From Candidatus Desulfarcum epimagneticum (GTDB taxonomy: Bacteria; Desulfobacterota; Desulfobacteria; Desulfobacterales; CR-1), in the NCBI GenBank assembly GCA_900659855.1, contig CAACVI010000045.1, positions 60,985 through 124,984 on the forward strand: DNA of 64,000 bases. Reading direction: 5' to 3'. How positions within the stretch are numbered: the stretch's first letter is position 1; the number at the start of each line of letters is the position of its first letter. Under the pieces are notes generated by a model, which had not been told where the DNA came from, did no database searches, and saw only the letters and a program-made list of their open reading frames with translations. The translations under genes and the position numbers were made by a program. Below, piece by piece: positions 1 through 64,000 of this stretch.

Positions 1-469
1 CCACCGCGATGTTCAAGCCCTTGATTTTGTCGATTTTATCGTAATCGATTTCAGGAAAAATGATATGCTCCCGGATCCCTAAGGAATAGTTTCCATTGCC
101 GTCCATCCCCTTCGGGGAAACGCCCCTGAAATCCCGGACCCGGGGCAGGGCGATATTGACGAGCTTATAATAAAAGTCGTACATGCGCCCGCGTCTGAGG
201 GTGGTCATGCATCCGATGGGCATGCCTTCCCTGAGCTTAAAAGCGGCGATGGATTTTTTGGCCCGGGTGATGACGGGCTTCTGTCCCGATATCAGCCTCA
301 GCTCCTTGACGGCTGACTCCAGGATTTTGATATTGTTGATGGCTTCCCCAACGCCCATGTTCACCACGATTTTGTCCAGCCTGGGGATCTCCATGACATT
401 TTGATAGTTAAAGCGCTCCGTCAGTTTGGGGGCGACTTCTTTTTGGTAGTTTGACTTCAGTTGTGACAT
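1..469 (-). CDS. rplE: 50S ribosomal protein L5 (C-terminal part runs off the window)
   Basis: Manual reverse-strand translation from ATG at 469-467 gives [37 protein letters not shown]..., typical L5. It follows rplX in spc operon order. Confidence 0.9.
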
Positions 470-492
470 TGCGGTCCTCCGGCATGAAACGC

Positions 493-825
493 CTATTTGT
501 CGATTATCTCATCGCAGTTTTTGCACACTCTCTTTTTTTTGCCGTCCTCCAGGCGCAGCATCTTCACACGGGAGGGCTTCATGCACTTGTCGCACATCAA
601 CATTATATTCGATAAATGGATCGGCGCCTCAATTTCGACGATTTCCCCTGGCCTGTCCTTTGCCCGGGATTTTGAATGTCGTTTGACAATATTGATTTTT
701 TCAACAAGGGCGCTGTCCTTTTTTTTGATCACCTTCAGAACCTTGCCGATCTTGCCGCTGTCCTTGCCGGTGAGAATTTTGACCTTGTCGTCTTTTTTAA
801 TATGATAAGTGCTGTTGTGAAACAT
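493..825 (-). CDS. rplX: 50S ribosomal protein L24 (Cys-rich C-terminus, CxxC...CxxC)
   Basis: ORF 493..840. KOW-type sequence [25 protein letters not shown]. Start moved to the second ATG (825) because the first ATG lies inside the GGAGAG Shine-Dalgarno sequence. Confidence 0.9.
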
Positions 826-944
826 AAAGCGGCTCTCCAAAACTTAAGGCGATGAAACGCCCTGAAAAATAATTTGCCCGCGGCCACGGCTCTCTCCGGG
901 GGAAAGGATCAAACGGGGGAAGGCCCCCGCGCCCAGGCAAAGCG

Positions 945-1313
945 TTATAAAACCTCCGGGGCCAGGGAAATGATTTTCATGAACCGTTTGGCCCGCAGCT
1001 CCCGCGCCACCGGGCCGAATATTCTCGTGCCGATGGGCTCTTTGGCGGTCGAGATCAAAACCGCCGAATTGTCGTCAAATCGTATGTATGAGCCGTCCGG
1101 TCTTTTGATCTCTTTTTTGGTCCTGACCACCACAGCCTTCAAGACATCCCCTTTTTTTACTTTCGCGTTGGGAATGGCCTCTTTCACGCTTACCACAATG
1201 ATATCCCCGACGCCCGCGTAACGCCTTTTCGAGCCCCCGAGCACCTTAATGCAATACAAGACCTTCGCGCCGGAATTGTCCGCGACGGTCAATCTGGTCT
1301 CTGCCTGGATCAT
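945..1313 (-). CDS. rplN: 50S ribosomal protein L14
   Basis: [17 protein letters not shown]... is a canonical L14 N-terminus, 122 aa. Confidence 0.95.
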
Positions 1314-1332
1314 CTTTTATATTCCCCTGGAA

Positions 1333-1590
1333 TCAAACCGCTTTTTCAACAATTTCGCTGACCCGCCATCTTTTCTTTTTGCTGACGGGTCTTGACTCGG
1401 TGATCCGAACTTTATCGCCGATTCCGCAAATGTTGTTCTCGTCATGGGCCGCGTATTTGGCCCGTCGTTTGACATATTTATGATAGGTTTTGTGTTTCAT
1501 CAACCGCTCAACCAGAACGATGGCTGTTTTGTCCATTTTGTTGCTCAAAACCGTCCCGACGACCTGCCTCTTTGTTCGCTGCTTTTCCAT
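1333..1590 (-). CDS. rpsQ: 30S ribosomal protein S17
   Basis: 85 aa. Sequence and position between rpmC and rplN fit S17. Confidence 0.9.
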
Positions 1591-1596
1591 AATCGT

Positions 1597-1782
1597 TTAC
1601 GATTCTTGCCTTATGATGGTTTTTATTCTGGCGATGTCGCGCTTGACATGAGACATCTGCTTGGGATTTTCCAACTGCCCGATTTCATGTTGAAAGCGCA
1701 AGTTAAACAACTCCTGCTTGAGCGAATGGATTTTTTTTTCCCGTTCCTCCGGGCTCATTTCTTTGATTTCAGCCGGTTTCAT
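1597..1782 (-). CDS. rpmC: 50S ribosomal protein L29
   Basis: 61 aa helical protein. 4-nt overlap with the rplP stop. S10 operon order. Confidence 0.9.
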
Positions 1783-2195
1783 GACAGATCGCTCCTTTCC
1801 ACAAACTTGGTTTTCACGGAAAGCTTGTGCGAGGCAAGGCGCATGGCCTCCTTGGCGACGTCTTTGTCCACCCCTTCAATTTCATACAGAATCCTGCCGG
1901 GGCGAACCACAGCCACCCACCCTTCCGGGGCTCCCTTTCCCTTTCCCATTCGAACTTCAACCGGTTTTTTGGTGTAGGGTTTGTCCGGGAAAATCCGTAT
2001 CCATATTTTACCGCCTCGTTTGGCGTGTCGGGTCATGGCGATACGGGCGGCTTCAATCTGCCTTGAATTGATTCTCCCGCACTCCATGGCCTGCAAACCG
2101 TATTTGCCGAAATTCAAATTTTGTCCCCGGCGCGCCAGACCTTTCATCCTTCCGGTCTGCTGCTTGCGAAACTTGACTTTTTTGGGGCTGAGCAT
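1779..2195 (-). CDS. rplP: 50S ribosomal protein L16
   Basis: [19 protein letters not shown]... is a canonical L16. Confidence 0.95.
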
Positions 2196-2231
2196 CGAAT
2201 CATTCTCCTGTTTTTTAACTCAAAGCCGGAG

Positions 2232-2882
2232 CTATCCCGCCTTGCCATGATCTTTTTTTAATATCTCGCCTTTGAAAACAAACACCTTCACCCCGACGAT
2301 TCCATAGGTGGTTCGGGCCTCGTAAAAGCCGTAATCAATATCCGCCCGAAGGGTGTGAAGGGGAACCTGGCCTTCCATGTACCACTCCCGCCGGGCCATC
2401 TCCGCCCCGCCCAGACGGCCGGAGCATATGATTTTAACGCCCTTGGCGCCGAACTTCATGGCCGATGAGACCGCGCGCTTCATGGCCCGTCTGAAGGCCA
2501 CCCGCCGCACCATCTGCGTGGCCACATTTTCCGCCACGAGCTGGGCGTCGATCTCGGGTTTCCGGACCTCCTGGATATCGATGAACACTTCCCTGCCGGG
2601 GATCTTTTTTTCAATATCTATCTTGAACTTCGCGATTTCAGAGCCTTTCTTCCCGATCACAATTCCCGGTCTTGAAGTGAAAATGATCAGTTTGACGCGT
2701 TTGGAGGACCGTTCAATTTCAATCCGGGAGATGCCGGCGTGGCTGAAACGCTCTTTGACAAAATTCCGAATTTTGAAATCTTCCAGTATGTAATCGGCGT
2801 AGTCGTTTCCCGCGTACCATCGGGATTCCCAAGTTTTGACAATCCCCAACCTTAATCCAATCGGATTTACTTTCTGACCCAA
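2232..2882 (-). CDS. rpsC: 30S ribosomal protein S3
   Basis: [14 protein letters not shown]... is a canonical S3 with KH domain. Confidence 0.95.
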
Positions 2883-2894
2883 GCTCTTCCTCCT

Positions 2895-3236
2895 TTATTG
2901 CGTAGAATCATCGGCTAAAACAACGGTTATATGAGACGTCCGCTTTAATATCCGGGTTCCCCTTCCCCGGGCCCTGGCTTTAAACCGTTTCAACGTCGGT
3001 CCCTGGTCCGCCACGATGTTTTTAATCACAAGGGTGTCTATATCGGCCCCGTGATTGGCGTCGGCGTTGGCCGCCGCGCTTCGGATCAGCTTTTCAACGA
3101 TTCCGGCGGCTTTCTGGGGCATAAACGACAGGATATCCAAACCGTTTTCCACCGGCCGGCCCTTGACGGCGCCGATAAGTCTATGAACCTTCTGAGCGGA
3201 AATCCTCACATACCGCCCGACAGCTTTATACTCCAT
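2895..3236 (-). CDS. rplV: 50S ribosomal protein L22
   Basis: 113 aa, L22-like, correct operon position. Confidence 0.9.
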   Translation of the reverse strand: MEYKAVGRYVRISAQKVHRLIGAVKGRPVENGLDILSFMPQKAAGIVEKLIRSAAANADANHGADIDTLVIKNIVADQGPTLKRFKARARGRGTRILKRTSHITVVLADDSTQ

Positions 3237-3290
3237 GGTCTGTATTCCTTATTCGATTTTCACGCGCGCGTTCTTTCGTTTTTTCAGCGC

Positions 3291-3575
3291 CTATTTTCTC
3301 AATTTGCTTTTTTTGTCGCCCGCATGACCGTAAAACACCCGTGTCGGCGAAAATTCACCCAGTTTGTGGCCCACCATATTTTCGGACACAAACACAGGAA
3401 TGAATTTTTTCCCATTGTGCACGGCCAGGGTGAGCCCCACCATCTCCGGGATGATTGTGGATCTTCTGGACCAGGTTTTGATGATCGCATGGGCGCCGCT
3501 GGATTCCTGCGACGCAAAAACCTTTTTTAACAACTTCGGATCAACATAAGGACCTTTTTTCAGCGAACGTGGCAT
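3291..3575 (-). CDS. rpsS: 30S ribosomal protein S19
   Basis: [18 protein letters not shown]... is a canonical S19. Confidence 0.95.
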
Positions 3576-3595
3576 AGACTCTCCTGAATCGTCGG

Positions 3596-4423
3596 CTATT
3601 TCTTAGCGCGTCTTTTGACAATGTATTTTTCAGTCTTTTTGTTTTTTCTTGTCCGGTATCCCTTGGTGGGTTTTCCCCAGGGACTGCATGGATGACGGCC
3701 TCCGGAAGACCGGCCCTCGCCGCCGCCCATGGGATGGTCCACAGGGTTCATGGCCACGCCCCTGACCTTGGGGCGTCTACCCAGCCAGCGTTTTCGCCCC
3801 GCTTTTCCCAGGGAAATATTCTCATGCATGACATTGCCCAGCTGCCCGATGGTGGCGCTGCATTTCAGATGAACCATTCGCACCTCGCCCGAGGGGAGCT
3901 TCACCAGGGCGTAATTGTTTTCCTTGGCCATGAGCTGCGCGAAAGTCCCGGCGCTTCTGACAATCTGCCCCCCCTTGCCCAGACGCAACTCAACATTGTG
4001 AATGCTGGTTCCCAAAGGGATATTGGACAAAGGAAGGGAATTGCCCGGTTTGATGTCCGCCTCCGGCCCAGCCATGACCATGTCTCCCACCGACAGCTTC
4101 AAAGGAGCCAGGATATATCTTTTCTCGCCGTCCGCGTAATGCAGAAGGGCGATCCTGGCGCTCCGGTTGGGATCGTATTCAATGGAGGCCACTTTGGCCG
4201 GGACGCCGGTCTTGTCCCGTTTAAAATCGATGATCCGGTAGTTTCGTTTATGCCCCCCGCCCCGGTGCCGGCAGGTGACCCGTCCATTTGAATTCCGACC
4301 GCCTTTTTTTCTCAACGCCCGAACCAGACTTTTCTCAGGCTTGGTCCGGGTGATCTCTTCAAAAGTGGAATACACCTGAAAACGTCTTCCCGGAGAAGTG
4401 GGTTTTACTCTTTTCAGCGCCAT
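3596..4423 (-). CDS. rplB: 50S ribosomal protein L2
   Basis: ORF 3596..4462. Start set at the internal ATG giving [17 protein letters not shown], the canonical L2 N-terminus. Confidence 0.93.
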
Positions 4424-4492
4424 TTTCGTCCCCATTATGCGTGGCCCCGCCTTTTTGGGCATCGGCCTTTTTTACGTCGAAATCGTTTGTTT

Positions 4493-4780
4493 TTAAACGC
4501 CTTCAAAAAATTCTATTCTCTCGCCGGGCAGGATGGACACCACCGCTTTTTTCCAGTCTTTGCGTTTGCCCATGATCTGGCCCCGCCGCTTGATCTTTCC
4601 CTTTCCCCGGGATGTCCTCACGCCGGTCACGCTGACCTTGAAAATTTCCTCCACCGCCTGTTTGATCTGGACCCTGTTCGCGTCCCGGCTCACTTCAAAC
4701 ACAAACTGATTGTGCTTTTCTTTCTGCAAGTTGGACTTTTCCGTGATCAGCGGCCGTTTAATAATGTCGTAGGCGTTCAT
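4493..4780 (-). CDS. rplW: 50S ribosomal protein L23
   Basis: 95 aa, L23-like. 4-nt overlap with the rplD stop. Confidence 0.9.
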
Positions 4781-5400
4781 CGGATCAGCCTCCCTTCGAT
4801 CTGTTTGATGGCCGGCTCGACCAGAATCAACGTGTCGTACTTTAAAATATCGTAAACGTTGAGCCCGGCGGTTTCAATCACCTTCGTCCCTGGAACATTT
4901 CGGGATGAAAGATCGAGTTTTTCATCCCGGCCGTCTGAAACCAGCAGGGAATTTTTCGCCCCGAGCCGATCCAGGATGTCGGCGAAATCCTTTGTCTTCA
5001 CCCGATCAAGCTTCATCTGATCGATCACCAGAAGCTTTTTTTCCTCCAGTTTGCAGGTCAGGGCCATTTTCATGGCCAGCGCCCTGACTTTCTTGGGGGT
5101 CCGCTGGGCGTAAGATCTGGGGCTGGGGCCAAAGATCACCCCCCCGCCTCTCAGAAGAGGAGATTTGATGTCTCCCCGCCTGGCCCTTCCCATGCCCTTT
5201 TGTCTGAAAAGCTTCGCGCCGCTTCCCTTCACATCGGAGCGCCTTTTCACCGCCGCCGTCCCCGCGCGCTTTCCCGCCAGCTGCATGGTGACGACTTCAT
5301 GAAGAACGCTCTTTTTGACAGGCACATTGAAAATCAGATCCGAAAGCTCAACCTGCGAAACCTTTTCCCCATCGGTGTTATGAACATCTGCGACAGCCAT
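4777..5400 (-). CDS. rplD: 50S ribosomal protein L4
   Basis: 207 aa with [20 protein letters not shown], an L4 signature. Confidence 0.93.
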
Positions 5401-5461
5401 ATTTTTCCCTGTAGTCTTGATTTTAAAATAAAACGCTTTTAATGTCTTTTAAACGAGATCT

Positions 5462-6106
5462 TTATCCGACGGAAGGTTTGGAGGCCCCGCCTTTTTCAAT
5501 GGTGACGATTCCGGTTCTAAAACCCGGGACAGCCCCTTTGATCATGATCAGGTTCTCTTCCGGCCTGATGTCGACGACCTCCAGGTTTTTGATGGTTTTC
5601 CGGTCGTTTCCATATTGACCGGGAAGCCGTTTCCCCTTGATGACCTTCCCGGGCCAGGCGCTGCACCCGATGGAGCCGGGAATCCGGTGGCTTCTGCTGC
5701 CGTGGGTTTTTCGCCCGCCGCTGAATCCATGCCGTTTCATGACACCGGAAAACCCTCTTCCCTTGCTGGTCCCGATGACATTCACCAACTCGCCCACCTT
5801 GAACGCGTCCAGCCCCAAGGTCTGGCCGAGTTTGTAGTCCCCGGGATTTTCAACTCTGAATTCTTTTAAAACGGCGCATGTCTCCCGGCCGCTTTTTTTC
5901 AGATGGCCCTGTATGGGCTTGTTGACGCGGGATCTCTTTTTATCGCCGAAACCCAGCTGCAAAGCGTCATAACCGTCTTTTTCAGTTGTTTTGATCTGTG
6001 TGACGACACAGGGCCCGGCCTCTATGACCGTGACGGGGACGTATTCTCCGCCGTCCGAAAAAAAGCCCATCATTCCCACTTTCTTTCCAATTAATCCACG
6101 AGACAT
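5462..6106 (-). CDS. rplC: 50S ribosomal protein L3
   Basis: ORF 5462..6160 would overlap rpsJ. The internal ATG gives MSRGLIGKKVGM, the canonical L3 start. Confidence 0.92.
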   Translation of the reverse strand: MSRGLIGKKVGMMGFFSDGGEYVPVTVIEAGPCVVTQIKTTEKDGYDALQLGFGDKKRSRVNKPIQGHLKKSGRETCAVLKEFRVENPGDYKLGQTLGLDAFKVGELVNVIGTSKGRGFSGVMKRHGFSGGRKTHGSRSHRIPGSIGCSAWPGKVIKGKRLPGQYGNDRKTIKNLEVVDIRPEENLIMIKGAVPGFRTGIVTIEKGGASKPSVG

Positions 6107-6140
6107 ATTTTGATTTCCTGCAAGCGCCCAAAGGCCCTGG

Positions 6141-6452
6141 TTATAATTTAATTTCGACATCCACTCCCTGGGAAAGATCCAGTTTCATCAACGCGTCCAC
6201 CGTCTGCTGAGTCGGCTCCATAATATCCAGAAGTCTTTTATGGGTCCTGATCTCAAACTGTTCCCGGGATTTCTTGTCAATGTGCGGAGACCTCAAAACA
6301 CAATACTTGTTGATGCGGGTCGGAAGAGGTATGGGCCCCACAACCTTCGCCCCGGTTTTGAGGGCCGTGTCCGCTATGTCCGTAGCCGATTGATCCAAGA
6401 GCCTGGGGTCATAGGCCTTGAGCCTGATTCTTATTTTGGTGTTGGCTATCAT
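6141..6452 (-). CDS. rpsJ: 30S ribosomal protein S10
   Basis: 103 aa, [16 protein letters not shown] is an S10 signature. Confidence 0.95.
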
Positions 6453-6511
6453 TTATCTCGTCTTTCCCATGTGTGCCTGTTTTTGATTTTTATCCTGTCG
6501 GCCGACCTTAA

Positions 6512-7717
6512 AAGAAGGTCCTATTCAATGACTTCGCTCACCACTCCGGCCCCGACGGTTCTTCCGCCCTCGCGGATGGCGAACCGGACCTCCTTCTCCA
6601 TGGCGATGGGGGTGATCAGCTCCGCCGATATGCTCACATTATCGCCGGGCATCACCATCTCCACTCCCTCGGGCAATGTCAAAATACCCGTCACATCCGT
6701 GGTCCTGAAATAAAACTGGGGACGGTAGCCGCTGAAAAAAGGCGTGTGACGCCCGCCCTCGTCCTTGCTTAATATATACACCTCCGCCTTGAACTTCGTG
6801 TGAGGCGTGATGGTCCCGGGCTCCGCCACCACCTGGCCGCGCTCCACCTCGTCACGCTTGGTCCCGCGAAGCAGCACACCGATGTTGTCGCCCGCCTGAC
6901 CCTCGTCCAGAAGCTTGCGGAACATCTCCACTCCCGTGCACACCGTCTTGGTGGTCTCACGAATCCCCACCACCTCGATGCTGTCGCTCACATGGATAAT
7001 CCCGCGCTCCACACGGCCCGTCACCACTGTGCCGCGGCCCGAAATGCTGAACACGTCCTCAATGGGCATCAAAAACGGCTTGTCCACATCCCGCTCAGGC
7101 TCGGGAATAAAAGAGTCGATGGCCGCCATCAGGTCAAACACCGGCTTGGCCTCATCGCTGCCCGGATCGTCGCTCTCCAGGGCCTTCAAAGCGCTGCCGT
7201 GAATGATCGGCGTGTCGTCCCCGGGAAACTCATACTTGTCCAGAAGCTCCCGAAGCTCCAGCTCCACCAGCTCAATCAGCTCCTCGTCGTCCACCATGTC
7301 GCATTTGTTCAAAAACACCACGATGCGGGGAACGCCCACCTGACGCGCCAGAAGAATGTGCTCCCGGGTCTGCGGCATGGGGCCGTCGTCCGCCCCCACC
7401 ACCAGAATCGCCCCGTCCATCTGGGCCGCCCCGGTGATCATGTTCTTGATATAGTCGGCGTGGCCCGGACAGTCCACATGGGCGTAATGCCGGGTGTCGG
7501 TCTCGTACTCCACATGCGCCGTGGCGATGGTGATCCCGCGCTCCTTCTCCTCGGGAGCCTTGTCAATCTGATCAAAAGGAACAAAATCCGCCATGCCCTT
7601 GAGTCCCATATGCTTGGTGATAGCGGCCGTCAACGTCGTCTTCCCATGGTCAATGTGGCCAATGGTCCCCACATTCACATGGGGCTTCGTCCGCTCAAAC
7701 TTTTCCTTCGCCATCTT
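6512..7717. repeat. About 1.2 kb direct repeat (tuf copy 1), apparently identical to 21486..22691
   Basis: The sense translation and several alternative-frame and antisense ORF translations in the track are identical between the two loci. Flanks diverge just outside the CDS. Confidence 0.85.
6521..7714 (-). CDS. tuf: Elongation factor Tu, copy 1 (397 aa)
   Basis: [28 protein letters not shown]... The long ORF 6521..8110 is an in-frame upstream read-through overlapping rpsG. The true ATG is at 7714. Confidence 0.97.
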
Positions 7718-7856
7718 CATATCCTCCCTATGCGGATGAGCCGCCGGAATCATCGGCCGTCTCAAACTCACAAATGAAGTTAAACAATAATATGTGAAAC
7801 AAACGCGGCGAAATAAACGATTCGTTTTCTTTTTCGCCGTTTTTATCCGGTCTTTC

Positions 7857-8327
7857 CTACCACCGGTAATGGGCGAAGGCCTTGTTGGCCTCGGCCATTT
7901 TATGGGTGTCTTCTTTCTTCTTGATGGAAGAGCCCTTGTTGCCGGAGGCGTCCAGAAGCTCCCCGGCCAGTTTGTTGGCCATGCTTTTTTCAGAGCGCTT
8001 GCGGGCGAAATCAATGATCCACCGGATGCCCAAAGCCGTCCGGCGGGACGGGCGTATTTCCGTGGGGACCTGATACGTGGAGCCTCCCACGCGCCTGGAT
8101 TTGACCTCAATCACCGGTTTGACATTCTCAATGGCCTTTTCAAAAATGACCAGGGGGGAGTCATTGGTTTTTTCCCCTATAATATCAAACGCGCGGTATA
8201 AAATCAATTCGGCGACGCTTTTTTTTCCATCCCGCATCACTGATTTGATGAATTTTGAAACCAGCCGGCTGTTGTATTTGGGATCCGGAATTTCCTGCCT
8301 ATGGGGCACTTCTCGTCTTCTGGGCAT
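7857..8327 (-). CDS. rpsG: 30S ribosomal protein S7
   Basis: [27 protein letters not shown]... is a canonical S7. Confidence 0.95.
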
Positions 8328-8373
8328 ATCTCACACCATTTCTTCGTCTTCTTGAATCCGTGTTTAAAAAAAT

Positions 8374-8745
8374 CTATTTCGGTTTTTTCGCGCCGTATTT
8401 TGACCGGCCCTGTTTCCGTTCCTCGACGCCGAGGGTGTCGAGCGTGCCCCTGACAATGTGATACCGAACGCCGGGAAGGTCTTTCACACGGCCTCCCCTG
8501 ACCAGGACAACAGAGTGCTCCTGAAGATTATGGCCGATGCCGGGGATGTAGGCCGTCACTTCCATACCCGTCGTGAGCCGAACCCTGGCCACCTTTCTCA
8601 GGGCGGAGTTGGGCTTCTTGGGGGTGGAGGTGTACACACGGGTGCAGACTCCCCGTTTCTGGGGCGCGCCTTTCAAAGCGGGGGTGTTGGTCTTTTTCTC
8701 CGCCCTTTTTCTCCCTTTTCTCACCAGTTGATTGATTGTAGGCAT
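8374..8745 (-). CDS. rpsL: 30S ribosomal protein S12
   Basis: [13 protein letters not shown]... is a canonical S12. Confidence 0.96.
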
Positions 8746-8843
8746 ACTCTCCTCATCTCATTGTTGGGCTTTGGTTCTCTCTACCGCAAAAGATTATAAA
8801 CGTTATATTTATGCTGGAAAAAAGTCAAGCTTTTTTTCAAAAA

Positions 8844-13226
<4,383 letters not shown>

Positions 13227-13230
13227 CTTT

Positions 13231-16200
13231 TTACCTGCTTTTGCTTTCCAGAAGGTTGAGGCTCAAACCAAGGCTCTGAAGCTCCTTGATCAAAACCTTG
13301 AACGATTCGGGGAGACCGGGCTCCAGAACGTTCTGGCCTTTCACAATCTTTTCATACATCCGGGTTCTTCCGGCCATGTCGTCGGACTTGACGGTCAAAA
13401 ACTCCTGCAGCGCGTAGGCCGCGCCGTATCCCTCCATGGCCCAGACCTCCATCTCCCCCAGCCTCTGACCGCCGAACTGGGCTTTTCCGCCAAGGGGCTG
13501 CTGGGTCACCAGGGAATAGGGGCCGATGGACCGGGCATGGATCTTGTCGTCCACGAGGTGGTGAAGCTTGAGTATGTACATGGTTCCCACCGTGATTTTT
13601 TCATCAAAAGGCTGCCCGGTGCGCCCGTCGCACAGGGTGGTCTGCCCGGTGGTCTCAACGCCCGCCTCTTCCAGAAGATTTTTGATCTCAGGCTCCTTGG
13701 CGCCGTCAAAAACCGGGGTGGCCATGAAAACCCCGTCTTTGTAATCCGTTGAAGCCTGGGCGAGCTGTTCGTCGCTGAGACGGTCGATTCCGCTGTTTTG
13801 GTCCTCGGAGGAAAAAATGCGTTTGAATTTTTCCCGAAGCGCGTCAAACTTGCCGGCCTGGGCCAGGGCGCTGATCTGATCGCCCAGAAGTTTGGCGGCC
13901 CGCCCCAGGTGAACCTCCAGTATCTGGCCCACGTTCATTCGCGACGGAACGCCCAGGGGGTTGAGCACCACGTCCACCGGCTCTCCATTTTCAAAATAAG
14001 GCATGTCTTCCTGGGGAAGAATGCGGGACACGACGCCCTTGTTGCCATGACGCCCCGCCATTTTGTCCCCGACGGAAAGCTTGCGTTTCATAGCGACATA
14101 GACCTTGACCATTTTGATGACGCCGGGAGGAAGGTCGTCTCCTTTGGAAAAGCGCTCCACGTGTTTGGAGAATGCCGCCTGGCAGACGTCCAGATGCTTT
14201 TTATACAAACGGATCACCTCGAAAACGCCTTCGGCGTCTTCCCCGGACTCCATCGCGATATCATCAAAGACCGTGACCGGAACGCTTCGAATGACCTCGG
14301 CCCGAATCTCCTCCCCCTGCCCGACGACGGTTTTTCCCTTATAAAGAAGGGGCGAAAGGGCTTTTTTGCCCGAAAGAATTTTTTCCAGCCGTCTTCGGGC
14401 CATCTCCGTGATGACTTTGATCTCGTCGTCCCGGTCCTTTCCAAAGGCGTCAATTTCCTGGGCTTCGATCTCAAGGGTCCGGTCATCCTTTTCCGCGCCT
14501 CGCCGGGTGAAGACCTTGGCGTCAATGACAATGCCCTCCACACCTGGCGGCACTCGCAAAGAAGCGTCTTTCACTTCCCCCGCCTTTTCGCCGAATATGG
14601 CCCGAAGCAGCTTTTCCTCGGGCGAAAGCTGGGTCTCTCCCTTGGGGGTGATCTTTCCGATGAGTATGTCGCCGGGTTTGACATCCGCTCCCAGGCGGAT
14701 GATGCCGCTTTCATCCAGGTCTTTGAGCGCCTCGTCCCCCACATTGGGGATGTCCCGGGTGATCTCTTCCCGGCCGAGCTTGGTGTCCCGGGCCACCATT
14801 TCAAACTCTTCGATCTGGCCCGAGGTGTACACCCCGTCCCGGACCAGCCTCTCGCTGACCAGGATGGAGTCCTCAAAATTATAGCCGCCCCAGGGCATGA
14901 AGGCCACGGTGACGTTCTGGCCCAGCGCCAGCTCGCCCCTGTCCGTGGCCGGGCCGTCGGCGATGACCTCGCCGGCTTTGACCTTCTGCCCTTCCGCCAC
15001 CACGGGGCGCTGGTTGACGCATGTGTTTTGATTGGAGCGCATGAATTTGGTCAGGTTATAAATGGTGACCAGGCTCTCCATGTCATCTCCCCCGTCTTCG
15101 GGATCATGCTCCACCACAATCCGGGAGGCGTCCACGCTGGCCACCGTCCCGTCCCGACGCGCGACCACCGTGACTCCGGAGTCCCGGGCCACCACGCCTT
15201 CCATGCCGGTGCCCACCACCGGCGCGCTGGCCACCATCAAAGGCACCGCCTGCCGCTGCATGTTGGAGCCCATCAGCGCCCGGTTGGCGTCGTCATTTTC
15301 CAGAAACGGGATCAGGGAGGCGGACACGCTCACCAGCTGGTTGGGAGAGATATCCATAAACTCGATCTCCTCCCGCTTGACGATCATCAGCTCCCCTTCC
15401 ACCCGGGAGGTCACCAGCTCGTTTTGGTATTTCCGGTCTTCGTCCAGGGGCGCGTTGGCCTGGGCGATGGGATGGGATTTTTCCTCAAAGGCGCTTAAAA
15501 ACTTCACCTCGGGGGTGACCGTGGAATCCTTGACCACGCTGAACGGCGTTTCAATGAAACCGTAGTCATTCACCCGGGCGTAGGTGCTTAAAGAAACGAT
15601 GAGCCCGATGTTGGGGCCCTCAGGGGTCTCAATGGGGCATATCCGGCCATAATGGGAGGGATGAACGTCCCGGACTTCAAATCCGGCCCTTTCCCGGGTG
15701 AGCCCCCCGGGTCCCAAAGCCGACAGGCGCCTTTTGTGGGTGGTTTCAGACAGGGGATTGGTCTGATCCATAAACTGGGACAGCTGGCTGGTTCCGAAAA
15801 ACTCCTTGACCACCGCCGATACCGGCTTGGGGTTCAGCAGGTCATGGGGCATGAGCGCGTCCACTTCCTGAAGGCTCATCCGCTCTTTGATGGCCCGCTC
15901 CATGCGCACCAGACCGATTCGATACTGGTTTTCAAGCAGCTCCCCCACAGCCCGGACCCGCCGGTTTCCCAGGTGATCGATGTCGTCCACCGCCCCCTGG
16001 GTGTCCCGTATGTCCACCAGGGTCTTGGCGGCGAGAAGGATGTCTTCTTTTCTTAAAATCCTCAGATCGCCGGCCGAGTTGATCCCCAGCCGCAGGTTCA
16101 TTTTCAGGCGGCCCACGCTTGACAGATCGTAATAGGACGATTTGAAAAACATGTGATCCAGAAAGTCCCTGGCGACCTCGGGGGTCACCGGGTTTCCGGG

Positions 16201-17352
16201 CCTTAAACGCCGGAATATCTCAATCAGGGCCTCTTCGTTGGTCTCCACCTTGTCCAGAACCAGGGTTTTCAATATGGAGGCGCTCATGGCCGCGGCGTCG
16301 GCATGAATCAGGTCGAATTCGGCGATTCCCAGTTCCTCAAACATTTCAAGGGCCTTTTCATCCAGCCGTTCGGTGGAGCGCAGAATCATCTCCCCGGTCC
16401 CGGGGTCCTTGACGCCGAATGGAAGGGCCTGGCCCAGGATGTCCTCCCGCTCAACGGGGATCATTTCCAGACTTGACTGGCGAATCCGTTTGATGGTTCT
16501 GCGGGTGAACATCTTCCCCCGCTGGACAATCATCTCCCCGGTCTCCGGGTCTTCAATGTCCGCCGAGGCGCGCTTGCCCTTGAAGCTTTCAAGACAGTAA
16601 AGCGCGTCTTTAAACGTCTTGAAATAACGCCCTCCACGGACCACGATCTTTTCGGTCTTGTAAAAATATTTTAAAATATCCTCTTCGGAATAACCGAAGG
16701 CCTTAAAAAGGAGGGTGGCGGGAAATTTTCGTCTCCGGTCGATTCGGATGTACACAATGTCTTTGGGATCCACCTCCATGTCGATCCAAGATCCCCTCAC
16801 CGGGATAATCCTTGAGGAGTAGATCACCTTTCCGCTTGAATGAACCGATCCCTTGTCATGGTCGAAAAAAACCCCGGATGAGCGGTGAAGCTGACTGACC
16901 ACCACCCGCTCCGTTCCGTTGACGATAAAAGTTCCCCTTTCCGTCATAAGGGGAATGGTGCCGAAATAGCTTTCCTGTTCCTTGATGTCCCGGATGTTGG
17001 AGTCCCCGGTCTCTTTGTCCACATCGTACACCACCAGGCGGACGGTGATGCGAAGCGGCAGCTCATAGGTCATGCCCCTTTGCCGGCATTCTCTCTCGGT
17101 GTGTTTGGGCTCCATGAAACGGTACGACACAAATTCAAGGGAGGCGCTGCCGGTGAAGTCCTTAATGGGGAACACCGATTTAAAAACCGCCTGAAGCCCC
17201 ATGGCCAGGCGTTTATCCGAGGGCGCGTCCAGCTGCAGAAAACGGGCGTAGGAATCCCGCTGCACACTGATAAGATTGGGGGTGTCGACTATTTTCCTGA
17301 TTTTGCCGAAATTTTTTCTTAAGCGCTTGGTGATGATCGGAGCTTCCCGCAT
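13231..17352 (-). CDS. rpoB: DNA-directed RNA polymerase subunit beta (1373 aa)
   Basis: ORF 13231..17499. The internal ATG gives [35 protein letters not shown], a typical beta N-terminus. Conserved [14 protein letters not shown] and HGNKGV motifs are present. Confidence 0.95.
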
Positions 17353-17516
17353 ATCGTCTCCAGGGTGTAAGATTGATGGTCTCCGGCCCGAGATTCCCGA
17401 CATGTCTCCGGGCGTCCGAAAGCGCGGAGAATGGGCCATGCGCAAAGGGCCGGATTTAAAGGGCCGGGAATCAAAGGCGATGATCGCGCCGTCTGTCATC
17501 CAGCAGGCGGGCGTTT

Positions 17517-17549
17517 AAAAAAGGGGGGGGGCTCCCGGCCCCGCCCCCT
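17517..17549 (-). terminator. GC-rich hairpin plus T-tract between rplL and rpoB (probable partial terminator/attenuator)
   Basis: The reverse strand reads GGGGGCGGGGCCGGGAGCCCCCCCC followed by TTTTTT, directly after the rplL stop. E. coli has an attenuator at the equivalent position. Confidence 0.5.
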
Positions 17550-17561
17550 CTTTGGGCTTGG

Positions 17562-17945
17562 CTACTTCAATTCCACCTGGGCTCCGGCCTCTTCCAGGGC
17601 GGCCTTGATTTTTTCCGCCTCGTCTTTGGGAATCCCTTCTTTAACCGGCGCGGGCGCGCCGTCCACAAGGGCTTTGGCGTCTTTAAGGCCAAGGGCCGTG
17701 ATGGCCCGGACTTCCTTGATGACCTGGATTTTCTTGTCTCCGGCCGCTGTTAAAATCACATCAAATTCGGTCTGTTCCTCAGCCGCGCCGGCTCCTCCGC
17801 CATCCGGGGCGGCGGCCATCATGGCCACGGGAGCGGCGGCTGAAACGCCGAATTTTTCCTCTATATCCTTGACCAGTTCCGAAAGCTCCAGAACCGACAT
17901 GTTCGCGATAAATTCCAATACATCGTCTTTGGTGATATCTGCCAT
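17562..17945 (-). CDS. rplL: 50S ribosomal protein L7/L12
   Basis: 127 aa with Ala/Gly hinge and C-terminal [20 protein letters not shown]. Confidence 0.95.
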
Positions 17946-18016
17946 CTTATTTTCTTAACCTCCAAAAAATTAAGGCTCCCGATCGCCCGGGCCGTCTCAA
18001 AACGACGGAAAAGGGA

Positions 18017-18538
18017 TCAGGCGGCCTCTTTTTGTTCTTTCAGCGCGTTTAAAACATTTACGAATCGCTGCGGGACGTCGTTAAGCGCCCGGGCCAGTGA
18101 AGTGGGAACGGCGTTTAAGGCCGAAGCGAGGACTCCCAGCAGAACTTCGCGGGAAGGCAGGGAAGACAGGGCCTTGATATCGTCTGACTCAAGCCTCTTT
18201 CCTCCCATGACGCCGACCTTGACTTCCAGGGCTTCAAACTCCTTGGAAAAGTCCATCAGCAACTTGGCCGGAACAACCGGATCGCCATAGCCGATGGCCA
18301 CCGCGCAGGGTCCTTTGAAACTGTCTTCAATCAAGGCCGCGTCGGTCTCCTGGGAGGCCCTTGCCAGAAGGGTCTTTTTGACCACCTGGTATTCCACTTC
18401 CCCTTCAAAGAGCTTCTTCCGCAGGGCGTTGATCTGGGTCACATCCAGGCCCTTGTAATCCGTCAGAATCACCACTTCGCTTTTGGCGAATCTCTCCTTT
18501 AAATCTTTGACTATCTCTTTCTTCGCGTCAATTTTCAA
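18017..18538 (-). CDS. rplJ: 50S ribosomal protein L10
   Basis: ORF 18017..18550 begins at a GTG that lies inside the AAGGAGGTG Shine-Dalgarno sequence. The TTG at 18538 (MKIDAKKEIVKDLKERF) fits L10 N-termini better. The start is uncertain. Confidence 0.85.
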   Translation of the reverse strand: MKIDAKKEIVKDLKERFAKSEVVILTDYKGLDVTQINALRKKLFEGEVEYQVVKKTLLARASQETDAALIEDSFKGPCAVAIGYGDPVVPAKLLMDFSKEFEALEVKVGVMGGKRLESDDIKALSSLPSREVLLGVLASALNAVPTSLARALNDVPQRFVNVLNALKEQKEAA

Positions 18539-18550
18539 AAAATACAGCAC

Positions 18551-18838
18551 CTCCTTTCCAATTCGTTTTATGAAACCGGAGGCATATGGCCATGCGTCAC
18601 GCTGAGATAGGAGATGTTTTTAATCATCTGAAAAAAATGACGATCAAATGTTTTAAAAACGATCCGCTGTCTCGGCAGGCCGGCGTGGCTGATTAAACGC
18701 CCGGCGGTTTTCGGCTGATTTTCAATCATGGATCAAAAATCGGCCGAAAGCCGTCGGGAGAACCTGCGGTCTTTGACAGAAAAATGATTTTAGTCCAAAT
18801 TTTACTTTTAAGGCATGAAGTCGCCCGAAAGCGGCGGC
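18551..18838 (-). promoter_or_regulatory. 288-nt rplJ leader region (candidate L10 autoregulatory leader)
   Basis: Unusually long non-coding gap between rplA and rplJ, at the position where L10(L12)4-binding leaders occur in other bacteria. The structure was not verified. Confidence 0.3.
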
Positions 18839-19546
18839 TTACTGTTTTCCGATATCTTTGAGAGAAAGCACATCCACTCTGACGCCCGCTCCCATGGTGC
18901 TGGATATGGCGAGCCCTTTCAGATATGTCCCCTTGCTGGCGGGCGGCTTGAGCCGCATCAACGTTTCGATGAACGCGCTGATATTCTGCGTGATTTTTTC
19001 AACGCCGAAGGACACTTTGCCCACAGGGACGTGAATGATGCCGGCTTTCTCAACCCTGAAGTCGATCTTTCCCGCCTTGACCTCGCCCACCGCTTTGGCG
19101 ATGTCAAAGGTGACCGTTCCCACTTTGGCGTTGGGCATCAGGCCCCTGGGTCCCAGGAGCCTGCCGATTTTGCCCACCGAGCCCATCATGTCCGGGGTGG
19201 CGATGGCCTTGTCAAAGCCGAACCATCCGCCTTTGATCTTTTCGATCAAGTCGTCATTTCCCACAAAATCGGCCCCCGCCTCCTGGGCCTCTTTTTCCTT
19301 TTCGCCCTTCGCAAACACAAGGACCGCCGACTTTTTCCCAAGGCCATTGGGCAGCACCATGGCGCCCCGGACCATCTGGTCCGCGTGGCGGGGATCCACC
19401 CCCAGGCGAACCGCCACATCCACCGTCTCGTCAAATTTCGCAAAGGACAGCTCGATTACCTTTTTCACGGCGTCCGCGAAATCAAACTTGGTCCCGTCGC
19501 CTATGCTTTTTTTTGCTTGCAGATATTTTTTGCCCCGCTTCGGCAT
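18839..19546 (-). CDS. rplA: 50S ribosomal protein L1
   Basis: [13 protein letters not shown]..., 235 aa, L1-like. Confidence 0.95.
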
Positions 19547-19570
19547 CTCTTATTCACTCCTTGCTTATGG

Positions 19571-19993
19571 TCAAACGACATCGATCCCCATGCTTCTGGC
19601 GGTTCCGCTGATAATTTCACAGGCCGCCTCCATATCGTTGGCATTCAAGTCCACCATCTTCATCTGGGCGATCTCCTCCACCTGCTTCCGGGTGACCGAG
19701 CCCACCTTCTCGCGCTTTGGATCGCCCGATCCTTTGGCGATTTTGGCCGCCTTTTTCAACAGAATGGAAGCCGGCGGCGTTTTGGTGATAAACGAAAACG
19801 ACCGGTCCTGGTAAACGGTCAAAACCACAGGTATGATCATCCCGGCCTGGCTTTCCGTCTTGGCGTTGAACGCCTTGCAGAAGTCCATGATGTTCACGCC
19901 GTGCTGCCCAAGCGCGGGGCCGATGGGAGGGGAAGGATTGGCCTTTCCCGCCTCAACCTGAAGCTTTATCTGGGTCATAACCTTTTTTGCCAT
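19571..19993 (-). CDS. rplK: 50S ribosomal protein L11
   Basis: [36 protein letters not shown] is a canonical L11. Confidence 0.96.
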
Positions 19994-20023
19994 TATCTTT
20001 TGCCTTTTTATGTCAAGTGTTGA

Positions 20024-20584
20024 TTATAGCTTGGCGACCTGCACAAATTCAAGCTCAACCGGCGTGGAGCGGCCGAATATGCTCACCAGAACCCGAATTT
20101 TTCCCTTTTCCTCGTTCACCTCGTCCACCGTTCCATTGAAACTGGTGAAAGGGCCGTCGATCACCCGGACATCGTCGCCTTTTTCAAACAAATATTTGGG
20201 TTTGGGTTTCTCTTCGCCGGCCTTCATGCGGTTGAGTATCTGGTTGGCCTCTTCCTCAGTGATGGGCGCGGGTTTGTCTCTGCCCCCCAGGAATCCGGTG
20301 ATTTTGGGGGTTTCTTTCACAATGTGCCATGTCTCGTCGTCCAGCTCCATCCGGATCAGAATGTATCCCGGGTAAAATTTTCGGGAGGATGTCTTTTTTT
20401 GGCCTTTCACAAGCTCGACAATCTGCTCGGTGGGAACCAGAATTTCGCCAAACCGTTCGGAATTCGGGAGAGCCGCTATTTTCTCTTCCAGACTTTTTTG
20501 CACCTTGTGCTCAAAGCCCGAATAGACATGAACAATGTACCATTCCAACGCCACTTTTTTTCTCCTTGTTTTTGAGGGCGTCAC
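20024..20584 (-). CDS. nusG: Transcription termination/antitermination factor NusG
   Basis: WYIVHVYSGFEHKV NGN domain and C-terminal KOW domain. secE-nusG-rplK order. Confidence 0.93.
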   Translation of the reverse strand: MTPSKTRRKKVALEWYIVHVYSGFEHKVQKSLEEKIAALPNSERFGEILVPTEQIVELVKGQKKTSSRKFYPGYILIRMELDDETWHIVKETPKITGFLGGRDKPAPITEEEANQILNRMKAGEEKPKPKYLFEKGDDVRVIDGPFTSFNGTVDEVNEEKGKIRVLVSIFGRSTPVELEFVQVAKL

Positions 20585-20628
20585 ACTTTAACCGGCGGCC
20601 CCGGACCGGCGCCCGGCGTTTCTTTCGT

Positions 20629-21042
20629 TTACAAAATCAGTTTCAGAAGAAATGAAAGGCAAATGTCCACAAATCCCAGGAAAAAAGAGCAGATCACCGC
20701 GAATATGACCACCACCAAAGTGGAGTTCATGGTCTGCTTCCGGGAGGGCCACACGACTTTCTTCAGCTCCACCCGGGCCTCTCTCAAAAACTGGAAGGCC
20801 TTTTCAAACACATTTTTCTCACGGGCCGCGGCGGCCCTGGCTTTGGCTTTCGCCGAAACCTTCCTGGGAGGAGGAGGCGTCTTTTTCTTGACGACCGCGG
20901 CGGGCTTTGAGAAACCTGAGGGCTTCGGCAAAGCGCCGGCCGGGCTCAAGTCCCCTTCTGAAACCGGCGATTGAGATTTTGTCGTCTCTTTTTTTCTGGC
21001 CTTTTTATCCGCAGGCTTCTTTTTCTTTTTCAGTTTTGCCAC
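20629..21042 (-). CDS. secE: Preprotein translocase subunit SecE with a Lys/Pro-rich N-terminal extension of about 75 aa
   Basis: C-terminal FLREARVELKKVVWPSRKQT followed by a single TM helix. Position between tRNA-Trp and nusG. Confidence 0.85.
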   Translation of the reverse strand: MAKLKKKKKPADKKARKKETTKSQSPVSEGDLSPAGALPKPSGFSKPAAVVKKKTPPPPRKVSAKAKARAAAAREKNVFEKAFQFLREARVELKKVVWPSRKQTMNSTLVVVIFAVICSFFLGFVDICLSFLLKLIL

Positions 21043-21115
21043 ATCGACTCCTGAAATGACGCGGGCCTGTTTTGTTTAACGCCCGCCCGAACAATCCGCG
21101 ATTCCGCGTCAATGG

Positions 21116-21191
21116 TGGCAGGCCAGGAGGGATTCGAACCCCCAACATCCGGATTTGGAGTCCGGCGCTCTGCCGTTAGAGCTACTGGCCT
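21116..21191 (-). tRNA. trnW: tRNA-Trp (anticodon CCA)
   Basis: Manual cloverleaf on the reverse strand: AGGCCAG acceptor stem, anticodon loop CTCCAAA, GGTTCGAATCC T-arm, encoded CCA. Confidence 0.9.
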
Positions 21192-21268
21192 GAATTTTCC
21201 CATCGACAAACAAACATTCACCGGCCTTCCCGAAAGCGGGCATGGGTCGCCCGCCGTTTCCGGGAAAG

Positions 21269-21418
21269 CTATTTCACCTCTTTGTGCGGCGTATGCTTCC
21301 TGCAGAACCGGCAGTACTTGCTGAATTTCAGCTTGTCCGGCGTCGTCCGCTTATTTTTTGTGGTTGAATAGTTTTTTCTTTTGCATTCCTGGCATGCAAG
21401 ATGAATGATCACTCTCAC
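21269..21418 (-). CDS. rpmG: 50S ribosomal protein L33 (49 aa, Zn-ribbon C+ form, GTG start)
   Basis: Not in the ORF track (under 60 aa). Manual translation: (V/M)[48 protein letters not shown]. Canonical tuf-rpmG-tRNA-Trp-secE context. Confidence 0.88.
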
Positions 21419-21485
21419 TTAAGACTCCTTGCCGGCGGCTTTAAAAAACTTGCGCCGGACCGTTTTTCAAGCGCCGGGGCGCGTG

Positions 21486-22691
21486 AAGAAGGTCCTATTC
21501 AATGACTTCGCTCACCACTCCGGCCCCGACGGTTCTTCCGCCCTCGCGGATGGCGAACCGGACCTCCTTCTCCATGGCGATGGGGGTGATCAGCTCCGCC
21601 GATATGCTCACATTATCGCCGGGCATCACCATCTCCACTCCCTCGGGCAATGTCAAAATACCCGTCACATCCGTGGTCCTGAAATAAAACTGGGGACGGT
21701 AGCCGCTGAAAAAAGGCGTGTGACGCCCGCCCTCGTCCTTGCTTAATATATACACCTCCGCCTTGAACTTCGTGTGAGGCGTGATGGTCCCGGGCTCCGC
21801 CACCACCTGGCCGCGCTCCACCTCGTCACGCTTGGTCCCGCGAAGCAGCACACCGATGTTGTCGCCCGCCTGACCCTCGTCCAGAAGCTTGCGGAACATC
21901 TCCACTCCCGTGCACACCGTCTTGGTGGTCTCACGAATCCCCACCACCTCGATGCTGTCGCTCACATGGATAATCCCGCGCTCCACACGGCCCGTCACCA
22001 CTGTGCCGCGGCCCGAAATGCTGAACACGTCCTCAATGGGCATCAAAAACGGCTTGTCCACATCCCGCTCAGGCTCGGGAATAAAAGAGTCGATGGCCGC
22101 CATCAGGTCAAACACCGGCTTGGCCTCATCGCTGCCCGGATCGTCGCTCTCCAGGGCCTTCAAAGCGCTGCCGTGAATGATCGGCGTGTCGTCCCCGGGA
22201 AACTCATACTTGTCCAGAAGCTCCCGAAGCTCCAGCTCCACCAGCTCAATCAGCTCCTCGTCGTCCACCATGTCGCATTTGTTCAAAAACACCACGATGC
22301 GGGGAACGCCCACCTGACGCGCCAGAAGAATGTGCTCCCGGGTCTGCGGCATGGGGCCGTCGTCCGCCCCCACCACCAGAATCGCCCCGTCCATCTGGGC
22401 CGCCCCGGTGATCATGTTCTTGATATAGTCGGCGTGGCCCGGACAGTCCACATGGGCGTAATGCCGGGTGTCGGTCTCGTACTCCACATGCGCCGTGGCG
22501 ATGGTGATCCCGCGCTCCTTCTCCTCGGGAGCCTTGTCAATCTGATCAAAAGGAACAAAATCCGCCATGCCCTTGAGTCCCATATGCTTGGTGATAGCGG
22601 CCGTCAACGTCGTCTTCCCATGGTCAATGTGGCCAATGGTCCCCACATTCACATGGGGCTTCGTCCGCTCAAACTTTTCCTTCGCCATCTT
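21486..22691. repeat. About 1.2 kb direct repeat (tuf copy 2)
   Basis: See 6512..7717. Confidence 0.85.
21495..22688 (-). CDS. tuf: Elongation factor Tu, copy 2 (397 aa, identical protein to copy 1)
   Basis: Same translation as 6521..7714. The ORF 21495..22895 upstream extension runs into tRNA-Thr and is an artefact. Confidence 0.97.
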
Positions 22692-22778
22692 AAAATCCTC
22701 CCTGTATTTTTGCGAATATGTGTAATGCGAATATGACTTGCGCGGGATATTGTCCTTATAATCAACAAAAATAAAATG

Positions 22779-22855
22779 ATGGAGCCCACGACCGGAATCG
22801 AACCGGTGAACCTCTTCCTTACCAAGGAAGCGCTCTACCGACTGAGCTACGTGGG
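22779..22855 (-). tRNA. trnT: tRNA-Thr (anticodon GGT)
   Basis: Reverse strand GCCCACGTAGCTCAGTCGGTAGAGC..., anticodon loop TTGGTAA, encoded CCA. Confidence 0.9.
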
Positions 22856-22924
22856 CGTTTCTCGGAAAATGATCCGCGCCGGACAAAACCGTCAAAAATC
22901 ATAAAACAAAAGCGGCATGGGATT

Positions 22925-23000
22925 TGGAGCGGGAGACGAGACTCGAACTCGCGACATCCAGCTTGGAAGGCTGAAGCTCTACCAACTGAGCTACTCCCGC
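22925..23000 (-). tRNA. trnG: tRNA-Gly (anticodon TCC)
   Basis: Reverse strand GCGGGAGTAGCTCAGTTGGTAGAGC..., anticodon loop CTTCCAA, encoded CCA. Confidence 0.9.
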
Positions 23001-23174
23001 TTAACGATGCTTGAAAACTCCGCCATAAAACGCCGACATGAAAACACGCGGCGAAAAAAACGGCGTCACATATGCCAAAAAGCCTTTCAGAGCAGGAAGC
23101 CATGCAGTTCTATTCGATTTCCGGGAATGCCTTTGTCCCGTCAACCTCCTGCAAACGGCCCTTGCTTTATGAAT

Positions 23175-23259
23175 TGGTGGTGGGGGGAGGATTTGAACCT
23201 CCGAAGGCGTCGCCGACAGATTTACAGTCTGTTCCCTTTGACCACTCGGGAACCCCACC
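23175..23259 (-). tRNA. trnY: tRNA-Tyr (anticodon GTA, long variable arm)
   Basis: Reverse strand GGTGGGGTTCCCGAGTGGTCAAAGGGA..., anticodon loop CTGTAAA, 85 nt, encoded CCA. Confidence 0.9.
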
Positions 23260-23278
23260 CTATTTTGTTTGAACACGA

Positions 23279-23351
23279 AGCCAGCGGAGGGACTCGAACC
23301 CCCGACCCACTGATTACAAATCAGTAGCTCTACCAGCTGAGCTACGCTGGC
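23279..23351 (-). tRNA. trnT: tRNA-Thr (anticodon TGT)
   Basis: Reverse strand GCCAGCGTAGCTCAGCTGGTAGAGC..., anticodon loop TTTGTAA. CCA is not encoded. Confidence 0.88.
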
Positions 23352-23361
23352 CAAAAAAAAC

Positions 23362-23392
23362 ATTGCTATCATGCTCTTTTTACACATGTCAA
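23362..23392 (-). promoter_or_regulatory. Candidate promoter of the tRNA-tuf operon (TTGACA -35, weak -10, A/T-rich UP-like tract upstream)
   Basis: The reverse strand reads ...TTTTAATAAAAAAACTTGACATGTGTAAAAAGAGCATGATAGCAATG a few nt before tRNA-Thr(TGT). Confidence 0.35.
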
Positions 23393-23477
23393 GTTTTTTT
23401 ATTAAAATATGATTAAAAAAAACAGTTCAAAACCGTGTGAAAAGACCGCGCAAAACTCGCTCCACAAAACTAAAGCC

Positions 23478-23505
23478 TTGACAAGCTTTCCAATTTATAT
23501 AAAAT
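23478..23505 (+). promoter_or_regulatory. Candidate sigma70-type promoter for the mltD-like gene (TTGACA-16 nt-TAAAAT)
   Basis: Read directly from the sequence, about 60 nt upstream of the ATG at 23567. Confidence 0.4.
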
Positions 23506-23566
23506 TGTCATTCATCAGACAAACTTCAACGCCCCTCTAAAAAAATATCAACATTCGGAATTTTTT

Positions 23567-25354
23567 ATGAAAACTCTGATTTTATTGACAAAAAAAGATA
23601 TCCCGGCTTTCCTCCTCCGGTTTTTGGCGCTCCTTTTATTTTTCGCCTGGACCCAGGCCCCCGACCGCGCGGCCCACGCCCGGACCCGCGCTTTGGGCGA
23701 AGTTTCAAATCCCGAATCCGGTCTTTTGGCCTCCCGCCGGACCGACGTCGGAAAAAGGACGGCTTATCCTGTTTCAAAAAAAATGGAGAGACTGCTCGCC
23801 CAGGCCAGGGCCTCCTATGAAAAGGCTCAGAGCTACTGGGAAAAAAACAACATCCCAAAAGCCTTTAAAGCGCTGGACGCCGCTTACTCCCTCCTTTTGG
23901 GCATCCCCTCGGGCAGCCACCCGGAATATCTCCGGCGCAAAAAGGAGCTTCGTTTCCTGATCTCAAGGCGAAACCATGAAATCTACGTCTCCCGGGGCTC
24001 GGTGGTGAACGGAAAACACAAGGCCATCCCCATCGTGCTCAACCGCCATGTCAAAAGAGAGATCACCCGTTACGCCACTTTTGAAAAAAATTTTTTTATC
24101 GAGTCGTATAAACGCTCGGGAAAATACCGCCCCATGATCCTGAGGCATTTGAAGAAAGAAGGGGTCCCCGAGGAGATATCCTGGCTCCCCCTCATTGAAA
24201 GCGGGTTCAAAATCACGGCCCTCTCCAAGGCCCGGGCGCTGGGGCTCTGGCAGTTTATCCCGTCCACCGGGTACAAATTCGGCTTAAAACGGGATCTCTA
24301 CGTGGACGAGCGTCTGGACCCCATCAAGTCCACAAAGGCCGCCATCGCCTACTTAAAAGAGCTTCACAAGCTTTTCGGAGACTGGATCACGGCCATCGCG
24401 GCCTACAACTGCGGAGAAGGCAAAATACTGTCTGTGATCCGGGACCAGAAAGTCAATTACCTGGACAACTTCTGGGACCTTTATAAAAGGCTGCCCCGCG
24501 AGACGGCGCAATATGTCCCCCGTTTCATGGCCACGCTGCACATGATCCGAAACCCGGAAAAATACGGGATTTCGCTCGTCAAAACCGAATCTCCACTGGA
24601 ATTTGATCCGGTGACCATCTCAAAGCGGGTAAGCGTCCGAAATGTCGCCAAAGCCGTCGGCTCGCCTGAAAAGCTCCTGAAAGAGCTCAATCCGGAGCTG
24701 CGGTACGAAATTCTTCCCCAGGAGCTTTACACCCTCCGGGTTCCCCCGGGCTCCGGAAGACGCCTCCTGGAACGGATTGACGACATGCCGGTGTCCTCCC
24801 TTCCCCAGCCCGCCTTTGTCAAACATCGGGTCAGACCCGGGGAAACCCTGTCCGACATCGCCCGGAAACACCGGGTCAGCGTGAAACGCATCGCCCGGGC
24901 AAACAACATCCGAAGAAGCAACCTCATCGTGGCCGGTAAAACCCTGAAGATCCCTCTGGGCCGGACCTCGACACGCAAATCCAGCGCAAAGCGCCGCTCC
25001 CGGCCCAGGGCCAAAGCCCCGATCATCGCGGGAGCCCCGACCCACATCGCCCGGCCCGGAGACTCCCTGTGGACCATCGCCCGGCGCTACGGCACCACCG
25101 CCCACAAAATCAGGGAAACCAACGGCATGTCCACCAACCGCATCCAGATCGGCCAACGCCTGAAAATACCCGGGACTCTTGGCCGGACCCGGACGGCGAA
25201 ACGCCGTTTGAAAATCTACACCACCCGAATCGGAGACAGCCCCTTCACCATCGCCAAACGCCACAACATGCCCCTGACCCGGTTTTTAAAAATCAACAAC
25301 CTGGATCGAAAAAACAAAATATTTCCGGGCCAGACGCTCTATGTGGACCGGTGA
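23567..25354 (+). CDS. mltD: Membrane-bound lytic murein transglycosylase D-like protein (SLT domain plus three C-terminal LysM repeats)
   Basis: Signal peptide. SLT motifs LIESGFK...GLWQFIPSTG...AAYNCGEG. Three LysM-like repeats (H.V..GETLS.IA...). Confidence 0.85.
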   Translation: MKTLILLTKKDIPAFLLRFLALLLFFAWTQAPDRAAHARTRALGEVSNPESGLLASRRTDVGKRTAYPVSKKMERLLAQARASYEKAQSYWEKNNIPKAFKALDAAYSLLLGIPSGSHPEYLRRKKELRFLISRRNHEIYVSRGSVVNGKHKAIPIVLNRHVKREITRYATFEKNFFIESYKRSGKYRPMILRHLKKEGVPEEISWLPLIESGFKITALSKARALGLWQFIPSTGYKFGLKRDLYVDERLDPIKSTKAAIAYLKELHKLFGDWITAIAAYNCGEGKILSVIRDQKVNYLDNFWDLYKRLPRETAQYVPRFMATLHMIRNPEKYGISLVKTESPLEFDPVTISKRVSVRNVAKAVGSPEKLLKELNPELRYEILPQELYTLRVPPGSGRRLLERIDDMPVSSLPQPAFVKHRVRPGETLSDIARKHRVSVKRIARANNIRRSNLIVAGKTLKIPLGRTSTRKSSAKRRSRPRAKAPIIAGAPTHIARPGDSLWTIARRYGTTAHKIRETNGMSTNRIQIGQRLKIPGTLGRTRTAKRRLKIYTTRIGDSPFTIAKRHNMPLTRFLKINNLDRKNKIFPGQTLYVDR

Positions 25355-25361
25355 CAGCCCC

Positions 25362-25682
25362 ATGGGAATAAAAAAAGGCATCCCCTCCCCCCGGCCCCAG
25401 CGCCTTGACGGCCTGATCGGCGACATCTTAAAAACCCGCCTGCCCCTGTCGGCCCGGACCCTGTTCCAGATCTCCGACCAGTGGCCGGACCTGGTGGGGG
25501 AAAAAGCCGCTCAGAACACCTCACCGGGCGCGCTTAAAGAAAAAACCCTTCTGGTTCACGCCACAAGCCCCGTGTGGATCCATCATATGCAGTTTTGCAA
25601 AAAAGAGATCATGGAAAAACTCAACCGCTCCCTGGGAAAAGAAAGGGTGGAACACATCATTTTTAAAATCGGTCGGGTGTGA
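25362..25682 (+). CDS. DUF721 (DciA-like) domain protein
   Basis: The pattern ...WPDLVGEKAAQNTSPGALKEKTLLVHATSPVWIHHMQFCKKEIMEKLN is typical of DUF721. The start was chosen to avoid overlap with mltD. Confidence 0.65.
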   Translation: MGIKKGIPSPRPQRLDGLIGDILKTRLPLSARTLFQISDQWPDLVGEKAAQNTSPGALKEKTLLVHATSPVWIHHMQFCKKEIMEKLNRSLGKERVEHIIFKIGRV

Positions 25683-25802
25683 GGGCAAAGAAAACTTGAT
25701 TTTATCCTCCTGCCCATGTATTTTCAAACTTGAAGGCGTCGTAAAAAATCGGTGGAAAAAGCCGCCGGGGCGATGGGCGCGATTCAATTTTCAAAAGGGA
25801 AA

Positions 25803-26096
25803 ATGATGGAAAAATCAGAAATATTACAAAAGCTTACCGAGTATAAAAAAACTTCCCAGGGAAAATATCATTTTGAAAGAATAGGCATATTCGGCTCCTT
25901 TGCGAGAGGAACCGAAGGTGAAGGCAGCGATATTGATGTTATGATCGAACAAAAAGAGCCGGATATGTTTGTTTTGGGAAATATCAAATGCGATCTGGAA
26001 AAAATATTCGGAAGAAAAGTCGATGTTGTCCGAATCAGGGACGGAATGGGCGCCTTTCTCATGGAAAGAATCAACCGGGATGGGATATATGTATGA
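25803..26096 (+). CDS. mntA: Nucleotidyltransferase-domain antitoxin (MNT/MntA family)
   Basis: GIFGSFARGTEGEGSDIDVMI is the GS-x10-DxD minimal nucleotidyltransferase motif. 8-nt overlap with the downstream HepT gene. Confidence 0.85.
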   Translation: MMEKSEILQKLTEYKKTSQGKYHFERIGIFGSFARGTEGEGSDIDVMIEQKEPDMFVLGNIKCDLEKIFGRKVDVVRIRDGMGAFLMERINRDGIYV

Positions 26097-26460
26097 CAGA
26101 GCGCTTGTGACGGAAATTCTGTCGCAGATATTGCGGGCCGCCGACACGATTTTATATCGCTTCTCACAGGTCAAAACGATTCATGATCTCACTGATTCTC
26201 CGGCCGGCATGGAAAAACTGGACTCGATATGCATGCAGTTGATCGCCATTGGCGAAGGCCTCAAAAACATAGATAAAACGACCGATCATACTTTATTGGC
26301 CGAGTTCCCGGAAATCAACTGGGAAGGCGCCAAAACCATGAGAGATATCATGGCTCATCATTATTTCCGCATCGACGCCGAAATAGTTTTTGAAGTGTGT
26401 GAGAATAAAATAACGCCTCTGCGCGATGCCATTGAAAAGATGATCCAAAAAATCAAATAG
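26089..26460 (+). CDS. hepT: HepT-like (DUF86) RNase toxin
   Basis: MRDIMAHHYFRID matches the Rx4HxY HEPN motif. Start set at the ATG overlapping the MNT stop (ATGTATGA). Confidence 0.85.
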   Translation: MYDRALVTEILSQILRAADTILYRFSQVKTIHDLTDSPAGMEKLDSICMQLIAIGEGLKNIDKTTDHTLLAEFPEINWEGAKTMRDIMAHHYFRIDAEIVFEVCENKITPLRDAIEKMIQKIK

Positions 26461-26545
26461 TCAGCGTCTCGCCGCCCATCTCCATAGCATTTCGGCATAT
26501 CACTTCCTCATCTAATCCACGCCACCCAACCGCCGGCCGCCGTTC

Positions 26546-27430
26546 TCATTCAATATCAAAAAATTCCAAAGCGTTTTTGCCCGATATCCGCTCCAGGCTC
26601 TTTCGGGAAAGCCCCGCCGCTTTCAGGGCCTTCAACTCCCGGTCCCACGCGTAGGGAATATTCGGAAAATCGGAGCCGTGCATGACCCGGTCCGGCCGCC
26701 AGCGGCCGAGGCGGATTTTTTCTTTTGAAGGAAAATAATCCGCCAGCGTCATGGCGGTGTCCAGCCAGAGATGGTCGTATTTTTCAATGAGCTTCCGGTA
26801 AGCCGATGTCTCGTCAAATCCCAGGTGGGGAACGCAGATTTTAAGGCCCGGGAAATCCTTTAACACGCGCTCGATTTTTTCAGCGGCGCACATCTGATAG
26901 GGATCGCAGGGGTACGCCTCGCTTTTGGGCTCTCTTCCGGCGTGCATGACAATGGGTTTTTCCCGGGCCAGACAGCGCTCATACAAACGGCCCATGTCAT
27001 CGCCGTTGATGTCAAAGCATTGCACATGGACGTGGAGTTTGAGCCCTTTCAAACCGGCGTCGAAGGCGTCATCCAAAATCTTCACATCGTCCTTTTCGCC
27101 GGGAAACACCGTGGCCATGCCGGTGATCCGCCCGGGGCGCCCGGCCTGTTTTTCAACCATATATTGATTGAGCATCCGGGCGATTCCCGGCTTGTGGGCA
27201 TACTGAAGCGCCACGATATGCCCAACGCCCCGGGACAGCAGAAAATCAAATATCGCCGATGTGTCCATTCGGTATCGGATTCGCCAGGCATGGGCGTCAA
27301 ACCACTTCCATATGGCGGAGAAAACGGCGTCCGGGAAAATATGAACATGGGTGTCAATGACCGGGGGGAGACCGGCGGGGACGTTTTCCCCTTCCGGATC
27401 GTTGATAAAAGACATATTCGGTTTCAACAT
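26546..27430 (-). CDS. Amidohydrolase-2 (PF04909-like) metal-dependent hydrolase
   Basis: VIDTHVHIF metal-binding start and C-terminal HGSDFP motif. Confidence 0.7.
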   Translation of the reverse strand: MLKPNMSFINDPEGENVPAGLPPVIDTHVHIFPDAVFSAIWKWFDAHAWRIRYRMDTSAIFDFLLSRGVGHIVALQYAHKPGIARMLNQYMVEKQAGRPGRITGMATVFPGEKDDVKILDDAFDAGLKGLKLHVHVQCFDINGDDMGRLYERCLAREKPIVMHAGREPKSEAYPCDPYQMCAAEKIERVLKDFPGLKICVPHLGFDETSAYRKLIEKYDHLWLDTAMTLADYFPSKEKIRLGRWRPDRVMHGSDFPNIPYAWDRELKALKAAGLSRKSLERISGKNALEFFDIE

Positions 27431-27578
27431 GGCGCCGCCGCGCTCAATTTCTTTTGCATTGTTTTTTTAATGCGCCCAAACCCAAAAGCCCCCGGCCCCA
27501 AAAAAGGGGAAGGGGGCTTTTGAACAAAATCAAAAAATGACAAACTAGTAAAAAATTACGGGACAGCGTCGTAAAAAA

Positions 27579-28769
27579 TCAGCCCACTTTCAGAACCAGC
27601 GCGCCCGCGGTGTCGCCGGCCGCGCAACCCGCGAAAAGGAGATAGCCGCCGCCGGACATGGCCACTTCCTCGATTCCCTCGATGATGCAGCGCCCGGCTG
27701 TGGGGGCCTGGGGATGGCCGAAGACCAGGGAGCTTCCGTAATTGTTGAATCCGTTCACGTCCACGCCCATTTCCTTGGCGAGATAGATGTCGTTTCCGGC
27801 GAAAGGATTGTGGGTCTTGATGGCCTTCACATCCCCCACGCCGATCCCGGCCTTGTCCAGGGCCATTTGCGCGGCGGGAACCACGGCGGCGGCCATGAAG
27901 CCCTTCTTGGTCCTTTCATAGCCGTATGACACCACCTGGATCTCCGGGCCGCCGTCCTCGCCCAGCTCCTTTGCCTTGTCCCTTGTGGTCACGATCATTC
28001 CGGCGTTTCCGTCGGCCGGATGGGTCTGGGCGCCGAAGGTGTGAACCCCGTCTTTTATAACCGGGCGAAGCTTTTCCAGGCCCTCGCGGGTGGTGGGAAA
28101 AACGCCCTCGTCGGCCTCCACCGTGAGGGTCTTTTTCCTGGACACCTGAATTTCAACCGGGAACATGTAACGTTTCTGGAAGGCGCGGTCATCGGCCAGG
28201 GCGTCCAGGTACTGCTCGTAGCGCCGCAGGGCCACATCGTCGCATTCCTGACGGGTGATGCCCGCCTCGGCCGACACGTTCTCCGCGGTCTGGATCATGG
28301 CGCCGCCGGCCCAGGGGTCTTTGCTGAAGTGGTCCATCATCCAGTTTTCAGACTCCACCTCTCCGCCGGGACCCTTGGGGTTGGGCCAGATGGTGTGGGG
28401 GCCGTTGGAGCAGCGGTCGGTCATGAGGCAGTACGGCGCCTCATACAGGCCGTTCTCAACGCCCATGGCCGCCTGGAAAATACAGGTGGTGGAGGTGGAG
28501 CAGGCCTGCATGAGGGTCACGCCCGGAATTCCCGGGGCCCCCATGAGCGCCGCGGCCCAGGTGCTGCCGTAAAAGACGTAATGCTGGCCGATGGTGATGC
28601 CCAGGAAAAGATAATCCAGCATGCCCGGATCCCAGTTCTTTTCCGCGATCCAGCGCTTGGACGTCTCCGATCCCAGCACGATGGAATTTTCAGTGGACAT
28701 GCTCCCCTGCCACCTGGCGAAGGGAGTGGAATAGTAGCCTTTGTATGGAATGTAAGCTTTTGTCAACAT
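27579..28769 (-). CDS. Thiolase-family acetyl-CoA C-acyltransferase
   Basis: QACSTS active-site Cys region, GHP and C-terminal GCAAGD motifs, 396 aa. Confidence 0.8.
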   Translation of the reverse strand: MLTKAYIPYKGYYSTPFARWQGSMSTENSIVLGSETSKRWIAEKNWDPGMLDYLFLGITIGQHYVFYGSTWAAALMGAPGIPGVTLMQACSTSTTCIFQAAMGVENGLYEAPYCLMTDRCSNGPHTIWPNPKGPGGEVESENWMMDHFSKDPWAGGAMIQTAENVSAEAGITRQECDDVALRRYEQYLDALADDRAFQKRYMFPVEIQVSRKKTLTVEADEGVFPTTREGLEKLRPVIKDGVHTFGAQTHPADGNAGMIVTTRDKAKELGEDGGPEIQVVSYGYERTKKGFMAAAVVPAAQMALDKAGIGVGDVKAIKTHNPFAGNDIYLAKEMGVDVNGFNNYGSSLVFGHPQAPTAGRCIIEGIEEVAMSGGGYLLFAGCAAGDTAGALVLKVG

Positions 28770-28793
28770 ACTGTGTTCGTCTCCTGTCTGTTT

Positions 28794-28920
28794 AGACGGC
28801 GTCGTAAAAATCCGATCTACTGCGTTTCAGCGTTTTTTTGTTCCTTCGGCATACTATATGTATGGCCTCAGTCTCAAAAAACCACTGCGCCTTGTATATC
28901 GAATTTTTACGACGCCGTCT
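28794..28920. mobile_element. MITE-like element family 1, complete copy (127 bp, 23-bp terminal inverted repeats)
   Basis: Left end AGACGGCGTCGTAAAAATCCGAT. The reverse complement of the right end is AGACGGCGTCGTAAAAATTCGAT (22/23 match). No coding capacity. Confidence 0.75.
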
Positions 28921-28955
28921 GATCCATTTTTACAAGTTTATTAAAATATACTTTT

Positions 28956-30524
28956 TTAAACCCGGGAAGCCTCCTGCCCGGCGTATCGCTCCCGAAGAAT
29001 CCGATGCAGAATCTTGCCGGTCTGGGTTCGGGGCATCTCTTCTTCTTCTATAAAAATAACCTGTTTGGGGCGTTTGTAAGCGGCGAGCTTTTCGCGGCAC
29101 AGCTCCATGATCGTCCCTTCGTCCATCCCGGACCGGCCGGATTTGGGGATCGTCACGGCCACGACCTTCTCCCCCCATTTCTCATCCGGAAGGCTGATGA
29201 CGGCCACGTCGAACACGCCGTCATGGGAGCCGATGACCTCCTCCACCTCGCTGGGGTACACATGCTCCCCGCCGGTGATGATCATGTTGTCTTTTCGGTC
29301 CACGATCTCAAAGAAACCGTCCTCCATGCGCCGCGCCATGTCGCCGGCGGAAAACCATTCCCCCTGAAAGGACGAGGCGGTTTTTTCCGGCATCTTGTAA
29401 TACCCGTCAAAGAGCATGGGGCCCCGGGAAAACAGCTCCCCCACCTCCCCGTCCGGGACTTCGTCGCCGTTTTCGTCCAGGATCTTCACAAAATCCGTCC
29501 CCAGGGTCTCCATGCCGATGGAGCCCAGTTTCTCCATCTGACGCTCGGGTTTCAGGATGGTCACGATCCCGGCCTCCGAAGAGCCGTATCCTTCGTACAG
29601 CTCCACGCCTTTAAAGAAATCCATGATGGCCAGCTTCATGCTTTTCCGGACAGGCGCCGAGGAGCACAGCAGTTTTTTCACCGAGCCGACATCGCGCCGT
29701 TTCTCTTCCTCCGAAGCGTTCATGATGATATTGTAATGGGTGGGAATCAGGGAGATGAAGCTGACCTTTTTGTCTTCGACAATGGACAAAACCTCCCCGG
29801 CCCTGAAGGACCTGGCCGGGTGAAGGAGCGCCGAGGCCCCGATATAGAGGAAAATAAAGGTGAAAAAAGTGGAGTTGATGTGAAAAAGGGGCATGACGTT
29901 CATGCACACATCATGCTCGGTGAATCCGAAATCCACCGCGTTGATGAGATAAAAGGCGATGTGGGACTCATGGGACCGAAGAACCCCTTTGGGTTTGCCG
30001 GTGGTGCCCGACGTGTAGATCAAAATCCACGTGTCTTTGGGCTCCACCCGGACATCCGGCTCGTCTGCGGACCCGCCGGCCATAAACGAGTCATACTCCC
30101 TCCAGCCCCGGGCGGCCTTTCCCGCGACCACGAAATTCTCCGGGGGTATTTTGGGCAGATCCGACCGGATGCCGTCAATGACCGGGACAAACTCCTCGTC
30201 CGCCGCCAGGGCTTTGGCGTCGGAATGATCCACGATGTGCTGAATCTCGCGCCCCACCAGGCGGAAATTGACCGGCACGATGACAAGGCCGGTCTTGGCG
30301 GCGGCCAGGTACATCTCCACGATCTCGATGGTGTTTTCCATGCACACCGCCACCCGGTCCCCCTTTTCAAGACCCAGGGACAAAAGGCTGTGGGAAAGCC
30401 GGTTCACCCGTGTGTTCAGCTCCGCGTACGTAAAGGACCGGTTTGGGTCCATCAGGGCCGTTTTATCGGCGAATTTTTTCGCGTTGACCTTTAAATTCTG
30501 TCCCAGATTCAACCAGTGGGCCAT
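28956..30524 (-). CDS. AMP-forming acyl-CoA synthetase/ligase (ANL superfamily)
   Basis: YTSGTTGKPKGV AMP-binding motif, GYGSSE, and a C-terminal conserved Lys region. 522 aa. Confidence 0.88.
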   Translation of the reverse strand: MAHWLNLGQNLKVNAKKFADKTALMDPNRSFTYAELNTRVNRLSHSLLSLGLEKGDRVAVCMENTIEIVEMYLAAAKTGLVIVPVNFRLVGREIQHIVDHSDAKALAADEEFVPVIDGIRSDLPKIPPENFVVAGKAARGWREYDSFMAGGSADEPDVRVEPKDTWILIYTSGTTGKPKGVLRSHESHIAFYLINAVDFGFTEHDVCMNVMPLFHINSTFFTFIFLYIGASALLHPARSFRAGEVLSIVEDKKVSFISLIPTHYNIIMNASEEEKRRDVGSVKKLLCSSAPVRKSMKLAIMDFFKGVELYEGYGSSEAGIVTILKPERQMEKLGSIGMETLGTDFVKILDENGDEVPDGEVGELFSRGPMLFDGYYKMPEKTASSFQGEWFSAGDMARRMEDGFFEIVDRKDNMIITGGEHVYPSEVEEVIGSHDGVFDVAVISLPDEKWGEKVVAVTIPKSGRSGMDEGTIMELCREKLAAYKRPKQVIFIEEEEMPRTQTGKILHRILRERYAGQEASRV

Positions 30525-30531
30525 CTTTTTT

Positions 30532-32622
30532 TCATTCTCCTTTTTTGATCATGATCCTGGCGTCCACGGCGCTCGCGCCGTCTTCATAGGCCATGACGGG
30601 GTTGAGGTCCATCTCGGCGATCTCTGGATGGTCCGAAACCAGTTGGGAAAGGCGCAGGATCAGCTCCTCAATGGCGGACTTGTCCACGCCCTTTGAGCCC
30701 CGGACCCCGTCCAGAAGCGCCGCGCCCTGGATGGAGGACAGCATGTCTGCGGCCTCGGCGTCCGACACCGGGGCCAGGTTGAAAATCACGTCCTTCATAA
30801 TCTCCACAAACACCCCGCCCAGGCCGAACATGACCATGTGGCCCAGGCCCTCCTCGGCCTTGGCGCCCAGGATGACCTCCAGGCCGGCGGGCGCCTGTTT
30901 CTGGACAAAAAACGCCAGGTCGCCGGCGTCGATGTTTTTCTTCATCTTTTCCGCCGCCTTTAAAACCGCGTCGGCGTCATTCAAATCAAGGGCCACGCCC
31001 CCCATGTCGCTTTTGTGAACCACGGACGGGGAGTCGGCTTTCAAAACCGCCGGGAAACCGATTTCAGACGCCGCGGCGGCGGCCTCCTCCGGGGCGGCGG
31101 CAAAGCGGAATTCCGGGGCGGGAATCCCGTAAGCCGAAAGGATGGCGTAAACGTCCGGGGCTGAAAGATTTTCCCGGCCGGCGTCTTTGGCCTTTTTCAG
31201 TATGTCCGAAACCGCGCCTTTGTCCGCGTCGAAGGTTTTCACCTCCCCCACGGGTCTGGAGCGGATGTCATGGTACTTGGAAAGGGCCGTCATGGCCCGG
31301 GCCGCGGACCCCGGGAGGCTGAAAAAGGGAACCTCGCCTTCGGAAAGGATTTTTACGACCCCGGTCCACTGGCGTTTGTCGGTCATCAGGTTGCACACAA
31401 TGGGTTTGATCTTTTTCTGATTGATCTCCACGATCCGCCGGGCGATGCTTTCGTTGTCCACAAAAAACGGGGTCACGAAATGGACCAGGACCGAGTCAAA
31501 GGCGTCATCGTCCATCATGGCGTCCAGACACGCCCGGTAATGATCGGCGTTTCCGGTGGCCAGCACATCCGCGGGATTGTGGACCGACGCCTCGGCGTAG
31601 AGTTTTTCCTTTAAAAACGCCTCGGTTTTTTCCGAAAGGGGCGGTATTTGAAGGCCCTCGCCCACCAGGATGTCGGTGGCGATGACCGCCGGCCCCCCGG
31701 TGTTGGTGATAATGCCCACCCGGTTTCCCTTTGGAACGGGCTGGGTGGCGAAGGCGGCGGCGGCCTGTATCATCTCGCCCTCGTCATGGAACACCAGTAT
31801 CCCGGCCTTTTTGAAAATAAGGTCGGTGGCCACGTCCTCCCTGGCCAGCCCCCCGGTGTGGGAGGCGGCGGCCTGGGCGCCCTCCATGGTCCGGCCCGCC
31901 TTCATGGCCAGAACCGGCTTTTTCGCCGCCGCCTCTCTGGCGGCTTCCAGGAAGGTCCGGGGGTCCCTCAATCCCTCCACATAGGTCACGATGACCCGGG
32001 TCCCCTCGTCATCTCCCAGGTAACGGATAATCTCCGGTATGGTGATGTCGCAGGCGTTTCCGTTGGAGGCGTATATCCGGGTGCCCACGCCCATTTCGGA
32101 AAATCCCTGGTGAATGACCTCGGCCACGCCCCCGCTTAAGGCCACAATGGAGATAAAGCCCGGCTCGGGCATGGTGAAGGTGAAATTGCAGTAGGCGCGA
32201 ACATCGGGGTCGGAGTTGATGATTCCCTGGCAGTTGGGGCCCAGAACCCGGATGCCGTATTTCCGGGCCCTTTCCAGGAAGTCGGCCTCATAGGCCGCGC
32301 CTTCGGCGCCCACCTCTGAAAACCCGCCGGAATTGATAATGATATTTTTGACGTTCTTGGCCCCGCAGTCTTCCACGGCCTGGGGGACGAACTTGGCCGG
32401 TATGACCATGTGGACCACATCAATGCCGTCCTCCGGCACATCCAGGATGGACTTGTAGGCCGGCAGGTCCCGGACGTGATCGGCCTTGGGGTTGATGGGA
32501 TAAACGGCGCCTTTAAAACCGAAATCCACCAGGTTTTTAATCACCCGGTTTCCGATGGAAAGCTCCTTGGTGGACGCCCCGATGACGGCCACGCTTTTGG
32601 GATTGAACAAAGATGACAGCAT
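30532..32622 (-). CDS. ADP-forming acyl-CoA synthetase (fused CoA-binding/succinyl-CoA-synthetase-like and ATP-grasp domains)
   Basis: N-terminal SVAVIGAS...GNRV CoA-binding fold, 696 aa, C-terminal ATP-grasp region. Confidence 0.8.
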   Translation of the reverse strand: MLSSLFNPKSVAVIGASTKELSIGNRVIKNLVDFGFKGAVYPINPKADHVRDLPAYKSILDVPEDGIDVVHMVIPAKFVPQAVEDCGAKNVKNIIINSGGFSEVGAEGAAYEADFLERARKYGIRVLGPNCQGIINSDPDVRAYCNFTFTMPEPGFISIVALSGGVAEVIHQGFSEMGVGTRIYASNGNACDITIPEIIRYLGDDEGTRVIVTYVEGLRDPRTFLEAAREAAAKKPVLAMKAGRTMEGAQAAASHTGGLAREDVATDLIFKKAGILVFHDEGEMIQAAAAFATQPVPKGNRVGIITNTGGPAVIATDILVGEGLQIPPLSEKTEAFLKEKLYAEASVHNPADVLATGNADHYRACLDAMMDDDAFDSVLVHFVTPFFVDNESIARRIVEINQKKIKPIVCNLMTDKRQWTGVVKILSEGEVPFFSLPGSAARAMTALSKYHDIRSRPVGEVKTFDADKGAVSDILKKAKDAGRENLSAPDVYAILSAYGIPAPEFRFAAAPEEAAAAASEIGFPAVLKADSPSVVHKSDMGGVALDLNDADAVLKAAEKMKKNIDAGDLAFFVQKQAPAGLEVILGAKAEEGLGHMVMFGLGGVFVEIMKDVIFNLAPVSDAEAADMLSSIQGAALLDGVRGSKGVDKSAIEELILRLSQLVSDHPEIAEMDLNPVMAYEDGASAVDARIMIKKGE

Positions 32623-32647
32623 GTGGGTTTCTCCTTTCCCGAAATAC

Positions 32648-32684
32648 GGGTTCGCTCAAAAATTAGTTATTTTTGAGCGAACCC
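32648..32684. repeat. 37-bp perfect-ish palindrome made of the two termini of MITE family 2 (mini-copy or footprint)
   Basis: GGGTTCGCTCAAAAATTAGTTATTTTTGAGCGAACCC followed by TAAGG, as in the 45344..45500 copy. Confidence 0.7.
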
Positions 32685-32703
32685 TAAGGTCTTTCGTGAC
32701 TTT

Positions 32704-33954
32704 CTATGACTTTTTTTCCTCCAGCTGCTCGATGAACGCCTCCACGTTGGTCTTGGTCTGCTCATCGGATATGAGCCTTAAGTCGTTCAAATCGCCGTTG
32801 ATGGTCAGAAACGGAATGCCGGTGTCTTTTTCAATTCGCTGGGACAGGCCGTAGCGGCAGTTTGAGTTGTTGGGGCAGGTCTTGGCGTCGTGGTAAATCA
32901 CCCCGTCCGCTTTAAAAAACGCCAGCATGTCCCGGATATAGGCCTCTTTGTATTCATCGGATCTGACAATGAACAGCTTGGTGTAGGCCCGGGCCATGCT
33001 GCCGAAGGGATCGTCGGAGTCCAGGTCTGAGAATATCCAGCTGTTGCAGTAGGTGGAGGCCAGCACATTGGTTTTCAGCTCAGAGAACATTTTGGCATGG
33101 GCGCTGAGCCGGCCCCAGACGGGCATGCCGTCCCAGTAAATCCGGAACTTCTCATCCTCCACGGCGCCCACCCCGTCGGCCGCCCTTTGCTTAAGCTCGG
33201 CCAGAAGAATTTCGTAGCAGTCCACGGCCTTCTGGGTGCCCCGGCCCACCACGGCCGCGCCCATGAGGGTGGCGCCGTCAAAGAATGTCAAAGGAGAGGG
33301 CGTATGGGCCGCCGTGTCCAGGACCTCCTTCCATAAATCCGAGCATCTCCGGGAAAGGCCCACGGTCTTTTTAAACAAATCCATGTCCAGCCCGGCGCCC
33401 GCCACCTCCTCCAAAGGGGCCACCAGGCCCTTGATCTGACCGGCGATGGCCGAGGCGTGAACCGGCGTGACATCCTTGACGTTCCGGTAGGTCTGGACAC
33501 CGATCACCGGGGCGTCGAATTCCCTTCCGTACCATTCGAACCAGTCCTGCACATCGCGGCACTGGTTGGTGTTGTAAACCAGGATGTCGGGCTTCGGGGG
33601 GCCCTCAATTCCCTTAAACACCTTGGCCAAAGGCGAAACGCCCTCCAGGTGGGCGCCGATGTCGGCGGTGAGATAAGAGCATATGTCCGGGGAGTACCCC
33701 ATGGCGTTGGCCTTGGGGATCAGATCCGTGGCCATGCGTGTGGAGCCCAGCATGGCCGAGTGGGTTTCGGGGAAATAGACCAGAAAACCCATGGCCCGAA
33801 GCAGTTCGGCCGGACCCACGCTGGTGCACCACGCGATTTTCTTCTCCCCGGTCTTGGCGGCGTTGTCCAGCTCATAATAATACTTCGCCATGAATTTTCC
33901 CAAATCCCCGGCGGCTTTGATCTTTTTTCTCGCCGTTTTCTTTTCTTCAGCCAT
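32704..33954 (-). CDS. 2-hydroxyacyl-CoA dehydratase family protein (HgdA/B, BcrB/C, YjiM-like), single subunit
   Basis: 416 aa with conserved Cys positions (WCTS, DICSY, KTCPNNSNC) typical of PF06050. Only one such subunit lies next to the activase. Confidence 0.75.
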   Translation of the reverse strand: MAEEKKTARKKIKAAGDLGKFMAKYYYELDNAAKTGEKKIAWCTSVGPAELLRAMGFLVYFPETHSAMLGSTRMATDLIPKANAMGYSPDICSYLTADIGAHLEGVSPLAKVFKGIEGPPKPDILVYNTNQCRDVQDWFEWYGREFDAPVIGVQTYRNVKDVTPVHASAIAGQIKGLVAPLEEVAGAGLDMDLFKKTVGLSRRCSDLWKEVLDTAAHTPSPLTFFDGATLMGAAVVGRGTQKAVDCYEILLAELKQRAADGVGAVEDEKFRIYWDGMPVWGRLSAHAKMFSELKTNVLASTYCNSWIFSDLDSDDPFGSMARAYTKLFIVRSDEYKEAYIRDMLAFFKADGVIYHDAKTCPNNSNCRYGLSQRIEKDTGIPFLTINGDLNDLRLISDEQTKTNVEAFIEQLEEKKS

Positions 33955-34026
33955 AAGCCTCCTCCCATTTCCATTTGGTCCAGTATGATTGTGAATAAGT
34001 CCGATCGCCTGCCCGGCCGCGGCGCG

Positions 34027-34854
34027 TCACGCGTCCATGGCTTCCAGAGCGTACAGGGCGGCGCCCATGGCCCCGGTGAGCTGGGGCCGCTCGGGCACAA
34101 GAATTTTTTTCCCGGAAATCTCCTCCATCATCTCCACCAGGTGGGGATTGTGCGCCACCACCCCGCCGGTCATGGCCACATGCTCGGTGAACGAATCCAT
34201 CTCCAGCACCCGTTTGACCACGGAGAAGAACAGCCCTTTGACGATGTCCTCCACTTTTTTCCCGTTCCGAATATTTTCAAGCACCTCGGTGGCGGAAAAC
34301 ACCGTGCAGAAACTGCCGAGCTTCACCATGCTCTTTGAGCGGCGGGCCAGCGCGTCCATGTCCTCCAGGGGAATGTCCAGACGGGGAGACATCTCCTCCA
34401 GAAAGGCGCCGGTTCCGGCCGCGCATTTGCGGTTCATTTTAAAGGAAGTCCTGCGGCCCGAGGCGTCCAGTTTGATGATCTTGTTGTCCTGGCCCCCGAT
34501 GTCGATGACGGTGATCTCTTTGGGGAAATAAAAAAAACATCCTTTGGCGTGGCATCCGATCTCGGTTTTGGAGCTTTGGGCGAATGAGACATTCTTCCGG
34601 CCGTAACCCGTGGAGACGGCGTTTCGGATGTCTTTGTCAGAGGCGGCGGCCATTTCAAGGGACCGGGCCAGGCACCGTTCGGCGGCCGCGGCGAAATCGG
34701 TCCCGGACTTCTCCACGGCATGCCCGGCCAGGCTCCTGTCGGGCCGGATCGCCACCACCTTGGTTCTGGAGGCGCCCACATCCGCCCCCACAAAAAGCCC
34801 GCCTGTTTTTCGGCTCATCTCTTTTTCAGTCATGGGCCCCTTCCCCTCCCTCAA
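34027..34854 (-). CDS. BcrAD/BadFG/HgdC-type ATPase (CoA-substrate-specific enzyme activase)
   Basis: GADVGASRTKVV and IDIGGQDNKII ASKHA-fold phosphate motifs. ATGA overlap with the upstream gene. Confidence 0.85.
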   Translation of the reverse strand: MREGKGPMTEKEMSRKTGGLFVGADVGASRTKVVAIRPDRSLAGHAVEKSGTDFAAAAERCLARSLEMAAASDKDIRNAVSTGYGRKNVSFAQSSKTEIGCHAKGCFFYFPKEITVIDIGGQDNKIIKLDASGRRTSFKMNRKCAAGTGAFLEEMSPRLDIPLEDMDALARRSKSMVKLGSFCTVFSATEVLENIRNGKKVEDIVKGLFFSVVKRVLEMDSFTEHVAMTGGVVAHNPHLVEMMEEISGKKILVPERPQLTGAMGAALYALEAMDA

Positions 34855-35819
34855 GCGACGCTCGACTCAAGCCCCTTGACCAGGGACATGAGCGTCAGGT
34901 TGAAAGGGGCGTCCACATTGGCCCGCCTGCCGTACTCCACAAATTTCTTGTTGATGAAATCGATCTCGGTTCTTCGTTCGGCCTCAATGTCCATGAGCAT
35001 GGACGGCTTGTGGTTTCCGGCGTTTTTCATGTACTCAACGGCGCGCTCATAATAATCCCATCCCAGGTCGATCTCATTGGCCCTGGCGATGGCGACACAT
35101 TCTTTGAGAAGAGAGTCCACGATCTGAAACACAATGGGATCGCCCATGGCCCGGGCCATGGGCAGGCCGGTGACGGCGCACACGGGATTCATGGAGGCGT
35201 TCATGACGCTTTTTCTCCAGACTTCGGAAACAATCCGGTCCGTCCGCTCGGTGGTCAGACCGCAGTCGGACAGGACTTTGGCGATCCCGGCGGCGGCGTC
35301 CCGGGCGTCCGGGTCCAGCTCCTGGATATAATGGGGAGGGTGATGAAAGGGCATGACCACATGGCAGGGGCCTTTCAGGCCGCACCCGTAGTTGACCACG
35401 GCCCGCATGACGGGTTTTTTCCCCAGGACCCGGGACAGCTCCAGCTCGGTGTCGATGCCGTTTTGCCAGCTCACGACATGCATGCCGTCCCCGACAAACG
35501 CCTCCAGAGACGAGGCGATGAGCGGCAGGGCGTTGGCCTTGGCCGTGACGAAAATCACATCCGGTTTGATATCCGCCAGTTCGTCCACCCCCGAGCATGT
35601 TCGCGTGACAGGGGCCTGAAGACTCTCAGAGCCTTCGATCACAATCCCCGGGCCGGCGGCGTTCTCAATCAGCTCCGGAACCACATCGCACAAGGTGACG
35701 TCCATGCCGCCTTTGGCCAGAAAAGCCGCCACAATGCATCCCACGGGCCCGGCGCCGATCACTGCGAATGATTGGGGGCAAAAGCCGGTTTCCTCTTTCA
35801 TATCCACATCTCCTTTCAC
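34851..35819 (-). CDS. Ketopantoate reductase (ApbA/PanE) family NAD(P)-dependent 2-oxoacid reductase
   Basis: FAVIGAGPVGCIVAAFLAKGG Rossmann motif. 322 aa, PanE-like length. Confidence 0.7.
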   Translation of the reverse strand: MKGDVDMKEETGFCPQSFAVIGAGPVGCIVAAFLAKGGMDVTLCDVVPELIENAAGPGIVIEGSESLQAPVTRTCSGVDELADIKPDVIFVTAKANALPLIASSLEAFVGDGMHVVSWQNGIDTELELSRVLGKKPVMRAVVNYGCGLKGPCHVVMPFHHPPHYIQELDPDARDAAAGIAKVLSDCGLTTERTDRIVSEVWRKSVMNASMNPVCAVTGLPMARAMGDPIVFQIVDSLLKECVAIARANEIDLGWDYYERAVEYMKNAGNHKPSMLMDIEAERRTEIDFINKKFVEYGRRANVDAPFNLTLMSLVKGLESSVA

Positions 35820-35834
35820 CCGATTTCTTAAGAA

Positions 35835-36275
35835 TTATTCGGATTCCAGAATGCCGAACGCCTCGGAGTCCAGCAGGCGGACGCCGTTTTCTTTCAGGAC
35901 TTCGATGGCCCGGTCATTGTCGTTAAAACGAAAAATCATCACCGCGTTTCCCGCGGACATCCCCACAAAGGCGTAGGTGTATGACACGGTGATATCGTGG
36001 TCCATCAAAATTTTAAGAAGTTCGGAAAGGCTTCCCGGACGGTCTTCCACCTCCGCCGCCACCACCTCCTCCACATACGCCGGAAGGTGGTTTTCCATCA
36101 TCACCCGCCTGGCGGCCGGGACATCGGACACGAGAATCCTTAACAGGCCCAGTCCGGAAGAATCAAACAGACTCAGCGCCCTTAAGTTGATGCCGGCCTC
36201 TCCCAGGGCTTTGGTCACTTTGCGCAGACGGCCGGGGGAATTTTCGATGGAAAGCGAAATTTGTCTCAGCTTCAT
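35835..36275 (-). CDS. Tandem ACT-domain protein
   Basis: Two beta-alpha-beta-beta-alpha-beta-like halves (ISLSIENSPGRLRKVTKALGEAGINL and VEDRPGSLSELLKILMDHDITV). Confidence 0.7.
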   Translation of the reverse strand: MKLRQISLSIENSPGRLRKVTKALGEAGINLRALSLFDSSGLGLLRILVSDVPAARRVMMENHLPAYVEEVVAAEVEDRPGSLSELLKILMDHDITVSYTYAFVGMSAGNAVMIFRFNDNDRAIEVLKENGVRLLDSEAFGILESE

Positions 36276-36525
36276 GGGAACCTCCGTTTATCATTTGTTT
36301 TGACTGGATATTCCGGGGAGACCGGCCCGCGGGAAAAGCGCCGCGCCGGGTTGCGAGTTATATTTTAGTTAAAATGTGACTATACTGAAACGGCTTTGAA
36401 CATGTCAAGAAAAAACCCAAAAGTTTCATGCGGCCGGGAGATGAGATAAAACGGTTGTAAAAAACCGGACGCTGTGATTGGATGGCCGAAAAATAAAACA
36501 CATCAAAGGAGATTAAACACACACC

Positions 36526-37515
36526 ATGACCATTCAAAAAATCATCACGGCGGCGCTGATTCTGGCCTTTTCCTGGACCGCCCCCGACGCCCCGGCCCAG
36601 GCAAAAGACCCGATTAAAAAACAGGCCCCGAATCAGGCGAAAAAAGCGAAACCCGCCGTCCTGGCCACCGTCAACGGCGCCCCCGTCTCCCGCGAGAGCT
36701 ATGACTACTTATTGACCCAGATCACCCAGGGAGAGAAAATCGCGGATCCGGCGCGCCTTTCAAAGATCAGGGAAAAAGTCATGGACCATCTCATCGTCCG
36801 GGAGCTGCTTTTCGCCCAAAGCGTCAAACAAAACATCAAAATCTCAGACCCGGAAACGGAGCAAAAAATAAAAGAGATGGAGAACATGAGCGGGGAAACT
36901 CTGGAGGATCATCTCAAGTCCAGGGGAATCTCCCGCGAGTTTCTCAAACATTTTTTCACCCGCTCCATGGCCATCGAAAGGCTCATCAAGCAAGACATCA
37001 TCCCAGGCGTGACCGTTCCGGAAAAGGAGGTCCGGGAGCTTTACGACCGATACCCCGAGATATCCGTGTCTCCTGAAAGGGTCCGCGCCAGCCATATCCT
37101 GATCCAGTCAGGCCCCCACGACTCCCAGGCGGCGCTGGAAAAGATACGGGGAATCCGGGAAGAGCTGAGAAAAGGCGCCGACTTCGCCGGGCTGGCCCGG
37201 AAACATTCCCAGTGCCCCAGCGGCAAAAAAGGGGGGGACCTGGATTTTTTCACCCAGGGCCAGATGGCCAGGCCCTTTTCCAAAGCGGCCTTCAGCTTAA
37301 AGCCCGGGGAGATCAGCGACATTGTGAAAACCCGCTTCGGGTACCATATCATCAAGGCGACGGACCGAAAGCCGGCTTCAAAGATGGGCTTTGAAGATAT
37401 AAAAGACAGAGTCTCGGGATTTTTGAAACAAAAAAAAGAGTACGAAGCCATTGAAGCCTACGGACAAAGGCTCAAAGAAAAAGCCGACATCCGCCGAATG
37501 GACCGGACGGATTAA
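36526..37515 (+). CDS. Periplasmic peptidyl-prolyl cis-trans isomerase, parvulin type (SurA/PpiD-like)
   Basis: Signal peptide. Parvulin core ASHILIQ...GADFAGLARKHSQCPSGKKGGDLDFF...FGYHIIKA. Confidence 0.88.
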   Translation: MTIQKIITAALILAFSWTAPDAPAQAKDPIKKQAPNQAKKAKPAVLATVNGAPVSRESYDYLLTQITQGEKIADPARLSKIREKVMDHLIVRELLFAQSVKQNIKISDPETEQKIKEMENMSGETLEDHLKSRGISREFLKHFFTRSMAIERLIKQDIIPGVTVPEKEVRELYDRYPEISVSPERVRASHILIQSGPHDSQAALEKIRGIREELRKGADFAGLARKHSQCPSGKKGGDLDFFTQGQMARPFSKAAFSLKPGEISDIVKTRFGYHIIKATDRKPASKMGFEDIKDRVSGFLKQKKEYEAIEAYGQRLKEKADIRRMDRTD

Positions 37516-37521
37516 ACGCCC

Positions 37522-37797
37522 TTATGGGGACGGGGGCCGAAGCTCCGCCACGGTGGCGCCCCAGCCCCCGGCCTGGGGCGGCGCGTGGCCATACGACCTC
37601 ACGGCGGGATGCTGTTCTAAAAACGCCCATGTCCGGCGTCTCTGGACCCCCTTTCCCTTCCCGTGGATGATCCGGACGCGAAAAATCTCCTTTTTCAGGC
37701 ATTCGGAGATATACTCGGAAAGAAGATCCGGGATATCCCGGGGATGAAAAAAGTGAAGGTCCAGGACATCCCTGATCGGAATTTTGACAGGCTCCAT
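37522..37797 (-). CDS. Smr domain protein
   Basis: LDLHFF....RIIHGKGKG is an Smr signature. 91 aa. Confidence 0.75.
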   Translation of the reverse strand: MEPVKIPIRDVLDLHFFHPRDIPDLLSEYISECLKKEIFRVRIIHGKGKGVQRRRTWAFLEQHPAVRSYGHAPPQAGGWGATVAELRPPSP

Positions 37798-37804
37798 TTC
37801 CGCC

Positions 37805-38647
37805 TCAACCCCGCCCCGGCGACTCTATTTTTTTCACCACCCGCTCAATGATCCAGTCGGGAGTGGACGCCCCGGCGGTGACGCAGACATTCCGGCGTCC
37901 TTCCACGGCGGAAGGGTCCAGTTCGGCCTCGGTTTCGATGTGGCGGGCGGGTTTTCCCGACTCCCGGGCGACCTCGGCCAGACGCCGGGTGTTGCCGCTG
38001 TTCTTCCCGCCCACGACAACGAATATATCGGCGCGCCGGGCCATGTCCCGCACCTCGTTCTGCCTTCGGGCGGTGGAATGGCAGATGGTGTCAAAAATTT
38101 TGTAATGGGGGCGGCGCCCGGCGGCCCATTTTTTGATTTGATCGTAAAATTCAATATTCTGGGTGGTCTGGGCCACAATGATGGCCTTTTCAAAGACGGG
38201 AAGGGATTTGACGCTCTCAAGGGAGTCGATGACATGGCCCTGTCCGTCGGAATATCCCAGAAGCCCCGACACCTCGGGATGGTCCCGGTCTCCGGCGATG
38301 ATGGCGGCGTGTCCCCGGGCCGCGTGTGTCTCGATGATGGTCTGGACTTTGATGACCCGGGGGCAGGTGGCGTCCACAATATTGAAACCGGCCCGCGAAA
38401 GGCGCTCCCGGGTTTGGGGGGGAACGCCGTGGGCCCGGATAATCACAGCCCCCGATCCTTTCTTCGGGATGTCGTCCAAAACCCGAACGCCCCGTTCCTT
38501 CAAAAATTCAAGGACCTGGGAATTATGAATCAGGGGGCCGAAGGAGCGCGCCGTCCCGCCGTGTTTTTCGACCGTTTCAAGGGCGAGGTCCACGGCCCGG
38601 CGGACGCCCATGCAAAAGCCCGCTGTTTTCGCCACGCGTATATTCAT
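37805..38647 (-). CDS. ispH: 4-hydroxy-3-methylbut-2-enyl diphosphate reductase
   Basis: GFCMGVRRAV, LIHN, DATCP and VVGGKNSGNT motifs. 280 aa. Confidence 0.93.
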   Translation of the reverse strand: MNIRVAKTAGFCMGVRRAVDLALETVEKHGGTARSFGPLIHNSQVLEFLKERGVRVLDDIPKKGSGAVIIRAHGVPPQTRERLSRAGFNIVDATCPRVIKVQTIIETHAARGHAAIIAGDRDHPEVSGLLGYSDGQGHVIDSLESVKSLPVFEKAIIVAQTTQNIEFYDQIKKWAAGRRPHYKIFDTICHSTARRQNEVRDMARRADIFVVVGGKNSGNTRRLAEVARESGKPARHIETEAELDPSAVEGRRNVCVTAGASTPDWIIERVVKKIESPGRG

Positions 38648-38674
38648 GCGCTCAAAAGGGCCGTTTTTTTTCTT

Positions 38675-38869
38675 TCAAGCGCCCCTCTCTTTGAGAATCA
38701 CCCGGTGGTCCACCAGGGAAAGGGAGAAAATTTCGGCGTTTAAAAATTTCTGCTCCCCGAAAATATTTTTGATCAAAATCCCCCCCTCCTCGGGCTCCAT
38801 CGTGTCCACCGCCTCCATCACCAAAACCTCATCCTCGCCTTTCAGCAGATAAGCGTTTGCCTCGCACAT
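38675..38869 (-). CDS. CooT-family small protein (PF10133-like)
   Basis: MCEANAYLLKGEDEVLVMEAVDTMEPEEGGILIKNIFGEQK matches the CooT-like pattern with N-terminal Cys2. Confidence 0.7.
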   Translation of the reverse strand: MCEANAYLLKGEDEVLVMEAVDTMEPEEGGILIKNIFGEQKFLNAEIFSLSLVDHRVILKERGA

Positions 38870-38883
38870 TTTTTTCCAATCCT

Positions 38884-39036
38884 TTGATGGCGTCGTAAAA
38901 AATCCGATCTACGGCGTTGCGGCGTTTATTTTTAATCGAGGCATACTACATGTATTGCCTCGATTAAAAATAACCACTGCGCCTTGTATATCGAATTTTT
39001 AACTTAGCCATCCCAATTTTTTTACGAGTTTATCAA
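38884..39036. mobile_element. MITE-like element family 1, composite copy (about 153 bp)
   Basis: Starts with TTGATGGCGTCGTAAAAAATCCGATCTAC and ends with TTTTTTTACGAGTTTATCAA (imperfect inverse). Internal perfect hairpin TTTTTAATCGAGGCA...TGCCTCGATTAAAAA. Confidence 0.7.
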
Positions 39037-39060
39037 TCCTTTGTCAAACAGGTTTTTTCA

Positions 39061-39471
39061 CTAAAAATCTTTTAAATGCTCTTCAATCAAAAGGTCAATA
39101 AGACGCGGCAGGGGCATGCCCGAGACGCCGATGATCTCCACATTCTCCCGCGCAAGGGGGATAAGAAGCTTTCGGGCCGGGCTCAGCGCCACGGCCTCGG
39201 CGATCCCCGGGGTCACCTCCCCCATCATGGCGTGCGCCATCATCACGCTCATGGGCCCGATGATCACATCGACCTTTTTCACGGTCTGGACAATGGCGTT
39301 TTCCCCTGTGGCGCCCCGGTTGGCCTTTGCTTTGATCATGGTGGCCGTGGCGATGGCGTTCGTGCCCAGCGCGATGATGGCCACCTCCTCGCCGAAGCGC
39401 TCCTTGAGTTTTTTAATGGCCGCGCTTCCCATGCCGCCGCCCTGCCCGTCTATGACGCATATGGATTTCAT
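39061..39471 (-). CDS. DUF3842 family protein
   Basis: MKSICVIDGQGGGMGSAAIKKLKERF...IIALGTNAIATATMIKAKANRGATGENAIV is typical of DUF3842. Start moved to the internal ATG, 1 nt after the upstream stop. Confidence 0.75.
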   Translation of the reverse strand: MKSICVIDGQGGGMGSAAIKKLKERFGEEVAIIALGTNAIATATMIKAKANRGATGENAIVQTVKKVDVIIGPMSVMMAHAMMGEVTPGIAEAVALSPARKLLIPLARENVEIIGVSGMPLPRLIDLLIEEHLKDF

Positions 39472-39472
39472 G

Positions 39473-39997
39473 TCAAATCTTTCTGATTTTGATTCGATTC
39501 CGCCGCATTCTTTTTGAAAGACGCCGGCCCGGGCCTTTTTTTCTTTTCCGCGCCACGCGCCCGGCGGCGCCATTCTCGTCTTCCGATCCGTCAAAAAGGA
39601 CGCGCGCCACGCGCGCCTCAAAGCGCCGGCTCCTGATGGTGGCCGATCCCTTTGAGGCGGCGAAATCGGACACGGCCCGGTCCGAGCTGACCACCAGCGC
39701 CCTTTCCTGATCGGCCGAGGACATTCGCATAATCACGGAATCGGCGCTCTCTCCCTTTCGGGAAAAAACCACGTCAACGCCCCGGACGCGGTCCCGGCGG
39801 GGCATAAAGCCCGGGGCGCGGGTCCCGTCAAAGACCACGGTGATGTCGTGGGACCTGATTTCCCGGTACCGGGAAAGAAAATCAATGAGCCCATCCCTTT
39901 CCTTCCGGATGTCCCCGCCGCCGTCTTCCAGGAAACGGGAGCGGCGAATCATGTTGTAGCCGTCGATGATAATATGAATGGACAAAACGCCCCTCAA
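39473..39997 (-). CDS. NYN-domain (YacP/Rae1-like) predicted ribonuclease
   Basis: IIIDGYNMI...VVFDG...VVFS...ADSVI...VVSSDR matches the YacP-like NYN pattern. 4-nt overlap with the parB stop. Confidence 0.75.
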   Translation of the reverse strand: MRGVLSIHIIIDGYNMIRRSRFLEDGGGDIRKERDGLIDFLSRYREIRSHDITVVFDGTRAPGFMPRRDRVRGVDVVFSRKGESADSVIMRMSSADQERALVVSSDRAVSDFAASKGSATIRSRRFEARVARVLFDGSEDENGAAGRVARKRKKGPGRRLSKRMRRNRIKIRKI

Positions 39998-40902
39998 TCC
40001 CCTTTAAGCATGCCCAGCAGGCGATCCAGATCATCATCGCTGTAAAAATCAATCTCGAGTCTCCCCTTTTTCCCCCGGCGCCGGATCTGGACCCGGGCCC
40101 CGAAATGGCGGGAAAGGTCCTCGGCCACGCGGGAGAAATAGATCTGATCCGGATTCTTTTCCGTCTTTTTCGGAGCCGGGTCCTCTTTTTTGAGTTTTTT
40201 GACCAAAGCCTCGGTCTGTCTCACCGACAGGCCGCCGGAGACCACCAGACGCCACGCCGCCATTTGAATGGACGGGTCGTCGGCCCCCAAAAGCGCCCGG
40301 GCGTGCCCCATGCCCAGGGAGCCGTCCATCAGGGTCTCGATGATGGGGGCCGGAAGATTTCGCAGCCTTAAAAAATTGGCCACTGTGGAGCGGCTTTTGC
40401 CCACCCGCTCGGCCACCTGCTCCTGGGTGAGATGAAACTCGGACATCAAATGGCCGTACGCCTCGGCCTCCTCAATGGGGTTCAAGTCCTCCCGCTGGAC
40501 ATTCTCCACAATGGAGATCTCCAAAGACGCCTTGTCCGAAAGATTTTTAATCACCGCCGGCACCTTGGAAAGACCGGCCTTCCTGGCGGCCCTCAGACGC
40601 CTTTCCCCGGCGATCAGCTCGTATCCGGACTCTTCTTTTCTCAAAAGAATGGGCTGTATGACGCCCTGCTTTTGGATGGAGCGGGCCAGGGACTCCAGGC
40701 GCTCATCGGAAAATCGTGTCCGGGGCTGGTTTGGATTGGGCCGGATGAGGTCCACGGGGCATTCAAAATATTTTTTTTCCTCATTGTAGGAAGTTCCGGC
40801 CGGGATCAGGGAGTCCAGCCCCCTGCCAAGGGCCTTCTTTTTTCTTTTGGCCCCCGCGGGGCCCTGTGGTGTTTTTGGATTTTTCATCGTGTTGTCTTTC
40901 AT
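39994..40902 (-). CDS. parB: Chromosome partitioning protein ParB
   Basis: GRGLDSLIP, IRPNPNQPR, LIAGERRLRAA ParB-box motifs and an HTH. Confidence 0.93.
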   Translation of the reverse strand: MKDNTMKNPKTPQGPAGAKRKKKALGRGLDSLIPAGTSYNEEKKYFECPVDLIRPNPNQPRTRFSDERLESLARSIQKQGVIQPILLRKEESGYELIAGERRLRAARKAGLSKVPAVIKNLSDKASLEISIVENVQREDLNPIEEAEAYGHLMSEFHLTQEQVAERVGKSRSTVANFLRLRNLPAPIIETLMDGSLGMGHARALLGADDPSIQMAAWRLVVSGGLSVRQTEALVKKLKKEDPAPKKTEKNPDQIYFSRVAEDLSRHFGARVQIRRRGKKGRLEIDFYSDDDLDRLLGMLKGD

Positions 40903-40911
40903 GCGCCGAGC

Positions 40912-41679
40912 CTATATCGCTGAGCGGCTGATGAGTTCGCGGGCCAGCTCAAAATAGCTTTGGGCGCCCGCTGAAACCGCGTCATACAAAAGAATGGGTT
41001 TTCCAAAACTCGGCGCTTCGGAAAGCCGGATGTTCCTGGGAATCCTGGCTGAAAAAACCAGGTCTTTAAAATGCCTTTCCGCATCCTCGGCCACCTGGTG
41101 GGACAGGTTGGTGCGTTTGTCGAACATGGTCAGCAAAATGCCCGCGATCTCCAGAACGGGATTGAAGCTTTCGCGTATCCGGTTCATGGTGTGAATCAGC
41201 TGCCCCACCCCTTCCAGAGCGTAGAACTCGCATTGCAGGGGCACCAGCATGAAATCCGACGCGGTCAGGGCGTTCACCGTCAAAAGGCTCAATGAGGGCG
41301 GACAGTCGATGATGATATACTCAAAAGAGTCCCTGGCCCCGCCGATAAACCGGCGAAGGGCCGACTCGGACTCGGACTCGGCCATCATCTCCACCTCAAA
41401 GCCGATCAGCTCCACCCGGGAGGGGATAAGCTTCAATGTGTCGATTTCGGTGTCCACGATAATGTCCGCCAGGTCCCGCTCCCCGATGAGGCCGTGGTAC
41501 AGGGAGTTTTCCAGCCTCGTTTTGTCGATTCCAAGGCCCGTGGTGGCGTTGGCCTGGGGATCGCAGTCCACCAGGAGGGTTTTTTTTTCAGAAACGGCCA
41601 GGGCCGCGGAAAGGTTGATGGCCGTGGTGGTTTTCCCCACGCCCCCTTTCTGATTTGTGACACAGATGGTTTTAGACAT
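40912..41679 (-). CDS. parA: Chromosome partitioning ATPase ParA/Soj
   Basis: The internal ATG gives MSKTICVTNQKGGVGKTTT (deviant Walker A). 255 aa. Confidence 0.93.
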   Translation of the reverse strand: MSKTICVTNQKGGVGKTTTAINLSAALAVSEKKTLLVDCDPQANATTGLGIDKTRLENSLYHGLIGERDLADIIVDTEIDTLKLIPSRVELIGFEVEMMAESESESALRRFIGGARDSFEYIIIDCPPSLSLLTVNALTASDFMLVPLQCEFYALEGVGQLIHTMNRIRESFNPVLEIAGILLTMFDKRTNLSHQVAEDAERHFKDLVFSARIPRNIRLSEAPSFGKPILLYDAVSAGAQSYFELARELISRSAI

Positions 41680-41763
41680 GCAAAAGGCATTAGCATAAAA
41701 ATTATTGTTTGAAAAGGATATAAAAAAAGGATATGAAAACGTAAAAATCCTATAGGAGGACAT

Positions 41764-43290
41764 ATGACCCTGATTCGGAAGAAAATGGCGGGCGCCCTGG
41801 CCGGAATTTTTGTCTGCGCCGCCTTGACGGTCCTGGCGGCGCCGGGCCTTTCCATGGCCATCACCGCGGGCGAAGAGGAGAAAATCGCCGAAAAATTCTT
41901 AAAAATCGTAAAAGCGCATTTTGAAATCATCGACGATCCTTTTATCGCCGACTACATCTCCGGAACCGGAAACAAAATTTTATCGACTTTTCCCAAAAAG
42001 GCCTTTGATTACCATTTTTACGTCATCAAAGAAAACAGTTACAACGCCTTCGCCATGCCTGCGGGGCACATCTTCATCAACAGCGGCCTCATCGCGGCAA
42101 TGGAAAATGAGAATGAGCTGGCGGGAATCCTTTCCCATGAAATCGCCCATGTCCAGCTCCGCCATATCTCCCAAAGCATCGAGAGGGGGTCCAAAGTGTC
42201 GCTCCTCACCGCCGCCGGGCTGCTCGCCGGCATTTTCCTGGGGCCGGGAATGGGGGCGGCGGCGTCAAACGCCCTGGCCGTCGGGTCTTTGGCCGCCGGT
42301 CATTCCATCATGCTGGCCCACAGCCGGGAACACGAGGTCCAGGCGGACCAGATCGGCCTTAAATACCTGATGAAAGCCGGCTACAGCGGCGCCGGACTTT
42401 TGACCATCTTAAAAAAAATGCGGGACAAAACATGGTTCGGGCCTGATCATATTCCCGTTTATCTCACCACCCACCCGGCGGTGAAGGACCGCATGGCCTA
42501 CATTGAGACCCAGATGAAGCGCCGGCCTGTCTTGAAAACCCGGCCGGACCACCCGGACTTTGAAAAGGCCAAAACCCGGATCGCCGCGCTTTACGGCGAC
42601 GCCCGCCTGGCCCTGAACCGTTTTAAAAACGACACCCGCAAAGACCCTCAAAACCCCATGGCCCTCTACGGCTACGGCCTGGCCCTGGCCGAGTCCGGCC
42701 AAAACGCCCAGGCCGAGGGGTTTTTTCTCAAAGCCCTTGGGGAAAGGCCCTTTGAGCCGGATATCTTGACCGACCTGGGCCGGGTCTATTATCTTCAGGG
42801 GGATTACGGGCAGGCGCTCAGCGCCCTGGAGGGGGCCCTGGCCATCCGGCCCGGACACATCCAGGCTCTTTTTTTCCTGGCGCGGACCCGCATGGCCATG
42901 AAAGATTACGACGCCGCGCTCGACGCCGTTGAAACCGTGGCGGACCGGCGGCCGGATTACCAAAACGTCCTTTACCTGCTGGGAAAAACACATGGAAAGA
43001 AAGGGGACATGGGAAACGCCCACTACTGGCTGGGTCTTCACCACCGAAAAAAAGAGGAATGGAAAACCGCCATTTTTCATCTGAAACGGGCGCTGGCCGG
43101 CGACTTTTCCGCGGCGAAAAAGGAGAAGATTCAAAAAATGATCGCCGACGCGTCCAAAAAAAAGCGGGAGCGGGAACGGGAGCTGGAGGAGGAAGAGGAG
43201 AGAAAAAAATATCAGACCTGGTCGAAACAGCGGAACTTCATGGTGAAAGTGCCCCGCCCCTGGGTGGCGGATCGAAGGGACGTGGAATAG
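41764..43290 (+). CDS. M48-family Zn-metalloprotease with C-terminal TPR repeats (BepA-like)
   Basis: Signal peptide, [10 protein letters not shown] (HExxH), TPR-like repeats, charged tail. Confidence 0.85.
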
Positions 43291-45254
43291 CCGAACATCC
43301 GCGAAAGCGGGGCCCGGACGAGAATGATCTGGATATCGGACTTGTGGTCGATGGACCCGACCTTCCCGCCCCGGGCGTTGAGATCCCCGATCACCTCGCC
43401 CACGAACGCCTCGGGAACAAACACCTCCACATCCATGATGGGCTCTAAGAAAAAGGGCTCTCCCTTTGACAGCGCCTCCTGGCAGGCCATGGACCCGCTC
43501 ACGGAATAGGCCAGATCCGATCCCAGGGACTCCCGGTATTCCCCGCCCGTCAAAACGGCCTCCACGTCCGTCACCGGGTACCCCATAAGCGCCCCGCTCT
43601 CAAAGGACTCCCGGACCCCCTTTTCAACGGCGCCGACAAACTCCTCGGGCGTCTCGGAGGGGTCGGCCCGGCAGACAAAGCGATTCCCCGCCCCCCTTTC
43701 CAGGGGAGACAGGGCGATGGACACCCGGGCGAAGTGGCGCCGCCCGTTGATCTCACGATCAAAAAAGGCGGACGCCTCGCTTTTGCGGGCCAGGGTTTCC
43801 CGGCGCACCACCTGGGGTTTGCCGGTGTTGACATCAATATTGAACTCCCTTTTCATGCGGCTGACCACCACCTCGATATGCAGCTCCCCCATCCCGGACA
43901 AAAGGGTCTGGCCGGTGTCCGGGTCGATTTTCACCTTCACGGTGGGGTCTTCTTCCATAAATTTTTTAAAAACCGCCTCGATTTTGTCCTGGTCCGCGCG
44001 GGTCTTGGGCTCCACCGCGATGGACATGACCGGATCCTCGAATCTCATTGTTTCCAGAAGCGCGGGACGGGACCGGGCGCAAAGCGTCTCCCCGGTGGAA
44101 GAGTCCTTCAGGCCCACCACTCCCACAATGGCGCCGGCCCCGGCGGCCTGAATCCGCTCCCTTTTGTTGGCGTGCATCTTAAGGATCCGGGACAATTTTT
44201 CATCGCATTTCCGGGACGGATTGTAAACCTGGGAGCCGGCCTTCATCACGCCGCTGTACACCCGCGCATAGGACAGTTTCCGGCCCTCGATCATGGCGAC
44301 CTTAAAAATCAGGGCCGCCAGGGGGGATGAATCCGTGGGGGGAAAGTCGACCTCCTCCCCTGTCTCGGGATCGGCGCCCTTGACCGGGGGGATATCCCCC
44401 GGGCTGGGGAGAAAATGACGGATGGCGTCCAGAAGGGGCTGGATGCCCTTGTTTTTAAGGGCGCTGCCGCAAAGAATGGGCGCCGCTTTCAGGGCGATGG
44501 TCGCCCTTCGAAGCGCCGCGATGATGGCCGCAGGGGTGATCAGATCGTCGGGGGAGTCGGAAAGATACGCCTCCATGAACTCGTCGTCGGCCTCGGCTAA
44601 GGATTCAATGAGCCGCTCACGGGCTTTTTCCGCCTCCTCCATCAAATCGGACGAAATCTCCTTTTCCTCATAAGACTCGCCCAGGGTGTCGTCATCCCAC
44701 ACGATCTCTTTCATGAAGATAAGATCAATGACCCCGGAAAAATGGTCTTCCAGGCCGACGGGAATTTGCAGGATCAGGGGATTGGCGCCCAGACGCTCTC
44801 TCATCATGTCCACGGCATGGCCGAAATCGGCGCCCACGCGGTCCAGCTTGTTGATAAAGGCGATTTTGGGAACCCGGTACCGGTCCGCCTGGCGCCACAC
44901 GGTCTCTGACTGGGGCTCCACGCCTCCCACGGCGCAAAAAACCCCCACCGCGCCGTCCAGGACTCTCAAGGAGCGCTCCACCTCAATGGTGAAATCCACA
45001 TGCCCCGGGGTGTCGATGATCTGGATGTCGCAGTCTTTCCACCGGCAGGCGGTGACGGCCGAGGTGATGGTGATGCCCCGCTCCTGCTCGTCGGGCATCC
45101 AGTCCATCTGGGCCTCCCCGTCATGAACCTCCCCCAGCTTGTGGGAGCGGCCGGTGTAATAAAGAATCCGCTCGGTGACTGTGGTTTTCCCGGCGTCGAT
45201 GTGGGCGATGACGCCGATGTTTCGGATTTGGTCTATTTTTGATTTCTTACTCAT
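43212..45254 (-). CDS. Elongation factor G family GTPase, divergent paralog (681 aa)
   Basis: The internal ATG gives [37 protein letters not shown] and SALKNKG motifs are present. The domain IV tip is non-canonical ([14 protein letters not shown]). Confidence 0.88.
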
Positions 45255-45343
45255 AAGGCGAACCAGGGCGCGCCGCCCCTCCGGCGAGATGGCGGCCGTT
45301 TTATTTTCCGGCGTTAAACCGGCGTGTCCGAATTGTGTGCCAA

Positions 45344-45500
45344 GGGCTCGCTCAAAAATAACTTTACATTTTGGAAGCCGATTCATCCTGCCTGACCGCG
45401 TTATGAAAACTCGGCGTATCCCGATATGCCTTAAGTTTTCACGCCTTGTCAGACAGGCGACTTAACTCCCAAAATTGTAAACTAATTTTTGAGCGAACCC
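45344..45500. mobile_element. MITE-like element family 2, copy A (157 bp, about 33-bp imperfect terminal inverted repeats)
   Basis: GGGCTCGCTCAAAAATAACTTTACATTTTGGAA ... TCCCAAAATTGTAAACTAATTTTTGAGCGAACCC. About 98 percent identical to 54850..55006. Confidence 0.8.
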
Positions 45501-45607
45501 TAAGGAAAAACGGGCCGGGATTTCATGGGGAAAGGAGTTTTAAAGAATCTTAAGTCGCGGTCTTTTCCATATGAATTTGGTCCATATGGATTTGGTCCAT
45601 TGAATTT

Positions 45608-45684
45608 TGGTGGAGCTGAGGGGGATCGAACCCCTGACCTCATGACTGCCAGTCATGCGCTCTCCCAGCTGAGCTACAGCCCCT
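45608..45684 (-). tRNA. trnA: tRNA-Ala (anticodon GGC)
   Basis: Reverse strand GGGGCTGTAGCTCAGCTGGGAGAGC..., G3:U70 pair, anticodon loop CTGGCAG, encoded CCA. Confidence 0.9.
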
Positions 45685-45767
45685 TTTTTTGGATCGCGTC
45701 TTTACGATCGCGAACGATCATGTGTGGAGACAGCTAACAGGAACCCGCCATTATGTCAATCTTTTTT

Positions 45768-45812
45768 TTGATGGCGTCGTAAAAAATCCGATCTACTGCG
45801 TTGCAGCGCTTA
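45768..45812. repeat. MITE family 1, left-half fragment
   Basis: TTGATGGCGTCGTAAAAAATCCGATCTACTGCGTTGCAGCG... then truncated. It abuts or overlaps the cvpA stop. Confidence 0.65.
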
Positions 45813-46355
45813 TTTTTTCCCCCGGGCGCCCGCGCCCGCTTCCCACGCCTTTTTGACCGCCTCGATCTTTTCCTGAAAGGCGCCCCCAAAAGACCCGGAA
45901 AACATCTCAAACGCCTTTTCGGACACGTTGAACACATGGGGGGCCAGCCGGGAATCCCGGACCATTCCGGGGCCGCCCGGCAAAAACAGGATCATGGCGC
46001 TGAGCGCCACCCAGACCGCCAGAATCCCTTTCATCGTTCCCAAAAGCCCCCCCATGGCCCGGTCCATGGCCCCAAGGGAAACGGCCCGGGCCAGACGCCG
46101 GATGGCCGCGCCGGACAGACTCGCCGCCGCCACGACCCCCAGGAAAATCCCGGCGAACCCCAGTATCTTGGAATACGCCAGGACCGGGAACGCGGCTTTG
46201 ATGAAAGCGGCTGCCTCCTCAAAATAGGCCCAGGCCAGAAACAGCCCCCCCAAAATTCCCGCGATGGAGGCGATCTCCCGGATAAACCCCCGAAAAAAAC
46301 CCCGGGCCACGCAAAACACCCCCGCGGCCGCTATTCCCATATCCACCGGATTCAT
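45810..46355 (-). CDS. cvpA: CvpA-family membrane protein
   Basis: The internal ATG gives MNPVDMGIAAAGVFCVARGFFRGFIREI, a CvpA-like N-terminus, with four TM segments. Confidence 0.75.
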   Translation of the reverse strand: MNPVDMGIAAAGVFCVARGFFRGFIREIASIAGILGGLFLAWAYFEEAAAFIKAAFPVLAYSKILGFAGIFLGVVAAASLSGAAIRRLARAVSLGAMDRAMGGLLGTMKGILAVWVALSAMILFLPGGPGMVRDSRLAPHVFNVSEKAFEMFSGSFGGAFQEKIEAVKKAWEAGAGARGKK

Positions 46356-46713
46356 AATGATTCCATTAAACCCCACGCGCTTAAATAAACTCTCTCCCAT
46401 TCAAACAAAGCCTGACGGCCAAACAAATCCCGGCGGGCGGCCGGAAAGGATCGCCCATAGTCAAAAACCCTGTAAACTCAATTTTTTATGCTAACAGGCC
46501 CCAAAAAATCCGTCAAGCTGTTTTTTGCGGCGATTTTCATGAAAAAGACTTTTAAATTTTATATCACAGCCCGCGCCCCTTCACAAGATGGATTTTCGCC
46601 TTGACCCCTCGCGCCCGGCTGGTGTAAGGAGATGGGGCGAAACCATTGGGAAAGATCGGGCGGCCCCCTCCCCCCAAAAAAATAAAACGCCCGGCGCGCA
46701 AAGCGAGTGTCAC

Positions 46714-47718
46714 ATGAAAAAAATTCTCATTATCAAATTTTCGGCCATCGGCGATGTGTTCATGGCCATGCCCCATATAGACGCCATTTTGTCCGCCCAC
46801 AAAAAGGATGAGGTGTGGCTATTGACCAGCCGCCTGTTTATGGATTTTTTCGCCCGCCATCCCCGCTTAAAGGCTGTGGAGCTGGACCCGGGCCGCCGGA
46901 TTTCAAAAAACAGCGCCCTGGGCAGAACGCTGTGGGCGCGAAGGCAAAAATTCGACGCGGTGTGCGATCTCCAGGGCAACCGGGTCAGCCGCCGGATCGC
47001 CCGCCACTCCGGGGCGCCGGTCCGGGCCGGCACCCAGCCTTCCGGCGCCTACAACTTTCATCCTGAGCGCCCCTACACCAACCAGAGCCGGACACATGTG
47101 ACCGGGCGTCTGGACGAGACCCTGGAATCGGCGGGCCTGCCCCGGTCCGGGAAGGGTTTTTCGGCGTATCCCTCGCCGGAAGATGAAAAGAAAGTGGCGG
47201 AGTGGAAAGAAAAAAACGGGGTCGCGGACGGCGGGCACGCCATTTTGCACGCCGGGTCCAGCAAAGGGTGGGAATCCAAAAGATGGCCCGGCTCCCATTA
47301 CCGGGACCTGGCTTTGAGGCTGGAGGCCGAAGGCGTCCGGTGCGTATGGGTCGGGGGCCGGGAGGACCGGGAAATCAACCGGGAAATGGCCCGGTGGGCG
47401 GGCATCGACGCCACGGGCCATTTTTCGCTCATGGGGCTTTACCTGATGGGGAAAAACGCGAAACTCGCGGTGTGCAATGACTCGGCGCCCATGCACATCA
47501 TGGCGGCGGCGGGCGCCCCCACCTACGGTTTTTTCGGCCCCACCAGCTGGATGAAAAACCACGCGTCGGGGCAGCGGCGCCGGGTCATCCAAAACGACTC
47601 CCCCTGCTCCCCGTGCTTTTCAGGCAAATGCCCGCCGGACCGGAATCACATGTGTCTGGACGCCATTTCTCCCGGCGAGGTTTTTGACACAATCCGCCGG
47701 GACCTTCCCCTTTCGTAA
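46714..47718 (+). CDS. Glycosyltransferase family 9 (heptosyltransferase-like)
   Basis: MKKILIIKFSAIGDVFMAMP is a canonical GT9 start. C-terminal CNDSAPMH motif. Confidence 0.82.
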   Translation: MKKILIIKFSAIGDVFMAMPHIDAILSAHKKDEVWLLTSRLFMDFFARHPRLKAVELDPGRRISKNSALGRTLWARRQKFDAVCDLQGNRVSRRIARHSGAPVRAGTQPSGAYNFHPERPYTNQSRTHVTGRLDETLESAGLPRSGKGFSAYPSPEDEKKVAEWKEKNGVADGGHAILHAGSSKGWESKRWPGSHYRDLALRLEAEGVRCVWVGGREDREINREMARWAGIDATGHFSLMGLYLMGKNAKLAVCNDSAPMHIMAAAGAPTYGFFGPTSWMKNHASGQRRRVIQNDSPCSPCFSGKCPPDRNHMCLDAISPGEVFDTIRRDLPLS

Positions 47719-47735
47719 AAAAAGACCTTCTTTTT

Positions 47736-48275
47736 TTATTCGAAAAGCGTCTTAAACTCCCCGTGCCCTTCTTTTTCCAGGTCCCGGACAGGGACAAACC
47801 GCAGCGACGCCGAATTCATGCAGTACCGGAGCCCCGTGGGCTGGGGACCGTCGTCAAAGACATGGCCCAGGTGGGAATCGGCGTGTTTGCTCCTGACCTC
47901 TGTCCGGGTCACGAACAGTTTCCGGTCCTTTTTTTCCACAATGTTCTCCGGGGAAAGGGGACGGGTGAAACTCGGCCAGCCGGTCCCGGATTTGTACTTG
48001 TCCAGGGAGCTGAAAAGGGGCTCTCCGGACACGATGTCCACGTAAATCCCGGGCTCTTTGTGGTCCCAGAACTCGTTGTCAAAGGGCCGCTCCGTTCCGT
48101 CCTCCTGGGTGACCCGGTATTGCAGCGGCGTTAAGCGTTTTTTAAGCGCCTGTCTGCTGAAACGTTTCTGTTTCTCCATTTTTGCCTCCCCCGATTCCCG
48201 GCACGAGGCGTCGCCCGGAATCAAGCCGGCCGCGAAAAGCGCCAGCGCTCCCAACAATAGACTGGTCTTAAACAT
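47736..48275 (-). CDS. msrB: Peptide-methionine (R)-S-oxide reductase MsrB with signal peptide
   Basis: TGWPSF and RYCMNSASL catalytic motifs. N-terminal hydrophobic signal sequence. Confidence 0.88.
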
Positions 48276-48290
48276 ATCATCGCCTCCTTT

Positions 48291-48953
48291 TCATTCTCCC
48301 CAAAGCTCTTTGAGGCGCCGGTCCCTTCCGCAGGACGCCCGGTAAAACTTGTACCGAAGGGGATTTTTTCTGTAATAATCCTGGTGGTAATCCTCCGCGG
48401 GGTAAAAAGTCGAGGCCGGAGCGATTTCGGTGTGAATCCGGCCCAGACGCTTCTCCATCTCTTTTCTGGAGTCCTCGGCCTGTTTTTTCTGCCCGTCATC
48501 GACGTAAAAAATCGCCGAGCGGTACTGGGTCCCGGAGTCGCAAAACTGCCTGTCCTTTGCCTGGGGATCAATGTTTCTCCAGAAAACTTCCAGCAGCTTT
48601 TCATAGCCGATTTTTTCCGGGTCATAGACAATCTCCACCGCCTCGGTGTGGCCCGTGATTCCGGCCGACACCTCCTCATAGGTGGGGTTGTCTTTGTGGC
48701 CCCCGATATAGCCGGATGTGGTGGACGCCACCCCGTCCAGTTTGTCGTAGGGCGGCTCCATGCACCAGAAACATCCCCCGGCGAACACGGCCCGCTCCAA
48801 GCCCCCGCGATTCTCATCTTTTCCCTGGGTCATCGTCGCCTCCTGACCGCCTCGCCCCGTCTTTTCATGGTCCTGTCCCCGGGAATCCACCGGTCCGAAA
48901 AAAAACGCGACCCCAAAAAAAACAAGCGCGACGGCGGGTTTGAATATTTTCAT
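48291..48953 (-). CDS. msrA: Peptide-methionine (S)-S-oxide reductase MsrA with signal peptide
   Basis: GGCFWCMEPPY active site. N-terminal signal sequence MKIFKPAVALVFFGVAFFF. Confidence 0.88.
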   Translation of the reverse strand: MKIFKPAVALVFFGVAFFFGPVDSRGQDHEKTGRGGQEATMTQGKDENRGGLERAVFAGGCFWCMEPPYDKLDGVASTTSGYIGGHKDNPTYEEVSAGITGHTEAVEIVYDPEKIGYEKLLEVFWRNIDPQAKDRQFCDSGTQYRSAIFYVDDGQKKQAEDSRKEMEKRLGRIHTEIAPASTFYPAEDYHQDYYRKNPLRYKFYRASCGRDRRLKELWGE

Positions 48954-49133
48954 GGCCCCTGTCCTTTCTTAGCATTTAATCTTACGATTTTGATCCCGCA
49001 TTTCCCGATAATGAATCATGTTCACTAAATATAAACATAACAACGAATGGGTCCAATGTCAAAAAATACGAACGTCGGAGACGCCGTCAAAATTTCCTTG
49101 AAAATTTTCCCTTCAAACGATATCCTGCTTTCC

Positions 49134-50270
49134 ATGACTCAATCCAAACTCACCGTTGTCCAGACGCTTCCCGAGCTTGAAAGCGGCGGGGTGGAGCGCG
49201 GGACCCTGGAAATCAGCCGCCATCTTCTCCAAAAAGGCCACCGCTCCATCGTCGTCTCCGGCGGGGGGCGCCTGGTTTCGGAGCTTGAAAAATCCGGGGG
49301 GGAGCATGTGACATGGCCTGTGGGCGCCAAGAGCCCCCGGGCGATTCCATGCGTGTTCGCCCTTCGGTCTTTCCTGGTCCGGGAAAAGGTCGATGTCCTG
49401 CATCTTCGCTCCCGGGTCCCGGCCTGGATCGGCCTTACGGCCGTCAAAACCATTCCCAAAAGCAAACGCCCGGCGCTGGTGACCACCTTTCACGGTTTTT
49501 ATTCCGTCCACCGATTCAGCGCCGTGATGACCAAAGGCGACAAAGTCATCGCCATCTCAAAAACCATCGCCGATCACATCCAGAAAGAATACGGGGTTCC
49601 GGGCCATCGCCTGACCCTGATCCACAGGGGATTTGATGAAGAGACTTTCGACCCGGACCGGGTTTCCCCGGACCGGATTAAAGCGGTGAAAAGAAAATGG
49701 GGGCTTGAAGAAGACCCGGGGCCGGTCATCATTCTCCCCGGTCGTCTGACCCGGTGGAAGGGGCAGGACGTTTTCATCAAAAGCCTGGCGCGTCTTGACC
49801 CAGGCCTTGCCTGGCGGGCGGTCTGCGTGGGGGATGTCCGCGAGAACCCGGCCTGGGCCCGGACGCTTGAAGGGCTGATCCGGCGCCATGATCTTTCCGG
49901 ACGAGTCATTCTCGGGGGCCATTGCGCGGACATGCCCGCCGCGCTCATGGCCGCGGACATCGTGGTGTCGGCCTCCTCCACCCAGCCCGAGGCGTTCGGC
50001 CGCGTGGCGGTGGAGGCCCAGGCCATGGCCCGGCCCATCATCGCCACGGCCCACGGGGGAAGCCTGGAAACCGTCAAAGACCGGGAAACGGGGCGGCTTG
50101 TCCCGCCGGAAGATGTCGGGGAAATGGCCGGCGCGCTGTCCGAAGTCCTTTCAGACCGGGGCCTTCGGGAAGCATATGGAAAAAACGGTCAAAAGCGGGT
50201 CCGGCGGCTGTTCACCGCCCGGATCATGTGCGAAAAGACCCTTGAGGTGTATCATGAGGTGGTGTCATGA
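49134..50270 (+). CDS. Glycosyltransferase family 4 (GT-B, GT1-type)
   Basis: The internal ATG gives MTQSKLTVVQTLPELESGGVERG. C-terminal EAFGRVAVEAQAMARPIIA (E-x7-E region). Confidence 0.82.
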   Translation: MTQSKLTVVQTLPELESGGVERGTLEISRHLLQKGHRSIVVSGGGRLVSELEKSGGEHVTWPVGAKSPRAIPCVFALRSFLVREKVDVLHLRSRVPAWIGLTAVKTIPKSKRPALVTTFHGFYSVHRFSAVMTKGDKVIAISKTIADHIQKEYGVPGHRLTLIHRGFDEETFDPDRVSPDRIKAVKRKWGLEEDPGPVIILPGRLTRWKGQDVFIKSLARLDPGLAWRAVCVGDVRENPAWARTLEGLIRRHDLSGRVILGGHCADMPAALMAADIVVSASSTQPEAFGRVAVEAQAMARPIIATAHGGSLETVKDRETGRLVPPEDVGEMAGALSEVLSDRGLREAYGKNGQKRVRRLFTARIMCEKTLEVYHEVVS

Positions 50271-51778
50271 GGTTTTGGGCATGAGGCGGCCAGGGATGAA
50301 AAAAGCCCCATGACCTCCTCCAGGGTTTTTTGGACGCCTTCGGGGCTTTTGTCAAAGGCCATGACCGTTTTCACCGGCGCCTGTCCCAAAGGCGTCCATC
50401 TTTGGATGAAAACCGGCGGGGTGTCATCCGCGAAAACGTCGATCAGAGGAACCCGGCAGGCCGCCGCGATGTGCTGATTGGACGAGTCGTATCCCACATG
50501 GACATCGGACTCGGCGATGAGCGCGCAGTAAACCGGAAGGGGCCCCTGCCAGGCGATGATGTCCGGCGCGTCTCCAGTGACCGCGGGGCCGGGATCATCC
50601 CCTTCCAGCTCCGCCACGGAAAACGACCCGGACAGCCGGTCCAATATCCGGGCGGACCGGGTCTGCTCCTCTTTGCCGGCGCCTTTAAAGTATAAAACCG
50701 TCACGTTCTTTTCCCGGGCCATCCGCCGGATCAGCCCCGCCTCAAACTCTTTGCCCAGCCGTTTGTCGTCATTGCCCCCCACCCCGAAGGCCACGGTGGC
50801 CAGAATGCGACCCCGGGCTTTTTTTCTCACGGCGCGGGCAAAATCAACGGCGCCCTTTGGCGGCCGGATAAAGGGAAGCGCGTCGCCGCCCCCGAAAACG
50901 TCCCGCATCCACCGGCTCGTCAGGGCGCTGACGGTATCCGCGCCCAGGGCCTGAAAGGACCGGCTTTGAAAAAAAAGACAACGGCCGGGGTCTTCGGCCA
51001 TGGGAAGATGGCCCAGCTGGGAAAACCTGGAGTCCGGGTCCAGGACGATAAACTCCGGCGAATCCAGCCCCCGGATTTCATCGTCCACGATCTCAAGCGC
51101 GGCCGTCCAGATTCCCAGCCGGTCAAACAAAGACCCGCCCGAGGGATAGGGGCAATGCCGGACACGAAAGCGCGCCACATCGTGGAAAACGCCGGACATG
51201 GCGCCGTCGCCGATGAGAACCGCCTCGGCGTTGGGGCACGCCTCCAGGATTTTGCCGATGGCCACGCTCGTGACGGCGATCTCGGCGCCCAGGGACACCC
51301 GGCTTAAAATCAGACATTTTTTAACGGCCTTGAGCTCTTTTTCTTCAAAAGGTCTGTTCAAACCGGACATGTCTTTTTTTCTTTGAATCAGCTCTTTTTC
51401 CCCGAAAAGCCCGAAACGGTCCAGCGCCCGGTCGATCTCTTTTCCCCGAAGACGGCCCCGGGCGAACTGGATGATTTTCACAAAGGCCATGTCGTAAAGC
51501 GCGCAGGCGTCGGGGTCGAATGAGTCCGAAAGACGCTCGGCCAGAAGCCTGAAAAGCCCGGTCTCGCCGGTTTTGGACACGGCCGGGTCCGGGTGGGCCG
51601 CCAGCGCGCACAGGGCGCCCAGGGCGTCGTCATGGGAGTCCCTGTCCTTGAAAAATCGCTCCACATAGGCCAGAGACGCGCCCGAGGCGATCTCCCAGGC
51701 CGAATCTTCGTTCAAACGCCCGGAGGACTCCAGGGATCTCAGCTGTTTTTCGTATGAATGGGAAAGGGTGTCAGGCAT
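50252..51778 (-). CDS. Hypothetical protein with GT9-like (heptosyltransferase-fold) C-terminal region
   Basis: 509 aa. The motifs SRVSLGAEI, GVGGNDDKR and GYDSSNQH resemble the GT9 fold. The N-terminal 150 aa are unassigned. Start set at the ATG overlapping the fetB-like stop. Confidence 0.5.
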   Translation of the reverse strand: MPDTLSHSYEKQLRSLESSGRLNEDSAWEIASGASLAYVERFFKDRDSHDDALGALCALAAHPDPAVSKTGETGLFRLLAERLSDSFDPDACALYDMAFVKIIQFARGRLRGKEIDRALDRFGLFGEKELIQRKKDMSGLNRPFEEKELKAVKKCLILSRVSLGAEIAVTSVAIGKILEACPNAEAVLIGDGAMSGVFHDVARFRVRHCPYPSGGSLFDRLGIWTAALEIVDDEIRGLDSPEFIVLDPDSRFSQLGHLPMAEDPGRCLFFQSRSFQALGADTVSALTSRWMRDVFGGGDALPFIRPPKGAVDFARAVRKKARGRILATVAFGVGGNDDKRLGKEFEAGLIRRMAREKNVTVLYFKGAGKEEQTRSARILDRLSGSFSVAELEGDDPGPAVTGDAPDIIAWQGPLPVYCALIAESDVHVGYDSSNQHIAAACRVPLIDVFADDTPPVFIQRWTPLGQAPVKTVMAFDKSPEGVQKTLEEVMGLFSSLAASCPKPHDTTS

Positions 51779-52523
51779 CTTTTCTCTTCTCGGGGCCGGC
51801 GCCTTTGATGAAAATCCCGGGCGCTTTTTTGGCAAGGGAAAACAAAAACAAGGCCGATGATATCCCGGATGCGCCGTAAACCATGCACATCACCATGATC
51901 TGGTAGCGCGCCGCCAGAAGCGGGGAGGCGCCGGTCAGGATCTGCCCGGTCATCATGCCGGGGATGGCCACAAGACCCACGGCGAAAAGCGAGTTGGTGA
52001 TGGGAATCAGCGAGGCCCTGAAGGCGATGGACCGGGCCTCCCCGGGCAGGACGCCCCGCTTGATCTCGGCGCCCATCCGGTCCGCCGCCAGGCTCACGCT
52101 GTTCATGGCGTTTGAAAAAATCATCCCGGCCAAAGGAATCAGGTACCGGGGCAGATGCCAGGGGTCGAGACGGAGAACCCCGACGACCACCAGGGCCAGG
52201 ACCAGGCCCCCGCCCGCGGTGATGGAGATAAGGGCCCGTCCGTAAAGGGCCGCCCGACTCGCCCGGACGGTCCTGAGCGCGATCCAGCTTGAGACCAGGA
52301 CCATGACGGAAAGAACGCCCAGGATGATCCACACCTGGTCGGATTCAAACAGAAAAACCAGGAAATACCCGATCAGAAGGAGCTGGCCCAGCATGCGGGA
52401 GAGTCCGTGGATCGCGTTTCGATAATTCAGCCCCCACCGCCACAAAACGCATATGACCGCCAGCGCCGGAATAAACGCCAGCGCCAGCTGGGCCAGGGGA
52501 AGGGCCTGGACGGAGTGAGTCAT
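51771..52523 (-). CDS. fetB: UPF0014/FetB(YbbM)-family ABC-type permease
   Basis: IPLAGMIFSNAMN, GLVAIPGMMTGQIL and RYQIMV match E. coli FetB motifs. No cognate ATPase gene is adjacent. Confidence 0.75.
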   Translation of the reverse strand: MTHSVQALPLAQLALAFIPALAVICVLWRWGLNYRNAIHGLSRMLGQLLLIGYFLVFLFESDQVWIILGVLSVMVLVSSWIALRTVRASRAALYGRALISITAGGGLVLALVVVGVLRLDPWHLPRYLIPLAGMIFSNAMNSVSLAADRMGAEIKRGVLPGEARSIAFRASLIPITNSLFAVGLVAIPGMMTGQILTGASPLLAARYQIMVMCMVYGASGISSALFLFSLAKKAPGIFIKGAGPEKRKDA

Positions 52524-52551
52524 GGGGCCTCTTTTGGGATGGTTTGACTTT

Positions 52552-52749
52552 TCATCCGCGTAGATCTCTTACATAGCCATTCACATTTCGCGTTCCATCA
52601 TGGTCTTTCCAGATGCCGAACAATCTGTTTTTTTCCCGATCCGGATCCGCCTCAATCCGAATCAAATACCGTTCGTTGGGCAATAAATCAACCTTTCCCT
52701 CCGGAATAAGCACATGCCCGTCATATGTCGCATACAGTGTTTGTGTCAT
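52552..52749 (-). CDS. DUF104-type antitoxin-like protein, orphan (no adjacent toxin)
   Basis: MTQTLYATYDGHVLIPEGKVDLLPNERYLIRIEA is near-identical to the N-terminus of 53794..54024. The C-terminal halves differ. Confidence 0.6.
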   Translation of the reverse strand: MTQTLYATYDGHVLIPEGKVDLLPNERYLIRIEADPDREKNRLFGIWKDHDGTRNVNGYVRDLRG

Positions 52750-52798
52750 AAAATGTACGCCTTCTACATTTTTCACTTTCATATCATATAGTTACTTT

Positions 52799-53155
52799 TT
52801 ATTTCCTTATTTCTCTTCTCTTCCCCAAGTATGTGCATACTGCGTGCATAGAACCACTTTCAGTGTTGCCCTTGTCAATAGGGCCGATAACAGTGACCGG
52901 ATATTTGAGATCGCACAGTTCAGATATCTCGTTGCTAAGATACATAGATTCTCTGCCAAGGCCCGTATGATCATATGAAATAATTGTTAGAGCATCGCCT
53001 GACTGGCATGGCTGGCCTTCAAAGCCAGGGCCATATATCGGCGTTTTCTGCCCAGACTGTCTCATAACTCCGCCAAAGTAGGCGCAGTAGTATTCACTAT
53101 CCGCGAAAGCATTGGTGGCCGAAAAGAAGATGACAATAAATAATATATATTTCAT
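52799..53155 (-). CDS. Hypothetical exported protein
   Basis: Signal peptide MKYILFIVIFFSATNAFA. No recognisable domain. Confidence 0.45.
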   Translation of the reverse strand: MKYILFIVIFFSATNAFADSEYYCAYFGGVMRQSGQKTPIYGPGFEGQPCQSGDALTIISYDHTGLGRESMYLSNEISELCDLKYPVTVIGPIDKGNTESGSMHAVCTYLGKRREIRK

Positions 53156-53217
53156 GCGACCCTTTTTATAAAACATTGCACATTATTGTACAGGTTCCGT
53201 ATATTTTTCAGCTCGCA

Positions 53218-53327
53218 GGTTGGGTTAAGCGTAGCGCAACCCAACTGATTTTATTCGTTATTAACTTGCGTTATCGTAACATATACTGTTGGGTTTCGTC
53301 CCTCAACCCAACCCACTGAACTACGGA
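53218..53327. repeat. Two GTTGGGTT...AACCCAAC hairpins plus a conserved block of about 60 bp shared with 54112..54173
   Basis: Hairpins at 53218-53245 and 53288-53312. The block TTATTAACTTGCGTTATCGTAACATATACTGTTGGGTTTCGTCCCTCAACCCAACC recurs downstream of the next TA operon. Confidence 0.75.
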
Positions 53328-53380
53328 ACCAATGGCCGGCGCGGCTTTTTCCGGCTGTCGCATTTTTCGTCAATATGGTT

Positions 53381-53797
53381 TCATCTTCGGAGATCACGCA
53401 ACAAAGCCTTGAATCCCGCCTGCTCAAAATGATGATCGGTCGTCAACACGTCTGTCATTTTTCGTTCCTTCATCACTGCGATGGAAATACAATCCGTAAG
53501 ACCCCATTCTTTGTCCATTCGTAAAGAATAGAGATTCAGAGCCGTTGAAAACAACTCAGGACTTACTGAAAGGACTTCCACATCTTCATCATTTTGAAGA
53601 TCATTCAGCGTGTCAACCGCCAGCTCACGCCATTGGATTTTGGCCAGCGCATTGCCTATTTCAGTTAAAACAGCTTCGGTCGTGATCAGTTTCCCGTGAA
53701 TTTCATCAGCCAGCGTCAAAGCTTGTTGATGGAATTCGTCGTGGGAGTTAAGCAAAGCCAGTAAATAGCTGGTATCCAAAAAAACAGGCTTAATCAT
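53381..53797 (-). CDS. vapC: PIN-domain toxin (VapC family)
   Basis: MIKPVFLDTSYLLALLN...TDCISIAVM...VLTTDHHF. Conserved acidic PIN residues. 4-nt overlap with the antitoxin gene. Confidence 0.88.
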   Translation of the reverse strand: MIKPVFLDTSYLLALLNSHDEFHQQALTLADEIHGKLITTEAVLTEIGNALAKIQWRELAVDTLNDLQNDEDVEVLSVSPELFSTALNLYSLRMDKEWGLTDCISIAVMKERKMTDVLTTDHHFEQAGFKALLRDLRR

Positions 53798-54024
53798 CGT
53801 TTTTCGGTTCCATAAAGGTAATGATCATGTTGCTCGGCCAGATCGGAGATTTCCAAATCCATGGCTCTTGCCGATATCCGCTTCAGGATTTTTTTCTTTC
53901 GCGTGATTTTCCGCTCCGACTTTGCCTCAATCCGAATGAAATACCGTTCGTTGGGCAATAAATCAACTTTTCCTTCCGGCATGAGGACACGCCCGTCATA
54001 TGTCGCATACAGTGTTTGTGTCAT
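53794..54024 (-). CDS. DUF104-type antitoxin (VapB-like partner of the PIN toxin)
   Basis: 76 aa, immediately upstream of and overlapping vapC. Confidence 0.75.
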   Translation of the reverse strand: MTQTLYATYDGRVLMPEGKVDLLPNERYFIRIEAKSERKITRKKKILKRISARAMDLEISDLAEQHDHYLYGTEKR

Positions 54025-54111
54025 GGGATATCCGCCTTTTATTCATCTGTTTATTTCCTGATTAATACCAAATCACATAACAACCGACTTGCCAAGGAAG
54101 TTAAAAATTCA

Positions 54112-54173
54112 TTATTAATTTGCGTTATCGTAACATATGATGTTGGGTTTCGTTCCTCAACCCAACCTACGGA
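54112..54173. repeat. Second copy of the conserved hairpin block (GTTGGGTT...AACCCAAC)
   Basis: ATTATTAATTTGCGTTATCGTAACATATGATGTTGGGTTTCGTTCCTCAACCCAACCTACGGA, directly 3' of the DUF3368 gene. Confidence 0.75.
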
Positions 54174-54194
54174 AGAAAACGGTTTTTCAGGAGC

Positions 54195-54491
54195 TTATCC
54201 ACACATGACCTGTTCGCCGGCAAGTCTGAGAGCCTCTTGTTTAAGCTCCTTGCTGATGTGGAAATTCTGCGTTTTCAATTTCTCAATGAAGGGTTTGACA
54301 GCCACGATGCGCTTGTGCCGTTTTGCCTTAACCAAAATTCCAACCGTCCCGATCATCCTCACTCCCAAACGCTTCGCGACTTTTCTGGCGTGACGATTAT
54401 CCAAGATGATCCGCCGGCCTTTTTCATACGCGAGGGCAATCGCCTCGGCCTCCCCATCATCAACCATAAGCTTAATAATGGACTCCTTCAT
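54195..54491 (-). CDS. DUF3368 (PIN-like) toxin homolog, apparently N-terminally short
   Basis: GEAEAIALAYEKG...ILDNRHARKVAKRLGVRMIGTVGILVKA is a DUF3368 core. At 98 aa it appears short for the family as I recall it (family length not checked). Confidence 0.65.
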   Translation of the reverse strand: MKESIIKLMVDDGEAEAIALAYEKGRRIILDNRHARKVAKRLGVRMIGTVGILVKAKRHKRIVAVKPFIEKLKTQNFHISKELKQEALRLAGEQVMCG

Positions 54492-54718
54492 TCCTCAATC
54501 TCCCGCCGCAACTCTTCGGCGTCGTAATTGCACACTGGAATCTGATATCGCCCTAAGACATCAACAAATGCCCGTTTGGAGAAATTTGCGATCTTCGCCG
54601 CTTGCCCCAAGGACACCTTGCCAACCTCAAACAGTTTTATGGCGAGCAGCGTTCGCACATCTTCCTCAGAAATACTGAGCGGCAGATTCATATTTACGGC
54701 CACCGCGTTCATACTCAA
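54488..54718 (-). CDS. UPF0175-family antitoxin
   Basis: AIKLFEVGKVSLGQAAKIANFSKRAFVDVLGRYQIP is an UPF0175 signature. ATGA overlap with the DUF3368 gene. Confidence 0.8.
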   Translation of the reverse strand: MSMNAVAVNMNLPLSISEEDVRTLLAIKLFEVGKVSLGQAAKIANFSKRAFVDVLGRYQIPVCNYDAEELRREIEE

Positions 54719-54849
54719 TGTCTCCTGTTATGATGGGTTCATTGACGCGCTTTTTCCGATTCCACATAATGGATTATACACACGAAATCTTCGCTTTCGT
54801 CAAGACAAAACCGGAGGGGAAACGCTCTGGGAACGTCTGAATCCGCATA

Positions 54850-55006
54850 GGGCTCGCTCAAAAATAACTTTACATTTTGGAAGCCAATTCATCCTGCCTG
54901 ACCGCGTTATGAAAACTCGGCATATCCCGATATGCCTTAAGTTTTCACGCCTTGTCAGACAGGCGACTTAACTCCCAAAATTGTAAATTAATTTTTGAGC
55001 GAACCC
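54850..55006. mobile_element. MITE-like element family 2, copy B (157 bp)
   Basis: Only about 3 substitutions relative to 45344..45500. Confidence 0.8.
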
Positions 55007-55010
55007 ATAG

Positions 55011-55078
55011 GAATTTTTAGCTTAGCCATCCCAAGCTTTTTTACGAGTTTATCAAATTTGATGGCGTCGTAAAAACCG
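55011..55078. repeat. Fragments of MITE family 1 (right-arm segment plus a new left end)
   Basis: GAATTTTTAGCTTAGCCATCCCAAGCTTTTTTACGAGTTTATCAA followed by ATTTGATGGCGTCGTAAAAACC. Compare 38990..39036. Confidence 0.6.
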
Positions 55079-55094
55079 GGTGAGACGGCATCGT

Positions 55095-55283
55095 TTACAG
55101 AGGAATCTTATCCACCACATCCGCCGCCTTATCAATGGCCTCATCCACCACGTCCCCCACCACAGGAACAACCGAAATAACAGCCCCTCCCACCCTCATG
55201 GGCACAGTCACGGCCTTTGTTAACAGGCATCCGCTTAAAAAGATCAAAGACAAAGTCAACAGCAAGTATTTTATAGATTTCAT
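55095..55283 (-). CDS. Small lipoprotein (62 aa)
   Basis: Lipobox LSGC after a hydrophobic signal (MKSIKYLLLTLSLIFLSGC). Confidence 0.55.
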   Translation of the reverse strand: MKSIKYLLLTLSLIFLSGCLLTKAVTVPMRVGGAVISVVPVVGDVVDEAIDKAADVVDKIPL

Positions 55284-55413
55284 AATTCCGCCTCTTTTAA
55301 ATAAAGAAAATGATGGGGGAAACGTTTATCCCCTGTTTTTATTAAAAATATTCTATTTGCGATGAAAAGTCAAGATGAATCCTTGACATTATATCGCCAT
55401 GGCCCGCGCATCT

Positions 55414-55625
55414 GGGAACCCCTCCAGCGCGAGCAGTTTGGGGAAAAATGTCGCGGCAAAAACAGACGAGGCCCCGGGCAAAAGTCGCCGCGCTGATCCA
55501 TGCCTCCCCAGGGGAAATCATATTCACCAGCTGCGGAAAGGAGAGCGACAACGCCACCATTGAGTCAAACCCCGGCAAAAAACATATCATCGCCTCCCGG
55601 GTGGAGCGCCCCGCCGCAAAAACCT
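55414..55625 (+). pseudogene. Remnant of a cysteine desulfurase (NifS/IscS class V aminotransferase) N-terminal region, frameshifted and truncated
   Basis: Frame 1 reads GNPSSASSLGKNVAAKTDEA. Frame 2 (ORF 55448..) reads AKVAALIHASPGEIIFTSCGKESDNATIE..GKKHIIASRVERPAA. Together these mirror FGNPSS...AR..VA.LI.A...EI.FTSGGTESNN...GKHIITS.VEHPAV. Confidence 0.55.
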
Positions 55626-55633
55626 TTTCGACA

Positions 55634-56134
55634 TTAATCAGCAGTATATATTACTTTACCACGAGATGTAAAGGAAACCCCTTGTTGTGATTGCGTGCCA
55701 ATCATTATTGATTCAATAATGGGGGGATTAACAAATTTATTGGATTGCCATTCAACCATAAAATTGGCGCCTGACCCCCCAGTTTTGTCTCTTTCTGATA
55801 TCACATAGCGCAAAGAGCCTAATGGATTCAATATGATGGGTTTGTCCATATATTTTTTCAACAATTTGCCTTGCGTTTCATAATAATCAACCATGTTGAT
55901 TTTGATTCGATGCTTTGGATCAATGTTTCTAATGCTCAATGTCACCGTCAACATGAAAGGTCTCTCTCTATTGCCACTATAAATGTGTGAATAAGCGGGC
56001 ACGTACAGAACCTGGCCTTTTGACAAGTCAATGTTTTTTTCAGCGGCATATGATAAAAGGGGTGGAACAAAAATAAACCAAAATAAAATAAACAAATATC
56101 CAAAAGGAATATTATTTCTCATTTTTTTCTCCAA
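55634..56134 (-). CDS. DUF3124 domain protein (exported)
   Basis: GQVLYVPAYSHIYSG...LSIRNID...GGSGANFMVEW...PIIESIM match the DUF3124 motifs as I remember them. Confidence 0.65.
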   Translation of the reverse strand: MEKKMRNNIPFGYLFILFWFIFVPPLLSYAAEKNIDLSKGQVLYVPAYSHIYSGNRERPFMLTVTLSIRNIDPKHRIKINMVDYYETQGKLLKKYMDKPIILNPLGSLRYVISERDKTGGSGANFMVEWQSNKFVNPPIIESIMIGTQSQQGVSFTSRGKVIYTAD

Positions 56135-56216
56135 ATATGCCCCATTTGACGATGTTCAAAACAAAATAGAGCAGTTAAGGATTACCTTCAAATAAAAAGC
56201 GCGCAGTTTAAACGCC

Positions 56217-57194
56217 TCAATCCGGCTTATAAGGCTTTCCCAAAGCGGCCGGGGGGCGGCCGGAAAAAATCTTCAGGACGGATTTCGCCAGCCGTCTTTT
56301 GCCGGCCCAGTCCAGGACCGATTCTTTCTGGGCGAAATCCATGATCAGAAGGGCGAATATCATCAGGGGAAAGGGGGCGATCTGAAGCGCCTGGGCCGGG
56401 ATCGAGGGAAACCAGCCCTGGAAATAAATGCCCGCGATTTGCAGAAACGAAAAAAAACAGGCGCCCAAAACGGCCCGGACCGGATGCCATCCCCCGAAAA
56501 TCACCAGGGCCAGGGCGATCCAGCCCGTTCCCTCGGCCCCCTGGGGGCGGCCCCAGCCCGGCTTCACCGAAAGGGAAAAGGCCGCGCCCGCAAGGCCCGT
56601 GAAAATCCCCCCGCACACCACGCAGAGCATCCGGATGGGCCGGGGGGAAAGCCCCCGGGCGTAAGACGCCTCGGGGCGCTCGCCCACGGATCTCAGGCTC
56701 AGGCCCGCGGGGGTTTTGTATATGAAAAACCAGAGCAGAAAGGTCAGAAAAAAGCCCATGTAAACCGGGACGGAATGGGAAAAAAACGCCTCGCCGAAAA
56801 AGGGAATGTCGCGCAGGAGCCAGATGGGCGCCGTCTCGGCCTGGGGCCCCCGGACCCCGGCGTAGGGGTTTCCGAGGAAATAGGCGAGGTCCCGGGCCAT
56901 GAGGGTCAAAGCGAAGCCCACCGCTGTCTGGGACCGGCCCAGGTAAACGCTGAAAACCGCCACCACCAGGGCGCACAGCCCTCCCACCGCCGCCGCCGAG
57001 ACAAAGCCCGCCGCCACGCTGCCGGTTTCATAGGCCGTCGCAAAGGCGACCATGGCGGTTAAAAGGATGACGCCGTCTATGGACAGATTGATGACCCCGG
57101 ATTTTTCCGTCAGGGTCTCGCCCAGAACCGCCAGGACAATGGGCGCGGCCACCGCCAGGACCCCTGAAAAAAGCATGGCCGGGCTGATGTCCAT
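56217..57194 (-). CDS. ABC transporter permease (BMP/nucleoside-type, YufQ-like)
   Basis: 325 aa multi-TM protein. 1-nt TAATG overlap with the upstream permease gene. Confidence 0.82.
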   Translation of the reverse strand: MDISPAMLFSGVLAVAAPIVLAVLGETLTEKSGVINLSIDGVILLTAMVAFATAYETGSVAAGFVSAAAVGGLCALVVAVFSVYLGRSQTAVGFALTLMARDLAYFLGNPYAGVRGPQAETAPIWLLRDIPFFGEAFFSHSVPVYMGFFLTFLLWFFIYKTPAGLSLRSVGERPEASYARGLSPRPIRMLCVVCGGIFTGLAGAAFSLSVKPGWGRPQGAEGTGWIALALVIFGGWHPVRAVLGACFFSFLQIAGIYFQGWFPSIPAQALQIAPFPLMIFALLIMDFAQKESVLDWAGKRRLAKSVLKIFSGRPPAALGKPYKPD

Positions 57195-58240
57195 TATTCC
57201 GCCCGCCGTGTGTGTTTAAGGTCGTGCCAGGATCTGGCTCCCAGGGCCGCCAGGACCAGGGCGCCCTGGATCACCCCGCTTAAGGAAGAGTCGATCTGCA
57301 AAACCATGGGAAGCTGGATGCTGCCCACATTCAGACAGGCGAAAAAAAACGCCACCACCGGAACCATTCGAATCCCGTAGTTGGAAAGCATGGCCACCAG
57401 AAGCGCCAGGTATCCGTAATTGCTGGAGATGGCCGGTATCAGGCGGTGATAGACCCCGGTGACCTGGACGGTCCCGGCCAGCCCCGCGAACCCCCCGGCC
57501 AGAACCATGCCGATGATCATCAGCCGGGCGGGTCTGGCGCCCAGAAGAAAGGCCGCCGCGCGGTTTTCCCCGATGGCCCGGAAATGAAGGCCGATCCGGG
57601 CCCGGTTCAACACAAACCCGGCGGCCGCGATGGCGGCCAGCGCCAGCGCCAGACCCGCCGGGGAGATCCGGAAATTCGGCCAGACCGAAAGCCACAGCCC
57701 GGGCTCAAAAAGCGCCGTGCCGCTCATGGAGGCCGAGCCGGGGCGCCGCCACTTCCCGAATATCAGCCACAGCACAAGGCCCTGGGCCACAAAGTTGAGC
57801 CCCAGACCCGCGAAAATTTCGTTGACCCCGCCCTTTGTTTTTAAAAAACCCGCGACCATGGCCCACAGCGCCCCGCCCGCCGCGCCGGCGAAAAAGGACA
57901 GGCAGAGAAACAGGGCCGGGAAATCCACGGCCGGCCCCATCCTGAGCAGGGCGGTGGCGCACACGGCGCCCACGATCATCTGGCCTTCCACCCCGATGTT
58001 CCACAGGTTCATTCTGAATGTGAAAAGCAGTCCGCAGGCGCAAAGGACCAAAGGAATCCACACCTGGATGACCCGGGCGAATTTTCCCCAGGAGCCCAGG
58101 GAGCCCTTGAGCATCAGAAAACACGCATCAACAGGATCGGCGCCCGCCAGGAACAGCGCCAGGGCCGCGAACGCGAAGGCGGCCCCGGCCGCCGCGCACG
58201 CGCGGAAAACAGAACTCAGAAGCGGCGGAGGCTTACGCAT
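57194..58240 (-). CDS. ABC transporter permease (YufP-like)
   Basis: Start set at the internal ATG (MRKPPPLLSS...), which overlaps the ATPase stop by 8 nt. The full ORF 57194..58336 begins with TTG inside the ATPase gene. Confidence 0.8.
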   Translation of the reverse strand: MRKPPPLLSSVFRACAAAGAAFAFAALALFLAGADPVDACFLMLKGSLGSWGKFARVIQVWIPLVLCACGLLFTFRMNLWNIGVEGQMIVGAVCATALLRMGPAVDFPALFLCLSFFAGAAGGALWAMVAGFLKTKGGVNEIFAGLGLNFVAQGLVLWLIFGKWRRPGSASMSGTALFEPGLWLSVWPNFRISPAGLALALAAIAAAGFVLNRARIGLHFRAIGENRAAAFLLGARPARLMIIGMVLAGGFAGLAGTVQVTGVYHRLIPAISSNYGYLALLVAMLSNYGIRMVPVVAFFFACLNVGSIQLPMVLQIDSSLSGVIQGALVLAALGARSWHDLKHTRRAE

Positions 58241-59714
58241 CAGACCGTATATCGCCGGCGATGGCCCGGCCGATTTCGCCGACATCGGCGTTTTCCATGT
58301 TAAAATCCTTAATAATGGCGCCGTTGAAAAACACAAGGGCGCGGTGGGCGGCCATGATGGCGTCGTCGATTTCAGAGGAGGAGAACAAAACAGCGGCCCC
58401 GTTCACGGCGTGGCGTTTCAGGCGCTCCCACACCATGCGGGCCGATTCGGGGTCCAGCCCCCGGGCCGGGTCCTCCAGGAGCAAAACAGCGGGATTTTGA
58501 GGAAGAAAGGACATGAGCAGCCGCTGCTGGTTTCCCCCGGAAAGCGCCCCGGCGGCGGAGCCGGGGGAGCCTTTGATGTCAAAACGGCCGATGGCCGCCC
58601 GGGCCGTTTCAAGGCCCTGTTTTCGATTTAAAAAAAAGCCTTTTTTTCTTTTCAGGATAAAATGCTCGGAGATGGAAAAGGAGGAAATCAGCCCCTCCCC
58701 CACCCGGTCCGCCGGCAGAAAGGCCGCGCCCATTTCCTGAAAGCGGCGGAAAGGTTTTCCGGTCATGTTTTGGCCCCGCAGGAAAACCTCGCCCGCGCCC
58801 GGCCGCTTGAGCCCGGCGCCCATCCGGAAAAAAAGGGACTGGCCGCTTCCCTCCACGCCCAGAAGCGCCGTGATTTCTCCCCGGCGCGCCGTGACATGGC
58901 AGTTTTTCAGGCCCGGCCCCGGGCCCCCGGCGCTCACATGCCGAAACTCCAAAACCGCCTCGCCCGCGACCGACGCCGGGGCGCGAAAGGGTGGGGGCCT
59001 GGTCTTAAACATCATCTCAAACACGGTCTCGGCGTCAAAAGGCCGGCTGATCCGGCCGGCGACCTTCCCGCGCCTTAACACCGTGACCTCATCGCAAAGC
59101 GCCCGGACATCCTCCAGTTTATGGGACACCAGAACCACGCTTTTTCCCATGGCGGCCAGACGGCGCAGCGCCTCAAACAGCCCCTCTTTCAAACGGTCCG
59201 ATATCCCGGTGGCGGGCTCGTCCAGTATAAGAACCCGGACGCCTTTTTCCAAAAGACGCAAAAGCTCCAGCTGATGCCGCTGGCCGATGGTGAGACTCTC
59301 CTCCAGGGCCCCCGGGTCCAGGTTGAAATTGAACCGGGCCATGGCCCCTTCCAGTTTCTTCAAAAAGGTTTTCCGGTCGCCCCCGGACTGACCCAGCATA
59401 AAATTTTCCAGAACCGTCAGGCCCGGAAAATCCATCGGCTCCTGAAACAGCATGCCGACACCGGCGCGAAGGGCCATGGCCGGATTCTTAAAGTCCGCCC
59501 TGCGGCCGTCGATCCGAATGGAGCCGCCGGTTTTTTGAACGGCGCCGGCCAGAATTTTCATCAGCGTGCTTTTGCCGGCCCCGTTTTCGCCCAGCGCTCC
59601 ATGAATAGAGCCTTTCTTGATCACAAGCGACACGCCGTCGTTGGCTTTGACGGGGCCGTAATACTTGCGAATGTCTCTCATCTCAACGTGGATGTCCGAA
59701 TCCCGGTGGGTCAT
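58233..59714 (-). CDS. ABC transporter ATP-binding protein with two fused ATPase domains
   Basis: Walker A GENGAGKST. ABC-signature-like motifs in both halves (LTIGQRHQLEL, LSGGNQQRL). 493 aa. Confidence 0.9.
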   Translation of the reverse strand: MTHRDSDIHVEMRDIRKYYGPVKANDGVSLVIKKGSIHGALGENGAGKSTLMKILAGAVQKTGGSIRIDGRRADFKNPAMALRAGVGMLFQEPMDFPGLTVLENFMLGQSGGDRKTFLKKLEGAMARFNFNLDPGALEESLTIGQRHQLELLRLLEKGVRVLILDEPATGISDRLKEGLFEALRRLAAMGKSVVLVSHKLEDVRALCDEVTVLRRGKVAGRISRPFDAETVFEMMFKTRPPPFRAPASVAGEAVLEFRHVSAGGPGPGLKNCHVTARRGEITALLGVEGSGQSLFFRMGAGLKRPGAGEVFLRGQNMTGKPFRRFQEMGAAFLPADRVGEGLISSFSISEHFILKRKKGFFLNRKQGLETARAAIGRFDIKGSPGSAAGALSGGNQQRLLMSFLPQNPAVLLLEDPARGLDPESARMVWERLKRHAVNGAAVLFSSSEIDDAIMAAHRALVFFNGAIIKDFNMENADVGEIGRAIAGDIRSDA

Positions 59715-59730
59715 GTCAAGGCGTCCCGAT

Positions 59731-60930
59731 TTATTCCGCCGCGCCCCGGCCGGTCATGCCCTTCAGAAGATCCCGCATGCGCCATACCTGGGAATCGGTG
59801 GCCGTCTCCCCCTTTTTAACAAAAACGCTTCCGTCCTGGTAGTCCAGCGGACCGGTGAAAAGGTTCACGGCCCCGGAGCCCAAATCCTGAATAAAGGCGT
59901 CCAGGGATTTTTTCGCGTTTGCCGAAAGCCCTTTTCCCGGGATGAACCCCACGGGGCTGGAGTCGGGATCGTTGATGTTCTTCCAGTCGGGATGGGACCA
60001 TATCCATTCCGATTCCCACCGGCCCGCCCGAAGCTTTTTGATAAAATTCACATAATCCGGTCCCCAGTTAAAGTACGGGACCCCCAGGCAGACCTCCGGG
60101 GCGCTCCCGCACGCCCCCACATAATCGTATGGAACGGCCCACACGCGTTTGCCTTCCCGGCGCTTCTGATCGGCCACCACCAGGGCCTCGGTGGTGTCGA
60201 TGCCCGAGATGACCACGTCATGGCCCGAGTTGAAAAAATTCCGCGTCACCTGGGTGGGATCCGCCGTGACGCCCGGAATGTTGAACCAGAAGCCGATCCA
60301 GGTGACCTTGAACGTCAAATCCTTCGGGTCCTTTCCCAGGACCTTTTCCCAGGCGTATCGGGCGCCCAGGTAGGCGGAGGCGGTCAGCCTGCGGGTCTCT
60401 TCGTTCAAAAGGGGGCCCAGGTAGGCCAGCTTGCCGGTCTTGGTGGAAAGGGCCGCCGCGAAACCGGCCATCATCTTGCCGTACTCCATGCGCCCCATAA
60501 GATTGCTCAAATTTTTCGGGGCCTTTCCCGTCAGAACGTCGTCTCCTGAAACATGGATAAAACGGACGCCCGGGTACATGAGAGCGGCCTGACGGGCTCC
60601 GTCCTTCATGTCATCGGAGTTGGCGATGATCAGCCGGGCGCCTTTCTCGACCATATCCTCCACCAGCTGGGGGACGGTGACGCCGGGCCGGTCCGAGGGA
60701 TTGACCTTGTCGATATAAATCATCCGGGTCCCGGGGATTTTTTTCTCCACATACTTCCCGGCCTCGAAATGGGCCTGGCTCCAGCCCCGGTCATTGCGCG
60801 GCCCCACCAGAAGGAGGCCGAAGACCCATTCTTTTTCAGCGGCCCGGACGGAATGGGCCGGGGCCATCATCAGCATGGACAGCGCCACGGCGACGGCGAA
60901 GATGGATCCAAAGGTTTTTTTATTCATCAT
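59731..60930 (-). CDS. BMP-family (basic membrane protein/PnrA-like) substrate-binding protein
   Basis: Start at MMNKKTFGSIFAVAVALSMLMMAPAHS (GGAGG 8 nt upstream). Heads the transporter operon. Confidence 0.8.
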   Translation of the reverse strand: MMNKKTFGSIFAVAVALSMLMMAPAHSVRAAEKEWVFGLLLVGPRNDRGWSQAHFEAGKYVEKKIPGTRMIYIDKVNPSDRPGVTVPQLVEDMVEKGARLIIANSDDMKDGARQAALMYPGVRFIHVSGDDVLTGKAPKNLSNLMGRMEYGKMMAGFAAALSTKTGKLAYLGPLLNEETRRLTASAYLGARYAWEKVLGKDPKDLTFKVTWIGFWFNIPGVTADPTQVTRNFFNSGHDVVISGIDTTEALVVADQKRREGKRVWAVPYDYVGACGSAPEVCLGVPYFNWGPDYVNFIKKLRAGRWESEWIWSHPDWKNINDPDSSPVGFIPGKGLSANAKKSLDAFIQDLGSGAVNLFTGPLDYQDGSVFVKKGETATDSQVWRMRDLLKGMTGRGAAE

Positions 60931-61153
60931 AACAGGCCTCCTCCCCCATATCAAAAAAGGAATAAAAGATTAAAACGGCTGACGACTTTAAAAAACATGT
61001 TTGTCTCTTTCCCCCCTTATAAAAAAACCCCGCCCCCAGGTCAAGGAAAACTCCTCGTCCGCCCATATTGACATCCGGCCGCAGTCATGTTAACCCTGTG
61101 GGACAGACGAGGCGTTTTTTCAAGCGATTCAAAAAAGACAAAAGGCCCCCAAA

Positions 61154-61843
61154 ATGGACTTCACGCCCTCTCCCATACAGACCCTGGCTCTCTGGCGTCT
61201 TTTGTTCTCCGACGACCCGGCGCCCATGCAGTCCAGGCTCAAGCCCCGTCTGACCCCGGCCCAGAGAAAGGAGCTGGCCGACGCCGGTCTTATTTGTCTT
61301 TCAAAGCGTGGGCGGGCCTTTTATGTGGAGCTGACGGAAAAAGCCTGGGCCTGGGCCGAAAAAAACCTCGACGCGCCTTTTTCCCGCACCGTCAACGCGG
61401 CGGCGCCTTTCGCCTGTCTGCTTTCAGCGCTCAAGCGCCACATGGCGGCCGAAAACATCCCCCTGACCGAAATATTGCGCCCCAAAGAAAACGGCGAAAA
61501 ACATAAAAAAGCCGAAACGTCCCGAAACGCGGTTTCGCCCGGGCGGGGAATTCGCCGAGGCAAAGACCATGAGAAAGACCAGGGAAAAAAAAGGATCAAA
61601 GCCGCCTGCCTGGAGGCGTCCGGCGGAAGATTAAACGTTCGGATCCGCCTGGCCCGTCTGCGCGAAATCGCGGATGACATTCCCCCCCGGACCCTGGAGG
61701 CGATCATCCGAGACATGCAATTGGACGGGACCGCGGTTCTCTACCCCTTGGACGACCCGTCTGAAATCACGCCGGAGGACGAGGCGGCGGCCGTCTTAGT
61801 CATGGGGAGAAAAAACCACATCCTGTACATGACCTCGATGTGA
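61154..61843 (+). CDS. Hypothetical protein, possibly two winged-helix-like modules separated by a basic linker
   Basis: 229 aa. N-terminal LTPAQRKELADAGLICLSKRGRAFYVELTEKAW and C-terminal IADDIPPRTLEAIIRDMQLDGTAVLYPLDDPSEI resemble wHTH segments (pattern-level impression only). The RBS is weak and the start uncertain. Confidence 0.45.
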   Translation: MDFTPSPIQTLALWRLLFSDDPAPMQSRLKPRLTPAQRKELADAGLICLSKRGRAFYVELTEKAWAWAEKNLDAPFSRTVNAAAPFACLLSALKRHMAAENIPLTEILRPKENGEKHKKAETSRNAVSPGRGIRRGKDHEKDQGKKRIKAACLEASGGRLNVRIRLARLREIADDIPPRTLEAIIRDMQLDGTAVLYPLDDPSEITPEDEAAAVLVMGRKNHILYMTSM

Positions 61844-61905
61844 CGCCCCGGCGGGCGTCCGGTTTGGTTTAAAACACTTTTAAAAATAAAAAAAGGCCCT
61901 GACGC

Positions 61906-64000
61906 ATGATTCATCCCGGCGCCCTTGAAAACGCGGATTTCAACTGGACCCTGAACGTCAAAAGCGTGTGGGAGCCCTCTCCCCATGATGTCCCGGAACT
62001 GCGCCGGGAATTTAAAAAAAACATCTCCCGGGACCTGGACCAGATGGCGGAAAGCCCCTCTTCCCTGTCGCCCCTGGGGCATGTGCTGTCCGGGCCGGCC
62101 GGCTCGGGGAAAACCCACCTGCTGGGGGCGCTGAGACGGGAAAATGAAAAAAAAATCGGCGCCTTCATCCTGGCGGACATGACCCACGCCCCGGACTTTT
62201 CCGAAACCATCCTTTCGGGATATGTGGACTCCCTGCAACGGCCCCCGGGAAACGACCCCAACGGGGCGCCCCAGTTCCAGGAATGGCTCACCCATATGCT
62301 TTTCGGCCTCAAACTGGCCAAACCCGGCCAACGGCCCGCTAAAAAACTCTCCAAATCCGGCTATAAAAAACTCATCCGCCAAAAAGAGAAAATCACCCGC
62401 CGTCTTTTAAGCCTCTACCCCGCTGAAATGCGCGCCCATAAAGACGCCCTGACGGCCCTTCTGCTTCTCAACTCCGCCTCTCCCGGGATTTCCCAGGTCG
62501 GGTACCAGTGGCTGCGGGGCCTTGAGATCCAAAAAAACGAAAAAGACGCCTTCGGCTTCGCCCGGACAAGGGAAAACCCAAACCGGATCATCGCCTCCCT
62601 CTCCCGGCTCATGAGCCTCAAGGGGCCCGCCATACTGGCCCTGGACCAGCTCGACTCCACTGTGATCCGACGCCATCTGGCCTCGGGAGACGGCTCCGGC
62701 GGGCGTCTGTCCGACCGGCAGGGTTTGTCCATGTCGCGCCTGGAGGAGATCGGCGGCGGGCTCATGGCGCTTCGGGACATGACCTCAAGGACCCTCATCG
62801 TGGTCTCATGTCTGGAGACCACCTGGCAGGCGCTCATGGAAAAAACCGTGGCCTCCGCCGCCCACCGCTTTCATCCGCCCCATCGCCTGGGGCCGGTCAT
62901 CAAAAGCAAAACCGCCGAAAGCATAGCGGCGGTAAGACTCGCCCCGGCGTACAAAAAGGCGAAATTTATCCCCCCCTACCCCTCCTGGCCCTTCCGGCCG
63001 TCGGCCTTTGAAACCGCCCGGGAGCTTTTCCCCCGGGAAATACTCCAGAGATGCGACCGCCATCGGGAGATGTGCCTCAAACAAAAAAAGATTCAGGAGC
63101 TGACCTCCTTCGGCGGGCCGGGGTCGGACGCCCAGCCGGAAAGCCCCCCCGGCGGCACGAACCAGTCGGGCAAGCGGGATGAATGGAACCACACATTCAA
63201 AAACCTGAAAAAAAACGCCGACATCTCCAGAATTTTCGAGGGGGAAGACGGGGAAACACGCGCGGCCGCGCTCATTCAAAGCGCGTTTAAAAGCTTTGTT
63301 TGCGAAAACGATTTTCCGAAAAACGCCGAAACGGCCCTGGAAACCGAATTCCGGGGGGACGGGAAATACCCGCCCCTTCACGCCCGGATCCAGGTCATTT
63401 TCCCCTCTTCAAAAAACAGCGGGGGAAAAAACCGGGAAAGGCATTTTTGCGCCCGGGCCATCTTCAAAACCCATGTCATCGCCTTCCAGGCGCGTCTGAA
63501 AGCCGCCATGACCGCCTCCGGGATCGGCCCGAACGCGCCGGACAGACGCATGGTCATAGCGTCCCTGGGGCCGGCGGCGCCCCCGGGGGGCGAAAAAACC
63601 CTGGCCATGGTGGACTGGTTCAAAGAAAACGGGGGAATCTTCGCAAGGCTTTCAGATGACGATCTTAAAACCATGCTGGCCCTCCAGGCCATGGAAAACG
63701 AGCGAAGCCCCGGGTTTCTTAACTGGCTCAAGGAACAAAAACCCGCCACAGGGCTGGAATTCATGGAGAGCGCGACGCCTTTTCTCCTTGAAAAAAAGCC
63801 GGAAAAGCCCCCTGCCCCTCTTCCGGATTCCCCCGCGCCCGACTCCGCCCCCCAGGGGGATTTTGTCCTGGGTCTGGGCGCCGACCCGGACCCCGAAGCG
63901 GATCCGGCGGACGCGGAAAAACAAAAAACCGCCGACGTCATCGCCGTCCCCCCGGGAATTTTCGCCGGGGCCTCCATGATCCTTTCCGGCGAGGGGTCCG
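61906..64000 (+). CDS. Large P-loop NTPase of unknown family (at least 698 aa, open at the window end)
   Basis: Not in the ORF track because there is no in-window stop. Manual frame-1 translation: MIHPGALENADFNWTL...HVLSGPAGSGKTHLLGALRRE (Walker A)...GPAILALDQLDS (Walker B-like)...TLIVVSCLETTW. Frame 1 stays open to 64000 in my manual translation, and the track lists no frame-1 plus-strand ORF in this interval. Confidence 0.7.
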   Translation, partial: MIHPGALENADFNWTLNVKSVWEPSPHDVPELRREFKKNISRDLDQMAESPSSLSPLGHVLSGPAGSGKTHLLGALRRENEKKIGAFILADMTHAPDFSETILSGYVDSLQRPPGNDPNGAPQFQEWLTHMLFGLKLAKPGQRPAKKLSKSGYKKLIRQKEKITRRLLSLYPAEMRAHKDALTALLLLNSASPGISQVGYQWLRGLEIQKNEKDAFGFARTRENPNRIIASLSRLMSLKGPAILALDQLDSTVIRRHLASGDGSGGRLSDRQGLSMSRLEEIGGGLMALRDMTSRTLIVVSCLETTWQALMEKTVASAAHRFHPPHRLGPVIKSKTAESIAAVRLAPAYKKAKFIPPYPSWPFRPSAFETARELFPREILQRCDRHREMCLKQKKIQELTSFGGPGSDAQPESPPGGTNQSGKRDEWNHTFKNLKKNADISRIFEGEDGETRAAALIQSAFKSFVCENDFPKNAETALETEFRGDGKYPPLHARIQVIFPSSKNSGGKNRERHFCARAIFKTHVIAFQARLKAAMTASGIGPNAPDRRMVIASLGPAAPPGGEKTLAMVDWFKENGGIFARLSDDDLKTMLALQAMENERSPGFLNWLKEQKPATGLEFMESATPFLLEKKPEKPPAPLPDSPAPDSAPQGDFVLGLGADPDPEADPADAEKQKTADVIAVPPGIFAGASMILSGEGS

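Follow-up and report, generated by a model that had tools for sequence, protein, structure and literature searches.

Near the end of the stretch of Candidatus Desulfarcum epimagneticum DNA analysed here (the window, 64,000 nucleotides in length) lies a two-gene operon whose genes, A and B, are probably co-transcribed. The ORF listing places the upstream neighbour on the minus strand (59731-60954). The divergent intergenic region that separates it from gene A (60955-61153) is presumed, from a reading of its sequence, to be where the A-B unit has its promoter and leader, and it contains a hairpin plus T-tract 5′ of gene A (61053-61120). Gene A (61154-61843, plus strand) encodes a protein of 229 amino acids. 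Gene B starts on the same strand at 61906, and the ORF listing confirms the first-pass annotation of a 62-nt gap followed by a reading frame of at least 698 codons, still open at position 64000. That annotation anticipated a giant protein, an expectation that did not survive extension of the contig: gene B terminates at window-equivalent position 64692 (L002:4677), its final 692 nt lying past the window, and its full-length product has 928 amino acids.

The stop codon of gene A is overlapped by a GC-rich 7-bp hairpin, GACGCCC-CGGC-GGGCGTC (61842-61859, plus strand), followed on its 3′ side by a weak T-tract and then by an AT-rich spacer that reaches the start of gene B. On folding of the spacer, the energy of this hairpin is unexceptional (z=0.33). 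In relatives the stop codon of A and the start codon of B overlap, whereas here the two genes are not translationally coupled, and the hairpin-bearing gap between them could reflect a loosening of that coupling. The pair is flanked by an ABC-transporter operon and by tRNA genes, and the locus also adjoins an integrase-bearing island. Further downstream, 4.6-8 kb from the pair, come a SIR2-HerA system and an integrase, the former a genuine SIR2-HerA pair at 4.6 kb.

Domain architecture of the two proteins

The structural model of the gene A product (pLDDT 84.7) contains two modules, each of helices plus a beta-hairpin: an N-terminal winged helix (residues 1-110) and a C-terminal winged helix (residues 134-229), with a disordered Lys/Arg/Gly-rich linker between them (residues 113-132). 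Its fold matches are all to winged-helix proteins (MarR, PadR, ArsR, ScpB) and are weak, with E-values of 0.01 or above. The two winged-helix-like segments proposed in the first-pass annotation are thereby borne out, and the protein may act as a tandem winged-helix DNA-binding adaptor.

Gene B opens with an AAA+ domain (residues 1-405; 61906-63120) that carries a long helical insert at residues 98-237. The motifs read from the sequence at the outset are all present: the Walker A GPAGSGKT (residues 63-70; 62092-62115) within GPAGSGKTHLL, the Walker B-like ILALDQLD (residues 243-250; 62632-62655) within ILALDQLDS, the strand LIVVSCLETTW (residues 297-307; 62794-62826), and the Pro/Asp-rich linker further downstream. 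The earlier proposal of an ORC/AAA_16-like N-terminal NTPase likewise stands. Against Pfam AAA_16 the N-terminus scores E=1.4e-6 at 29.3 bits, below the 32.6-bit gathering cut-off, and Foldseek matches gene B to the archaeal Cdc6 of Pyrobaculum (1fnn; E=8.5e-5 over 467 columns). Profile searches of the N-terminal sequence against the PDB returned weak, generic AAA+ P-loop matches alone. We call the domain Orc/Cdc6-like on the strength of this one fold match and the sub-threshold Pfam match. Its Walker A is intact, and a Gln follows the Walker B Asp throughout the family.

A middle region (residues 420-632; 63163-63801) comprises an alpha/beta domain followed by a helical wHTH-like segment (residues 563-611), both taken from the model. 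The modelled order of the alpha/beta domain is alpha-beta-beta-beta-alpha-beta, with helices at residues 449-467 and 524-538 and strands at 475-479, 493-499, 510-518 and 547-553. Seven of its residues are invariant across the family (H492, R494, E511, H513, R517, R530 and R547), and they group together on the second and third strands and the next helix. The canonical acidic residues and Lys of a D/ExK site are absent. Searches against PDB profiles and Pfam, and hhalign comparison with the DUF559 family, gave no matches for this domain. The modelled topology and the literature together suggest a putative restriction endonuclease (REase) fold, and the domain sits where an 'inactive REase plus Orc wHTH' has been placed in related proteins (PMC10853773). 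It is followed by a disordered linker rich in Pro, Asp and Ala (residues 633-677; 63802-63936; pLDDT below 50), which varies in length among the homologs compared.

The first-pass annotation also predicted more domains beyond the window. A further domain does exist, and it is exactly one: an FtsK/HerA-type P-loop domain (residues 683-928), of which the first part falls in the window (63952-64000). Full-length gene B therefore combines an AAA_16 N-terminus with a HerA/TrwB-type C-terminus. The C-terminal assignment draws on PDB profile matches to HerA proteins (E down to 7e-16), Foldseek matches to HerA (E=3e-8) and to the viral ATPase B204 of STIV2 (PDB 4kfu; TM 0.77 normalised to target), a PHROG match to an FtsK/HerA-type terminase (E=2e-7), and PADLOC matches to HerA and mad8.

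Reduction of the HerA/FtsK domain

Conservation is distributed unevenly along gene B. Around 90% of family-conserved positions are retained in the Orc-like and middle domains of the source-genome copy (48/53 and 20/23, respectively), and only 39/104 in the HerA domain. The deviant Walker A of the latter, GEGSGKN (residues 695-701), starts at 63988 and straddles the end of the window, and its Walker B, LLIFDEA (residues 819-825), lies past it. The Walker A Lys and the Walker B DE are retained. The GKT of Walker A has become GKN, and FATQ has become FATE. In addition, a helical insert of approximately 115 amino acids, the WTPG segment that precedes it, and the C-terminal PLCLSxHP tail are all missing. 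The Walker A-to-B spacing is approximately 125 amino acids in the reduced form, as opposed to approximately 246.

Walker A reads GKN here, GKD in the related locus L017 and GKT in every other locus. Some relatives (L056, P0256 and P0270) have lost the helical insert alone, retaining GK[T/S] and the tail, and the insert has therefore been lost more than once. The idea that all short-form copies make up a single clade was accordingly rejected in part: it is the form without both Thr and tail that is limited to the source-genome copy and the L017 group.

Distribution and linkage of the gene pair

The family comprises 385 clusters at 50% identity (E<1e-30), with at least 543 matches in species-representative genomes from six or more phyla. 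In 83 of the 85 loci surveyed, across six or more phyla, a homolog of A lies directly upstream of B; conservation of the pair as a unit at this rate is more than chance. A DUF559/MTES_1575 nuclease gene is found upstream in 54 of the same 85 loci, and approximately 30% of long-form loci also lack it. Other neighbours of the relatives include WYL regulators, toxin-antitoxin genes and STAND genes. None of the 85 loci has an integrase, relaxase or replication gene linked to the pair.

This is a patchy, horizontally exchanged accessory cassette. It is present in 34 of 81 Methylobacterium species and in 30 of 61 Micromonospora species, in the latter as at least three variants, and in none of 60 genomes from the order of the source genome. 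Plasmids hardly ever carry it (3/72,556 records), and phages do not. In other genera, copies that are split or interrupted by stop codons are common. The family is present in 40-50% of species in some genera and is missing as a system from PADLOC, Pfam and NCBIfam.

The source-genome copy belongs to a small sub-clade that lacks the nuclease gene, consisting of this copy, L017-L020 and the contigs that encode P0051 and P0057; a search with the C-terminal region found no further members. Compared with its sub-clade relative P0170, the source-genome protein is colinear across its full length at 48% identity, the HerA domain being 52% identical and the other domains 45-61%. The sub-clade is under purifying selection, as estimated from the relatives L017 and L020 and not from the source-genome copy itself, with dN/dS values of 0.29 for gene A and 0.22 for gene B (N-terminal 353 codons only). 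There is no DUF559 nuclease beside the source-genome pair, nor one in trans anywhere in the 99.7%-complete genome, and this copy shows no recognisable effector. Beside the pair in L017, L018 and L020 are genes for a divergent Type II-like N6_N4 methyltransferase, a CoaE-like protein and a DUF6125 protein. Methyltransferase linkage was rejected as a conserved feature, since L056 has dehydrogenases at this position and the source locus an ABC transporter. The nearest homolog of the methyltransferase in the source genome is on a different contig.

Proposed role and alternative explanations

A class of Orc/CDC6-HerA/FtsK 'capture systems' has been predicted by comparative genomics (Rakesh, Aravind and Krishnan, NAR 2024; PMC10853773) and restated since (PMC12839542). 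These systems are predicted to catch and cut invading DNA, and their parts are an Orc/Cdc6-like AAA+ domain, an inserted REase-like domain, a wHTH, a HerA/FtsK domain and a separate multi-wHTH protein (PMC10853773). The same work describes a HerA version with a four-helix insert and a separate protein of two to four wHTH domains, and classes as inactive an inserted REase domain that has the AAA+ core on one side and the Orc-type C-terminal wHTH on the other (PMC10853773). Neighbourhoods 'usually' encode an active nuclease, making it typical and not obligatory, and they show features of mobile elements and defence systems alike (PMC10853773).

With confidence only a little better than even, we favour the reading that the locus is a reduced two-gene operon of the capture-system family, kept as an ATP-dependent DNA-binding or sensing complex with a predicted anti-invader role. 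Gene B fuses an Orc/Cdc6-like AAA+ domain, the predicted ATP switch, to a putative REase-like middle domain and wHTH, and these in turn, across a disordered linker, to the FtsK/HerA-type P-loop domain. Where the cassette is complete, A and the Orc-like module would depend on ATP to bind target DNA and load onto it, the HerA/FtsK domain would form a ring and translocate the DNA, and the DUF559 (Vsr-fold) nuclease encoded just upstream would cut it. The source-genome copy cannot cut DNA via the family's usual nuclease. It may nevertheless still assemble into an ATP-dependent complex that binds or senses DNA, in which the HerA remnant would probably not pump but would mainly be a scaffold for oligomerisation or nucleotide binding. 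A defence role for the family is predicted from gene context, that is, from patchy distribution and defence-type neighbours.

An unlikely alternative is that the locus is a functionless relic: the remnant of a three-gene cassette that lost its nuclease, whose HerA motor has eroded, and which survives only through the slowness of decay in a GC-rich gene. The missing nuclease gene, the few conserved positions left in the HerA domain, and the loss of the Walker A Thr, the FATQ Gln, the insert and the tail would all fit such decay, as would the disappearance of tight A-B coupling and the frequency of broken copies in other genera. However, the same reduced form occurs in L017, L018 and L019 at 48% identity and with full colinearity; it follows that the reduction is an old one, and in each lineage reading frames of more than 900 codons have stayed intact. 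Identity within the sub-clade is no lower in the HerA domain (52%) than in the other domains, the L017-L020 comparison gives dN/dS of 0.22-0.29, the Orc-like and middle domains keep approximately 90% of their conserved positions, and nuclease-less loci also make up approximately 30% of the long forms. If the pair were nonetheless inert, it would be a record of how such cassettes decay.

We give little credence to the possibility that the sub-clade is a self-sufficient, restriction-like two-gene system, in which the middle domain would be a working nuclease or a phosphate-binding catalytic site with His substitutions. A fuller version of this idea, to which we attach equally little weight, would have the HerA-derived domain as a non-hydrolysing scaffold, the His/Arg/Glu cluster of the middle domain as catalytic or DNA-end-sensing, and DUF559 as an accessory. 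Were it true, what is called an 'inactive REase' throughout the Orc/CDC6-HerA class would itself be an active centre of a non-canonical kind. The modelled alpha-beta-beta-beta-alpha-beta order matches the REase fold, the invariant residues fall on strands 2 and 3 and a helix, where PD...(D/E)xK residues are located, a wholly inactive domain would not usually be so strictly conserved, and approximately 30% of loci with room upstream do without DUF559. Against this, the canonical acidic residues and Lys are absent, the domain is called inactive in PMC10853773, and neither sequence nor profile comparison of this putative fold turned up a similar nuclease. Orc/Cdc6 and FtsK/HerA domains serve elsewhere in replication, segregation and transfer. 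A non-defence DNA-transaction module, belonging to a mobile element or to the chromosome and pairing an Orc-like initiator or loader with an FtsK-like pump in such roles, would suit those precedents, the mobile-element features noted in PMC10853773 and the position of the locus beside tRNA genes and an integrase island, yet it is quite improbable: the family is nearly absent from plasmids and absent from phages, the 85 loci include no linked integrase, relaxase or replication gene, what recurs as a third gene encodes a nuclease, and a core chromosomal role is hard to square with so patchy a presence (40-50%) within genera. Least probable is a wholly unplaced, novel STAND-like system centred on a giant multidomain NTPase. 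The lack of a family-level assignment in PADLOC, NCBIfam and Pfam and the weak, P-loop-only Avs2 matches (E ~0.03) would be compatible with it, but it is contradicted by the contig extension, which gives a protein of 928 residues, and by the literature, whose capture class matches both architecture and context; the Avs2 matches cover some 20-30 residues around the P-loop.

Returning to the favoured reading of a reduced but maintained complex, the two-gene version would mark the irreducible core of the cassette, namely the tandem-wHTH protein with the Orc-like and middle domains, and the HerA motor and the nuclease would be dispensable for whatever maintains selection on the pair. It would also provide a compact construct for biochemistry, in which the question of whether the Orc-like switch and middle domain act alone could be posed directly.

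Comparison with known systems

No system-level match to a named defence system was returned by PADLOC for either protein, truncated or full length, or for their relatives, and NCBIfam and PHROGs gave P-loop-level or FtsK/HerA-type matches only. No match to any housekeeping family was found, and the two genes co-occur in 83 of 85 loci. The first-pass interpretation is partly supported, having been made with neither the HerA/FtsK domain nor the relatives' DUF559 nuclease in view. Its comparison with conflict systems holds, and it rightly set aside BREX, DISARM, Septu and Lamassu, but the locus is not unplaceable, as it fits the Orc/CDC6-HerA/FtsK capture class (PMC10853773). The STAND-like label fails: AVAST/Avs and other STAND NTPases were rejected, the Avs2 matches (E=0.03-0.4) being confined to 20-30 residues at the P-loop, with no repeats and no effector domain.

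In SIR2-HerA and DUF4297-HerA complexes, a HerA ring scaffolds and activates the effector. These complexes (PDB 8wld, 8xau, 8ziq and 9c1m) share the FtsK/HerA P-loop fold of the gene B C-terminus, whereas the HerA portion of gene B is a 246-residue remnant fused behind an Orc-like ATPase. Membership was rejected on the lack of an N-terminal HAS-barrel in the model and of a SIR2 or DUF4297 partner among the operon's listed ORFs. The MADS component mad8 (PDLC04140) is the top PADLOC match of the C-terminal domain (E=3e-8; 5e-27 for a Paludisphaera homolog). This is generic FtsK/HerA similarity, because the neighbouring genuine HerA matches the same model at 8e-22; MADS (mad1-mad8 plus a methyltransferase) was rejected, with no other MADS gene and no linked methyltransferase at the locus. 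MANTIS / Gao_RL (bioRxiv 10.64898/2026.09.23.753747) and the BrxC-type AAA+ of BREX offer an analogy only, in which an effector takes over once a AAA+ ATPase and its small co-factor have been loaded on DNA; in contrast to Gao_RL and BREX, the source locus has no PADLOC component match, no PglZ and no linked methyltransferase. In size and shape, the closest solved structure to the reduced C-terminal domain is B204 (PDB 4kfu), likewise a minimal FtsK/HerA-type P-loop, although the viral protein is a packaging ATPase that stands alone, its Walker A is canonical, and sequence identity is approximately 13-14%.

As in the capture systems, gene B runs from an Orc/Cdc6-type AAA+ domain through a conserved alpha/beta domain and a wHTH-like segment to a HerA/FtsK domain, and gene A is a separate multi-wHTH protein linked to it in 83/85 loci. 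Long-form relatives carry the four-helix insert, 54/85 relatives carry an active REase-fold nuclease (DUF559), and the distribution is mobile and patchy. The source-genome copy differs in having no active REase gene, a trimmed HerA domain with GKN and FATE, and no translational coupling. The main text of PMC10853773 does not describe the reduced sub-clade, and the source-genome pair represents a previously undescribed, reduced variant of this predicted class.

The two genes and their family

Gene A and gene B lie on the forward strand of a genome of 3.26 Mb and 99.7% completeness, in which the window corresponds to C45:60985-124984. The ORF listing places gene A, of 229 aa, at 61154-61843 and the start of gene B at 61906, leaving a gap of 62 nt. 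Gene B runs out of the window without a stop codon, and downstream contig DNA puts its end at window-equivalent 64692. The first-pass annotation had reported this 229-aa ORF and the large open ORF behind it, and both were recovered, as was every motif that it had quoted from gene B. Its description of a giant NTPase does not hold, as extension of the contig past 64000 yields a protein of 928 aa. It had also anticipated further domains past the window; a second P-loop domain is found there, but only that one. Its observation itself is thus confirmed, and its interpretation overall is supported in part.

The spacer between the genes (window 61842-61905) carries a GC hairpin of 7 bp that overlaps the gene A stop codon, followed by GGTTTGGTTT and an A/T-rich run. 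A similar AAAGGCCC element stands some 8-10 nt before the ATG of both genes. In the relatives examined, stop and start codons overlap at this junction, in contrast to the 62-nt spacer of our copy.

Homologs of gene B are about 1050-1100 aa long and share at most 36% identity with our copy. An exhaustive search gave 385 clusters at 50% identity (E<1e-30), and a scan of species-representative genomes gave at least 543 matches, spanning Cyanobacteria, Planctomycetota, Myxococcota, Desulfobacterota, Alphaproteobacteria and Actinomycetota. The linkage of the two genes was surveyed at 85 loci by ORF calling and with HMMs made for this analysis. The pairing suspected from the first pass is kept at 83 of these, where a gene A homolog lies directly upstream of the NTPase on the same strand; at the remaining two, no more than 150 nt separate the NTPase start from a contig end. 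Only one other neighbour recurs, at 54 of the 85 loci: it adjoins gene A on the upstream side, encodes about 330-380 aa and ends in a C-terminal DUF559/MTES_1575 (Vsr-type REase-fold) domain.

Domain architecture

In the AlphaFold model of gene B, built on a 44-sequence alignment (pLDDT 81.9), residues ~1-405 form a P-loop domain that carries a long helical insert. An alpha/beta domain occupies the middle of the protein (420-632), and a disordered linker (633-677) connects it to a compact C-terminal P-loop domain (683-920). The Walker A motif of the last, GEGSGKN, straddles position 64000, and its Walker B motif, LLIFDEA, lies past the window. Pfam gave sub-threshold matches only, to AAA_16 at the N-terminus and to DUF87 or TrwB at the C-terminus. 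NCBIfam and PADLOC assigned gene B to no family, apart from a mad8 match of the C-terminus, which we regard as generic because the same model also matched a genuine neighbouring HerA.

Foldseek searches against the PDB matched the C-terminal domain to HerA proteins, both archaeal and defence-type (E down to 3e-8), and to B204, a minimal packaging ATPase of the FtsK/HerA type (TM 0.77, normalised to the target). The N-terminal region matched an archaeal Cdc6 (1fnn, E=8.5e-5). Searched against PDB sequences, the family profile matched HerA proteins only, and the N-terminal profile by itself found nothing beyond weak AAA+ P-loop matches. The middle-domain profile had no match in the PDB or Pfam; in the model, its secondary-structure order is alpha-beta-beta-beta-alpha-beta.

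The Walker B motif of the Orc-like domain (window 62632-62655, residues 243-250) reads hhhhDQxD, with a Gln that is at least 90% conserved across the family. AAA+ ATPases usually have a Glu at this position, and its substitution by Gln classically lets ATP bind but slows hydrolysis. The family-wide conservation of this residue therefore favours a switch over a fast motor, and suggests that the Orc-like ATPase may act as the former.

The model of gene A (pLDDT 84.7) shows two helix-plus-beta-hairpin modules separated by a disordered Lys/Arg/Gly-rich linker. Its fold matches are weak (E of 0.01 or above), and all are winged-helix proteins, including MarR, PadR, ArsR and tandem-WH proteins such as ScpB. 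The double wHTH proposed in the first pass is accordingly borne out at the level of fold class.

A reduced form of the cassette

Our copy lacks the nuclease: DUF559 is found neither beside the pair, nor as a remnant in the 199-bp upstream spacer, nor elsewhere in the genome. Its HerA domain is also altered. The second Walker A reads GKN in our copy and GKD in the relative L017, against GK[T] at every other surveyed locus, and the spacing from Walker A to Walker B is about 125 aa rather than the usual ~246 aa. The helical insert, the conserved WTPG segment preceding it, the C-terminal PLCLSxHP tail and the FATQ glutamine (replaced by E in our copy and by K in L017) have been lost or changed. 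Where 42 long-form relatives show conservation of 90% or more, our copy retains 48 of 53 positions in the Orc-like and 20 of 23 in the middle domain, whereas its HerA domain retains just 39 of 104.

Such losses invite the main rival explanation, namely that the pair is a functionless relic. Searches with gene A, however, found closer relatives at 82, 60, 56 and 52% identity, and their contigs hold the same nuclease-less pair. The L017 NTPase (P0170) is colinear with our gene B over its full length at 48% identity and has the reduced HerA domain in common with it; at 52% identity, this domain is conserved to a degree like that of the Orc (61%) and middle (45%) domains. Between L017 and a further relative, L020, dN/dS is 0.29 for gene A and 0.22 for gene B (first 353 codons). 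Judged from these sequence comparisons, the reduced form is more than decay in one genome. The sub-clade has thus come under a new constraint on the HerA domain, in contrast to neutral drift.

Loss of the helical insert is recurrent: in L056, P0256 and P0270 it alone is missing, and GK[T/S] and the tail are retained. Only our small group shows the form that lacks both Thr and tail. L017 and L020, the closest relatives with available DNA sequence, have on their two different contigs a divergent upstream arrangement in common (L017:6122-8772, L020:649-2466) of a Type II-like N6_N4 DNA methyltransferase (PADLOC MTase_II, E=9e-151) and a CoaE-like kinase gene, to which L017 adds DUF6125. Neither L056 nor our locus has this arrangement, and the methyltransferase, missing from both, was rejected as a conserved partner.

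Genomic surroundings and distribution

Immediately past gene B, the extended contig (L002) carries tRNA-His(GTG) and tRNA-Arg(TCG), a CDF transporter, the same tRNA pair again and an AT-richer island. The tRNA pairs lie at L002:4924-5100 and L002:6901-7077 (window-equivalent 64939-65115 and 66916-67092), and the cation-efflux gene between them is fused to a Nitro_FeMo-Co domain. The arrangement looks like an insertion that duplicated its own tRNA target just past gene B. The island encodes HNH and DUF6650 proteins, a SIR2-HerA pair and an integrase. The genuine SIR2-HerA anti-phage pair (PADLOC SIR2 E=8e-36, HerA E=3e-151) lies 4.6 kb downstream, outside the window, at L002:9332-12055 (window-equivalent 69347-72070); the HNH and DUF6650 proteins and a 124-aa ORF precede it, in a region of about 45-52% GC. 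On the reverse strand at L002:12933-13928 is a tyrosine recombinase with an integron-integrase-like Phage_int_SAM_4 N-terminus, after which GC content falls to 32-40% (L002:14000-19000), against 54% for the genome. Together with a cassette-like TA islet noted in the first pass at 52.5-56.2 kb, these features make the region rich in accessory DNA.

The NTPase occurs in 34 of 81 Methylobacterium species (the genus of locus L067) and in 30 of 61 Micromonospora species (that of L077), in the latter as at least three divergent variants at differing positions. It was found in none of 60 other genomes of our genome's order, on three of 72,556 plasmid records and in no phages. Relatives have neighbour genes that include a WYL regulator, an EAD1-WD40 STAND protein, Fic and a nucleotidyltransferase. 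This distribution and these neighbours fit an exchanged accessory conflict system, and suit neither housekeeping nor plasmid maintenance. In Desulfococcaceae bacterium HSG9 (L033:5977-9224), the NTPase is divided between overlapping ORFs of 566 aa and 520 aa, with the break inside the middle domain and thus ahead of the linker and HerA part. Natural splitting, a frameshift or a sequencing error could each account for it. Methylobacterium and Micromonospora likewise have copies that are split or contain stops.

Proposed function and relation to capture systems

Rakesh, Aravind and Krishnan (NAR 2024; PMC10853773) described mobile neighbourhoods that couple HerA/FtsK domains to a specific Orc/CDC6 AAA+ ATPase. 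Their core domains are the Orc/CDC6 ATPase, an active REase, the HerA/FtsK domain, a wHTH, and an inactive REase that forms an insertion after the AAA+ core, ahead of the C-terminal wHTH of Orc type; one HerA/FtsK version bears a 4-helix insert. A separate protein with 2-4 wHTHs also belongs to the combination. In their proposal, repeated in PMC12839542, the Orc-like part positions the apparatus on DNA, and the HerA/FtsK part intercepts invader DNA and translocates it toward the nuclease.

Following this published model, which we adopt as the best at present, the tandem-WH protein and Orc-like ATP switch of complete cassettes would load on DNA, the HerA/FtsK ring would translocate it and DUF559 would cut it. 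The HerA site of our copy has lost its Mg-coordinating Thr and conserved Gln, and there is no nuclease, so that pumping and cutting are unlikely. We propose that the pair would still form an ATP-dependent DNA-binding or sensing complex, in which the HerA remnant would serve as an oligomerisation or nucleotide-binding scaffold. A less probable rival reading sees a putative non-canonical active site in the invariant middle-domain cluster H492, R494, E511, H513, R517, R530 and R547, in which case the pair would be self-sufficient.

The gene B family closely matches the published class, itself predicted computationally. The middle domain, with its alpha-beta-beta-beta-alpha-beta order and a putative REase fold, occupies the 'iREase plus wHTH' position; the HerA domain of long-form relatives bears a ~115-aa helical insert; their DUF559 corresponds to the active REase; and gene A corresponds to the multi-wHTH protein. 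Our locus represents a reduced form of this computationally predicted kind, one that lacks the nuclease.
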